Position numbers and translations under genes: made by a program
Shown here: piece by piece, positions 1-64,000 of the stretch
Position numbering within the stretch: the first letter of the stretch is position 1
Layout: the number at the start of each line of letters is the position of its first letter
Notes under the pieces: generated by a model
What the model was told of the DNA's origin: nothing
Databases searched by the model: none
Seen by the model: the letters and a program-made list of their open reading frames with translations, nothing else
Source: Podarcis tiliguerta
Taxonomy: Eukaryota
NCBI GenBank assembly: GCA_965153285.1
Contig: OZ229115.1
Strand: one strand, 5' to 3'
Length of the DNA stretch: 64,000 nt

Positions 1-747
1 GTGATTAATTTCTTGGAAGGGAGGGCTAAGGACTGTGTTATACCCCTAATATCTCGAAGGGATGCCGCCCTAGGAAATCTACAAATGTTTCTGCAGTATC
101 TAGACACGATTTTCTTAGACCCTGCGCATGAAGTAACCACAGCAAGGCAGTTGTTGAGAATGAGACAAGGAAAAGACACTGTGGGAGTTTATTGGTCCAA
201 CTTTAGTTTGCTGGTGCAGAAATTAAAATGGGATCTGAATTCCCCAACAGTTGCAGCCCTTTTTAGGGAAGGACTGAATAATGAGATTTTAGACCAATTG
301 GCCCAAATGCCAGAACCTAGTTCCTTGGACTCTCTGGTCCGAACGTGCCTGCAATTGAGCCTACGCGTGGAACGGAGGGCTAGTGAAAAGAAGGAACAAT
401 GGCAACCACGGTGGCGGGAAAATAATATTATTGAAAGTACAGAGAGCAGAGCGGGCAATATGCCAGGACGAGAGCGGCCAGAGCCCATGGAATTAGGAGC
501 AGCCAGACCCCTCCCAGTTACTACCTCTTCCATGGTAAGAGGAAATGCAGGGAGAGGAAGAGACATGAGGCGTTGCTTCGTCTGTGGAAAACCAGGGCAT
601 CTAGCACGACAATGTCGCAATCGTAAAGGATGGGAGTCTCTATCTGGAGCAGACATGGGAGAAGACAATTGCCCAAAGGAACTGCATCAGGGAAACGAAT
701 GTCCCCGGCTGGAAATGGGAGCTTGCAGCCGGGTGGAGAAGCAATAG
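1..747 (+). CDS. gag: Gag, 5'-partial (capsid C-terminal part and CCHC zinc knuckle)
   Basis: Frame is open from base 1, so the GTG is not a real start. Capsid-like RMRQGKDTV...LFREGL, PEPMELG motif, CFVCGKPGHLARQC at 574-615, TAG at 745-747. Confidence 0.93.
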   Translation: MINFLEGRAKDCVIPLISRRDAALGNLQMFLQYLDTIFLDPAHEVTTARQLLRMRQGKDTVGVYWSNFSLLVQKLKWDLNSPTVAALFREGLNNEILDQLAQMPEPSSLDSLVRTCLQLSLRVERRASEKKEQWQPRWRENNIIESTESRAGNMPGRERPEPMELGAARPLPVTTSSMVRGNAGRGRDMRRCFVCGKPGHLARQCRNRKGWESLSGADMGEDNCPKELHQGNECPRLEMGACSRVEKQ

Positions 748-757
748 AAGGCTCTCA
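690..757 (+). promoter_or_regulatory. Programmed -1 ribosomal frameshift: slippery heptamer and pseudoknot
   Basis: G GGA AAC at 690-696 in the gag frame. Stem1 CCCGGCTG 704-711 pairs with CAGCCGGG 726-733. Stem2 TGGGAGCTT 716-724 pairs with AGGCTCTCA 749-757. pol is in the -1 frame. Confidence 0.9.
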
Positions 758-2648
758 CGCAGAACCACCTATCCCAGGACTAACGGTGAAGGTGCAACTA
801 CAACTACCCAATGGACACAGGGTCCAGGTAGAGGCGCTGTTAGACTCAGGAGCGTCAGCAGATTTCATAGACCAGAAATTGGTACAGGAACACAAAATCG
901 CTTTGTTACCTTTGAATTTCCCACTGCGAGTGAAAACAATTGACGGCAGACCGCTACTGTCAGGAGAAGTGACTTATGAGACTCCACCAATGAGAATGGA
1001 TATGGGTCATCACTCAGAGACCAGGGCATTTCATGTGACCAAACTAGCTGGACACCCGATGGTGCTGGGCATGAGTTGGCTCAATCGTCACAATCCGGTG
1101 ATTGCCTGGCATCAAAGGTCTTTGGTTTTTGGTTCAATCTATTGTATGACACATTGTTTGGGGCAAAAGGGAAAAATCTCAGTGGAAGTAATGGGAACAG
1201 AGGTAGAAGGGAAGTTGATGGGGAATGAAAGTGAGATTCCGTCACAATATATTGCTTATCGAGATGTTTTTTGTGAAAAAGAAGCGGATAAACTTCCACC
1301 ACATAGGCCCTATGATTGCAAGATAGATCTAGTCCCTGGGGCACAGTTGCCACCAAGCAAGATATATGCCATGTCGGAAGTAGAATCTGCAGCATTGAGG
1401 GAGTTCCTGCAAAAGAATTTGCAGAGAGGTTTTATTAGAGAGTCCACAGCCTCGGGGGGTGCTCCCGTCTTTTTTGTCAAAAAGAAAGGGGAGGAAGGGG
1501 CACCGAGATTAGTATGTGACTTCAGAATCCTTAACAGCCAAATGAAGCCTCGCGTGTGCCCACTGCCACGTATAGATGACCTCTTAGAGAGAGTAAGGTC
1601 AGCCAAAGTCTTTACCAAGCTTGATCTACGAGGAGCATATAATCTGATAAGGGTCAGAGAAGGGGATGAGTGGAAAACCAGTTTTTGTACTAAGTATGGT
1701 GCATTTGAATTCTTGGTAATGCCTTTTGGCTTGCAAAATGGCTCAGGGGTATTCCAAACCTTCATCAACCACGTCTTAGCAGGTATACTGGATCAGTTCT
1801 GTGTCTCTTATTTAGATGACCTCTTAATATATAGTGAAAGCATGGAGGAACACGTAAAACATGTCACACAGGTGTTAGAAAGATTGAGGACCAACAGGTT
1901 ATATGTGAAGTTAGAGAAGTGTAAGTTCCATACACAAAAGGTGGAGTTCCTGGGATATTGCATTTCCCACAAAGGGGTGCACATGGACCCCAGTAAAGTT
2001 CAGGCAGTGGTGGAATGGGAGGCACCTAAGACTAAGAAAGATCTACAGAGGTTTTTAGGATTTGCTAATTTCTATCGTAAATTCATAGGTAATTACTCCA
2101 AAATCACAACGCCACTGACTGATTGTCTAAGAGGCAAGGGGCCATTCAGATGGTCTGAGGAAGCACAGAAGGCCTTTGATAAACTAAAGGCGGTGTTTGC
2201 TTCAGAAAAATATCTTATGCACCTAGATCCTAGTAAACGTATGAAGGTAGAAACTGATGCCTCTGATAGGGCTATTGGGGCCATTCTGCTGCAACAGGAC
2301 AAGGAAGGGGACTGGAGACCCTGTGCCTTCTACTCTAGAAAATTAAATCAATCAGAACAAAACTACACCATATTTGATAAAGAACTTTTAGCTGTGCATG
2401 CTGCCTTTAAAGTGTGGAGACATTTTTTGGAAGGGGCGTCACATCAGGTGGTGGTACAAACAGATCATAAGAATTTAGAGTATTGGAGAACTGCTAGACA
2501 GCTAAACCAAAGGCAAATTAGGTGGGCGGAGTTTTTTGCTGGGTTTAATTTTAGGATTGAGTATATACCTGGGCATCAAAACGTTCGTGCAGATGCGCTA
2601 TCGCGCAAACCTGAGTATATGGAAGGGGAAGCACCTCCCAAGTTGTGA
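690..2648 (+). CDS. pol: Pol part 1: aspartic protease, reverse transcriptase, RNase H (entered by frameshift)
   Basis: ALLDSGA (protease); LDLRGAYN, MPFGL and YLDD at 1809-1820 (RT); TDAS, KELLA, TDH, ADALSR (RNase H); ends at TGA 2646-2648. Confidence 0.96.
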   Translation, partial: GKRMSPAGNGSLQPGGEAIEGSHAEPPIPGLTVKVQLQLPNGHRVQVEALLDSGASADFIDQKLVQEHKIALLPLNFPLRVKTIDGRPLLSGEVTYETPPMRMDMGHHSETRAFHVTKLAGHPMVLGMSWLNRHNPVIAWHQRSLVFGSIYCMTHCLGQKGKISVEVMGTEVEGKLMGNESEIPSQYIAYRDVFCEKEADKLPPHRPYDCKIDLVPGAQLPPSKIYAMSEVESAALREFLQKNLQRGFIRESTASGGAPVFFVKKKGEEGAPRLVCDFRILNSQMKPRVCPLPRIDDLLERVRSAKVFTKLDLRGAYNLIRVREGDEWKTSFCTKYGAFEFLVMPFGLQNGSGVFQTFINHVLAGILDQFCVSYLDDLLIYSESMEEHVKHVTQVLERLRTNRLYVKLEKCKFHTQKVEFLGYCISHKGVHMDPSKVQAVVEWEAPKTKKDLQRFLGFANFYRKFIGNYSKITTPLTDCLRGKGPFRWSEEAQKAFDKLKAVFASEKYLMHLDPSKRMKVETDASDRAIGAILLQQDKEGDWRPCAFYSRKLNQSEQNYTIFDKELLAVHAAFKVWRHFLEGASHQVVVQTDHKNLEYWRTARQLNQRQIRWAEFFAGFNFRIEYIPGHQNVRADALSRKPEYMEGEAPPKL

Positions 2649-4559
2649 GAAATACTGAGATCGGATCAGTGGGGGTGTGCAGCCGTAGTAGTGGACGGCA
2701 GGGAATTCCAGCGATTGACAGTAACAGATGAGTTTGCACAAAAGAAAATGGAGGAACTGAGAAAAGGTAGAGGGGAAGAGGAAGGTTTCAAAGAAAAAGA
2801 TGGATTGTTGTACAGGAGAGGGGTGCTGTATGTACCTGCAGGTGAATTAAGAGGTAAAGTGTTGAGGCAACATCATGATAACCCGACTGCAGGACATTTT
2901 GGTAGAGAAAAGACTCTGTATCAGATCACACGACAGTTCTGGTGGCCAAAGTTGAGGGAGGAGGTAACGCAATATGTAAGAGGTTGTGAAGTATGTCAAC
3001 GAGCCAAGGCACCCAGAGCAGCTCCCGCAGGGTTGTTGCAACCTATGCCCACGCCGGGAAGGCCTTGGGATGTGGTGTCTATGGATTTTATAACGGATCT
3101 ACCGTCATCCCATAGGCAAACAGTGATCTTTGTGGTGGTTGACATGCTAACCAAGATGGCACATTTCATACCATGTACCAAAATTCCGACCGCACAGGAA
3201 ACTGCAAAGATGTTTTTAGATAATATTTTTAGGTTGCATGGTTTGCCATCACAAATCATTTCAGATAGAGGGGCCCAATTTACATCACAATTTTGGAAGA
3301 GGTTAATGCAGTTACTAGATGTGGAGCTAAGCCTCACGTCGGCGAGACACCCGCAAACCAATGGGGAAGCTGAAAGAACGAATGCAACACTACAACAATA
3401 TCTGAGGTGTTATGCTGGTTATCAGCAGAGCGGGTGGTTAGAGAAGTTGAGTCTAGCAGAGTTTGCGTATAATAATGCAATGCATGTGTCTACGGGCAGA
3501 GCCCCATTTGTGGCAAACTATGGCTTGCACCCAAGGGCATTCCCAGGTCAAGAGGAGCAGTTAGCAGTACCAGCAGCAGAACAAATGATAGAGGAGTTGA
3601 GGTGCATTCATGAGATATTGAAAGAGGATTTGGAAGAAGCTAAAGAGGCTTACAAGAGAGCTGCAGACAGGCACCGGCGAGTTGGGGAAGAAATCCAAGT
3701 AGGGAGCTGGGTATGGCTGTCTACCAAAGGACTACCAATACGAGGGAGGTGTAAAAAGCTAGAACCAAGGAGATTGGGACCTTTCCAAGTAAAGGCTCAA
3801 ATTAACCCAGTCGCTTTCAAGCTTCATTTACCTGAAAATATGAGAATACACCCTGTATTTCATAGATCTTTATTGTCAGTGTTTGTACCAGCACATAAGT
3901 ATCAAATTTCAAGGGAACCACCTCCTTTTCCCACCATGATGGGGGAAGAGGAGGCTGAAGTGGAAGAGATATTAGACTCGAGAATAAGTAGGAGGAAATT
4001 ACAGTATTTGGTTGCATGGAAAGGGTTAGATGAGTCTGAGAACTCATGGGAATCAGCAGAAAAAATTAACGTTCCAGAATTGCAGAGAGAATTTCATAGA
4101 AAATATCCCCACAAGCCAAAACCCCATAACTGGCATCTTCAAGAAATTTTTGAAAAGACAGATAGCGAGGAAGAAGAGTTCAGAGGGTTCGGTCCTTCAG
4201 AAACAGAGGAGAGCGAGGAGGAGGAAGGGGGGCTTAGGGGAGGGGGTGATGTCAGGGAAGAGTTAGAAGTTTTCAGTTTATCAGAGGGAGAAAGCATTCC
4301 CCAAGGGGGGAGGGAGAGCAGTGAATCTAATAGAAGGGAGCAAGAGGAACAACAGGGAGGGACTGGCTGTTCACAGGAAAGGCAAGGGTTAAGTTCTAGC
4401 TCAGATTCGGAGGAGAGGAGATACAGGCCAGCTCTAGCCAGGAGGTTAGAAAAAAGAGCGGGAAAACGAAGGGAGAGGCGCCTTCGCCATTTTGAGGGTG
4501 GCTGGTCATGGAGAAGCAGAGCTCAGAAGGTATCTGAAATAAGTGACTCTGAGGAATAA
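2649..4559 (+). CDS. pol: Pol part 2: integrase, chromodomain and acidic/basic tail; same frame as part 1 after one TGA
   Basis: HHDNPTAGH...CEVC zinc finger; DDE residues in SMDF, SDRG, GEAERTN; LGPF motif; chromodomain about 3951-4109; frame continues directly from 2649. Confidence 0.95.
   Translation, partial: EILRSDQWGCAAVVVDGREFQRLTVTDEFAQKKMEELRKGRGEEEGFKEKDGLLYRRGVLYVPAGELRGKVLRQHHDNPTAGHFGREKTLYQITRQFWWPKLREEVTQYVRGCEVCQRAKAPRAAPAGLLQPMPTPGRPWDVVSMDFITDLPSSHRQTVIFVVVDMLTKMAHFIPCTKIPTAQETAKMFLDNIFRLHGLPSQIISDRGAQFTSQFWKRLMQLLDVELSLTSARHPQTNGEAERTNATLQQYLRCYAGYQQSGWLEKLSLAEFAYNNAMHVSTGRAPFVANYGLHPRAFPGQEEQLAVPAAEQMIEELRCIHEILKEDLEEAKEAYKRAADRHRRVGEEIQVGSWVWLSTKGLPIRGRCKKLEPRRLGPFQVKAQINPVAFKLHLPENMRIHPVFHRSLLSVFVPAHKYQISREPPPFPTMMGEEEAEVEEILDSRISRRKLQYLVAWKGLDESENSWESAEKINVPELQREFHRKYPHKPKPHNWHLQEIFEKTDSEEEEFRGFGPSETEESEEEEGGLRGGGDVREELEVFSLSEGESIPQGGRESSESNRREQEEQQGGTGCSQERQGLSSSSDSEERRYRPALARRLEKRAGKRRERRLRHFEGGWSWRSRAQKVSEISDSEE
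4218..4249 (+). other. Polypurine tract
   Basis: GAGGAGGAAGGGGGGCTTAGGGGAGGGGGTGA directly before the LTR TG. Confidence 0.85.
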
Positions 4560-4669
4560 CATTTAAGAACTGTTTATAAGATTGTTTTGTTAATACACAA
4601 TAAAAAGTTTTATAAAGAACAAGAAGCATTTGTGTGGTGATCTGAAGAGGACAACGACCAGTCCTGACA
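4250..4669 (+). repeat. 3' LTR (420 bp)
   Basis: TGTCAGG...CCTGACA perfect 7-bp inverted termini, follows the PPT, AATAAA at 4599-4604; predicted TSD CAGAG at 4670-4674. Confidence 0.92.
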
Positions 4670-7600
4670 CAGAGATTATGGGAATAAATAATAAGCAGTA
4701 TACTATTTATATTCTGGTGTAATGTTTGTTTCTATGTGTGCATTTTTACCTTTTGTATGCTATTTCAAGGGTGACAATCAGAAGTGGGATGAAAATTTGG
4801 CAAATAAAAATATATGCATGCTATTTCAACAGCAGTGTGTTCAAGTGTGCATCACTGCCAGAGCAAAGCTCTAAATTTTCCATTGTAAATGTATATTGCA
4901 TGGGTCCAAAAGATTCATGTAGCCAACAGTTAAAGATTGCCAATAGCTTTCTTAGTTATTACTAAGAGCGTACTGATTAAACTTAGCTTCTAATAGGAAG
5001 TATCTATATTCATAATGTTTGTTGATATTTATAATAGTAATAATAACTATTCCAACTGAAACATTATTGAAGACTGAATTGAATTAAAGTGAGAAGGAAT
5101 CTAATTTATGTAATCATGATTCATGCTGTTGGTGATTCTGGTAAACTATGGTAACAGTACTCTTCAGAGTGTTCAAGTTTTCATCTGTACAGAATCTAGA
5201 TATGTTTGTGTGCACATGCATGTACTGCTCTCTCTCCCTACCGATCCTCAGTGGAATGAGTATAGGGATAATGAAGCAATGATAATGATAATAGCATCAA
5301 ATCAGTTATACCGGGACTATAAAGTAGTTACGTTATCTAGCATTTTTCGACAAAATGTAATTATTGTGCTTATTACATCACAAAGTAACAAATGTTTTAA
5401 TATTATTTAGATATGCATTAAAGTACGAAGAGGAAAACACAGAGGGTATTAAAGTTAAGCGCAAATAAGTCCCATCTGTTTCAGTGAGAGATAGTTAAAG
5501 ATGTGCTTAATTCTCCCAATGAAATCACCAGGATTACTTAACTTTGGCCCACACTGTGAAAGCTGAGTTCACTCTTCTAAATGATCCGAGTGCATCAACT
5601 CTCAGTCGGGCATAATCACACAGCTGCTTTCTACCCTAGTTATCTAAACAACAGACAATTCCCTATATGCATACATTTAAATAAATTAACATATACAAAT
5701 GGCCGATAGCTGGGTGTGTATTCCTCTCTGGAGAAGTGACAATCTAAACCTGATCTAACAAATGCATTTAAAATAATCTTCCGTATGCTAATTTATTTAT
5801 CAATTTAATTCAATTCAAGTGGTGTTTTCATGAAATAGCATCACTTGTCTTTAATTTGTCTAATTAATTGATTAAAAGCAAGACAGCTAATCAACTAAAA
5901 GCCTTTAATTACTTGACAGCTCTAGTTTAGATGCTCCCTCACCAGCATCCAAAGTGTAGACATGTCTATGAAATCCCCAATTCTATGAGAAATATTAGTC
6001 TTTGGGAGCAAATACTGCATCACTTGTTATATTACTGGTGCAGTAGTATCCAGAATCTGATGTATTATTCATAAAACAGCAACATCTGCACACAACATCT
6101 GATGCTAAAATTTAGAAATGGAACAACAGCACTGATACAGAGACAATCCCTTATGTACAATAGTGTAACAGTGTTCTACCATTCAAATACTAGACATACA
6201 ATGCACATCTCAATGGAGAACAGCTTCATGGCTTTCCTTTTATCTACGGTAAGCGTTAATCAAATCAGGCTACAACTGATACATAGAAGTTAACATATAT
6301 ATCAGAACAGTATGGTCAGATAAAAGTACAATAGCTCAATCTTGAAATTCATCCCCTACACACAGGGTGAACCGTACTCTCCCACTGAGTGTGCATTTCA
6401 AAGGAGGATGCAATCAGCTTCGGCTCCCTGAGTAGTGTGCATGTATGGCATCTATGTTTGCAAACTCACATTAGTCAAATTCACATGTTACATGTTATGT
6501 GTCCACTCTACTTTTGGGGACTACTTTTTCCCACACGAATATGCCAATCTATGAAATTTTCAACATAGTACTCAAGGTCCACAGATACGTATAGGCAGGA
6601 CCAGGGGAAGGTCCTCCTTAGTACCTGTACCAAGGTACTGGAAGTCACCTCAGAAGAGAGGCCCACTTTGCTCCCTCATGAATGGACTTTCCAAACCAAG
6701 CTGAAGCTCATCAGGCCCCGGAGATCTGAATTTGTTTTAAGTAGCTAGGTGTTCCCGTATCACCTCTTTTCCTACCTTAGGCTACAGCTCTCTCCATCAT
6801 TTATTCTGTTATCACCAGGATGGGCACTGCTTTACTTTATGATGACAACAGAGGCAAAGTAGGTGCTGAGCAGTTTCACCTTCTCTCTTTCACCCAATAG
6901 CACAAACTACTTCTCATTTTAGTACTGTTTGTCATACTGTGCTGGAACTAAGGTATTCATCAATTTTCAAAAACATTTGTAGCAGTGCAGGAGAAACTCG
7001 CCTTTTATAGCTAGAATGTTGACATCATTTATTTAAATTATTTTGTCCTTGCTGCCAGTCACCCATACTTACCATAAGTGACATCACCACACTGTCACAT
7101 TTTACTGTGGTGCCATTCTGCTGACACTGTGCAATTTCTGGTGGAGTAAGATTGCCTACAAGACAAAGGCTAAAATAACAAATGCTTACCAGGAAGCAAA
7201 GCCCATTGAATTCAATGGATTGTATGCCTCAACAGACATACATAAGAATGTGCCGTAATACAGGAAGGCCCCAAACAGGATTTTAAAAATCCTGACTATT
7301 CAGAAAGTCTGTTTTGGAGATGATTAGCTTTCACCTTTCCAGAATCACTTTTTAAAATTAAGAATATTCATCTCAGACATAGCATATGTCCATGGCAGAC
7401 TATTCAGATCCCTATTTGCCACATATGTTTAAAAATAACTCAAGTTAATCAATAAAGATCAGGCCACATACTAAAGAAATACAAGCTTTAGGATACAAAA
7501 GCCTATTGATAAAAATATTATTTAGCATCTGTCTGTTATTCATTTTATCTGTAAATGTTTTTCCTATATAACTAGGGAAGTTATCACAGAAAGAGCTCCA

Positions 7601-8094
7601 TTAATACAATTTCCCTTATTAATATTAATGCAGCTTCCTCCATCACGTTCAATAGTTACCTCTCACTAAATGTTCACTCAAGGCTCTTCTATCTATTTTC
7701 AAAATATCAACTATAATACTAATAATAACAAAGTACATGGGCGGGTAGAAAAGAACATTATGTACTTAAAATATTGCTTTGAACATCACAGTGCCATTGT
7801 TATTATCTTTGCCATTTTTTTCCCACAGAGAGAAAACTAAAATTGATAAGTAATTGCTAGTGGTCTCATTTTTCTCTTTTCCAGGAAAACAACAAAAGCA
7901 CATTTGCAATATATTCTCAATAATGTGTTTGCATTCAAAACATTTTAGCCATTTCACCTAAGTCTTAATTTGCACAGGTTTTGATTTCTTGAAGCCTTCT
8001 CTGCATCCCACTCCTCTGCAGTGAACAGCAGGTGTCTTGACTATTCAATGTATTATGTTATGCCCAGAGTTGCATGGCAAGGAACCTACTAGAC

Positions 8095-8450
8095 TAGGGT
8101 GGTCCAGCTTTTTACACCAAGTGGGCTGCAAGAGTACCTCGACACAGAATCTGTGGGCTGCACACTGCCTTTTAACATTGCGGAGGTGGGGATGAACCAA
8201 GGCTAAAGTTTGATTCTCCCTACCACCAGTCCTCATGCTGCCTTTACAAAACTAGCTAAGCAAGGCACCGGGCTTTAGGAAGGAGGCTGGAAGACTCTAG
8301 GACTCTATCAGAGCCCTCATGCCTCCTTCCCCAATCCCAGCCCCCTGCTTACCTGGCTTTGGGAAGACAGCATGAGGGTTGCAGGGAGTGGGTGGGTGCA
8401 TGCACACACATGTCAAATGTTCCCCTTGGGCTCCGTGTTGGACTGCCCTG
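8095..8450. mobile_element. Non-autonomous hAT element (MITE)
   Basis: Perfect 8-bp TSD TACTAGAC (8087-8094, 8451-8458); imperfect TIRs TAGGGTGGTCCAGC / GTTGGACTGCCCTG. Confidence 0.8.
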
Positions 8451-8979
8451 TACTAGACCAAACAATCCACTTTTCAATCACAGCTCTCACTTTTCTCTTT
8501 GGCCAAAAAGCCTGAGAAGCAGAAGCAGCCAAGTTGGCTCATCACACAGAAATTACTTTAAAAGTTTGCCTGTACATTTTGTTTCATAACTTTCATTCTA
8601 TGAATATCAGAAACTTGCTTTTAAGAAAAGGAAAGGAAACTCAGTCCCTTTGCAGATATGTGCCCTGTTACAATCGATCCTACCACAGGTCATCATGAAG
8701 GTCTGGGTCTCAGCTACTAGTGAGAGTACCTGTAGAAGAGCCCACCAGTAATGTGACAGCTGCCTATGTCAGGATGTCCTCCATAGGGGCTTTTGGGAAC
8801 AACATGCTTGGCTGCTGTGAGAAACAGGATGCCACAACTAATAGGCTGTTGCTTTTGTACATCAGTCTCCTCTTGTATGGTGCAGTCAAGAAGACAACGA
8901 AAGAAGCCATGTGTCAGGAAAATGGAGCTCGGTAGTAGAAAACGTAGATCCCCAGGTAGGGGTGAGAGCGAATCCTGAC

Positions 8980-9070
8980 TGAAACTCTGGAGAGCTGCTG
9001 TCGGTTGGTGTAGGTAATCGTGAGCTAGGTTATCCAATGGTGTGACTTGGTATAAGCCTCCTATGTGCTT
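8980..9070 (+). mobile_element. Decayed 3' part of a tRNA-derived squamate SINE (Squam3-like)
   Basis: ...GACTTGGTATAAGCCTCCTATGT tail, similar to the copies at about 12540-12630 and 33440-33600. Confidence 0.5.
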
Positions 9071-10584
9071 ATGTACCAAAATACAAATCTACCCTATACA
9101 CTAATCTTACATGTGCAATTACATGACGCAGATCTTCTATGGACTATAAATGGTACCAACAAGCCTTATCGGAAAACTTTTCAGGTGTCTATTTCTGGTA
9201 AACCTCTATTGCAAATGGGTTTTTATTTTGCATATAATTATAGTATACCTGAAAAAATAAAATAAAACGTCATTCTGCTTTAGGTTTGGCCTTTTGGTAG
9301 TCTTGATTAAATATTATTACAGATTCTGGAACTGTACTGACATCTCAAAAAGCTTCCTATACTAAAAAGATGATAAGTATCATACGAAAATAACCTTCTG
9401 TCAGCGTTAATCAATAGATGACCTTGGGCTGGATCTGACAAACATACTGGATATCCATGGTCAGGCAGCGGAATTGCTCCTGCCTCACCAAAACAAATGA
9501 CTGCCTCGACTGAAACTGTTCGACAACCATGCAACTGTGTCTTGTTTTACAATGTGTACAGGCAAATAAATTAATCGTGCACATTTTTTTCATATTTGTC
9601 ATAAAATTCAAGCCTACATGTGTTAGATTTCTTACTTGTAGACACTATGCAAGGAAGAAACTCTTGTGTAAGCATCCAGCAGACTTGGAGATGAATCAGG
9701 TACTTATGATGGACAGCTGAGATCCCACTTCCCCAACACATGTAGCCAAAAGCTTGTTAGAACTGCCCACCTAAAAATTAAGTATAGATTGATATTTTCC
9801 TTTACCCTTGCATATGTCGCATTGCTTATTTTAGGAACAGGTGTAAATTAGTAGAGTGTACTACACACACACACACTTTGAGTTATACACTAAATATAAT
9901 GTGTGAGCTCAGCTCTTTAAAGTTAAACTCAGGGCCATAAAAAATGGGCAGAAGATCATCACCCCTTCCACCAAAATATCAGCATTCACTGAAGGCGGGG
10001 AGGGTGAGATAAGAAACACTAGCAGCAACTAAATATGCCAGTGTTGGCACTAAACACACCACCTTTCTTGGCAATTAGAGAGCTAAAAATATTGTCCAAT
10101 GTCTGAAATAATAGTGATATATTTTTAATCATGGGGCACTGCAGTCACACAGTATAATCAGGTCCAAAAATAATGTATGTACCAAGGACAAATGATCCTT
10201 GTTTTTAAAGAAAGACAACAAGACAAAATAAAGCTCTTGATTATGTCTTAATTGTATGTGGGACTGTGTTTGGGTGGGAAAGGCAAACTCCCCATATAGC
10301 ATTTCTCCCAAGCATTTTATAAAATACACCACATTTAAATGATAATTACATAATAGCCATAATATTCTGTGGCCGTGCACATGTAGCACAATACAAATAA
10401 CTGCAGTATCTGCAGCTATTGTCATGGTAACTATATGTTTGTATTAGGGCGTCATGGTATAAAGCAAGGGTCTAAAATCAGAAGATAACTGCAAATATAC
10501 TGCTATGCAGCATGCAGTTTTTGAAAGACACCAAGCATCCCATTAAGCTTAATAGGAATTCTGCCTCAAGTGAAGGCTATAGGT

Positions 10585-10688
10585 CAGGCATAGGCAAACT
10601 TAACCTTCCAGATGTTTTGGGACTACAACTAGGGATGATGGGAGTTGCAGTCCCAAAACATCTGGAGGGCCGAGTTTGGGGGTGCCTG
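10585..10688. mobile_element. Palindromic hAT-type MITE
   Basis: CAGGCA...TGCCTG ends; internal arms TCCAGATGTTTTGGGACT / AGTCCCAAAACATCTGGA. Confidence 0.75.
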
Positions 10689-11823
10689 TTGCAGCCCTTT
10701 GAATCTTTTTATAATATTTCATTGGTTTTCGTCTTATACACCTGCTATGGGTTAAAGTACATTGCTTGTAATGCTTCTCTACTCGCTTTCCATCTTCAGT
10801 GTTCTTCAGGCACATTATATATCATGATAGTTAAAACAAAGTAAAGTGGGATTGTTTAATCACACCACATTCAAGCACTCCCTAGTAAAGAATGCATTCA
10901 CAAATGGTTCTAAGAATACCTTATAATTCAAATGTGATTTTATTTTTGATGTTCTAGTGTGATTCATGAGCAATGGCAGCATGAGATGTGGCAATATTTA
11001 ATTCCTATGCTTGTTATCTACCTTTTGAAATAGCATGATCTCATGAACACGCAGCTTCATGCTTAAGTTTGTGAATTGACAGTATCTTGAAGATGTGCAC
11101 TAGTAGTCATCCATATCCACTTTTCTTACCGTAGAAAAACTTAGCATTTAGGCTGTCCTGGGGAAATGGCACCTCCCACATCGGAAAATATTAGCATGCT
11201 ATTTCTAGAACGGCTTGAAATGTCACTACCGTACTTGTCATTACCGAGAAAGCAATGATGAGCAGTGCAAAATGCCTCATAATCCTTCTTTCAAAAATGG
11301 GACCACATTTGTATTGAGCCATGGCTCAAGATCAGTTTCCTGGTCATGAGCCCATGAGCCCATGTTCAGAGAACATGCTAAGCCAAACCTTAGTGTGGCA
11401 GTAAAAGGAAGGGGAAGGAACAAAGTAGCTGTGAGCTCCTTTCCAGGTGTATGCAAGCTTGCACAGTCCCACCAAGTCATAGTTTGGCTTAGTGTGATTT
11501 TCACACCAGTTCAGCTGGTGGAATTCACATAGTAACAGTTCCTAAACATTATAGTTTAAGTAGGGTAGACAACCCCTCAATGAACGTGCCGTTTGTAAAA
11601 GCCTTCATATGGCAAGAGGAACATGCAGACTCTGCGAATCTCTAACATCAGCATCATCATTATATTGGAAGAAAAAAGTTCCCCCTCACTTCCAAAGTAC
11701 AGAAAGAGACAACATCTGGACACAAATAAAAACTGATACAATTTTTTCAGTTAAGTGCATATTTTTCTTCTGTTCACAGAAAAACAATGCAGGAGTTTAA
11801 TATACTAAATCAGAAGTATTTAC

Positions 11824-11872
11824 CTGTTGTGAATAGGTCCTCTGAACTTTGGGTCAAATTTCCTTGGTTCAC
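11824..11872 (-). CDS. SLC44A5: 49-nt internal coding exon of a choline transporter-like protein (CTL5)
   Basis: ttttaaatgcag|GTGAACCA...CACAACAG|gtaaat encodes (G)EPRKFDPKFRGPIHN(R), the N-terminal DPxFxGP..NR(xCTD) signature of SLC44A2/4/5. The EPRKFDP form and very long introns favour A5. Confidence 0.88.
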
Positions 11873-12633
11873 CTGCATTTAAAATAAAATATTATAAAGA
11901 TACAGCATAGTAAACAAAACAGAAAGTCAGGAATAATCTGTTATCAATTTGTCCTATGTTAAACTCTTATGAAAAACCTCACTAATTTATTGCTTAGTTT
12001 GATTCACAGGACAGCTTGCATAAGTGGCCCAAGTTTAGTTTAAGGAAGAGAAATCACGTGAAACTGTGGCAGTACACACACCATACATTTAAAGTACTCC
12101 CCCCCCCCATAAAAAAACCTCAAGACTGTCAAAGGTGCTGGGAACCGCAGCTCTATGAGAGATAAAAGTCAGTTATCTGGATTCTTTGCAGATACATGTG
12201 TACTTTAAATGAATGTTGTGTACACAGCCTGTATCTGTATCACTATGAACGGTACAACTGTGTCCACTCCATTAAACCATCATGTTGTCAAGGTTAAGTT
12301 GGAGAAAGCAGCCAGAAGTGAACCAGGAACTGAGTAACAGGGTGAGCTGAGGGACTAGGTAAGGGAGTCACAGTCAAAGAACACACAGAAACACACCAGA
12401 CCTCATGGTTTGGCATCAAGGAACTCTGTTCCTTGTGGGGGGGGGCGGAAAAAACGCCCACAACTCTATTCTAGAACACATGCTTTACATGCATAAAACC
12501 TTGGCAACAGATGTCAGAAAAATCCAGCAGCACTGTGGGAAGGGCTAACCTACTGCCTGAGACCTGCTGCTATACTGGTAGACAACACTGGGCTAGATAG
12601 ACCACTGGTTTACTAGCATAAGGCAGCATTGTA

Positions 12634-12875
12634 CAGTGGTACCTCAGGTTACATATGATTCACGTTACATACGCTTCAGGTTACAGACTCCATTAACCCA
12701 GAAATAGTGCTTCAGGTTAAGAACTTTGCTTCAGGATAAGAACAGAAATCGTGCTCTGGCAGCGTGGCGGCAGCAGGAGGCTCCATTAGCTAAAGTGGTG
12801 CTTCAGGTTAAGAACAGTTTCAGGTTAAGAACGGACCTCCGGAACAAATTAAGTACTTAACCTGAGGTACCACTC
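12634..12875. mobile_element. Tc1/mariner (pogo/Tigger-like) MITE
   Basis: TA|CAGTGGTACCTCAGGTTA ... TAACCTGAGGTACCACTC|TA; internal CAGGTTA repeats. Confidence 0.85.
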
Positions 12876-13068
12876 TATGTCTGACTATATATACATAAGA
12901 ACCAAACATGACCCTGAAATTGTGTGGTGAGTTGTACAAAGTGGAAGGAAGAAAGTGCTGTAGACACAACTTGCACTGTTGCAAGCAACTATATATTTTG
13001 TGCTTAATATTTGATATATGTGCAAATGACTAGAGAAGCTATAAGGAATGAAAAAGAATTGCGGACCC

Positions 13069-13563
13069 ACTCACAATGACCCCTCCCCCTAGGCAGGGGC
13101 ACATCTGCCACACACACCCCTAGGCAAGGCCTAGCCTGTGAAAGAGAACAAACTGGACAGGACAACATTCCGGGATTAAAAAATTGGCCACAACTTTATT
13201 GATTCCACATGTAGGTTGCTGGGCTTGGCTTAGGCATTGGGTGTATATCCTTCCAGCCCCGCTGGTGGAGGGCTGCCACATGGCAGGGTCAGACCCAGGA
13301 TTAATGGGTCCTCTGCAAGATGCAGGTCTGTACAGATGACCCTCCCAAGCCACTGAAGGTTTTTGGACAGAGACCCTAGGGTTGGGCACGGCTGGCCTTT
13401 ATGTGCTCCCAACCCCCACTCAACCTGGCTAGACCAGCTGGAATTTAAATCAAGCAGCTGGTGGGAAAGCCCACCAATCCACAGCGGCTAGGCTGGGAAT
13501 CACCCAGTCTGCCTGTCGTTGTTCCCAGGAATTGTTCCCTGGGAGTGCAAGTTCTCTGTGACA
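13069..13563 (-). mobile_element. Probable solo LTR
   Basis: The minus strand starts TGTCACAG and ends ...CATTGTGA(GT), a damaged TGTGACA. It has a TATA-like GGATATACA, then AATAAA at about 13195-13200. TSD poor. Confidence 0.55.
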
Positions 13564-14698
13564 GGCCAAAATAGCTGCCTACCCCACAACTGGGTAAGCA
13601 GCCATTCTAAGAGTCACCAGTTGTGTGAGCTTCATTCCACTGTTTCAAAGTACTGTATACAACAAGTCTGCACAATAGGCAACCATTTGCAGAACCAAAG
13701 AATTAACACGGGTTTGTTAAGTTTTGCCAGCCTACAGCTAGGTAAATCAGGAAAGACAGAGCAATTATCTTTTCGAGAAAACATGCAGTATAGTTCTTTC
13801 ATTTGTCTTAAAATTATCACTCTTTCCCAACGCGTTTCTTCAATGTGGGCTTGTGAGAGAAATAAAAACCCATTAAGCATTGCTGCCTTGAATTTGAAGC
13901 TACTTTTCTCTCAAACTACCCATTGAAAGTCTTAATTGCAAATGTTAAAATGAAATAAGAAGCTCTATTCACAGCCTTGCCTTCCCATATCCTATAAAAA
14001 TAATTTTACACCACATAATTTGCAGATTTATCTAGGTTTCAATGAAGATGAAATGCGATTTTGCTGGAGCTGTTATTTTCAGTGTGACTACAACTCAAGG
14101 GAGCTATGAAAAACAATAATTATGTGAAAAGTTGGGAACAAATGTCCTTCCTTTTATAACACACTTAACTTGAGGACAATTCACATAGCCCTCAACATGC
14201 ATTTAGGATTTTTGTTTATGTCCACATTTTAAAAAAACACCACCCCTGTTTCAACATAAGCTTCTCATTATATCATCCACAACAACCTGGTTCAAAACAC
14301 TTTTTGAAGCCCCCCCCCCCCCCCCCCCAGAATACAGCTAGCTAGAATCTGGAAATGTACCAAACCATCCAAAAAAAGAGTCAACACACTAAGCAGCATT
14401 GAAGTACACATTTAGTGCCAACCTCAACATGCACACACAAAAATGAATGAGCTGTCACATCCTATCAAGAAAGAAACGCATGAAAAAATGAATATGTAAC
14501 TGTAACAGAAAGTCAGACGCCTTAAATTGGCCTTTTGTTAATTTGAGGGAGACCGTGCTTGTCTGTCTAACAGTTTCACTGTTCAAGTTATTAGTTGTCA
14601 TTTTCTTCTTATTATGTAATATTATGTGAAATAACTTTATTGTCCACAGCTGACTTGGTTAAATGTTGGAATGATGCACAGAAATTGAACCAAAGTTA

Positions 14699-15050
14699 AA
14701 AAGGTAAAGGGACCCCGACCATTAGGTCCAGTCATGACCGACTCTGGAGTTGTGGCGCTCATCTCGCTTTATTGGCTGAGGGAGCCAGCGTACAGCTTCC
14801 AGGTCATATGGCCAGCATGACTAAGCCGCTTCTGGCGAACCAGAGCAGCGCACGGAAATGCCGTTTACCTTCCGCCAGAGCGGTACCTATTTATCTACTT
14901 GCACTCTGATGTGCTTTTGAACTGCTAGGTTGGCAGGAGCAGGGACCGAGCAACAGGAGTTCACCCTGTCACGGGGATTCGAACCGCCGACCTTCTGATG
15001 GGCAAGTCCTAGGCTCTGTGGTTTAACCCACAGTGCCACCCGTGTCCCAC
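14699..15050 (-). mobile_element. Sauria SINE
   Basis: Head GGGACACGGGTGGCACTGTGG, B-box GGTTCGAATCCC, (ACCTTT) tail, 12-bp TSD GAACCAAAGTTA (14687-14698, 15051-15062). Confidence 0.92.
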
Positions 15051-15099
15051 GAACCAAAGTTATACAGCAATTAATGAAAAAGGAGCTCACAATATCAGG

Positions 15100-15101
15100 C
15101 T

Positions 15102-15136
<35 letters not shown>

Positions 15137-15138
15137 TT
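15100..15138. repeat. (TTTA)n microsatellite
   Basis: direct reading. Confidence 0.9.
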
Positions 15139-15690
15139 GGATTATGTGAAATCTAGCTTTCGTGGATGAAGTAGCAAACATTCATATCTCCCAAAAGTAT
15201 TTTTAAAAAATATATGTAGGTGGGCAAATAATATTGGAAGTGTAAAGACAATAAATTTCTCTTTGTAAAATCCATTTATTCAAGACACTCCTTGCTTATG
15301 TAGTATTTACGTGACCATTCACATTAAATGATCAAATGATTAACATCTTTCCACAATGTTTATGGTATTAAAAAACTGAACTCAGGTCCTGCTCACAGGC
15401 TATTTCCTGTAGGCACCCAATTGACCACTTTGAGAACAGAATGCTGCACTAAATGGGCCACTGGCCTGATCTAGCAGGCCTCTTCTTAGCTCTCTTATTT
15501 CTTGATGCCTTAACCATGAACCAGACATTTCTTCCTCTATGCTATTTGCTGCAAACCAAATAGCATCATAAAATGTTCTTCATTGCTATAATATATTTCA
15601 AGGTATAAGAAATGGTTCCACATCTAAATTTCTCATTTTTAAAAATTGCTGTGCACTTTTGCCTATCTATGAAATGTTATACTGCCAAAC

Positions 15691-15830
15691 TAATAATAAT
15701 AATAATAGTAATAATAATAGTAATTGTACCCCACCCATCTGACTGGGTTGCCCCAGCCACTCTGGGCAGCTTCTGACAGAAATAAAAACATAATAAAACA
15801 TTAAACATTAAAAACCTTCTCTATACAGGT
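15691..15830 (-). mobile_element. L2-type LINE 3' end with (ATT)n tail
   Basis: Minus strand ...AAGCTGCCCAGAGTGGCTGGGGCAACCCAGTCAGATGGGTGGGGTAC followed by a TAT/ATT tail. Confidence 0.65.
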
Positions 15831-18800
15831 AAACTGCATAAGGTGTGGTTGTTGTTGTTGTTTCCAAATTCTGTATCCAAATATCCAAATCACTGTCCTG
15901 GCTCCTACTGGATGAAGAACTCAAACTCAGATTACAGTTTCTACCAAATATTTAATACTCATATCAATGCAATACATAAGCAGGATAAAGTTGAAAGGCA
16001 CAGCAGGTACAATGCATAGTTAGACAACTGAAGACATTCATCCAACAAGTGACATGCTCCCTGTAATTTTGAGTGGAGGGGGGGGGCCTAATTTAGTGCA
16101 ACCAACAAGGCTGTTCCTTAGACTTGGCAAGCAAATGCTCACTCCTCCAGGAAGGCTGGGCCTGACCTGTCTGTTCATGCCTGGCCTGCCTTCTCTGTGA
16201 CCTAGTAGGTGATGGAGGAGGTGTGAGAGACTCCTCTAGAGTAAACAGCATGAACAGGGCAGTCACCTGCTCTTAAGAGGCTGAACTTGAGTTGGGCTCC
16301 AGTGGTTCCAGAGGCAAGGATGGACTAACAAGCAAGGTGTCCAAATTTGAGATGGACCCTAGTGACTCAGGTGACAGAGGTATTGCCATGCTGCATGACT
16401 GAGCCCATCTGACCCCATTGGAACCCTCCCCAGGATTATTACATTAACACAAAGACATATTTTTTAAAAACAACAACACACCATATAATGAAAACTGGAA
16501 ATGAAATAAATTAATTAAATTGAGGTGTTAATCAACAAGGTCGCATTCGAAATCCTGGGGTGCATTGCCCCTTCCCACTTCCTTTCAAGCCTCTCATCTT
16601 TTAATCACATTTTTATTGCAGTACTAATGGCAAAGTCTTAAGGAATTCAATAGAGATTAAAGCTCCAGTCCACAGCACACTTAAAATGGAGCAATGGTGC
16701 TGACTTCAATGCAAACACTTCCATAATAAATGTGCTTTGTGTTTCCCATCCTAATCAACAACGGTCCGTAGATACAAATTGCATCTCTCTTTCTCAAAGT
16801 TGTAGGATGGAACTGAAGAAAGACTGTTCTTAGAGTTTTATGTCATTATATCAATATTGATAGAAAATCATATTTCAGGCAGTGAATTTGGTGTGTTGGT
16901 TTAAGCTATCTATGAAAAGAATCCATTCTAATTAAATTGATTCCCTCCCCTTCCCCCAAGCGGCATCTCTTTTGGGAAGTTGTCTCCTCCTAACCTTTGT
17001 CGACCACAATCCCTGTTGTATTCTTACCGTACCAGGCTACTCTAAGGAATTGCATGTATTCAAATTCTATTCTACAAACTCTAATGCATGCAAACAACTT
17101 GATATGTGTGAATAGCTGCACTGGGCTCAGTGGGGCCAGCTTACACTCATAAAGCAATACATATAAAATGTTTGTGAGACAGCAATTGTTTGCATTTCAA
17201 GCTATAATTATAGGAAAAGATACAATGAACCAAGCTCATTCCCTCAAAGAGGCTTTAATCATAGGTGAATCCAGTATTCGACATTTTTGCTTTTTCTATG
17301 CAACAATGACAGCTCGAAAATTGAGTTTTTTGTCCTTGTATGGCAAGATTGCTCATTACAGGGATCAACACACCAAAAGATTTCTCACTTGATCCCTGCA
17401 AATCAATGTGGAGCATTGCTCTTCCTTATGAAGCTACACATTTTAATTGCACAACTAATAGAATATTTATGCTGAGTGGCCACATGGGTGTCAAACGTTA
17501 GACTTGTTTCTCTTATAAAACCAGCTGCTTTTGTACACTACACTATTCTGCTTCCATCAGAGGCAATTAAAGAGAGGTGTGCCGGTTGGGAATAGACACT
17601 CTTTAAACAGGACAAGCAGTCAATCCTTCTTTTGGTACATCTCAATTAGATGCACTTCAGCTTTGCATCTTAAACCGAACTCCCATATGTTCCTGAGCAA
17701 AGGAGCATTGTTTGGTCTGTTATCAGACAGCAGAAGAGAATGAGTTGTGGACAGCAGCAGAAGATGGCTGGAATATGGGTTGGTGGTGAAAAGTTGAGAG
17801 CAAGTGCCAACTATACAAAAAGGCCTGGGAGGATCAGTTAGTACCAGTGGCAAGGCAGAAAGCAAGAAACATGAGACAAAGGGCAAGAAAGAAAGCCATA
17901 CTAGTACAGTACTAGACATAAAATTTACCTGGCTGGAAATGAAAAGACAAAATTGTCCCTTGGGCAGGTAGTGCTATGTGCCTGCAGGCAACTTATCCAG
18001 TATAGCACCAGGGGGCAGTCCCCGAGAACTGAACTCTGTATTCTCTTCATTATCCTTAAAATAAAGTGCTTGAGCAGCCACTTGGTCATGTTTTTCCAAC
18101 CAGAAAGCGTGAGTGAATCTAGCTAACAGAGACAATAATCAGTGTTGGAAAATGTACAACAATAAAAATGAGAAAGCAAAATAGTAAGGGGGCTGAAGGA
18201 GTAAGAGTTGTGGAATGAGGTTTTGGAGTAGTCTGATTATTCGGCAGATAAATGGACAGAGCGATTTCTCCTGCTCTGTTCTGACAACAAAAGTCTTTGC
18301 AATCCCCTTTCAGCTCATCTAGAACTATTTCCTAAGTCCAGAAAGGGCTTCCAATAGATCTTAAGAAGGGAAGCAATTAAACAGGTACAAAGCAGCATTT
18401 CTAAACACAGACAGTAGTGCAGAACTGCAAAAGACCGTGTAATTTAAAAATCTTGCTACTTTAAAAGCACAAATATGTCAATTCTCCCCCCTCCATATAT
18501 TTGAGGAATTAACGTCAAAATTTCATTAAGAAGAGGCCCATTTAATATGTTTTATTTAAAACAAAAGCACAATGCCCTATGACTGTACAGCAAGCATATA
18601 AAGGTCTGAGCCCAAAAGGATAAAGAGATGAGCAAATGAATAAAGAGGTTTATAATGGAACTCTGTAACATAATATAAATGATAGCATTTGCTATTGCCG
18701 AGGCTAATGAATATATATTCACATGCATAGCACTTTGGTACCCTTCTGGATGAACGATGCCATATAAAAAGCAATATATGGCTCTCAAGGGCTAGTGAAC

Positions 18801-20236
18801 TGTCTTCTTGAACTACTACTGCTCAGCTGTGGCATATGGCCAATAGTGATATTAAACCATTAAGGTTTGCTGTTCCCTTGATATGGTGTGTGAATCACAG
18901 TGCAGTGCAATTTCCCACATACAGAAAGATAGGGGGGGTACACTGATCTTGAAATTCAGCCAGATTCCTAACCCTTGAATCAGAGACACACGACCTAGAA
19001 AATGTAGGAACTATATCATTGATGGCTTAAGCTTTCTGAGATCATACACACTTACACATCACTGGGATATTACTGGATGCATCATTGTACCTTAAGCACT
19101 GGAGAGCGGGGTTTACTTCTTCTTGCTCAAAGGCTCACTGTCCCTTATTCTCCCCAACTTGACAGATGAGAGGATGTGGTTGGCTCCTCTCACATTGTAC
19201 TAAGCCGGCAACCTTACCACTGGGGCATGGTCCCTATTCCATAAGCACATAAAATTACAAGACTGGGCCATTCCATGGAAGATAAACAATTTCGTGGGTC
19301 TAAGTGATAAGCCATATTGAAATGTCCTCTAAAGAAGAAGTGAAAGCTACTTGTGGAAATAAATATAGAGAAATCCCAAAATTTCAGCACAATTGTGATT
19401 TGCTACTAGGCTGCCCTCTGCAAAACAAATGGCATCAAAGAACAGAGAAGCTCAAGCTTTTTCTAACTCAGGTGTTTTAGTTTTATTTTAGTTTTTCAGC
19501 TTTGGCTGGAAGAGTGTGACTTATCACAGCCCACTTTAGTCCAGGGTTAAAACTACATGTTGAGGGTCAAGTTGCATATTAGACAGTGGTTTACAAAAGC
19601 CCTACAATATATCTTAGGGCTTAGGATGAAACAGAAGTTTGCTACAACCCTGCTGTGTTGTCTGCAATTGTTACTCTCACACTGCAAGTTGGGAGTATTG
19701 TAAGAGAGATGAGGTGAGGGGTTTGTGGCTATCCTGCTATGTACATTGCTGCAAGTATTGCAGTTCATAGGCTGGGATGAGGCTTGTATGTATTGCAAGC
19801 CAATTATCACTCATATAAAACTCAGACTGCAGCAAAGTCAATCTACTTAGGACCTCTCCCAGGCAAACTCTAATCCTCAATTGTATGCCTCCTGCTCTGC
19901 TGACTTGCTTTTACAATGATGGGTTGATCAGCTGACCTGTTGACAGGTATTACTTTTAAATACCAGAGAACTCAAATCACCGAATAGCACATATAAAATA
20001 AGAAATGGGTTAGAAAGAACACTAGTTCTTCTCTTTGCTGGTACATTTAATTTGGGTTGTAATGTCTGCTGCCCAATCACAGCTACACTAAAATATTAGC
20101 TTTTCCAGTAAATTTCTATGGAAAGCTAGCACTTCCACCATGTCTTTAAAAGTTCTATTAAAATCAGAAATGAATTAACTGGTTTACAGCACAGTCCAAC
20201 ACAGTCCCAAAGAGTTCAATTGCACTTACTCACAAG

Positions 20237-20370
20237 CAGGGCTTTTTCCAGCTGGAACTCGCCAGAATTCAGTTCCAGCACCTCTCAGACAGGCACCATT
20301 GCCATTATAAGAGAACAAGGGAGGCGTTCATGGTGAGTTTTGGCACCTCTTTTTCTAGAAAAACAGCACT
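20237..20370. mobile_element. Short hAT-like non-autonomous element
   Basis: CAGGGCTTTTTC...AAAAACAGCACTG imperfect TIRs; a related end is seen at about 31699. Confidence 0.55.
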
Positions 20371-20532
20371 GCTCATATATGATTTCAGCCACAGTGCAGT
20401 AAGTAGAAAGCTGATTTGTGAAAACACGACAATTTCCTGCAACAACTTTAAAAAACAGACAAGATCTAGTGTTTAATGTATCTGAGCAATATTTTGCTTT
20501 CCACTATGAACATCTGGGCCACTTATTGTATA

Positions 20533-20767
20533 CAGTGGTACCTCAGGTTAAGTACTTAATTCGTTCCGGAGGTCCATTCTTAACCTGAAACTGTTCTTAA
20601 CCTGAAGCACCACTTTAGCTAATGGGGCCTCCTGCCGCCGCCGCACCACCGGAACATGTTCTCATCCTGAAGCAATGTTCTTAGCCTGAAGCACTACTTC
20701 TGGGTTAGCAGAGTCTGTAACCTGATGTGTATGTAACTTGAAGCGTATGTAACCCGAGGTACTACTG
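20533..20767. mobile_element. Tc1/mariner MITE, same family as 12634-12875, inverted orientation
   Basis: TA|CAGTGGTACCTCAGGTTA ... GAGGTACTACTG; internal sequence is the reverse complement of the 12634 copy. Confidence 0.85.
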
Positions 20768-23700
20768 CACAGGGGATCTGAACCTGCTTTCCTGATGACC
20801 AGTTAGTTCATATGAAGCTATCAAAGGTAATTTTTATTCTTAAGGTTTGGCTTGTACCACTAACCATGGACAAAGTATAATTCTGAGCCAATATGTAAAA
20901 TAACTTTTGAATAATTATGGTTTCAAGTGTTCAAATTTCACAGAGACTATCTCAGTAATCCTTATAGCAACTTTGGAACAACACAATAGTTTACAGTATT
21001 ATATTCCCATGTTGCAGATGTGAGACTAAGATGGGGAAAATACAGCTTGCCTAAAGCTCCCTTGTGACTTGAAGGAGATATTTGAACAGCAGGCTTCCAA
21101 AGTAAAAATGTTTATATACACAAACAATCTCGACTTGTCTTTGAACCCATGCCTAAAATCCTTTTTGTGAATAGGCTGGTCTTGGTTATACCTCATAGCA
21201 ATTTCCAACATCATGGAGAAATTTTCCTAGCTGCCACATTCCCAGGAATTGATGCTGCCCATATACATAATTAGCTGGTTCACATGAGCCATTTTTTCAT
21301 GTGAGTGCCTACCCAGAGACAGTCAGGAAAATTCACATGTAAAAATAAACCGTTGTATAAACTAGCCTTCTAGAATGGCAGAATGCAACCTTTAAAAAGT
21401 TATTTTTATTATTAATAACATATTACTAGCACAGAGAGAGAGCACATTTTTTTTCTTTTGCAAATGGGCACATAAACAGGCTATTTAAAGCATAGCACAC
21501 ACAGTAAACCAGTGTTACTTCTATGTGGACTGTGTTGGCAGTAACATAGGAAACCTCCAAGGCAAGGGGAGGAAATGTGAGGTGGATTAATAGGTACTTT
21601 GTTCAGACTTCTTGTTTACTTCACTGCATTGGGGGCAGCTATGTTAAATAATAGAATTTCTTAACTTCAATCCGTGCACCAAAGATTGACAGAGGAAAAA
21701 TATTTAGGATGAGTCAATTTATCAGGAATTCACTGTGCATTTCTGCAGCTGGTGATAGCATCTTTCCAGCAACTTCTTATCTTCCACAGGTTACTGATGA
21801 CAGTTAAATTAAAGTAGCTTATCACTTCTGCTTCTCACTATTTTATGGAAAGATGTGAGATAAAAACCCAAGAAAATGTCACAGGCTTTGCTAAGGTAAT
21901 CTAGGAAAACTAGGTATGGTAGCACATATTTCCTATCTATCAGCTAGGTGTGTTAATGTCTAACATTCTTTACCACATTATACCTGCATTACCTTCTGGC
22001 TTGTGTTAGAAAATACTGACAGCTGACTATGGCCCAGTTCACATGTCGACACACTCATCAAGATATTAAAGCTTGGTGTATATAATATGGCTATGCTACT
22101 TGCACCATTAACAGGTTTATGAACCTCATTCTTTCAGCATTCTTTACAACACACCACTGATTCTTTCCTTCAGAGGATACATGGACATTCAGTGAAGCTA
22201 CTCTTAAATCCCATTTGCTAGGGGGGAGAAAACATGATTTGTGCCCACTGCTGACAGTTTACGTCAAAGGAATTTAGGATGCAACCCTATACACAGTTTC
22301 CTAGAGTAAGTTATATTGAACTCAGTGAGGCTTATTCTGAGCACACTTCATAGGACTGTGCTGCCAGAGAACATTTTCTCTCTTTTTGGGGGTGGAGAGG
22401 GATGAATTTTACCGATTAACAAAAGTGAAATTTTGTCCTGCTTCATATCAGAAAACCTTCACAGCACACAAGCCCTGCTCTGTAAACTGAGGGAGCTCCC
22501 TTGTTTCTGTTTGCATTGTAGCAAATATGTTCTCTTCCATGCCAATAACCAACAAAAACATATTTTTGCCACACAAGAACCTTGGCAGCTAATAGCTTTG
22601 GAACAGATGTATGTGATAAAAACTGCTGGCTGGTACAGAACACAAATTACCCTGTCACACAGAAATCCTTCAGACCAAAACCAAGCTTATAAGGGAAATA
22701 TAAAGGTACCCAATGTGCTATGCAGTTGCCTATACTCCATTAAGTTGCAGAACTTCCTTCAGGTATGCTCATTTAGAACTTGAAAGTTACTGTACCTAGA
22801 ATCATAAAACTAAAGAGCTGGCAAGGACCCCAAGGACCATTTAGTGCAACCCCCTGAGAGCATGAGAACAATTTCTTTCCTACACACAATTGGAGGGAAA
22901 TGGGAAAAGGATCTGCATAGCTATGTGGTGATGTGGCAGAGACCTGTCTTATAATCCTCTTCATTAATCCATCAGCATTTATCCAACAGGAGCAAATGTT
23001 TATATATTTGCATGGTTACATCCAGGTGTATCCGTATATCAAACACAGGTATGAAATATTTATGTAGAACTGGCAAATTTTTGCATTTCAGACATAGTTT
23101 CTTGTCTCTTTAGGACCATAATAAGTCAAGGTTTCAAAAAGACTAGAGGATCCTCATACATAATTTCCTCCATATGCTTTTATTTTGCCCTACATTATGC
23201 TGCAGCAGCATCAACAGCAGCAATTTCCTGAATGCTCAGGATAGCTACATGAAACAGAATGGTTGATAATGTAGCCAGTGGGGCCAAGTGCACACCAGGT
23301 TTCTTTTTCCAAGAAGTTATTCTACTTTTTATAATGACTCCATTCCTCTTAGCAAAACAGAATTCATAATAACTTCCTTAAGCCTTAGTATGCATGACAC
23401 ACCTCTATTGGTTTCCTATCATATTAAAAAGGAAAAATTAAGCATTTGGGGATCAGATGTGACTGTTAGAATACCACTCCAGTAAAACCCAATACCTGTT
23501 AATTTACTAACGAACAAGGGCATAGTAGATTAAGTGCTCCATACTCTGATCTCATAGTAGTAAGGGGTGTGGTTTTTTATTACTCACAAAGCAAACAAAT
23601 TTCACAAGTTGAAGACAACAGTGTTCGCTGAAAAAAGTAAAACACTGCATTATTACAAACACCTTCAAAAACTCTTCCGGAAATGACAGCTCTCTACTGA

Positions 23701-26570
23701 AGCATCAGAATACCTGCTCATATTGGGGAGGGATGGGTCTGGTTTAAGATTGCTACCAAAGTAAGACAGAACTTGACAGTTTATTAAAGGAAGATTAATA
23801 TACAAAAAGTCAAAAAATAACAATAATTTGTTAAAACTAACAACTGTAAATATCAGTGCTAGCAGAAATTTCCAGATAGAAACACATTGTAGTATTATAG
23901 GAAGGTTTTGCTTGGAGAAAATTTTAATTTTGAAATTTGCTCTAAATCTAAAGATTTGTATAATGTATCTTGCTGATCTGATGCATATATAAAGGCACAG
24001 AATGCAATCCAAACCAAGTCTTTTCATTGAAAGCTATGGAATAAGCTTGCAGTAATTGTCCCATTTTTCACAACATATTGAGGGGTTTTTTAAAGTTTAA
24101 GAGCAGAACTTGTACAACAAATGTAAACACAGCAGGTTTCTTCGAAAAGGGTTGAACCCATTTTTAACTTGTTTGGAAGTTAAAAGATTGGTTCAAAAAC
24201 ATACATTATGTAAGTAAAACAAAATATATCTTCAAATTACTGCAACACTGTTTCATCTAGCAATCACTTTTCACATACCCCAAAGACACATAGATGGAAG
24301 AGAACCCTGAATATCAGTCTCTGGTACAAAACATTTTTCACGTTATTCATTTAGAGCAAAGACATATAAGATTACCATTTTCTCCATAGTAGAATTCTTC
24401 CTTTTTAGTCATATTGCTGCTTCCAACTCTAGCAATGTACAACTACAAGGACTTTTCAGGAAGAACAGTTTGTACAGTGAGCTTATGTCCACAAAATACC
24501 ATGTAACCAGGTTTAAAAATAAAACTAATTGAATGGCACAACCTCATCCAATAAGGATCGGCTCACAATGGGGGTGGGACTTACGACTAAAAGAAAACTG
24601 ATATCACCCAGTGCCAACATACGGCTGCTGCTATAAATGTCACTCCCATAGAGAACCACCTCTTTTCCAAAGTACACAAATACACACACAGAACCCTATT
24701 CAAATCACCGTAGGTTGGGAAGCAACATTGCCTGGTAGAGTTCTGAACTGCTACAAATCCTTTTGTAACTCACCAACTGTTTTCTTTGTCTTTGCTTTTT
24801 GTGTGTGTCTTTCCCCACCCCTTCAAAACTTGTATATTCTTTGCATGTGTAGACAGATTGCATTGCATTCATTGCAGTGGTATAAATATATCCCACACAG
24901 TCTGCTTTGTGTATTATTCAATTATTTATTTAAATATGCTAACAGCTGCAATCTCATGTTGCCTTTGCGTTAGTTGCTAAGAGGCTTTTAAATGCAAGTT
25001 AACCACGGGGTTGAGATTCTAGTTTTCTGTGCAAACTTGAGCATTTTTGGAGTTTCATTAATTTCAGGTAAGTTTTGAAGCAATTTTATTCACCTTGATT
25101 AATTAAATAATACTAGTATATCATGTTGAAGTCCTGTAGTAACATTGTGCAAACAAAAACAGTGTTGCAAGCAGCATAGCCGGTGTAAAGGGTTTTGAGG
25201 GTACGATAACACCCACATTCAGGATGTAAACTTTAGACAATTGTTTAAAAATATTTCATATATTTAACTTTTTGTATCATTTTGTCTGTATCATTTGGTG
25301 CCCAACATTTCCAGGAAGTTTTTTTATAAATCAAGTTCAGCAATGACACTAAAGTAAGCAATGCAGTCCACAAGGTTGACATCGTGCAAGTTAATTGCAT
25401 GCAAGATGCGATTGTAGTTTATATCCTTTTTTAACAGTGATTTTTGAGTATTGTAGCATTGCTATTTTAATGCAGTCTGAAAAGTCACGATTAAATGTTG
25501 CAGAAATGTCGAAATGTGAAATGCTCTTGTTCACTGTTCCAGTCAGTGAGCGATGTTCTCCGCCAGGACACTCCATTATATTCTCATCTCACCAAGCTTC
25601 CCATTCACCTCCCAGGAGTTAGCTTGTACTGTATTCAGTAGCCGCTGAGCATGCTCAGAAATCATTGTAGTGTTCTTGGGGATTCCCCCTTAGGAATCTT
25701 TCTAAAGGTGGTTTTTTTTGTGTGTTTTTTTTTGTACTCCTGTAAACTTTGGAGTTCCTGCATGCCTGCTAACAATTCCCTCTTTTGCATTAATATTACT
25801 GTTCGGCTATATGGGCAACAGCACTCACACCTGAGCCTCAGAAGTAAAGGGAATGATGAACTGATTTTACCAAGCAGAATGTAGTTGACTGAACTGTTAA
25901 AAATTATATTTTATCATTCTGTTTTATTGAATAGTTATAATAATACTTTTGGATGTGTTGTTATGGCTAATACAATACATTGGAACCGATGATGAATGAA
26001 TGGATGTTTAGAAATGGGGTCTGAATGTCTATTTTTATCCAACTACTCTGTTTCCTAACTGCATGCTTCAAATGCTTTGGTTCAAAGCTTTTCAATGCTT
26101 TGGTTTTTTTACTGCAACTCTTGCAGGCCTCTATGCTTAGGAATGTGACCTTTCATTAAGAGATTTAAATACATTTCTGCATATATTCAACCATTCCTTT
26201 TCCATTATACTTTTCACCATTGCTTTCAATCATTATTCATGTATACACACGAACACTAAACTGGAATGCCTGAAAGCTAGAAAAATGCCTTTTCTCACAA
26301 TCTTCTTTGCATAATAGCTATTGGCTACACTGACTTTGAACTACCTGTGCCATACACTGAGATGGCTGGTGGCTGTATGCACTGGCTTTTTACATGCTGC
26401 TGCGAGAACCTTTTCCAGTGTGCGGTTATCAGTGTAGGGAGTTATCTGCAGCATGTGTGATAATGTCTGCTGCTTGCTTGGCTAGAGAAATATAGGTGGG
26501 AGAGGGAGAGCAGAAACCTCTGGCTTGTGTTTGGCTGGAATGTAGCCTAATAAGAGTCCTCTTATTATTG

Positions 26571-26890
26571 GGGAGCCAGCGTGGTATAGTGGTTAAGAGC
26601 AGTGGATTCATAATCTGATGAACTGGGTTCCCTTCCCCGCTCCTCCACATGCAGCTGCTGGGTGACCTTGGGCCAGTCACACTTCTTTAAAGTGTCTCAG
26701 CCTCACTCACCTCACGGAGTGTTTGTTGTGGGGGGGGAAGGGAAAGGAGATTGTTAGCCGCTTTGCGACTCCTTAAGGGGAGTGAAAGATAGGATATCAA
26801 GTCCAAACTCCTCGCCTCCTCCTCCTCGTCCTCCTCGTCCTCCTCCTCCTCCTCCTCCTCCTCCTCCTCCTCCTCCTCCTTCTTCTTCTT
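26571..26890 (+). mobile_element. tRNA-headed CORE/MIR-like SINE with expanded (CCT)n/(CTT)n tail
   Basis: A-box TGGTATAGTGG, B-box-like GGTTCCCTTCCC, CORE-like GGTGACCTTGGGCCAGTCAC, tail microsatellite about 26808-26890. Confidence 0.8.
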
Positions 26891-29104
26891 CATATCTGCT
26901 GGCCCTGTCCCCCACTGAGATATGGGTTCTTAGGCTGAAAAAAGGGCTTTCTATCCCTATGATATAGATTTGTGTCAGGGGTACCTGAAGTTGTCAGATT
27001 CAATATGGGGCGCGTCCTATTAGCTCTGCATTGTCATCAAAGGAAAATGGTTTAGCTGGAGTAGTTCTTTCAACATAGCCATTAACTGTAATAAAAGCCT
27101 CCCCCATATTGGGTCTGACAAGGCCTAGGTAGGCACTTTATTATTATTATTATTATTTAAAAAATAATAATCTGAATTTTTATCCCATTATTTCCAGCAG
27201 GCTCAGAACTAGTTTTCAACAAACAAAGAAATATATGCATAAATTCAGAAGCCAAAAACTCTCTTTGAAATATGTGGGTTAAGATATATAAAACATATAC
27301 AAGGGAAGCTGAGGCTCATACTCTGTTTTATTCTTGAACAAAAAGCATGTACTGCGAACAAAAGAATGACAAATACTATGACATAATTTAAAATACACTG
27401 CAGCTACTTGAAGCTTTCCAGAATTTCTGACCTTGTCTTTCATATTCATCCTTTGTTATCTTCTTTTAAATATGTACTGCACTTGACTAACATTCTGGCA
27501 TGCAGAGCCCTGGGAGCTGCATTGTTTTGACATCTGCCAAATACCAGATAACCAGAAGACCACTTAGTGAACTTGGCTGCAACATACTTGGAATGGTAGA
27601 CCTGAACAATACTGTAGAATAATATGCAACCGAACTAAATGATGCTAACAGGCTAAGACTGACCTGGTTGCCTAAGTCTAGGGCAAATAATGATGAAAAA
27701 TATCTCATACTGTCACTCCCCGGATGATCTGAATTGAACTAGAAGCATGTAATATAAAACCCTAACATTGGGGAAGTTGTAAACAATCAGTGTGTTATTG
27801 GGACTTTTATTATTGAAATATTGAGCTATGTAACAGATCTTCTCTGCCTACATGCCTAATGAATGCTGCCATTTTGCCGTTTTTAAAAGGATAATATTCT
27901 GTTACTGTACCTATTATATCACCATCACCACATTTTACAATGTTAAGTACTGTGTGTGAGACTCCCATTATAAGAGGAAACCTCTGCTTTATACAAACCA
28001 CAATGTCTTGTTTCTCTGCCACTTTAGTAAGCTTTTAGAGAACAAAATGAATGAAGCAGGGATGCCAACTCACAGCCGTTCCAATATGCACAAAACTCTA
28101 ATAGCCTTCCCGTTCTCAAAATCTGCCCTGACAAATCCTGGTTTTCAATGACATGCCACACATAACATTTTGCCTGCTGTCAAATAATAACCAACATTAA
28201 AAGGGTGTCATAATAAGACATGCATCATGCATTTTAAAGCACAGATAAGCACTGACTTGAAATGTTACCAGCCACCTATTAACCAAACAAACCACAATTA
28301 ATTCTGTTTATTTCCTACAATTTGTCAGCTGTGGCTTCTTTCATCAGTTGTCAATTCAGCAGTGTGGTCTAGCAAAGGTGGGCAATGAGGATTATGCACA
28401 AACACACAATATATATATATATTGTAACTTTTACCCATAAGAGGTTTCAAAAGCATGCTCAAATTGATTTCAACTGGTTGTTTTTAGGGATATTTTACCA
28501 ACCTTGTTTCTCATTTTTACTTTTTTTATTATTGCTGCTCTATTGTTGTACTTTATCATATTTAATTTATATTATTATTGTTAGCTGCCTTAAGCAACTT
28601 TTGACGTAAGGGTGGGGTTCAAATTTAATAAGCAATTAAAATAAAATAAAAATCTTCTAATTCCTTGGCTGAAGTTTTTGGAAGTTGGCAATCTTTTGTA
28701 GCATCTAGTGAAAATGAACATTTTATACCTCTTCAGTTCCTAAAGAGGAAAATGGAAATTTCTGCTTCAGATTTTCAGATTTTGTTGTATAAAACTGGGA
28801 TGTACCCAGGTGTTGGCTAGGTTTGTTCCTACCCAGGGTGCAGGCCCAGAGAAGTGCCTCTCTACTCTGGCTCAAAGTGGTAAAGAGCCTGTCTGTCCAT
28901 CCGCATGCTCTACGGACTACTCTCATATAAGAAATAAGACATTTCTTTTTTAAAAAAATTAACAATTTAACTAATATTTAAAATGTCCTGTTGCTTAAAA
29001 TGAACACTCACACAGGATATACAGCACAGTATGTGTACAAGTTGAGAAAGCTTTATTATAAGATCTGCCTAAAGACATGGTCCCTATACACAACCTTGGA
29101 TTCA

Positions 29105-29250
29105 CTGCATAACTCGGTTGCTTTAGAGCATGGTGCTGATAACACCAAGGTTGCAGGTTCGATCCCCATATGGAGCAGCTGCAAATTCCTGCAGTGCAGG
29201 GGGTTGGACTAGATGACCCTCAGGGTCCCTTCCAACTCTACGATTCTATG
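29105..29250 (+). mobile_element. tRNA-Ile-derived SINE with CR1-type 3' tail
   Basis: TAGAGCATGGTGCTGATAACACCAAGGTTGCAGGTTCGATCCCC (tRNA-Ile-like) followed by GGTTGGACTAGATGACC...TTCCAAC...ATTCTATG. Confidence 0.82.
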
Positions 29251-29976
29251 TGTTTAAAGCAGTATTTAGTATTTTTTTAAAAATCGGTGCACTGCTACGT
29301 TTATATTTTTGCTTTCATAAGATCGATTTGAATTCTGTATTTGTAGAATACAACACTATTTAACTACTTCTTTAAAAGTTCATTAAAAAGAGCAGCAAGA
29401 TTTGTTATAGAAAGAAAAGTGCAGTGCCTAATTAGGCACTTCAGTACTTGCTTTATAATCCCACATGCCCTGCGGTTGCTTTGCATTCTGAATCCTTAAA
29501 CAGGTCCTTTTAAAACTGTGATCTAATATAAAATAATTAACATCTTTGCTTGTTGGGAGATACATTATTAATGCATATATAACACATATAAGCTGTTACA
29601 AACACACACACACACACACACACTGGTGCTATAACTGAAAGATGGCTGGTGAATTTAGCAGGAGAGCAAGAAATAGATGAGCGCTTGAAAACCAGAGGGG
29701 GGGATGAACCAAGAAGAAAGTCTGGCTGGAATGAGATGTTTGCGTGGCACTAAAAAGGGAACAGAGAGCCCAGGCATTGGTGGAGAAAAAGAAATAGAAG
29801 CATACTTGGATCATGGGGCAAGACAACACATTGGCTATATTGGGTCATTAGACCTTTTGACTGGAATGATCCAGAAGTTAATCTGTTTAGCTAATAAAGC
29901 TGCAGGTTCCTTTGGACTCAAGTGCCTCAGCATGTCCGGCTGAGGCAATGACATGCTTCCACAAGACTCTACAGGA

Positions 29977-30486
29977 GGGATTGCCGACCCGGTGTGTGCA
30001 GGTGCCCTCAAAGGCCTTCTTTGGTGTACCCCAGATAAATTATAACCCCTAAGTTCCCAGTTCTTATTTAAAAAGACAAAGTTTCTAGCATTCTTAGAAC
30101 CTAAGATATGAGAAAAAACATACAGATACCGTTCTTCTCAATTTTTTGTGCAGAACTAGCCCATACATGGAGATGGAGAGGTGTGCTCGTGGTGTATGTT
30201 TGCAAGCAGGAGTTGAAAAGGAAATATGTATGTATGAATGTGTGTGTGGCTTGTGAGAAAGGAAGAGACGTACTTGGGCTGAGGGATATATTTATCTGTG
30301 GCCTGTATATGTGAAATGAACGTGTGCATTTGGGCAAGAGAGCAACCAGCAATGACTGTACTTGGCCCCCTCCCATGACAGCCATGTTTTTTATGCCACA
30401 CCCCCACAGAAGTGATGTCACTGGTGCCCACGGCACTTTCTCAAAATTAAAATGTGCCTTGCTGGACCAAACGTTTGGCAGCCCTA
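29977..30486. mobile_element. Possible old hAT-type non-autonomous element
   Basis: AGGGATTGCCGAC ... GTTTGGCAGCCCT imperfect TIRs; no clear TSD. Confidence 0.4.
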
Positions 30487-31743
30487 GCTTTGCTCTACAG
30501 AATGTCCAGGGTGGGTGAATGGCAGTTCCTGTGAAGAGACAAATGAAAGTGTACGTATTCTTGGAATGAGTGCAGACATATTTAAATATTCTCTGACTTA
30601 AATTAGATTGATATCAGCTGTTTTGCAAGACAGAATTTTTTGTTATTCATTGTTCGCCTTTGTACAATTACCAGTACGGTGCAAAGAAATGTAAAGATGT
30701 TTCAGTGTCAAGCTAATTCCGCCTAACAGTGAAAACAAGCACTTCCTTCCCCATTTTTTCCAGCAGGCAATTTACATAATGCAGTATATTGAGGTTAAGT
30801 TTTCACATCAACACCAGCCTCTTTCCAATTCCTGCAATTCAAGGACCGCATGGTGTTGCCCAATGCCCCCCCCTCCGCCGGCACCGAGGCATCATTATAA
30901 TGGGAACAACCTGCTCCTTCAGTTGCATAATGGCAATCAAGTTTGAATAAATCTCACTTAGCAATTAAAACAATCAGAGAGCAATGCCGTCTCATCTACT
31001 CACTTAAAAGGGGAAAAGCAATATTCAACTACAATAGTACGAGCAGAAATATACTGTATATGTCAATAGAATATGCCAATACAGAAATAAATCAGAATTA
31101 GTTGTGTTTCCTCTAAGTCTATGCTTCCTTAACCTATCTGTTTCTCAAACAGAAGTCCATTAATCTATTTGGCAAAACACTTCTGAAAATGAGTGATATT
31201 TCAAAACCAGTTTATGATATTGCCTTGAGAAAGGGGATAGCTGTTCCAAGTTAGGGTGTTGGGGGAGGGGGCAAAGCTGCAAGTAGTTCTATGGATCTTC
31301 TGAGTCACATGACCATTCTCTTTTCTCCCAACGCACATTAAGTGGCTCACAAGCTATTATTCATGTGACAGTGATTGCAATTCACCTATTTGTCTTCTGG
31401 CTTTTTAACGTTTCCTAGTTTGAATTGTGATGAGTTTTTAATAACTGGAAATCACTTTGGGGTTCCTTTTAAGATTGGAAAGCTGATATATTTTATGAAT
31501 AAATTAAAAATATGGCACAATTATTTGTGTTCATGCTACAGTGTGATTAAAAGGAGAAAGTGCCCCTTTTCTTTTACTCTCCATATAGAATATATTTCTA
31601 TTCAGAAGCCTGCTTCTACATACAGATCTTCAGGGTGCTTTTATTGTAGGGGGAAAAAGGTGTCATGAAGTTGTTACAGGAAGTGTTACATTTTTAACCA
31701 GTGCTTTTCTTCTACAAAAAAGGTGTCGGTACAGCATACCCTT

Positions 31744-32123
31744 GAGGTACGTGGGTGGCGCTGTGCTCTAAACCACTGAGCCTCTTGGGCTTGCCGATTA
31801 GAAGGTCAGCAGTTTGAATCAGTGCAAGGGGGTGAGATCCTGTTGCTCTGTCCCAGCTCCTGCCAACCTAGCAGTTTGAAAGCATACCAGTGCAAGTAGA
31901 TAAATAGATACTGCTGCGGCAGGAAGGTAAACGGCATTTCCGTGTGCTCTGGCACTCGTCACTGCCCTCCGTGCACCAGAAGCGGTTTAGTCATGCTGGC
32001 CACAGGATCCGGAAAGCTGTCTGTGGCCAAACGCCAGCTCCCTCGGCCTGAAAAGTGAGATGGGCGCCACACCACATAGTCACCTTTGACTGGACTTAAC
32101 TGTCCAGGAGTCCTTTACCTTTT
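31744..32123 (+). mobile_element. Sauria SINE (older subfamily)
   Basis: GGGTGGCGCTGTG head, GCAAGTAGATAAATAG core, CCTTTACCTTT tail. Confidence 0.9.
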
Positions 32124-33431
32124 ACCCTAGCCTTTCTCATATTAGGCCTTGGCATCACTACACAGATGGAGCTATCAGAGAAATACTTCAGAGTCCTATA
32201 ATTTGATCCAGTATTAATATTTTAATATCTTCCTGACTGATCATGAATATCTTATTTACCTCTGCATTTTTCTTAACCAAATCCTATACCCTTTTACCTG
32301 GGAGGAAGCCCCACAACGGGACTTGAGTAAACACATTCAGGACTGCACAATGTTACACACTAATTTTTTTTCAGACCAGTGTAAGTTGAAAAGCACTAGC
32401 ACTTTTGGGTGAATGTGGATGAACCTCTGAATATGTATGTTTATTTGAGTTAATATATACTTATCTGAGTAGTCAAACCATATTCACTTTATGCACATTA
32501 ATTTTAGAAAATACAGATATATGGATATGAAAAACTGGTGTTGAGCTAGTTGGGCACTGTAATTGTTTGACATTTTGATTGCTAGATGTCCTTTCTATAT
32601 TCTATTAGACTTTTATAATGACTTGGGGGTGAAGAAGGAGGTTCTCTCTTTCTACCTTGGTCCTACTTCTTGAGCTATTATGTCACGGATGCTGTGTAAA
32701 ATTAGCCTTGCGAAATGACAAGAGATATAAATGACGTATAAACGTCTGATGTAGAATGATTATAATTATCATTTGTACCTTCATACGCAGTAATGCAAGT
32801 CAGTCATGTTTAATTTTCCAGAATGATTACATTTCCACTTCACAAGAGAGGAAGTTAAATGACCTGCATGGTCCTCACATTTTATCCCCTGCACCCAGCC
32901 ACTATTTGTTATGATTGGTCTCAAGAAAGAAAAGAAAAAGATCCAGAAGTCTATCCGTGTTAGAGTTTGGGAGCAGAAGAAAATTTCAAATATGCAGATA
33001 AATTATTCTCTCATAAAACCCAGTCTCTAATGTCAACACTGAATTGTTGAATCTTACAACTACCAGTGTCCAACAAGGAATGTACCCACAAGTCCTGAAA
33101 GGGATTTTTCCTTCTCCATCTCTTCTGCTACTTGTTTACTTTCAGTAGGTATTCTTCTGTTTTTCCTTAGCTAATAAAGGCAGTGTTTGGATTTTATTCA
33201 TTCGTACAACTTCTACATACTAGCCCACTGTAGCATGAGGTTGTTCATAATCAATATGAAAAGACACATAATTTATTTAGGGATAACTGACTAAAACATT
33301 CTTAAAGATTTATTACATGAATTTAGAAAACAAATGCATGAAATGAAGGATCTGAGTGTTCCAGTAATGCTAGGATTCTCTGATACTTAACTATGGGCCA
33401 CTTTTTGGTAACAGTCATACTGTATGAAGGT

Positions 33432-33601
33432 ACAGGATACACATAGGAAGCACAGGATACACATAGGAAGCTGCCTTATACCAATCATACCAATCATAGG
33501 TTTGGGATCAGGGGACTTTCCCAGCCACAGTGGGAGATGCCAAGGATTAAACCTGGGATCTTCTGCATGTTAAGCGGATGTTCTGCCACTGAGCTACGGC
33601 C
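33432..33601 (-). mobile_element. tRNA-derived SINE (Squam3-like), internally deleted
   Basis: Minus strand GGCCGTAGCTCAGTGGCAGAAC...CCAGGTTTAATCC; tail TATAAGGCAGCTTCCTATGT with a 20-bp tandem duplication at 33432-33471. Confidence 0.75.
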
Positions 33602-33737
33602 CAATGTTTGCCAAACTTGGGTCTCCAGCTGCTTTTGGACTACAATTCCCATCATCTCTGACCACTGGTCTTGCTAGGTAGGGATAATGGGGGTCATACA
33701 CAAAAAACAGCTGGAGGCCCAAGTTTGGGAAACACTG
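33602..33737. mobile_element. Palindromic hAT MITE inserted at the SINE head
   Basis: CAATGTTTGCCAAACTTGGG / CCCAAGTTTGGGAAACACTG TIRs; TSD CTACGGCC / CTATGGCT (6 of 8). Confidence 0.78.
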
Positions 33738-34906
33738 CTATGGCTGTTCCCCACTTGTCATGCATAGTGTGAAGCTGTTCACAGTTGTTGTTTTTTTCTT
33801 TACTTACAGCCATGGGAGGAGGGAGAACTGTTATCAGGACTGCAATCCATGAGAGAGAGAAAGAGAGGTTTGTCACTATTCCGAAAAGTTAAACAGCTTT
33901 GTATAACTAACACAATGAAAGCAATGCATAAGTAACATAATTAAAAGATTCATAGTTATATCTTTTTCTTTTCATTTCATTTTTTACTTCCTTGATGAGA
34001 TAAAATATTTATAGCTGCACTGTGGCTACAGTATTTCCAAACCCTCAGGCTACAAAGGATGTACCAAATGAAACCGCATGGAGCTGCGTACATTATATTA
34101 AGTTCTTGTCCTAGTTGTAAATATAATATGTTAAATCATTCTACATTTTGCTGTCCGTTCAATCTCCTTTACAAAAGAAGTGTGTGAGAGTGGGGGGAGA
34201 AAGAAACTGGGGAAATATTCTCATTCTCTGCATATGTCTCTGCTTATGGGGGTTTAATATAACAAGTATGAAAAGAGCTTCAGTGTGGAGAACAGAATTA
34301 CCAATAGGAGTTTCTTCAATCTGTTCCAAGTTTAGATTCAATATTATTCTAACTACATGGTAGTGAAGGGCAGTGGTATTCACTGTGAAATCAATGAATA
34401 GAGGAAATGTTTGCAGACCGGCACATAAAATTAAAGATGCTACCAGTATAAAAATTCCTTATGCTTTAAGTTATAAAAGCCGGATACAAGTTCTTATAAC
34501 ATGCTAGCAAATATTCTCTTCCAGCAGAGACTTTAGTTGTCTCCTTTGTGCCATCCATTCTTCTTCTACGACCATTACTCTTCCTTCTAGTTAGCTCCCT
34601 CAGTTCCTCTTCAGCAACACACCAATGATAATGCTATGGGGGGGGTAATATAATGTAGGGCAGGTGTGCCAACTTAATTAAAATATTGCGGGGAGGGGCA
34701 GGTTAGCCCCACCCCACATAATTGATCACATGACGAGGCACATGAGCAGCATTTGTTGTTTTCTTCATTCTCTATTTTAGATTTTAAAGGGCATGGGGCT
34801 GTCTATTCCTGCCTATGTAACTCTGTAATGAGCCATGCACACTCATGGTACTCAACAAATATCAAAATACAGCAAAGAACATGGCAATCCAAAGTTCTTT
34901 GAAAAG

Positions 34907-35025
34907 CAAGGGTGGGAAACCTGTGCACTACAGTTCCCATCATCCCTGACCACTGGCCGTGCTGTCTGGCGCTGGTGGGCGCTGGAATCTTAATAACTGG
35001 AAAGTCAAACAATCCCCACCCTTGG
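34907..35025. mobile_element. Decayed hAT MITE
   Basis: CAAGGGTGGGAAAC ... CCCCACCCTTG ends; ACTACAGTTCCCATCATCCCTGACCACTGG core shared with 33602-33737. Confidence 0.6.
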
Positions 35026-35125
35026 GTTGATCAAAATTACCTGGTATCCACTATCTGACAGACACAGCTTTGTGAAGAAAGGATTCAGAATTGAAACCTG
35101 CTGATAGGAAATGTGTCTGTCATGA

Positions 35126-35600
35126 TGTCAGGGAATGGAATGAAGAGGTAGAGGAATGGTGGGGATCTCTCCCCCACCCCTGCCTTCTCCTAGAGCTGAA
35201 GGGAGGAGAGAGACAGTATTGAAGTGCCGCCAAGCTATGTAGCGAGCAGCCAAGGTATGCTGAGTGAGGAGAAGTAAGGGAGGGAAGAGAGCAGTCAGCG
35301 AACGCTTCAATAGACAGCATAGGGGATCCTCCGTCCCCTAGGATGCAACAGTCATTGAGGGTACAAGAACAACATACGCAGCAATGTTTGGCAATGGGAG
35401 GCTTCTATAGAGGCGAGTGCTGTTGGGGAAGGGGGAAGGAGGAGAAGGAGCCAGAGTGAGCGACTCCATCATGGAGGAAAGACTGGAATTCTTTGTCTGT
35501 TACTACAGTGACTTAATAAATCATAAGTAAAAGCTTTCTTGTTTCCTCCTGGCTCCTTGAAACCTTCGGCAGGAGAGGGAGAGATTCCTCAGGCCTGACA
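35126..35600 (+). mobile_element. Solo LTR (475 bp) of a related Gypsy family
   Basis: TGTCAGG...CCTGACA termini identical to the 4250-4669 LTR; TSD CATGA / CATAA; AATAAA at 35515-35520. Confidence 0.88.
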
Positions 35601-36442
35601 CATAAGACTAAGTGTGAAAAATTAGAAAATCCTCATTTTTTAAAAAAAATAATCCTCTAAATAATATTGAATTTTTTTAAAAAGTACTATTAACAACAGA
35701 ACCAGACACAACCAAAAGGGCAAGGCATAGTTCCCCTCAATTACATTCATATATTGTATTTTTCAATATTGATTTTCAGATTTTAACTGCATGCTTCATC
35801 ATTTTAAAATCCTAATAAAAAAGTCACAGAATGTAAACATTTTATAGCCCATTTTCATTTTTATGCACTATGCTGCATTCATGCACTTGAAAACAATGAT
35901 AAGGCAATAAAATGATAGGACATGCATGTGAAAGTCTGCTGCCTGGTACATTTAGCTTCAGTTTGAACAGAAATAGCCTATGTTTTGCATGAAACATCCA
36001 AAGTCACTCTACTGCTTTCACCTGTATCCTATAATCAATATTTTAACCTATGCACATAGAACTACAGGTGCATATTTTTTAAAATAAAAAATAAATATAC
36101 CTGTAAAGTCCTATCAAGCCTGAATGTAACTGACCCTTCTTGTCCATTTGAACTGGATTTTAACTGAGTGCAGAAAACTGGAAACAAAACTTAATTGGCA
36201 GAGATAAGTTTTAGAAGGCTTACTATGTTAAAGAAAATGGTAGCTATAGAATCTGCAAAAAACAGCTTCTTTCTTCACATTTTCCTCATTCATGAATTTA
36301 TTTTTTGTTTAGCACGGATATTTAAAAGAATAACCACACACTGAGGAGCATGTAACACGTGCCTTTAAAAAACTCCACCAAAAAACAGTTTGACTGCCAA
36401 GTAACTGAGAGATTTGTGTTACTTTGTTACTCAGGGTCAGGT

Positions 36443-36836
36443 GTTGTTGTTGGTGTTATTTAATCATGTCTGACTCTTCATGACCCCATGGACCAGAACG
36501 CACCAGGCACTCCTGTCTTCCACTGCCTCCGGCAGTTTGGTCAAACTCATGTTCGTAGCTTCGAGAACACTGTCCAACCATCTCGTCCTCTGTCGTCCCC
36601 TTCTCCTTGTGCCCTCAATCTTTCCCAACATCAGGGTCTTTTCCAGGGAGTCTTCTCTTCTCATGAGGTGGCCAAAGTATTGGAGCCTAAGCTTCACAAT
36701 CTGTCCTTCCAGTGAGCACTCTGGGCTGATTTCCTTAAGAATTGAAAGGTTTGATCTTCTTGCAGTCCATGGGACTCCTCCAGCACCGTAATTCAAAAGC
36801 ATCAATCCTTCGGCGATCAGCCTTCTTTATGGTCCA
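36443..36836 (-). mobile_element. Bov-B (RTE) LINE, 5'-truncated 3' fragment
   Basis: Encodes VPWTARRSNLSILKEISPECSLEG...LQYFGHLMRREDSLEKTLMLGKIEG.RRRGRQRTRWLD; (CAA)n tail; frameshifting deletion in the WCWRR region. Confidence 0.93.
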
Positions 36837-37034
36837 GGTACTGAGACATTATTTAGCATGACACCAATACCAGTGTTATCATCCCATCCAAACACTCATC
36901 TTCCATCCTAAAACTGACCAAGACAAAACTAGGGGTGTATTCATTTGTTTTTCAAAAGTGTAAACTGCAGACCATGAATTATGCCATACCCACAATAAAG
37001 AGCCAACGTGTGTCACAGAAGTATTCCCCCCCCC

Positions 37035-37152
37035 CTTTGGTATTTTCTTTTCTCTTTCTATCTCTGTTTTTCGTTTTCATTTAGTTTACTTTCTTTCTTC
37101 TTATTGTATTATGATGGGGGGGGGGGACTTTAATAAAACCTTATTTTAAAAA
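37035..37152 (+). mobile_element. Possible L1-type LINE 3' terminus
   Basis: T-rich tract, G-run, AATAAA and A-rich end interrupting an old CAGAAGTA..CCCACTGAGTTCAATG repeat. Confidence 0.4.
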
Positions 37153-38264
37153 GTAAGCCCCACTGAGTTCAATGAGGCTTATTCCCAGTAAAGTGAACAT
37201 TGGATTGCATCTTCAGTCCCCTTTACTGCAGCCCTACTTCACAGCTGCAGCTGTTAATTCAACTTAACATTTAGCTAGCAACTACCACATTCTTACTGCT
37301 TTTGTATACAAAATGCAACGGAGAGGTTGGGAGTTCACTGAAGTACAGTAGTATCAAGTTACATAAAATGTGGCTGTTGGAGAGTTGGTGCCATTATGGA
37401 TAACAAGTTTACTTTAGTACTGTGCATTTATACATTGTGTGCAATTCAATCCAATTCACACAAATCAGCACTCCTTACAATTATCCTGTAAGATAGCCAT
37501 ATGCTATTATCCTCATATGTAGGTGGAACTGTGGCTCTTTGACATCTCCACCCACAGATTACATGAACCCTACTGTAGACTTATAATAGCAGGATTGTCA
37601 GTTTGAAACCCACAGAATACGTGTATAACCTTTAAAGGCATTAATGGTTGTCAATGCTGCTCCCATCCATTTTTCACATGATCTTTTAACATTTTGGCCT
37701 GTAACAGAGCACAGCTGGTGTCCTGCAGGTGGAGAAGGAGCTCAGAGGGAAGTATCAGGCAAGGAACAGACAGGAGCTGTCTAGACCACCACTGTTGATC
37801 AGTGAATTTTAAAAGGAAGTACACATTTTCCAGATTGTAATCTGGAAACTCAACTGCCATCTGCTACCATCAGCTTCCTTCCTCCGTAAATTCTCACTAA
37901 AATCTGCAACATATTTCTATCCTTTACATTTTTGCAGTGGAATATGTAATATTCCCACTGAAGAGAGTTTTACAAATGTGCTATAACAGTTGTAGCATAA
38001 ACATGACATACAGTCAATGCAGCATGTTATCTACCCCTTCCTGCTCCACGACATTGTGTTATGCCTTAATAGCAGCAACTGAATGGGTTAGGGCACAATC
38101 AGTAGAAATGAGTAAGTTCATTCTAAGCAATACTCCTTGGCACCCATACAAACCACCTTCATTCTTAGTACCACAAACTGCCAAGGACCATTACAGCAAG
38201 CAAACATCAACCACTCCAAAACCTTCATATTTTGCCCTCCTAACAAGGGGCTGTGGTATTATTT

Positions 38265-38522
38265 AGGGTGGTGTGTTGGGTGTTTTCGTTGCTGTAATTG
38301 ATACTATTTTTTTATATTTATTTTTAGATCTTACTGAGATTTTACGTGGAAATTGTTCGATTTTGTTGCGGGGTTTTTTTGGGGATGCGTTTTACTTATT
38401 GTTTATCACTACTTTTGTTATGTTTATGTTTGTAATTCCGTAAATCTTTTCATGCTCTAAGTCTCCTTGAGCATGGTTTTAATTAGTGAAAGGCGGCCTT
38501 CTAATAAAATGATGAAGAAGGA
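38265..38522 (+). mobile_element. L2-type LINE 3' UTR and tail
   Basis: GT-rich UTR, TAAGTCTCCTTGAG...GAAAGGCGGC stem and (GAT/GAA) tail. Confidence 0.55.
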
Positions 38523-39784
38523 TTAAGAAAGCCCACTTGGATCCCAGATGAAAGCTGTTGTTCGCATTCCATATATATACATACTGGTGTACTTGTGGGG
38601 TGTGTAACATCCCAGTATCACACAAGAGCCCTACTGGGAATGAAGTGCAAGAATATCAGCACACACAGCCCTGTCTAAACCACCTCTTCCGGATGAGCAT
38701 TAAATTAGCTGACATCTCAAGAAGTAGAAAAGTCAACAACTAATGTTACCTTAAAGTATGAATGACACTGAAAACTCATTCTGAACAAGCAATAAATATT
38801 TCAGAGTGCTCATTTAACTCTGCAAACATTAAAAAAAAACATCACCACTAACCAGCAGTTTTACAGTGATCATGTTTTACTTCAAGTAATTGGTTTCTGC
38901 AATACGCTTTATTTTTTAATCCTCCTTTTAACAAGCTGGATTTTCTTACTCACATAAACACCCCAGGGTGTCACATGCCCATGTGCTGAGGCATGATAAC
39001 AATTACATCACCTACGCATTTGCTAGGAAGGAAATGTGCGGAACAACTGTACTGTAAAGATAGCGGTCTCTTGTTGAAACAGATCTCCACTGGGTTTCTC
39101 TAACTAACATTATTTTTAAAAAGTGTGAAGGTTTACAAATTTGTATTGCCATAATCGGTGTCTTCCCAACATCACACAAGCTGTAATGCTTTTCCTCCCA
39201 TATCATGCATTCAGTAATCCTCGTTTTCCTGGGTCACAGGCCCTGAAACCCTCCTTCTCCTTGAATCTCAAATTCTCTCTCTCGCCTTCTTACTGTAATC
39301 CCCTTGTGCAAGATGTGCTGCAGGACTGCTCCCGCATGATGGATTTTCATTCTGCTCAACCTTAAAGGTAACTGGCAATAAAAGTGTTTTATGTATCCAG
39401 TATTCATCGTCCTCATGTGGTTATACAGGCTGTAATTTAACGTCTCAGTAGTGGAGCTATTCATAAACCATTCAAACTGTATCTTTCAACTTTAGAATGT
39501 CATCAGAACTACTTGATTGAATCTTGCCTCGAGTTTGGCACCTCTTTATTCTACATGAAAAGTCAGCTATAAGCATTTTAGCAAATTCAAAATTGCTCAG
39601 AGCTCCCAATAGGAATAGTTGTTAATTAGGACCCATAGCAACAGACCCTCTGGTAAAGGAACAGTATTTGGTAGCAAAGCACTCAGAAGAGATGCCTCTT
39701 TAGAGATAGAGAGGAAGTGTCTGTTCTGAAACAGAATACTTTGAATCCAGGACACACGTCTAGGTTGCAAATGCTTAGACGTCA

Positions 39785-39960
39785 TCCAGACTGGATAGGG
39801 AAGGTCTTATGTTCCAAGAATACACCTTTGCACAGAGTTTATAAGCAGAGGCTGGATGTTTATCTCTTAGGGATGCAATAGTTGCAAGATTCCTGCACTT
39901 AGGAAGAGGTTGGAACAAATGACCTTCAAGGTACCTTCCAACAGCAAAATTCAATGACCT
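39785..39960 (+). mobile_element. CR1 LINE 3' end remnant
   Basis: GATTCCTGCA...GGTTGGAACAAATGACCTTCAAGGTACCTTCCAAC terminal motif. Confidence 0.6.
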
Positions 39961-42900
39961 CAAAGCAAAAGTCACACAGAGACTCTACCAATTTTCGTTC
40001 TTCCTTCTCAAAAAACAGGCCAGCAAAGGATGATAACGCCACTACTCCACAATCTCTCTAGATTTCCTCAATCAGCTCCTTTGTAGGCTGCACTGACACA
40101 AAAGAGGACAGCCGCACAATAATTGAGCACCACAACTTGCTGGTGTCGCACAGCTGTTTTCAGGCTGTTTTACTAATTTTAGAAGCCCAATTATATATGC
40201 AGGTACTGAGAGCCCCATGCCACAAAGGAATTTCAAAACTCCTGCAACAATTCTACAGTATCATTCTGATTAGTTTAAACAAAATGTGCCTTTGAAACTT
40301 TTTGATACAGTATTACCCATCTTTTCCCTGATGTTTCTTTGTTCTTGTGAGTCTGATTCTGTTGTTAACAATTGTTCTATTACTTCTGACACTAATTTAT
40401 TTAATTTGATCATAAAATAACCACTACAGTGAACTGCCTTGTGAATTGAATTTTCTTTAAACCTTATTATTCAAATCATCAGACAATATTCAACAAGCTA
40501 TTTCTCCTAAATACATTTATTCATTGAAATACACAATGAATACACACAAATTAAAAATGAGAATATCACTACTAAAGAGTTGTCAGTGGTTTACTAATTG
40601 CTAACCAATAATTCCAAAGGAGTGCCCTCAAATTGGCTCAGATTTTTTAAAATGCCAATACAACCAGCACAATTTGTAACTCCCTCCCCTCCCTACAAAA
40701 CCAATAAACACCTAAATGCAACCCGTCACTCCTGGCTATGAGTTCTGGAAGACTTGCTCCCTGGAAGACCTCCCTGGTACAACACTGTGGCCACTAGGTT
40801 CTGTCCCAAGCTCTTTAAATCTGCAAGCCATCTATTTAAATGTTTTAACTGGCACTGTTGTCTTTGTGACGGCTAATAAAAAGCTGTGTCCGAGAGGTCT
40901 ACGACTAAAGGGCCATGTGTCACTGAGGATTAAATGGCAACAACGATGAAGAGCCAGCATCCAGATACTTGAAGTCTGTTCAAGGGCTTGCATATACCCA
41001 GTGGATATTCTGACCTCCCTTTTCCTTCCTTTTGCATTTTGAAACTCTCTGCAGTTTCAAGTTCCCTTCAATGCTCAGTACTAGTTATGCAGTTCTTCAT
41101 TTCCCGTTGAATGTAAATAACAAATATGACTTCACTAGCTTCCTATGGATTTACACTTTTCTGAGAGCTGAATCCAGTTCTAACTTGCTAAATTTTCTCC
41201 CTGCAAATCCCTCTGGTTTAATTAGGCTTGTGTAATATCACATACACAGACTGCAAATGGTTATTGCTAAAGAAGTAACAACTGGGGCTTGTTCATTTTT
41301 TTTAATGCAGAAAGTTATGAAGAAATACTTAGCTTTATGTCATTTAGACCAAAATTACATATTTGTTTACTGGCTCACTAGAGGGTTCACAGCAAAATTT
41401 GCAAATTAACAAACGCACTAAAGCAAAGCACTTAAAAGCATAAATATAACATTTCCCCCCAGAAATTACCATAATCTCTTAGTATAAAATGACTACTTAA
41501 CAACTTCCACTTCTTACCTTCATTTCATTTCATGGCCATTTAAGATTTGGCACTGGGCCTAGCAAATGGTTTAGAAGTACCTGATCAGACAGTATTGTAA
41601 GAACTGAGCAGGTGTGAACCTGATCAGTCCTTTGGATGACAGACCACTGAGAGCCCCATATAACAGCAGATTATAATGTAAATAAATGTTTTGGTTTAAA
41701 AAAATATTTAAAAAGATTTGGCATGCATGGCTCTCCTTAATAAGGGGGAAGCCAGACATAATTGGAAGAGTGTAAAAACTAAAAGTAGGATCATGAATGA
41801 AAATGCAGAGGACCAAGCAATAAGCCAGAAGGATTAACTGATAATAAAATGGGTCAATACCAAGATAAAAGTTAGTAAGCAAGTCAGAAAGTACCTCCAA
41901 AGGTCAGGCCATAAATCAGATTCAGAGACAACAAGCTTATAGGATTAATATGGCCTGGACAAAGTGCAAAAAGAGCTCAACTGAATACTCAAGCTAAAGG
42001 TGGACCACAGCAAACATCACTAGAATCACACAGAATCACAGGCCAGTTTCCTGTTGGGTCATCTTTCATTCTGGTTGGAAACATGATGCATGTACAGAGA
42101 GATTAACCCAGTGTTATTTGTAGGCTACTAGTAAGACCACTAAGCATACTTGACCAGAACCAAAAGAGATCCACTCTCTAAAGACCTTAGTGAAGAACAT
42201 CTGCTGAAATACTATTAAACTTCACCCTCTTGCCCTTTGAGGTACATGTGAGATGACTGTGTCACAGACATTCATTTTGAGAGATCCCAGCTATCAAATA
42301 GGGGAATCACTATATTAAGCTCTAAATATATATAAACGGAGTCCTGCTTTTGCTCTAAGACACCATCGACCAAGACTCATTATATTGTGTTGCTTGATTC
42401 CACCATCTTGAGGTAGCCAATAACCCCACTAACTTAAAATTCTCCTCACAATTTCCTATAGGTTTTGGAGGGTGATGGGGAGTTTCTGAACACATTTAAC
42501 CTTTTTAAAAAAATATTTCTTCCTCATAGCAGTTTAAGAGCTAGGAGCTAATTTAAGGACAAACATGTCACGATATCTGAGAGAATATCCACAGTGGATG
42601 AAATAATTACTGCAGGAAATGGGGAGTTTGAACAATGCTTAGGTTCGGTTTTTGCATACAGATAACACTGTAGACAAGAGTTTTGGCCCATCTGCTATCT
42701 AGTATCCATCAAAATTCCCTGCCCCCACTATATATTTCTTCCACTTATTTTAGCCATCTTGCTGTGGTATTCATTGTTCTAAAGTTCAAACCAGCATAAA
42801 GCAACAATTTAATGTGTGCTGACAAAAAAAAGACAAAAAACACCCAGGAAATTCACCTAAAGTCACCGGGCCTATCAACCTCCTAAATCTACTGAGAAAA

Positions 42901-43879
42901 GGTAGTTCTGAAATGGTGTAAGAAAAATCAATTTCTGAGCACATTTTCCTGTTCACCCAACAGCATTTTAAAGTTGTGTCAAATCACCTGGAAAGGCAGC
43001 AAGTCCATTTGTATGCATTTCATAGGTAGCATTTTGAAAGAATATTGGCCATTGTACATTTCTGAAGTTACAGTGTGTGTTGGACGATGTGTATAAGTCC
43101 ATAATGTTTCTAATAGTACAGGACAATATTTGGGGATATAGGAAACAAAAGAGAACATGTATGGAATGTTAAAGTCCTTAAGTACTGCCTGTTAATCCAA
43201 AAGCTTCAACGCTTTCTCCAAGACTGAGAGGGAGATAAACCAAAGAATAATAATTGATATTATCTAATAATTAAAGAGAAACTGAAACTGCAGCAGAAGC
43301 TTCCTCACACAGTTTCATTTTATTTGTTTGTGAAATGTTTAACCTCCTTTGACCTGTTTTCAAGCAGTTTATGACAGAACGCTTTTAATATAACAATTTT
43401 AAAATGAATGTAAATGGTGTGAGGCTAGGATAAAACTCAAAACATGTCTCAATTAAAAGAGCAAGAATGTTTCTGTCTGTGTCTGGGGGAAAAACACTGG
43501 GATTAAATGAGCCTCCTGGGAGTTCTACACACTGGAGTAAATATTACTGAAAAAGCCATACACTGGTGGATGCAAACCTTGCAGCTACAAATGAAGAGGA
43601 GTTTGTCACAGATCTTAAAGCAGTCTTTGCCAACTTTGTGTCCTCCATACTGGCTGGGGCTGATAGAAGCTGTAGTCCAAAACACAGGAAAGTTGGCAAA
43701 GGCAGTCTTAAAACATGGAGCAGAGGGAAGAAATATTCCACAACATACTTCAGAGCTTTATAGATCCAGCCATCATCTTCAGTTGATCCTAGATGTTAAT
43801 CACTGCAATTGCTGAAGAATAAGCATAATATTTTCTCACTGGTTAGACCCATCAAAAGCCATGCTTGCAGTCACTAAAC

Positions 43880-44615
43880 CAACTAAAGTTTCTCGTCTGT
43901 GTTCAAAGGCAGTCGCACAAAAACAATGCATTACAATCGTCTAAAATTCGCAGTTTAGCAAGGTATGAATGACATTGGCCAGATCTCATAGTCACTACCC
44001 ATAGTTCCAAAAGCAAAACTGGATACAGGAATACCCCCAAGTTATGGATCTGATCCAGACATTTCCCAGCCAGCCAGTCTACTGAGTCTCCTGTTACCAT
44101 AATTTTTATCTTTTTCGTATTGAGTTTCTGTTTATCCACCCTCACCCAGTTTAGTGAATGATTTCAGGCATTTATTGTGAGAGATCACTGCTACACCTAG
44201 ATCTGATGACAAAGAGAAATAGAGGAAGGCATCATCAACATATTGCTGATGCCATGCTCTGTTTTCACAGACAAATGCTTCCTGTGGCTTCATGCAAAAG
44301 TCTAAATAGCACAGGATGTAAAATTGACCTTTGACAAACCCTATAAGAGAATTAAAAGAGAGTCAATTATCAGAACCTGTTTTGCAATATGATACTACCT
44401 CTAGCTCCAATACAGAGAACATGGTCAATAGAACTGAAAGCAGCTGAGCAGTTTAGAACAATGAATGGGGTGACACTTCCCATTTCTCTCCTGGCATGTC
44501 ACCAAGCAGGGTTGCCAAAGACATCTAGTACCAAAACCAGAACTAAAATGATACTGGAACAGCTCAAAAAAATCAGTTTCGCCCAATTACTTGATACAAA
44601 TGATCAGCTATAGTC
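43880..44615 (-). mobile_element. Decayed L2 LINE reverse transcriptase fragment
   Basis: Broken minus-strand frames show FQ.HFS.G.GT, SAAF..IDH, QYVDD (YADD) and LNTKK (LNP.K) in the correct order. Confidence 0.7.
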
Positions 44616-46747
44616 TGGCTATAGTGTAGGCTATTTAAATTAGAGCAGTGAGGAAGAATACATATTTGCCAACCCACAGGAGGAGGGTAAACAAAAGAAC
44701 AAGGGCAAAACCATTGGAGGAAGCCATGGCTACCTTATCACACACTGTATTGGTAGATATCAAGGTAAATATGCATTTATTTGTTTCAGCCAGGCAATCC
44801 CATTTCTAAACCACAGCATCAGTTGTCAAATTTGCCAGTCATTCTAATAATCTAATTGAACCAGAGGCTTTCTTTTCTTTTTTTCCATTTCAGACGAATG
44901 GTTCAATTCTGGCTACAATTATATTATGCATTATCAATCTATCATGTGGTTTGCAAATGATTAGCCCTAACTAAGTGATCGGGGGCAAACACATTTATGT
45001 AGAAGCACTCATACATGTTGCTCAGACCAGAATGTTTTCCATCAGCACAGTATAAAAGCAAATAGACAAAGTACCTAATGCAACATTTTTCCACATTTAC
45101 ATCATGTATACATGTGTGGAAGACATCTGCAAGCTGGCTTCTTTAATGCTGCAGCCAAACTGCTATGCTTCAGAACACATTTTATTAGCTTGACCTCATA
45201 GTTCATAGAAATTGCTTCCGTTTAAGTGTTCCAAAATTGACAGTATAACACATTTTTCCTAGGATGTTCTTATTTCTTTCAGAGGACAAACTACTGTGGC
45301 TGCAGCATGCTAATTATAACTGCATTCAAAGAGAGTCTCCATGGAAACAAGAAGTGACAGAACAGTCACTGAGATGTTCTATTTTATATAAGAAATGAGG
45401 GGTTAAGAGAGTCAATGAATGTGTGATCAGAAATCCTAGCAAAATAAAGTGTGGGCCCTGAAAGTACTGTAATAAGCAAAAATTCAAAAACAAATGCCTG
45501 CAGAGCAATTTTTGCAAACTCTAGCAAAAGCTGGAAGATCAACTTAGTGTTAATATCCTTACAAAGGTACCACAGCAACAAAAAGCTAAATTAATGTACA
45601 ATGTTTTCTTTTTCAGAGTAGTGCCATGCCATAACTTAATGCAGAGATATCACATGTTTCTGGGCTATGGGCATATTTGCAAAATTTGATAATGTGGTGT
45701 AAGCAACAACACAAAATAGCTGCCATCAGTGGGAAAATATGGCCCATCACATAACAAATATTAGTAAACATGGCCCATCGCTGAGTCCAATGATGCCTAT
45801 TCCCAGGAACATGTACTTCAGATTGCAGCCCAAGAAGTTTAAGGAACACATGTAACTGAATTTCCATGTGCTCTTAACACAAATCATAGAGGTTTCTGAT
45901 AATTTACAACAGTAACAGACACTTTTATATTTCCATCCAAACTGAACACAACGTTGTGATTTTATTGGTGGAAAGAAGTGAGAATAGAAGCAAGCTCCCA
46001 GTCCCTGAAGTTTTTGAAGATCAACCCCATGCATGCAGACTCAGAATTAAATCCACTTGCATTCAATGGGGCTTACTGCCCAAACTAGAATGAACATTAA
46101 ATGATATGTTGCATACTTTCAACTGCTTTTGTGATGTGGGATGGGTGTACTTAAAGTTGGGTTCTCTTTGCTTTTGTCTCCATCTAACTTACTGACTGTA
46201 TGGAAACCATCAAAGCATGCAAGATGCATGCACAGCTTTCCAGTCAAGAGCCATGGTAAGCCCTTCTTCTGCTTCCTATGTTGTGGTCTCCCACTCTTGC
46301 TACGAGAAAATAGCTGTTTGAGGAGAAAGAGAGAGGAATGGGAAGGACTCAGAATAAACAAAGCCAAAAAGGGGAGCCCAAATTAACAGCAGGTTGGCAT
46401 CTCCAACCTTATTTCCTCTTCATGCTGGATCTTCTTTTAAGCCACTTAAAAACATCATATGTAGATTTACATCAGAGCTTATTCCTTAAAAAATGAAAAA
46501 TAAAGACACCTCCCAGCAATACATATCACTTTTTCTTTCTGCTACTAAACAATATTTTCCTCTTCTTCAATCCAATGCAGTCTCTGCATCCCCCCCCCCT
46601 TGCAGCAAGTGTCAGAAAAAAGCAATCCTGCCACACTGAAAACTTTCCATAATGTACACAATGTAATTTACACAATGTAAACAAAGGTGCAGTGGATGGA
46701 TACAACAAAAGGTTTGGGGTTTGGGGTTCTTTGCATGCCTGCATGCA

Positions 46748-47010
46748 AGCTGCATATTCCTGCATTGCAGGGCTTGGACTAGATCAGGGGTTGTCAACCT
46801 GGTCCCTACTGCCCACTAGTGGGCATTTCAGGATTCTAGGTGGATGGTAGGCGGGTCTATGACACAAGCTGAATCCTCCTTCCATTGAGCACTGGTGGGC
46901 GGTAAGGAAATTTTACCACCAAGAAAGATGCATTAGCGGGCAGTAGGTATAAAAAGGTTGACTACCCCTGGACTAGATAGGGTCCCTTACAACTATACAA
47001 TTCTATGATC
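46748..47010 (+). mobile_element. 3' half of the tRNA-Ile/CR1-tail SINE, interrupted by a MITE
   Basis: AGCTGCATATTCCTGCATTGCAGGG..TTGGACTAGAT [insertion] AGGGTCCCTT.CAACT..ACAATTCTATGAT. Confidence 0.75.
46785..46970. mobile_element. hAT (Charlie-like) MITE, 186 bp
   Basis: TIRs CAGGGGTTGTCAACCT / AGGTTGACTACCCCTG; perfect TSD GACTAGAT (46777-46784, 46971-46978). Confidence 0.9.
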
Positions 47011-47101
47011 TTTCTATGCATATATAGCCTATATAATGTCCCCCTTAAAACTGCTCTGGTGTTTGATCCCTAAATTATTATTTATTTAAGTGAGTTTAGA
47101 C

Positions 47102-47686
47102 TAACAGTGGTGAACCTCAGCCCTCGGATCAAATCAGCTGGGCAGGGATTCTGCTTCGGTCGGTCAGGTTGCCTTCCCCAAACCACACCCATGTGCCTCA
47201 CCCTCAGCTTTGTATGTGAGGTAGGTAAATATGTTGATACAAAGGGCCAATCAACAGTCTAAAGAGCACTCCTGATTGTTCCTTGCCTTTGCTGCGAATG
47301 CCCATCAGAGAACCCCAGAGAAATTGGCTGCACTACAGAGTTCCCCATCAGGAACCGTGCTGTGCAGCCAATTACTGTAAGTGCCAATCAGCTGAACAGC
47401 AAGCCCCAAATGGAAATGTTTCTTTTGCCCACATGGTTTGAAATCAAATCATGATGGCAAAAGCGCTGAGGTTTGCAGCCACTGATGATCAGCTGATCAG
47501 CAGCTGATGCAAACCATGCTTCCTTTGAAATAAAACTATGCCAGCGAAAGAAAATACTTCCATTTGATGTGATGACAGATGTCTGGTGTCTGGGTGGCCC
47601 CAACCACCTGTCAAAAGTAGCCTACAATGGTTGTAGGAAGGTCTGGATCCAGCCCACAAGCCTGAATTCAGTCCCCCACACCCCTG
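47102..47686. mobile_element. Old hAT non-autonomous element
   Basis: Right end CCCCACACCCCTG, decayed left end, TSD GTTTAGAC / GTATAGTC (6 of 8). Confidence 0.5.
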
Positions 47687-47846
47687 GTATAGTCAGTCAG
47701 TTATAAATTCTCAGTGGGCATTTTCTGCAAGGGGAATTTTGTGTCGGAGGGTTGATCAGTTTGTAAGATTCTAGCCATGTTATCAAGAGTCACAATGTCA
47801 AAAAGGATGGGTGTAGTTGTTCTGAGAAGACCATATCCTGAGCTTA

Positions 47847-48197
47847 AAAAGGTAAAGGTACCCCTGCCCGTACGGGCCAGTCTTGACAGACTCTAGGGTT
47901 GTGCGCTCATCTCAGCCAGCGCTGTCCACAGACACTTCCGGGTCACGTGGCCAGCATGATGAAGCTGCTCCGGCGAACCGGCACCAGAGCAGCACACAGA
48001 AACGCCGCTTACCTTCCTACTATAAAGCGGTACCTATTTATCTACTTGCACTTAAGAGTGCTTTCGAACTGCTAGGTGGGCAGGAGCTGGGACTGAACGA
48101 CGGGAGCTCACCCCGCCGCGGGGATTTGAACCGCCGACCATGCAATCGGCAAGTCCTAGGCGCTGAGGTTTTACCCACAGCGCCACCCGCATCCCTC
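47847..48197 (-). mobile_element. Sauria SINE
   Basis: Typical head, core and tail; TSD ATCCTGAGCTTA (47835-47846, 48198-48209). Confidence 0.92.
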
Positions 48198-48478
48198 ATC
48201 CTGAGCTTACTGCCACTTTAAAAGGATCTGTAGACATAGTTCTTGAAGGTTCAAGGTTTGCATGTATTGCTCAGTAAGGGTATAGGCTGTCCTAGTTTCC
48301 AAAGGAGTCAAGTTGTCCTCAGATTATCCCAGTTCCATAAGGAAGTTGTAACCCTTTTTCCTGTGACTTGAGTAAAAGAACAACACCAGGGCAGTAGCAC
48401 ACATGCTAGCGAAAGAACTACAGGTTAGATATGAAGCAAATCCCATTTTGCCTCCTTTTCAACAACTCCTTATGAATA

Positions 48479-48815
48479 AAGGTAAAAGTAAAGGGACCCC
48501 TGACCATTAGGTCCAGTCACGAACGACTCTGGGGTTGTGGTGCTCATCTCGCTTTATTGGCCGAGGGAGCCGGCATACAGCCAGCATGACGAAGCCGCTT
48601 CTGGCAGAGCAGTGCACAGAAATGCCGTTTACCTTCCCGCCAGAGAAGTACCTATTTATCTACTTGCACTTTGATGTGTTTTTGAACTGCTAGCTTGACA
48701 GGAGCAGGGACCGAGCAACGGGAGCTCACCCCGTCACGGGGATTCGAACAGTCAACCTTCTGATTGGCAAGTCCTAGGCTCTGTGGTTTAACCCACAGTG
48801 CCACCCGCATCCCTT
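48479..48815 (-). mobile_element. Sauria SINE
   Basis: Close to the 14699 copy; TSD CTCCTTATGAATA (48466-48478, 48816-48828). Confidence 0.92.
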
Positions 48816-49463
48816 CTCCTTATGAATATGCCAGCATAAATTATACATAAACTACTGAAGAGGAATGACAGTGGTGTTGCCGGCAGGTGTTGCCAGCAGA
48901 CACCAAGAGGCACAGAGTTAACAGGTCCTTCCCATCCAGAAAAAAAATGTATTCCACAAATCTGTAAGAAACTTCAAAGGTCAAGCACTGAAAATCTGAA
49001 AACATAATGCAACCCAGCTTCAGCCCACATGTGTAGGATGCCTTCTCTTTGTGCTCATTAACAGTCAATGTCAATGCCTCACTCACTTCCTTAAAATACA
49101 TTTAAGGAAGTATTCAAGTGTGTACTCATCATCATCAAGCAAGGCACTAATAGCACTCAGAGCACATTCCTAAAGTTAATCATGTGTTAAACTGCCTTAA
49201 CAAATTGAAATCTTAATGTGTGACCTGTACATTTTGCTCACCAGGGGCATCTAGTTTTAGATGTGAACTTATTCTTCCCTTCACGGCCCTTTCTTCCCTT
49301 TTCTCCCTGATTGCAAGATGACCACAATGAGTCAAGCATGCTTAGGCAGATTGAAATCAATGGGACTGGGAGCTTAACTCTTGAATTGTACTATGGCCTA
49401 AATGCCCAGTGGTCACCCAAAGTGTAAACAGTTCAGTATCAGTTCTGGGGTCGATATGCAATA

Positions 49464-49676
49464 CAGTGGTACCTTCGGTTACAAACTTAATTGGTTCCGG
49501 AGGTCTGTTCGTAGCCAGAAACCGCTCGTAACATGAGGCGCACTTTCACTAATGGTGCCTCCCATAGCGAGCGCAGCACAACTTCTGCTCGCAACCTGGG
49601 GCAAAGTTCGCAACAAGGAGCACCTACTTCCGGGTTAGCGGAGCGCATAACCCGAAGCATTTGCGAGGTACCACTG
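49464..49676. mobile_element. Tc1/mariner MITE (related subfamily)
   Basis: TA|CAGTGGTACCT ... AGGTACCACTG|TA. Confidence 0.85.
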
Positions 49677-50527
49677 TATCTGAGAAAGTGGAATTATTTC
49701 CCTTTTAAAGCATATTCACAACTATGGAAATGTTATGTGGCATGTGGCTGCTTGAATGATGCCAGCACCTCCTGGAGACCCTTCTCCATATTTTCTTTTA
49801 AAAAGAAATACAAAGGAAAGGGCCTGATCTTTGGAATGCCCTCCTGAGTGAGGTATGCACCAACACTGTATTCTTTTAAGAACCAGGCATTTTATTTGCT
49901 CTAATGTTTTAAATTTGTTTTAGCTTTTAGACATTTTTAATGTTTAGCTGGTCGAAAGGGCTTTGTTATTCTTACTTTTGTTGTAGTGTAGGGTTTGTTC
50001 CACCATGATTTGCAATTTTTAGTTTCTAGCTCATTTGTCACAATTTGACCCATAACCACTTGGACATCTGGGGGACTTACCGTACATTTACCTATTAATA
50101 TGGATGTACTGATGGTTATTGTATACTTCATGTGAGCTGTTGGCAGCTTTATTATTATTACCATAGTTAATCATATATTGTTTCTTTTTTCTGTCTTTAA
50201 AATAAACATTTTCTTTACCTTCCTCCCTCAGTTAAATTTGCAAATAACAAACATTATGTTTTTATGTTCAATTATTTTTTAAAAAAATTATTATAGCACA
50301 GTCATCTTTGAATGGGAACATGACACCATTCTTTGGCCACCACTAACTACTGCCTCTATGCCTCATGAATATGGGCATAGAAGTAAGTTAAAGGGCCTCT
50401 CCCAGAAACAGCAGTATCAAAGCATCCCAGCTTCCCAGCATCCCAATCCATTGTGTGGATGAAAAGGAAGAAATAAACTCCCTCCTCACTCTTATGGCAT
50501 AGATCTTATGGTTCCCTCATCAGCACC

Positions 50528-50576
50528 ATTATTATTATTATTATTGTTATTATTATTATTATTAATAATAATAATT
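50528..50576. repeat. (ATT)n(AAT)n microsatellite, probably a LINE tail
   Basis: direct reading. Confidence 0.8.
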
Positions 50577-52451
50577 TACCCATGCTTCACCTAAAGGTCT
50601 ACAGAAATTTAAATAAAATGTTAAAAACATTTTCACATAACTTAGCAGTCCTGAGCTTTTCAGTGTACCTCCTCAAGGTAAAGAGAACAAGAATTTCATT
50701 ACCACCACAGATGTAAAGTGCTACGAAATTATTCCAGTTGAGAAAGGATCGTGCAGTCCCCTAATCTGCATGTTGTGAGCCACTACTGAGCTCTTGAGTA
50801 TACCTATAAACTGGCACATCCTCCCCAGATTCAGAAAATCACAAAAAGCTTAACTGAAGTCATTTTAGCGCTTTCTTTTGAGCAGCATTTAATGGCCCAG
50901 CTCTACAGCTGCAGCCAAAAATTAACTTTACAAATGATGAGATCACTCAAAGTAGCACCATAGCTGAAAGATTTCCTATAGCAAAGAAGAAAGCTGCCAT
51001 TTGATACAAACAATTAAGAGTCAAAATTCTATTTTATTACCTGATAATAAAAACTTATGAAGCCATGAACATAAGGACTAGCAGAATAGTGTCTTGCTCT
51101 TCCTTGAAAATAAGCTGTGCGGAAGGGGAATTAATTGAAACTATAGAGCTTTCTCCCTCCAGCTCTACAGATTGCACATGCCCTGGCCATAGCAATCTCA
51201 GTACAAACAATTGACTCATCATGACTCTGTGCAATTTGGATAGAAGCATTAGCACAGGAATAACTGGAGGCTGAAGAGTATACTGTTGGCAGGAAAACCT
51301 AAACAATAGAGAGGGAAGAACATATTTCAGCACATTTACAGGACATGAGAGTTTTGAATAAACTCAAACAATTATCCAAAATCTGTATAACTACAGAAGT
51401 TGGTCATGAATTAGGAAAGATGCAAAATCAGATGCAAGTTTGGGATCCTTATAGCTCATATATCATCATAATTTTGTTTTCTTTTTTTGCCAGAAAATTC
51501 TGACTTTTTACAAAGTTTCTATGAATAATAAGTTTTCTTTGCATCATTTAGATGTGCAATAAGTTTTGTTTGTTACAAGCTTTTTGCATTTTTGGTGTGC
51601 ACCAAATATTGTGTTCACTTTTTGCTATTATAAGTTGTATTCAATATTTCCCTTTAACAGAAATTGTATTCCATATTGTTCGTGCATTACACCACCACTT
51701 TTTGGTATCTAGGTCTTTGCTAGTGTCTGTTATAAGTCAAAGCCACTGCTTCTCAGGTAGGAGTGCACTGAATTTCACCCACAATGATTAGGAGGCAAAA
51801 CAGAAGGCTTCAAATGTGGAAAGTTCACAAAATTACCCAGCAAACATTTCCTCTGTTGCACACTGTTCAAATGCTTCTTATTTCCCTCATTTGCAGACAG
51901 ATAGAAATATGCACACACACTCACAGACTTCTTCCTGACAGAATAAGAGCCAATTAGGAATCACATAGACAACATGGCATCATGTCACTATGCAGTCAAG
52001 TCTGGATATGTGAGATGTCACAAATCTAAATCAAACCTGCCTTCATTTTGAATAGGCTCCGTGATAATGACATCAAGAAGCTATATCAGACTGAAGGCAA
52101 TGCTGTTCTTGCTCTATATGGGACAACATTTTCACATAATTTTGCAACCCTCCCCGCAAATAACTTCAGGGTTGCAGTTTATGTGAAGTTTTTCATGAAA
52201 TACATAAGATCCCCATTTAAGGTTATCCAGGTTTCCCACACTGTTCTTCACTTAGGTAATCATGTTAATCTTCCTTCCTTTCCTCTATCAACTTAAATGT
52301 GATTTGAAGCTAGATTTTTTTATGGCACCTAATTAAGTTATTCATATTTGCAAATGCTTACATATTGGAGCAAAAACATACTGATTGTAATAACTAAGTA
52401 TCTCATTTCAGAAGGGGTGTGATGCAAACAGCAGATTTTTCAGTTAACCGT

Positions 52452-52587
52452 CTGATTAGAAATATAGACTGTTTGGCCCTAATAGAATTGCACTGAATTA
52501 AACAAATGATAACAAAGAACCTGAATTTTGTTTTATTCAATTCTATGCAATTCTGTTAGGGCCAAACAGTCTATATTTCCAGTCCAG
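52452..52587. repeat. Long inverted repeat (hairpin), about 135 bp
   Basis: GATTAGAAATATAGACTGTTTGGCCCTAATAGAATTGCA vs TGCAATTCTGTTAGGGCCAAACAGTCTATATTTCCAGTC: 36 of 39 complementary. Confidence 0.9.
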
Positions 52588-53175
52588 TAAATTCTTTCAA
52601 AAAATTATATCAGATCTTAGTATTAAAGTCCTTCTTTCTATGCTTTTTCCAATTCTTCCTCACACCAGACATCAATGGCCTAGAAGCTTCTTGCAGCCAT
52701 CACTTTTCTTTTGAGTTGACCACTTTAGAATAACTTATGGTCAATGCTCCTGCTATATCAAACGATGTAGTAGTATCAACTATATACAAAATGTTAATTG
52801 AGGTAGAATTTGGCCATCTTATGGTCATAAAAATTCCTCAACAAATGGAACTTCAAATAATAACCTCTAATGAAAAACAGAGAAGGCTTCAGCTTGGGGG
52901 GGGGGATTTTTAAAGCAGTTTTGGTCCAATTAAGGAATGCTCTTTGAAACTCTTACACGTGTGTTATCCTTCCCCTTTGCAAATATTCGATATCATACCA
53001 GGGACAACATCAACCTGTCAGAGAAGATGTGGGGAGACTGCATGTTACATACATAGCAGATTGCATGAAATAATCTAATAAAATAGCATGTGAGAAATAG
53101 GGGGAGGAAATCAATGAAAACAAAACGCATTAAGCGATACAGCAATTGACAAGATCTGGGTATGTGAATATAATG

Positions 53176-53215
53176 TAAGATTACCAGATTTTTTTTCAAT
53201 GAATCCGGGGACACT

Positions 53216-53246
<31 letters not shown>

Positions 53247-54658
53247 GTGTGTGTGTGTGTGTGTGTGTGTATAAAAAGTTATTTTAAAAAATTAAGAAGA
53301 AATATCTTCTCTTCTGTGGTCTCCTCTGTTGTGAGGCCTTCCTCTGAGTCCCAGCCTGCTTTCTTGGAGCACTAGCCATGCTTCCACTCCCTCCCTCTCA
53401 CTCCTTGCACTGCGATCCCCTAAAGGCTTACTCTGGAGTCAACGTTAGCAGAAACCCCTTCCTCCTCCTACTGCCCCGCCCGCCTGTGGGTGTCTCCTGC
53501 GCAGGCATCAGCAAAGTTTGAGAATATGACTGTGGGATGATCACAGAATCACAGATTTGGAAAGGACCTTTGAGGGGCATCTAGGCCAACCCCCTGCAAT
53601 GGAGGTACCCCAACAAGAGCAGCCACAACTTAAAAGAACATAAGGCTTCCCTGCTCCATTTACACCTATTGTGACACAGAAGGTACCCCCCCAAGCCCCA
53701 TCCCACCAATCTCTCCCTTTTTATCAAAGGGAAGGGGAGGGAGGCAAGCAAGCAGAGGTAGCCGCTTTTAAAAAAAATTAAAGGTTCCTTTTAATTTTTT
53801 TAAGGTTCATTTTATAATAAGAAGGGAACAGGAAAGCTGTTTAGGGGGAACCAACATAAACACCCCCAAAATAAAAAATGAAGCAGCAGCACATAATGAT
53901 GTATAGGGTTGGGGAACCAAATGTGTGAAAAGACAAAGGGAGAATTGGGAAGAGTTTATGGGTAAGGAGGAAAAAATGGGGAGACAGACAATAACACAGA
54001 GAGGAGGGAGGGAGGGAAGGCAGTCCAATGTAGCTCACAAACATGCAGAATGGAGCAAAAGAGGCAAGACAATTCTCCACCACCACCCTTCACTTTGAAG
54101 CAACAGCCTCTGTCTGGGAGAGCGAAGGGAAGGCTCAAGGCAGCATTCTGCTTTCTGCCGGCTTGGTAGCTCAGCTCACAAGCCGGCAGAATGCAGCAAA
54201 GGGGGCTTTAAAGGCATGAAAAAATGCTCCTTCTTCCTCATGAGCAAGCAAGAGAGACAGGGTAGTTTGCAGAGATGTCATGCAGGCAGGCTTCTTCCCT
54301 GCACCTCAGCTCTGCCGGTCCGAAGAGCAGCCTTGCCTCTCTGGCTCAAGCAAGCAAGCAGGAGGAGCAGGACTGTTTGCAGAGCTTGAGGATAGGGAGG
54401 TTTCTTTTCACGAGTCAGCTGATAGGTGGGAGAGTTGCAGCAAAGCCCAGCTGCACCTCTGGCTCCCAGGGAGACCCTCTTTGGAGCTTTAGCGGATGAT
54501 TGCTTCGGGCTCTGGGGAGGGTCTGGAAGTCCCCAGGCATATGATTAATCTGGGGACATTGCAGTAAATCTGGGGACATTCCGGGGATGGATTTTGTCTG
54601 GGGACAGATTGATAAATCCGGGGCTGTCCCCGGGAACCGGGGACATCTGGTAACCATA
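53176..54658. mobile_element. Non-autonomous hAT (Blackjack-like) transposon, 1483 bp
   Basis: TIRs TAAGATTACCAGAT / ATCTGGTAACCATA; perfect TSD ATATAATG (53168-53175, 54659-54666); subterminal GGGGACA repeats. Confidence 0.9.
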
Positions 54659-55194
54659 ATATAATGTAGCTTTATAATATGTGTCTGCAAAAAAAACCCC
54701 ACTTCAGCCCTTAGCTGGCACTTCTGTGTGGGAAGCCATGGAATAATTCTACTTTCATCCAGGCTTTGTTGAACTGCCATCAGGTGCATCACAACCAGTG
54801 AGACAATCACTACATGATTATTTTTCTTGAATTATAATTACATTCTTACTAAAACCATGCACCAACCATAACTATCACTGAATATGATAGCAATTAATCC
54901 AATCTAGTCAATTTACTTCAGTGGTACTTACATAGATCCTTTATTTCAACCTGCAAATCTGCAAAAATATTTTAGATACTACTGCATGGCAACGAAAGTA
55001 GAAAAAAGTGTTGAAACGGCTGTATCAATTTGCTTGATAATTAATATCATTTTCAATGTTTAATTAACTGGGGGAATTATCAGAGGACATATGATGATTA
55101 TAACACTAATTCAAACAGAAGTTGCAGAATTTAACCCCGTTATACTGCATGTGCAGTAAAATATACTGTAGGGAGACTCTCATGTGGTTATGTC

Positions 55195-55500
55195 ATAAAG
55201 TTCCATGATTTTACATTTCAATTTCCTTTTTCCCAATCCCCTCATTTTTGTGAAACTTTCTGTTTTGAAGTGAAATGTGACTGCACTGCGGGTTTTTGGT
55301 AGTTGTCTATCTACATATTTATCAAATTTGATAGCACTGTGGTTACTGTTCACAATCAGTTCAACAAGAGGTACATCTCACCCCAGGTCATGGGCACTAC
55401 TTAAGATTAAGTCCAGAATCGCCACCTCTTTGGTTGACTCCAGGACCAACTTTTCTAGGGCACAGACATTTAGGATGTCTAGAAATTTCACCAGGCTATC
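55195..55500 (-). mobile_element. CR1 LINE ORF2 fragment (end of endonuclease and linker)
   Basis: KFLDILN.CALEKLV.E.T...AILDLIL...VE...SDH-like(NSNH)..IKF...F.KMRGL. Confidence 0.78.
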
Positions 55501-58500
55501 TACACAACAAGCAAAATCCATACACAACAACTTATGAGAATCTCCACGGAGTAACTTATGGCATATAGACAACCAGACCTAAGCTCAGAGAGATAAGCAG
55601 GCTACATTCAGAAATGGGCACTGTTATTGCCAAAGTCTCAGAAACAGCTTACATTGAACAACTCGCTGCAGCCTCTAGAATTACACACCTATTTCTACTG
55701 CAAATATCCAATGCAACATCTGCAACTCGTTCAGACACCTTTAAAGATAAACAAGGCATAAAGTGCTAACATCCTGTGCATTAAAAGCCTGCTGAGCATC
55801 CATGTTTGTATATATGTGTAAAATGTGTACTTCATAACCCTGCACTTTGAAGACTGTTCTGGAGCACTTCCCCTTGCAAGGGAGAGGGCAGGCAGTTAGT
55901 TCTATAAAGTATGACTCAGCAATTCAAGCAGAGTTTTAGTAGAGAACAGCAGAAGTTTCAGTACTGACGATATAACTTTAGGTGAAGCCATAAACATGAA
56001 GAGAGACTCATTTGACTGCTCGGAGTCTAAGTGTTGGTATTATTTGAGTACTTAAAAGAAAAAGAAGGACATGAAATTCAAAAATAATATACTAGCTCTC
56101 GGTGACTTCAAATGCAGGTGTCAGCACTCAGAGAATATGAATGAAAACTTAAAACTAGTTCACTGTGTTTTTTAAAAAAGCTGTTCCTCACTAGCATGTG
56201 CTTTTTGCACTCAGGTGATGGTAAAACAATTGGGCAGTCTTGTGAATAAATCTAATGCACAAATCAGGTTTCGTTGCTACTTTCCCAGCAAGTGTAAGTT
56301 TATTTATTTTTTCCCAACAAGACTCCACTGCACTTAAAAGCAGTGACTCGAAACTTACAGACATTGTCATGGGACATTTTTTTTAAAAAAAATCAATTCT
56401 CAGTGATCAGAAAACTTGTCTACTCAATTCCATATGACCTTTTCTGACAATATATGTTACATCCTCCTTAGTCCACTATGGACTTCATGAAGCCAAAGAG
56501 ACCCCCAACAGGGCCAATTACTACAGTCCACAAATGCATTTCAAATAAAAATGTCTTGACTGGTAAATTAATATCCTACTCATTTTGAACCATTTGCTTT
56601 CCAGAAAGGATAGCATACTGCAATATCACTTTACAGAATCATTACTGTTACCCATTTTTACGGTTTTGTACCAAAATCAATAAAATATACTTTTTTAAAG
56701 AATGGTTTAACATTTTATCTGCCCCAAAGACTGCTCGGAAAGCATCTGGTATTTGTTTTCAGACAATTCATTCTTCACGGTGCCTACAACTTATTGATTC
56801 AGAATGGTTGAAAAAACAACAGGAGAAATTTTTTTGGCACACGACTATTTTTAAACGTCTAAAACAACAACTTACTATTGCAGATGGCACAGGAATTGTG
56901 TCACATGATCTGACCACCTGTCAGTTCTTAATCTGACCAGAGGGCACAGTTCTGGCACTATCTTCTATCCCTAGAGGAGAAGTCCCTTGCAGTACCTTTG
57001 TTTCACCTGAGACACAGAAGTAAAAGACTGCAAAATAAGGAGAAGAACCATTAACCTCCCACCCTGGTCCTCCAGGGAAGCACTCCAACTCTTGTCAGCC
57101 TACATAAAGCTTCAGTTCTCTCTAATTTCCAGCTGAGACAACATCTTCTTAGAAGGAGAGCACTTCAATCTGCAGAGCTGTCCAAGGTCCTGATCATGTC
57201 TGTTCTATACTTTGACCTGCCTTTGACTTGCCTTTCCTGGACACTACCCACTTCCTTCATGAGCCTCAAGTGCCTACGGAACTGGAAGGTACTTCACTGA
57301 CATTTAGGAAAACGTGTGATCAAGTTCAAATAGCACATAAGGGCCATTTTAGATGACATTTACAGTCCATTACAGACTGACCAAAAACCAACAAAAAAGG
57401 CTGTGTGAAAACCAAGAATGCCATTAAAAAATATCTGGAGGTACTAAACATTCTCTCCTAGTCTCTGTTACTGTTTCAAAGCCTCTCAAAGAGCTGTGAA
57501 ATACATATTTTTCATTTAAAAAATTATTCAGACCCCCCACACAAATTCTATATATCTTAAAACATGCCCATTTCAGAATTATTTATTTAGTTGGAAGCTT
57601 GCTTGCTTCAGGCACTTTTCTTTGTTTCTTGGGAAGCTTTTTTTTTATTTAAAAAATAATAATAATTCCATGCCTATTGTTTTGAAAACTGTTAGAACCA
57701 AAGGGCTCATTTAATTCCCCACATCCCAAATCAATGTCTATAGTAGCTCTTCTGTCAATAAATTACTATTGTCAGCCACTAAGGGCCTCTTCTCCATTCC
57801 CTGACCTTTCATGGCTCATGTACTTGTAACATTAAGGCATTTTTCTTAATCTTAGCTGCATTTTCCCCATCACGTTTCACTTCAGCTTTGCTTGATATTT
57901 TTCCATTTTTCTATTTAACATTTTTGTATTTAAGGAAGTTTATCACCTTTGATCTGTGCTGACTTATTAGAATCCATGTTTGCTGGTCCTTGATAGCAAC
58001 TTGAAATAAAACCTAAAAGGTGCAATTAAGAACGAAACAGGCATAAATTACAAAACAGGCAAATGACAGCTACATAATGATGGACAAAGAAGACGTATAT
58101 GAAGATTAATGCTATTCATACATTATACAATGAACAATATTGGGACTAATTTTCTATTGTATTAAGTATGGATAAAATACTACCATTCTAATCTATGTCA
58201 CAGGTGTCTGATATGATTTCAGATGCAAGAGACTGAGGAAGAAATTTCAAGAAGGAGGAAAGGTCATATGGTATCCATTTTAAATTGCATTTCTGTCTGG
58301 GGAATGTGACAAGTTTCTCTGGGTTCTTTTTTTCTAACCTCTTCTCTTCCCTTTTTAACTAACACTCAACATTCCATACATCCTGGAAATTCACATGCCC
58401 TTGCAGGACATTTTGCTTCTGTCTGCTTATTAAACAACAACAATATTCAATATTCTGTTGTTTTATAAACTTGCATGGTTCTATGCACCTAAGGGAGTCC

Positions 58501-60716
58501 CCCAAGTATGAAGAAGCCACTACTTTTATTTCTCTTTCTAGTACTAAGAACTCAACTACCTGAATTCACTATTAGAAAGACCAAGCGGGGCATGCAAGAA
58601 AAATGTATTATGACCCTCTTAGCAAGAGTTCTCCTGTCGAGAATAAGCAACATTCCCTTCTCCAGAAAACTGCTATTTATAAGGCCAGTCAACCTCCCTC
58701 CTTCCAGGTTTTCTTTTCCAACTAACATTCAACATTTGAAGCTCAAGTGCCTATACAACTGATTTGGGGGCACTTTACTTTTTATTTGCAAGCTTTCCTG
58801 CTTCTGCATAACTGGTGAGCCCCCTGAGTATACAGAAATCACTACAGGGCCTCATTCTTGCATCCAAGCTGGGATGGGTACTTGACCACCTGAGTTCACT
58901 ATTAATAAATAAAAGTGAGACCTGCAATGAAATGCTGCAATCTATCTTCATCAACTAACACAAGGGCAGTACTAGCCATGCCCTTCTTCAGAATATTCAT
59001 TCCAGTCCCCATCCCACCCGTATCCACTTCTGTTTTCTGGCGCTTAACATTCTGCGGTTATGGAGCATGCCCAGATCTCATTGGACTGTTTGAGGTTTCT
59101 ACGTATTAGAGTGTTCTTAAAAAAAAAGAAAGAGTTGTACTTTGGGATTGATAATGAAGCATGCTGATATCTCCCTCTTGTTCCAGTCCTGTCAGCACTT
59201 GCCACGCATATTCACTATTAGAAGTAAATACGTTATTCAAGTCCATTTCAAAGGTCTGGCTTCTTACAGACATAATCTGTAATGGTTTCTTACAGACTTT
59301 AGATCTCCTCTGTTATTTCACACTCCTTCACTAAAACCATATTGGCAATTGACCATTCTCAAAACACCTGTTAAAATAACCTGTAGAATGATGAAAAATA
59401 TGAATCTGAAGGATAGGCCATTAACAGGCAGGCAACATAAATACTCCTTGGAGTGAATGTCTTGTGGTTCTTGGGATATGGAGTCCTTTAACAGCCTCTC
59501 ACTGAACCAAAACCAATCGTGCAGAAATGAGAAGGGGCAAACTTTCAGCATCCCAACTGGTTGGCATTTCTTGCTTTCTTTTTGATGGATAGGCCCATAA
59601 AGTCTTATAAAATAATGATCTGAGAAATAAAAGAGCCAGCAACCGTATATGGTCAAGTCCCTCTGTAAGCAAACTTGCTTTCAGAGTAGCTTCTCTTTTC
59701 TTTTTTATTCTGGCCTATAGGTATCTGCTTTGATCCTAGTTGTAAACAGGATCCAGTCCTGCTCCTCCTCAATTCCTGCTCTCCTACACTATACCAATTA
59801 CTTCTTTTGACTCTGATCATCCAGCATTAGATTGCATATGATTCCCGACTGCAGATTTGACTCATCTCCTTGAAACCAGCTTTGAACACTCACAATTCTT
59901 CTACACTACAGTCTGATTCTATTTCTGCAAGCTCTAATCTGAACTGTCAAAACTTGACTAAAATGAACTTCCACAGCACATAAGACAATTACAATGAAAG
60001 CGGTGTCTGTGCGCCAGATTAGCATGTAGCAATCTCATTATCCTGATCCCACCCATCAACCACAGAACCAAAATGTCTTTGTCTCTTTCATAAAGAACCC
60101 CATCACTGTTGTGAACCAAAGGACTACTGGATGTTTTGTGGGGGGTTTTAGCAGAAAGCTTTATTTATGCTTTCTGCTCTCCCCTTTAAAAAAATGTAGT
60201 ATAGGAAATATTTTATTTTAGTAAATTTCTTCATGAATTAAAAACAGACACAAAATAAATCCTAAACAACAATATCCCCCCCCACACACACACACCAAAA
60301 GAATGTAATTCCCTTCATGCCTGATTCAGGAGATGAAAAGTGTAAGGCAAAAAAACCCGAGCCTCTTTCTTCACCTCCTTCCAACAATAAGAATAAAAAG
60401 TATGTAAATGGCAGCAGCAGTCTGAACCCATTTATTAGTCCCCATCGCCTTCATTAAGTGTGCATGGCTGTGAAGCTACTGAATCAGGATTAGAGCTAGT
60501 ATCATCACAGCAAAAGGGGGAACTGTTCCTGTTGCTCCACAGAAATAATAACCTGTGCCCAGTCTATATATTTGCCACCTTACAGACTCAGAATAGATCC
60601 AAACTTTCAGCAGTGGCATGTGATACGGTGCATGCGATCTCTATGGGAAGTTATTATAAAGTGCTCTGCTGGAATATCTGGATGGAATCTGCTATCAGAG
60701 TTTACCAAGAAAAGAA

Positions 60717-60732
60717 AATAATGATAATAATG

Positions 60733-60776
<44 letters not shown>
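60717..60776. repeat. (AAT)n microsatellite
   Basis: direct reading. Confidence 0.92.
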
Positions 60777-62216
60777 TCCTCAATAGGTTGCTTACCAACA
60801 ATAAAATGGGGTTACCAAAATTTGGTAGCAAGTACTACACACATCCTCAAAATGTTTTTTGGGGGAAATATCCCATATGGCTGCACTGGTACCCTTTTTT
60901 TATAACTGATTCCATGAAGAAAATAGAGGTATTATTGCAATTCATATGCAAAACAGACATTAAAACCACAATCAGATGTCTTAAAAATATGAAAAAAAGA
61001 GAAATGGATCAATGTCAGAGCAAATGAATTTGAACATGACAGGTCATCACAAGTGTGGTTATCAGTTAAGAAGCTCATCAACCTTCCAATGTTACAGAGA
61101 TAAGAAATTTCATTTAACAAGAGATTACTGATGAGCATGTTAAATTGCAGGGTTGAGGAGAGTTCTTATAAAGTCATTATGATGTATAAAAATAACAAAG
61201 AAAGCAAGATGAAGGTGTAGGTCTGCAGGACTTACTCATTATATTTCCTGACTCTTCACAACCCTAATTTACATTTAATTAATGGAAGAATGGTTCATTA
61301 TTTAAATAAAAGAAGCCCAATTAAATACACCACGCTGCTGCCCATTAGGAGAATATTCATAATGAATAAATAAACCAAAGAAGAAAGCAGAATAATCTGG
61401 AATCATCTATTGCTTCAATACAATGATTGCATATATGAAATCCATAAACCTTCAGCCGCTTCCTCCACATAGCCTTAAGAGCACCATCATTTCTACCCAG
61501 TTGAGAACAAAATTATTCCTCTATGACTGTTAAGACTTTTAGTAAGGTTTCCTTTTCTCCCCTATACACCCTGGTGTAAGCTACTGAAATAAAACTTCCA
61601 ATGCCACGTGGGTCATATTATACAGCTCCGAATTGAATTTGGTGCGGTTTTCAGGCACTTTTTATCAGATCACCTCCCTTACTTCTATTTACTTCCCTCC
61701 ATAAAGACACGAAACTGCATTTGTAATATAGGTTATACTGTACTTGTTTTTTAAAGGGGGGAAGGAGTAAGTAGATTGACCTTTTGATATGCTTATGTTC
61801 CTTAGCGTCAGAGTGGAGGTAAGATTTCACAGAGTTGTGTTCTTCACAAAAACAAATGCTTAGAATGAATTCAAAATGAATACTACAGAGAATCACTTAC
61901 TCTGCCCTAAAATAAGTATAGAATTGCAGCTTTAAAAAAACACCTAAAAACCTAAAATTAGAATTGAATAAATTTTGGTTAGTTAATAACAAAGGTTTTA
62001 GTTTATTATTCTATTAAGTTTGCATATGGGTGAATGCAGAAGGACATCTTTGTTATGTTCTACATTGCATGATAGCAGGTTAATTTTGAATATGAGTAAA
62101 AACAACATTTTTTATCAGAAAGGACCTATTCTTTCTTAGGCTATATAATGCCAGTTCTGGGATCTTTTGATAAAGGGTGGTATATAAATTATATAAATCA
62201 TCATCATCATCTTGGA

Positions 62217-62342
62217 TTGGGATGGGGAACCAGTGACCATCCAGGTGTTATTGGACTCCAGCTACCATCACCCCAGACCATTGGCCTTGCTTACCATGGC
62301 TGAGTTCAACAACATCTACAAGACCACAGGTTGCCCATACCG
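62217..62342. mobile_element. Decayed palindromic hAT MITE
   Basis: GGGATGGGGAACC ... GGTTGCCCATACC ends, with a core like the other MITEs. Confidence 0.55.
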
Positions 62343-64000
62343 ATCTTGCCCATCCTTTATTGGAGAAATGGGAGATTGAATATTTTACAATGGCGCTTTC
62401 CCCTCTTTGTAAGAATTTGCACCACAAATAGATTCAAACTCTACTGCGCCATTAACCAAGAGAACCTTTATAGTTGATTACATGCTTTAATCAATTAATC
62501 TAGCCAATTAATCAGTTAAACATTGCCGCCTAATTACTGTTCACTTTTGGTCAAGTGTAAACACACTTAGGATGAAAGAAACAGTAAAAGCAATTTATAA
62601 GATAACTCAATTAACAGGCAGTTATGGGCTACACTGAAGGTATATCTATCTGATTTCATCCATGATTAGATGGAAAGAACCTTTCTTCAACATTGGCTTT
62701 TAATTAAACATTTAACGATTTCAAATCTTTAATTAAAACATGAGTCTATTATCCATTAAATCTTCACAATCTATGTCTTATCACACTGGAGATGTATTTC
62801 AATACATTGTCCCTGTCTAATTCTCTGCTATTGCAGAAAAAGCAGTATATTTACCCTCTGGCTGGAAAGATATACCACTTGGCTTCCTTGTTTTATTGTC
62901 ATTAATGTAGAATGATTAACAAGAACAGAGGCAGTTTGCAGAAAACATTGGACACACAAGCATAGAACTCAGAGATCAAGACATCTTGAAGAAAGCCAAT
63001 CTTGAAGGAGTGGCAAAGTAATCAGTTTATTATACAGTTGAAAATTTCTGTGTACTGTGTACACCATGTTTCAAAGGAGCAGCATGGGGAAGTTGGCAAG
63101 AGTAAGCATGCGACTAACAACAAATGTAGTGGCTGGTATTAGCACATGGTAATGCTTCTGTCATTGCACCAGCAAATGCAGCACAGGAAAATGAAGAAAA
63201 AGCTATCTGCATTACAATACCAGGTTCTGACTTAGTCCATTCCACTGTGCAAAGAAAATTGCTACACCCTTTATAATGCCAGCAAAGCAAAGGGTGAGCT
63301 TCAAGATTAAAATATTATTCACAGATATAGTCTTGAAAAAGCATAATATTGTTTGTATATAAAATTGCTTTTATAACCCCCTGTTACAGGAATGTATCTA
63401 TACATAACTATTTCCAATTTGTCAGTTATAGCTTCTGTAAACTTGCTACATGTGAGATCATTATATCATTTTTTAAGTAGCAACAAACCATGACTTGTGC
63501 CCATCATTGTTTAGAACCCACACCATGGGTTGAGGTTCCAAACATATGGGAAAAGCATGATTTAAGCAAAAGCAACATGCCTAGATTCCCTTTCCCATCT
63601 TCTCAGTATATCTGTCTCTAGGTGCAATGGCCTCCAGAAACAAATCGATTGCATCAACTATAGTTTGCCAATTCAGACATATCCTGCAAATGTACTTCAA
63701 ACCATGTTTTTTAACCTACTTTCCCAGCCCATTTCAAAACTTTGTTAATAATGGTGTTTGGAGATAAATGCTAATAAAGTATTTCCTTAGTAGTTGCAAA
63801 GAACCAAATTCTCTGGGCAATTATCTAATAGTATTCCAATAGATATGGGAGCACACACGTTGGCAGCAAGCATTGCTAGTGCCAAATATATGGAACCTTA
63901 AGAAATATTTCAAAATGTGCTTCAACTGCAGATGTAAGTGAATTAAGGAACAGCCATGTTATAACTATATATTATTTCCCAATCTGTCATGAAGTGAGTC

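Follow-up and report, generated by a model that had tools for sequence, protein, structure and literature searches.

The window, the 64,000-nucleotide stretch of Podarcis tiliguerta DNA analyzed here, opens within a Ty3/Gypsy chromovirus that is nearly intact and lies on the + strand, and positions 1-4669 correspond to its right-hand 4.7 kb. Pfam matches follow the order that defines chromoviruses, with gag, protease, reverse transcriptase, RNase H, and integrase, and with a chromodomain at the integrase C-terminus (Table 1). The ORF encoding protease, reverse transcriptase, and RNase H ends at an in-frame stop codon (2646-2648), which is the sole break seen in pol; the integrase ORF that follows is in the same frame and contains Integrase_H2C2, rve, SH3_Tf2-1, and Chromo matches. 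Over 366 aligned columns, the integrase shares 98% identity with a Podarcis muralis protein, and the tail region shares 94% with one from P. lilfordi. In the remainder of the window (4700-64000), Pfam searches with ten of the eleven ORFs of at least 110 amino acids gave no match.

The limits of the 3' LTR were determined by mapping contigs from four public runs, representing four organisms, to positions 3900-4700. In the four runs the read depth increases 10-100 fold at position 4250 and decreases at about 4670, and the loose contig ends found at 4250 and 4667-4671 are heterogeneous; because the depth steps and the loose ends sit there, we place the 3' LTR at 4250-4669. The 5' LTR of the element falls outside the window. 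The integrase ORF continues through the polypurine tract (PPT) and then for 103 codons inside the 3' LTR, similar to elements of the CRM clade, in which the coding region also reaches into the 3' LTR (PMC3605345). We note that the depth ratios, which are not equivalent to copy numbers, suggest tens of internal copies and many more LTRs, and that one of the contigs represents a copy from which 4125-4237 is missing.

Table 1. Features of the chromovirus at the left end of the window
Feature	Position	Strand	Basis and remarks
gag ORF	1..747	+	Pfam Retrotrans_gag, zf-CCHC; truncated by the window start
Protease/reverse transcriptase/RNase H ORF	630..2648	+	Pfam gag-asp_proteas, RVT_1, RT_RNaseH
Integrase ORF (zinc-binding domain, catalytic core, SH3-like domain, chromodomain, long disordered tail)	2691..4559	+	
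Chromodomain (residues 423-471)	3957..4103	+	Pfam Chromo, E=6.7e-13; AF2 pLDDT 86-94
Helix part, WHLQEIFE, with anchor Phe at 4149-4151	4131..4154	+	AF2 helix; Phe near-invariant in 14 tails
Acidic linker, KTDSEEEE (8 residues, two S/T-x-x-E sites)	4155..4178	+	
FxGF core, FRGF	4179..4190	+	F, G, and F near-invariant across families
Downstream acidic Ser/Thr segment, GPSETEESEEEE (two further S/T-x-x-E sites)	4191..4226	+	
Polypurine tract (PPT)	4203..4249	+	87-90% purine; adjoins the LTR start; in-frame E/G/R residues
3' LTR	4250..4669	+	TGTCAGG...CCTGACA terminal inverted repeat; read depth

Between the chromodomain and the PPT, the integrase frame at 4158-4214 encodes TDSEEEEFRGFGPSETEES, followed by EEEE to position 4226. 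The original prediction had singled out the string D-S-E-E-E-E-F-R-G-F-G (4161-4193) as an acidic motif directly past the chromodomain, lying in a disordered segment with CK2-type phosphorylation sites, and these particulars hold. Both the translation and the raw sequence contain the string; it lies 24 residues past the Pfam chromodomain match, four S/T-x-x-[DE] sites are situated around it (TDSE, SEEE, SETE, and SEEE), and the AF2 pLDDT is below 55 from residue 74 of the modeled fragment to the end of the tail. Moreover, EEEEFRGF is an exact fit to (E/D)-X-E-X-F-X-G-F, the LEDGF/p75 partner pattern as quoted in bioRxiv 10.1101/856021. When the window tail is shuffled with its composition preserved, F.GF appears in 1.6% of shuffles and [DE].[DE].F.GF in 0.1%, although these odds for a single tail are weak evidence for a motif that had been picked by eye. 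The main support for the motif, as read from the aligned proteins, is its conservation across relatives and not the single-tail odds.

Two database searches supplied 203 related proteins, and among these acidic F.GF is confined to the tails of the nearest relatives; the addition of later cluster members and two further searches brought the number of relatives to 18. All 18 related tails found contain F-x(8-10)-F-x-G-F once or twice, and we refer to each occurrence, with its helix Phe and FxGF core, as a unit. The window's own family (family A, three members) has one unit; family B (five members) has two in tandem wherever the tail is complete; P0136, a single protein, has two; P0003, also a single protein, lacks the first unit and has the second only; and family C (eight members in five subfamilies) has one. 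The three Podarcis families share 28-44% whole-alignment identity with the window, and the named members all belong to one genus, being from Podarcis muralis and P. lilfordi; two further protein searches using the tail regions added only Podarcis proteins. The first unit, where it is intact, is located 24-25 residues past the chromodomain, and the spacing from helix Phe to FxGF is constant at 9-10 residues in every unit. In one family B member (P0211), the first unit has decayed to FEEF.

The original prediction had called for the conservation of FxGF to be compared with that of its flanks in related families, and the comparison comes out in favor of the motif. Up to the PPT, a conservation of 90% or more is reached in each of two alignments by the columns of the helix Phe and of the core F, G, and F; beyond these, the only tail columns at that level are an invariant Glu six residues past the motif in one alignment and a linker Thr in the other. 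The x position of FxGF is occupied by R, I, E, V, L, Q, or H across the families, and within family A it is a site that differs between species, the window having R where other copies and other species have I (4183 G>T). The tails of the five family C subfamilies are 30-45% different and all retain the unit; they also contain further conserved blocks to which no role is assigned. At shallow depth the pattern is different: among four species, the 10 base differences over 350 nt alter 9 codons, 7 of them nonsynonymously, and no purifying selection is therefore visible at that level.

The unit is restricted to a single clade of lacertid-lizard chromoviruses. It is absent from about 120 other chromovirus tails, and in 182,655 residues of other chromovirus proteins we found just three F-x(8-10)-F-x-G-F strings, none of them in a native post-chromodomain tail; they lie in gag, in a reverse transcriptase motif, and in the host-derived part of a chimeric model. 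In a FastTree tree of 184 integrases, built from the core through the chromodomain with the tail left out, the 16 rows with the motif group on a single branch (support 100). Sister to this branch is a Rhineura floridana sequence, the integrase portion of a chimeric gene model from which the native tail is missing, and the next outgroups have short basic tails of Pro, Gly, and Arg that are without the unit, together with chromodomains in which the aromatic cage is intact.

The architecture of the unit corresponds to that of a TND-interacting motif (TIM; TND, TFIIS N-terminal domain) of the LEDGF/HRP2 type, which comprises an obligate short helix anchored by F, V, L, or I, an acidic linker, and FxGF (PMC9987994). 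The TIM linker has 8-16 residues, is rich in E, D, G, S, and T, and is phosphorylated by CK2; FxGF is essential in all known partners of the LEDGF/HRP2 TNDs, a role that is unique to those TNDs, and many TIMs rely on the helix alone (PMC9987994). An upstream helix with a conserved Phe has likewise been described for LEDGF-type motifs (PMC10854676). All three parts are present in the window, as WHLQEIFE, KTDSEEEE, and FRGF, and with the conserved helix and linker the agreement is closer than the original prediction had noticed. An AF2 run on the fragment encoded by 3936-4556, using a 14-row alignment, predicts a helix at exactly W66-E73 (pLDDT about 55-73) and disorder thereafter to the end, and in a family B integrase (P0207) AF2 predicts low-confidence helices before both units (mean pLDDT 49.8). 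Conservation of the core F, G, and F reaches at least 90% in both alignments, which contain 13-14 tails, and the linker has 8-9 residues in every unit. Families A and B, P0136, and P0003 have an acidic linker; it is Ser/Thr-rich and non-acidic in family C, where the linker TPTLSAST would be acidic only if phosphorylated. Acidic residues at the -4 and -2 positions are found in the window (E-E-E-E before F) and in the first units of family B and P0136, and the other units have Ser or Thr there. A sequence search of the PDB with a 40-residue tail yielded no match at E values up to 10, as would be expected of so short and biased a peptide, and this does not count against the TIM reading.

LEDGF/p75 and HRP2 are readers of H3K36 methylation and associate with transcribed genes. 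Recognition of FxGF by the IBD is conserved from fly to human: dP75 binds a Jil-1 FYGF peptide at 0.8 µM, and substitutions of F, G, or F in that peptide abolish binding. The cellular motifs that bind the LEDGF/p75-HRP2 IBD include those of KMT2A/MLL1, JPO2, PogZ, IWS1, CDC7-ASK, MED1, DPF3a, and fly Jil-1, and the lizard unit is like these IBM/TIM sequences in being a disordered peptide with a Phe-containing helix, an acidic linker of CK2 type, and FxGF, with agreement to (E/D)-x-E-x-F-x-G-F. The tandem units of family B and P0136 further resemble multivalent host partners (PMC9987994). Unlike the cellular motifs, the candidate belongs to an LTR retrotransposon, in its integrase tail, rather than to a host transcription factor, and the family C linker is composed of Ser and Thr instead of acidic residues. 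That the motif is real and conserved is evident from the alignments, and we infer that LEDGF/p75 or HRP2 is its partner, that phosphorylation contributes to the interaction, and that integration-site selection is affected. Specifically, the integrase tail would dock on the IBD/TND of host LEDGF/p75 or HRP2, phosphorylation of the linker by CK2 would probably tighten the docking, and the intasome would in this way be tethered at transcribed chromatin. We consider the case evenly poised for a conserved short linear motif of LEDGF/HRP2-type TIM build acting as such a tether; the proposal of host-motif mimicry made in the original prediction is plausible and partly supported.

The identity of the partner is where the principal alternative arises. 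The motif could be real and under selection and have a partner other than LEDGF/HRP2, either another TND protein (IWS1, Elongin A, MED26, PPP1R10, or TFIIS) bound through the helix, or an unrelated acidic-aromatic reader; or it could act in nuclear import, intasome assembly, or regulation of integrase. We regard this as possible, although on the unlikely side. Acidic-aromatic motifs are promiscuous, a general property that favors such partners, and conservation of the unit indicates constraint but does not name what it binds. The non-acidic linker of family C and the extra conserved blocks in its tails are in keeping with a different reader, as is the use of the helix alone by many TIMs (PMC9987994), but a dedicated role for FxGF points back to LEDGF/HRP2, whose known partners cannot dispense with it and in the recognition of whose TNDs that role is unique (PMC9987994), and the constant distance of 9-10 residues between the helix Phe and FxGF matches a two-pocket geometry.

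It is a good deal less probable, in our view, that the motif is functionless and simply shared by descent, with the tail being junk read-through from the chromodomain to the PPT and the TIM likeness a coincidence. Most tail positions differ among the relatives, yet the helix Phe, the F, G, and F, and the spacing between them have been kept; the unit has been duplicated with both copies retained in two lineages, and it persists in five family C subfamilies whose tails have diverged considerably. These patterns are set against a membership that falls entirely in one clade, a shallow variation that is mainly nonsynonymous, and a single-tail chance of 0.1-1.6% that has to be read in light of the many motifs open to a reader. 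Finally, a constraint on the nucleic acid, by which the purine-rich region before the PPT is kept for its part in plus-strand priming or in RNA structure, with the acidic GAR codons as a by-product, is highly improbable and was rejected as the main cause. The sequence at 4145-4249 is indeed 70-90% purine, the PPT itself reads as E, G, and R, and this accounts for the conservation among families of the peptide EGG..G.DV[RT]E, encoded at the PPT and the LTR start. However, the purine content is 57% at 4175-4204, where the run is broken by the codons for F and G; F, G, and F hold while the x position and the linker change; the examined part of the family C tails has no evident PPT-encoded peptide; and PPT-linked constraint fails to explain the conservation because the first unit is at a fixed distance from the chromodomain and at a variable one from the PPT, 13 to about 50 residues depending on the family (about 50 in family B).

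The reading that we favor, a TIM-type tether, gains a further context from the chromodomain. The three positions of the HP1 aromatic cage, which are Y-W-Y in HP1, are A-W-L in the window, and the cage is thus degenerate. When these positions were compared across 201 relatives, about 75% were found to have an aromatic-W-aromatic cage, the nearest outgroups included. Within the motif-bearing clade, the cage is A/T-W-L in family A and x-W-E in family B, P0136, and P0003, and in family C all three residues have been lost. The window chromodomain does not have the Y/F/W - W - Y/F arrangement of group I (HP1-like) chromodomains, and it is similar to those of group II chromoviruses, Ty3/Gypsy elements in which the integrase chromodomain is without cage residues 1 and 3 and which have been detected only in plants (PMC3605345). 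Unlike the plant group II elements, this is a vertebrate clade, and loss of the cage is combined with a new tail motif. Since only one branch is involved, cage loss and the motif count as one evolutionary event, and the link between cage loss and motif gain in these sequences is suggestive, being neither a replicated correlation nor a statistical one. The window chromodomain is still confidently folded in the AF2 model and may still target.

With the cage-less chromodomain, targeting directed by H3K9me would have been lost, and a tether to LEDGF/p75 or HRP2 would replace or override it. Somewhat more tentatively than for the tether itself, we suggest that the lineage switched its targeting from heterochromatin read by the chromodomain to transcribed gene bodies through acquisition, and in some families duplication, of a TIM mimic, in a manner convergent with lentiviruses but using the IBD pockets that cellular partners occupy. 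The integrase of HIV-1, a lentivirus, docks on the LEDGF/HRP2 IBD, and its integration is biased to transcribed gene bodies (PMC9987994); by analogy, the same outcome is proposed for the lizard element. HIV integrase does this with a pre-formed surface of the catalytic-core dimer around IBD D366 and has no disordered IBM (PMC10854676), whereas the lizard element would occupy the pockets used by cellular partners, which would be true motif mimicry.

Other retroelements employ their integrase C-termini in related ways. The C-terminal tail of MLV integrase binds the ET domain of BET proteins, and the targeting domain of Ty5 binds Sir4. In Ty1, the integrase C-terminus binds AC40, and this sets the choice of target (PMC7459421). 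The lizard element is like MLV, Ty1, and Ty5 in having a short integrase C-terminal peptide as the proposed tether to a host protein, and differs from them in the host partner and class of chromatin, as none of their interactions is of the TND/TIM type. The unit is probably a mimic of a host motif and a variant of integrase-tail tethering.

Full-text literature searches returned no description of a TIM-type motif in a retrotransposon integrase. The choice of integration site determines both the harm done by a retroelement and its success, and if the proposed mechanism is correct, the LEDGF/HRP2 hub would have been hijacked on two or more occasions through distinct structural routes, and the TND-TIM network would be a target of mimicry by mobile elements. 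The clade would also represent a natural case of a chromovirus replacing the function of its chromodomain, and the mechanism would predict where young insertions are located in the genomes of wall lizards.

The chromovirus copy in the window is young. Its pol is interrupted by one in-frame stop, which lies between the RT/RNase H and integrase ORFs, and no second break was seen in pol of this copy. Among the contigs of the four public sequencing runs, several species have contigs at least 99% identical to it. One contig of run X1 joins window position 4124 directly to 4238, skipping 113 bases, and is a variant copy lacking the entire helix-linker-FxGF unit of the integrase tail.

The integrase ORF continues into the 3' LTR, of which it reads 103 codons. 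Within this LTR-encoded part lies a basic cluster, RRLEKRAGKRRERRLRHF, whose counterpart is likewise basic in the related proteins P0136 and P0003; the cluster may be a nuclear localization signal. The tails of the family C integrases P0204, P0205, and P0213-P0217 have further conserved blocks in common, outside of the FxGF unit.

Elsewhere in the window there is a three-copy direct repeat family, with 81-100% identity, that is probably a short interspersed repeat.

Features of the window and of the family C integrase tails
Feature	Window position	Remark
In-frame stop in pol	2646-2648	
LTR portion read in integrase ORF	4250-4559	
3' LTR	4250-4669	
177-nt direct repeat, copy 1	14872-15048	
177-nt direct repeat, copy 2	48019-48195	
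177-nt direct repeat, copy 3	48637-48813	
Family C tail block SYWWD..PE		conserved
Family C tail block FEH, then acidic E.EAEEI.VDE stretch		conserved

Gypsy integrase is fused with host exons in two public gene models, P0010 from Rhineura floridana and P0036 from Podarcis muralis, which carry the names TM9SF2 isoform X2 and vomeronasal type-2 receptor 26-like; these chimeras are annotation artefacts. Many Ranitomeya imitator models similarly combine Gypsy domains and host Pfam domains in one model.

In each of the four runs, the contig depth summed across the LTR exceeds that of the internal region by a factor of 10 to 100. With the caveat that contig depth is not copy number, this suggests that there are many solo LTRs or LTR-sharing elements.
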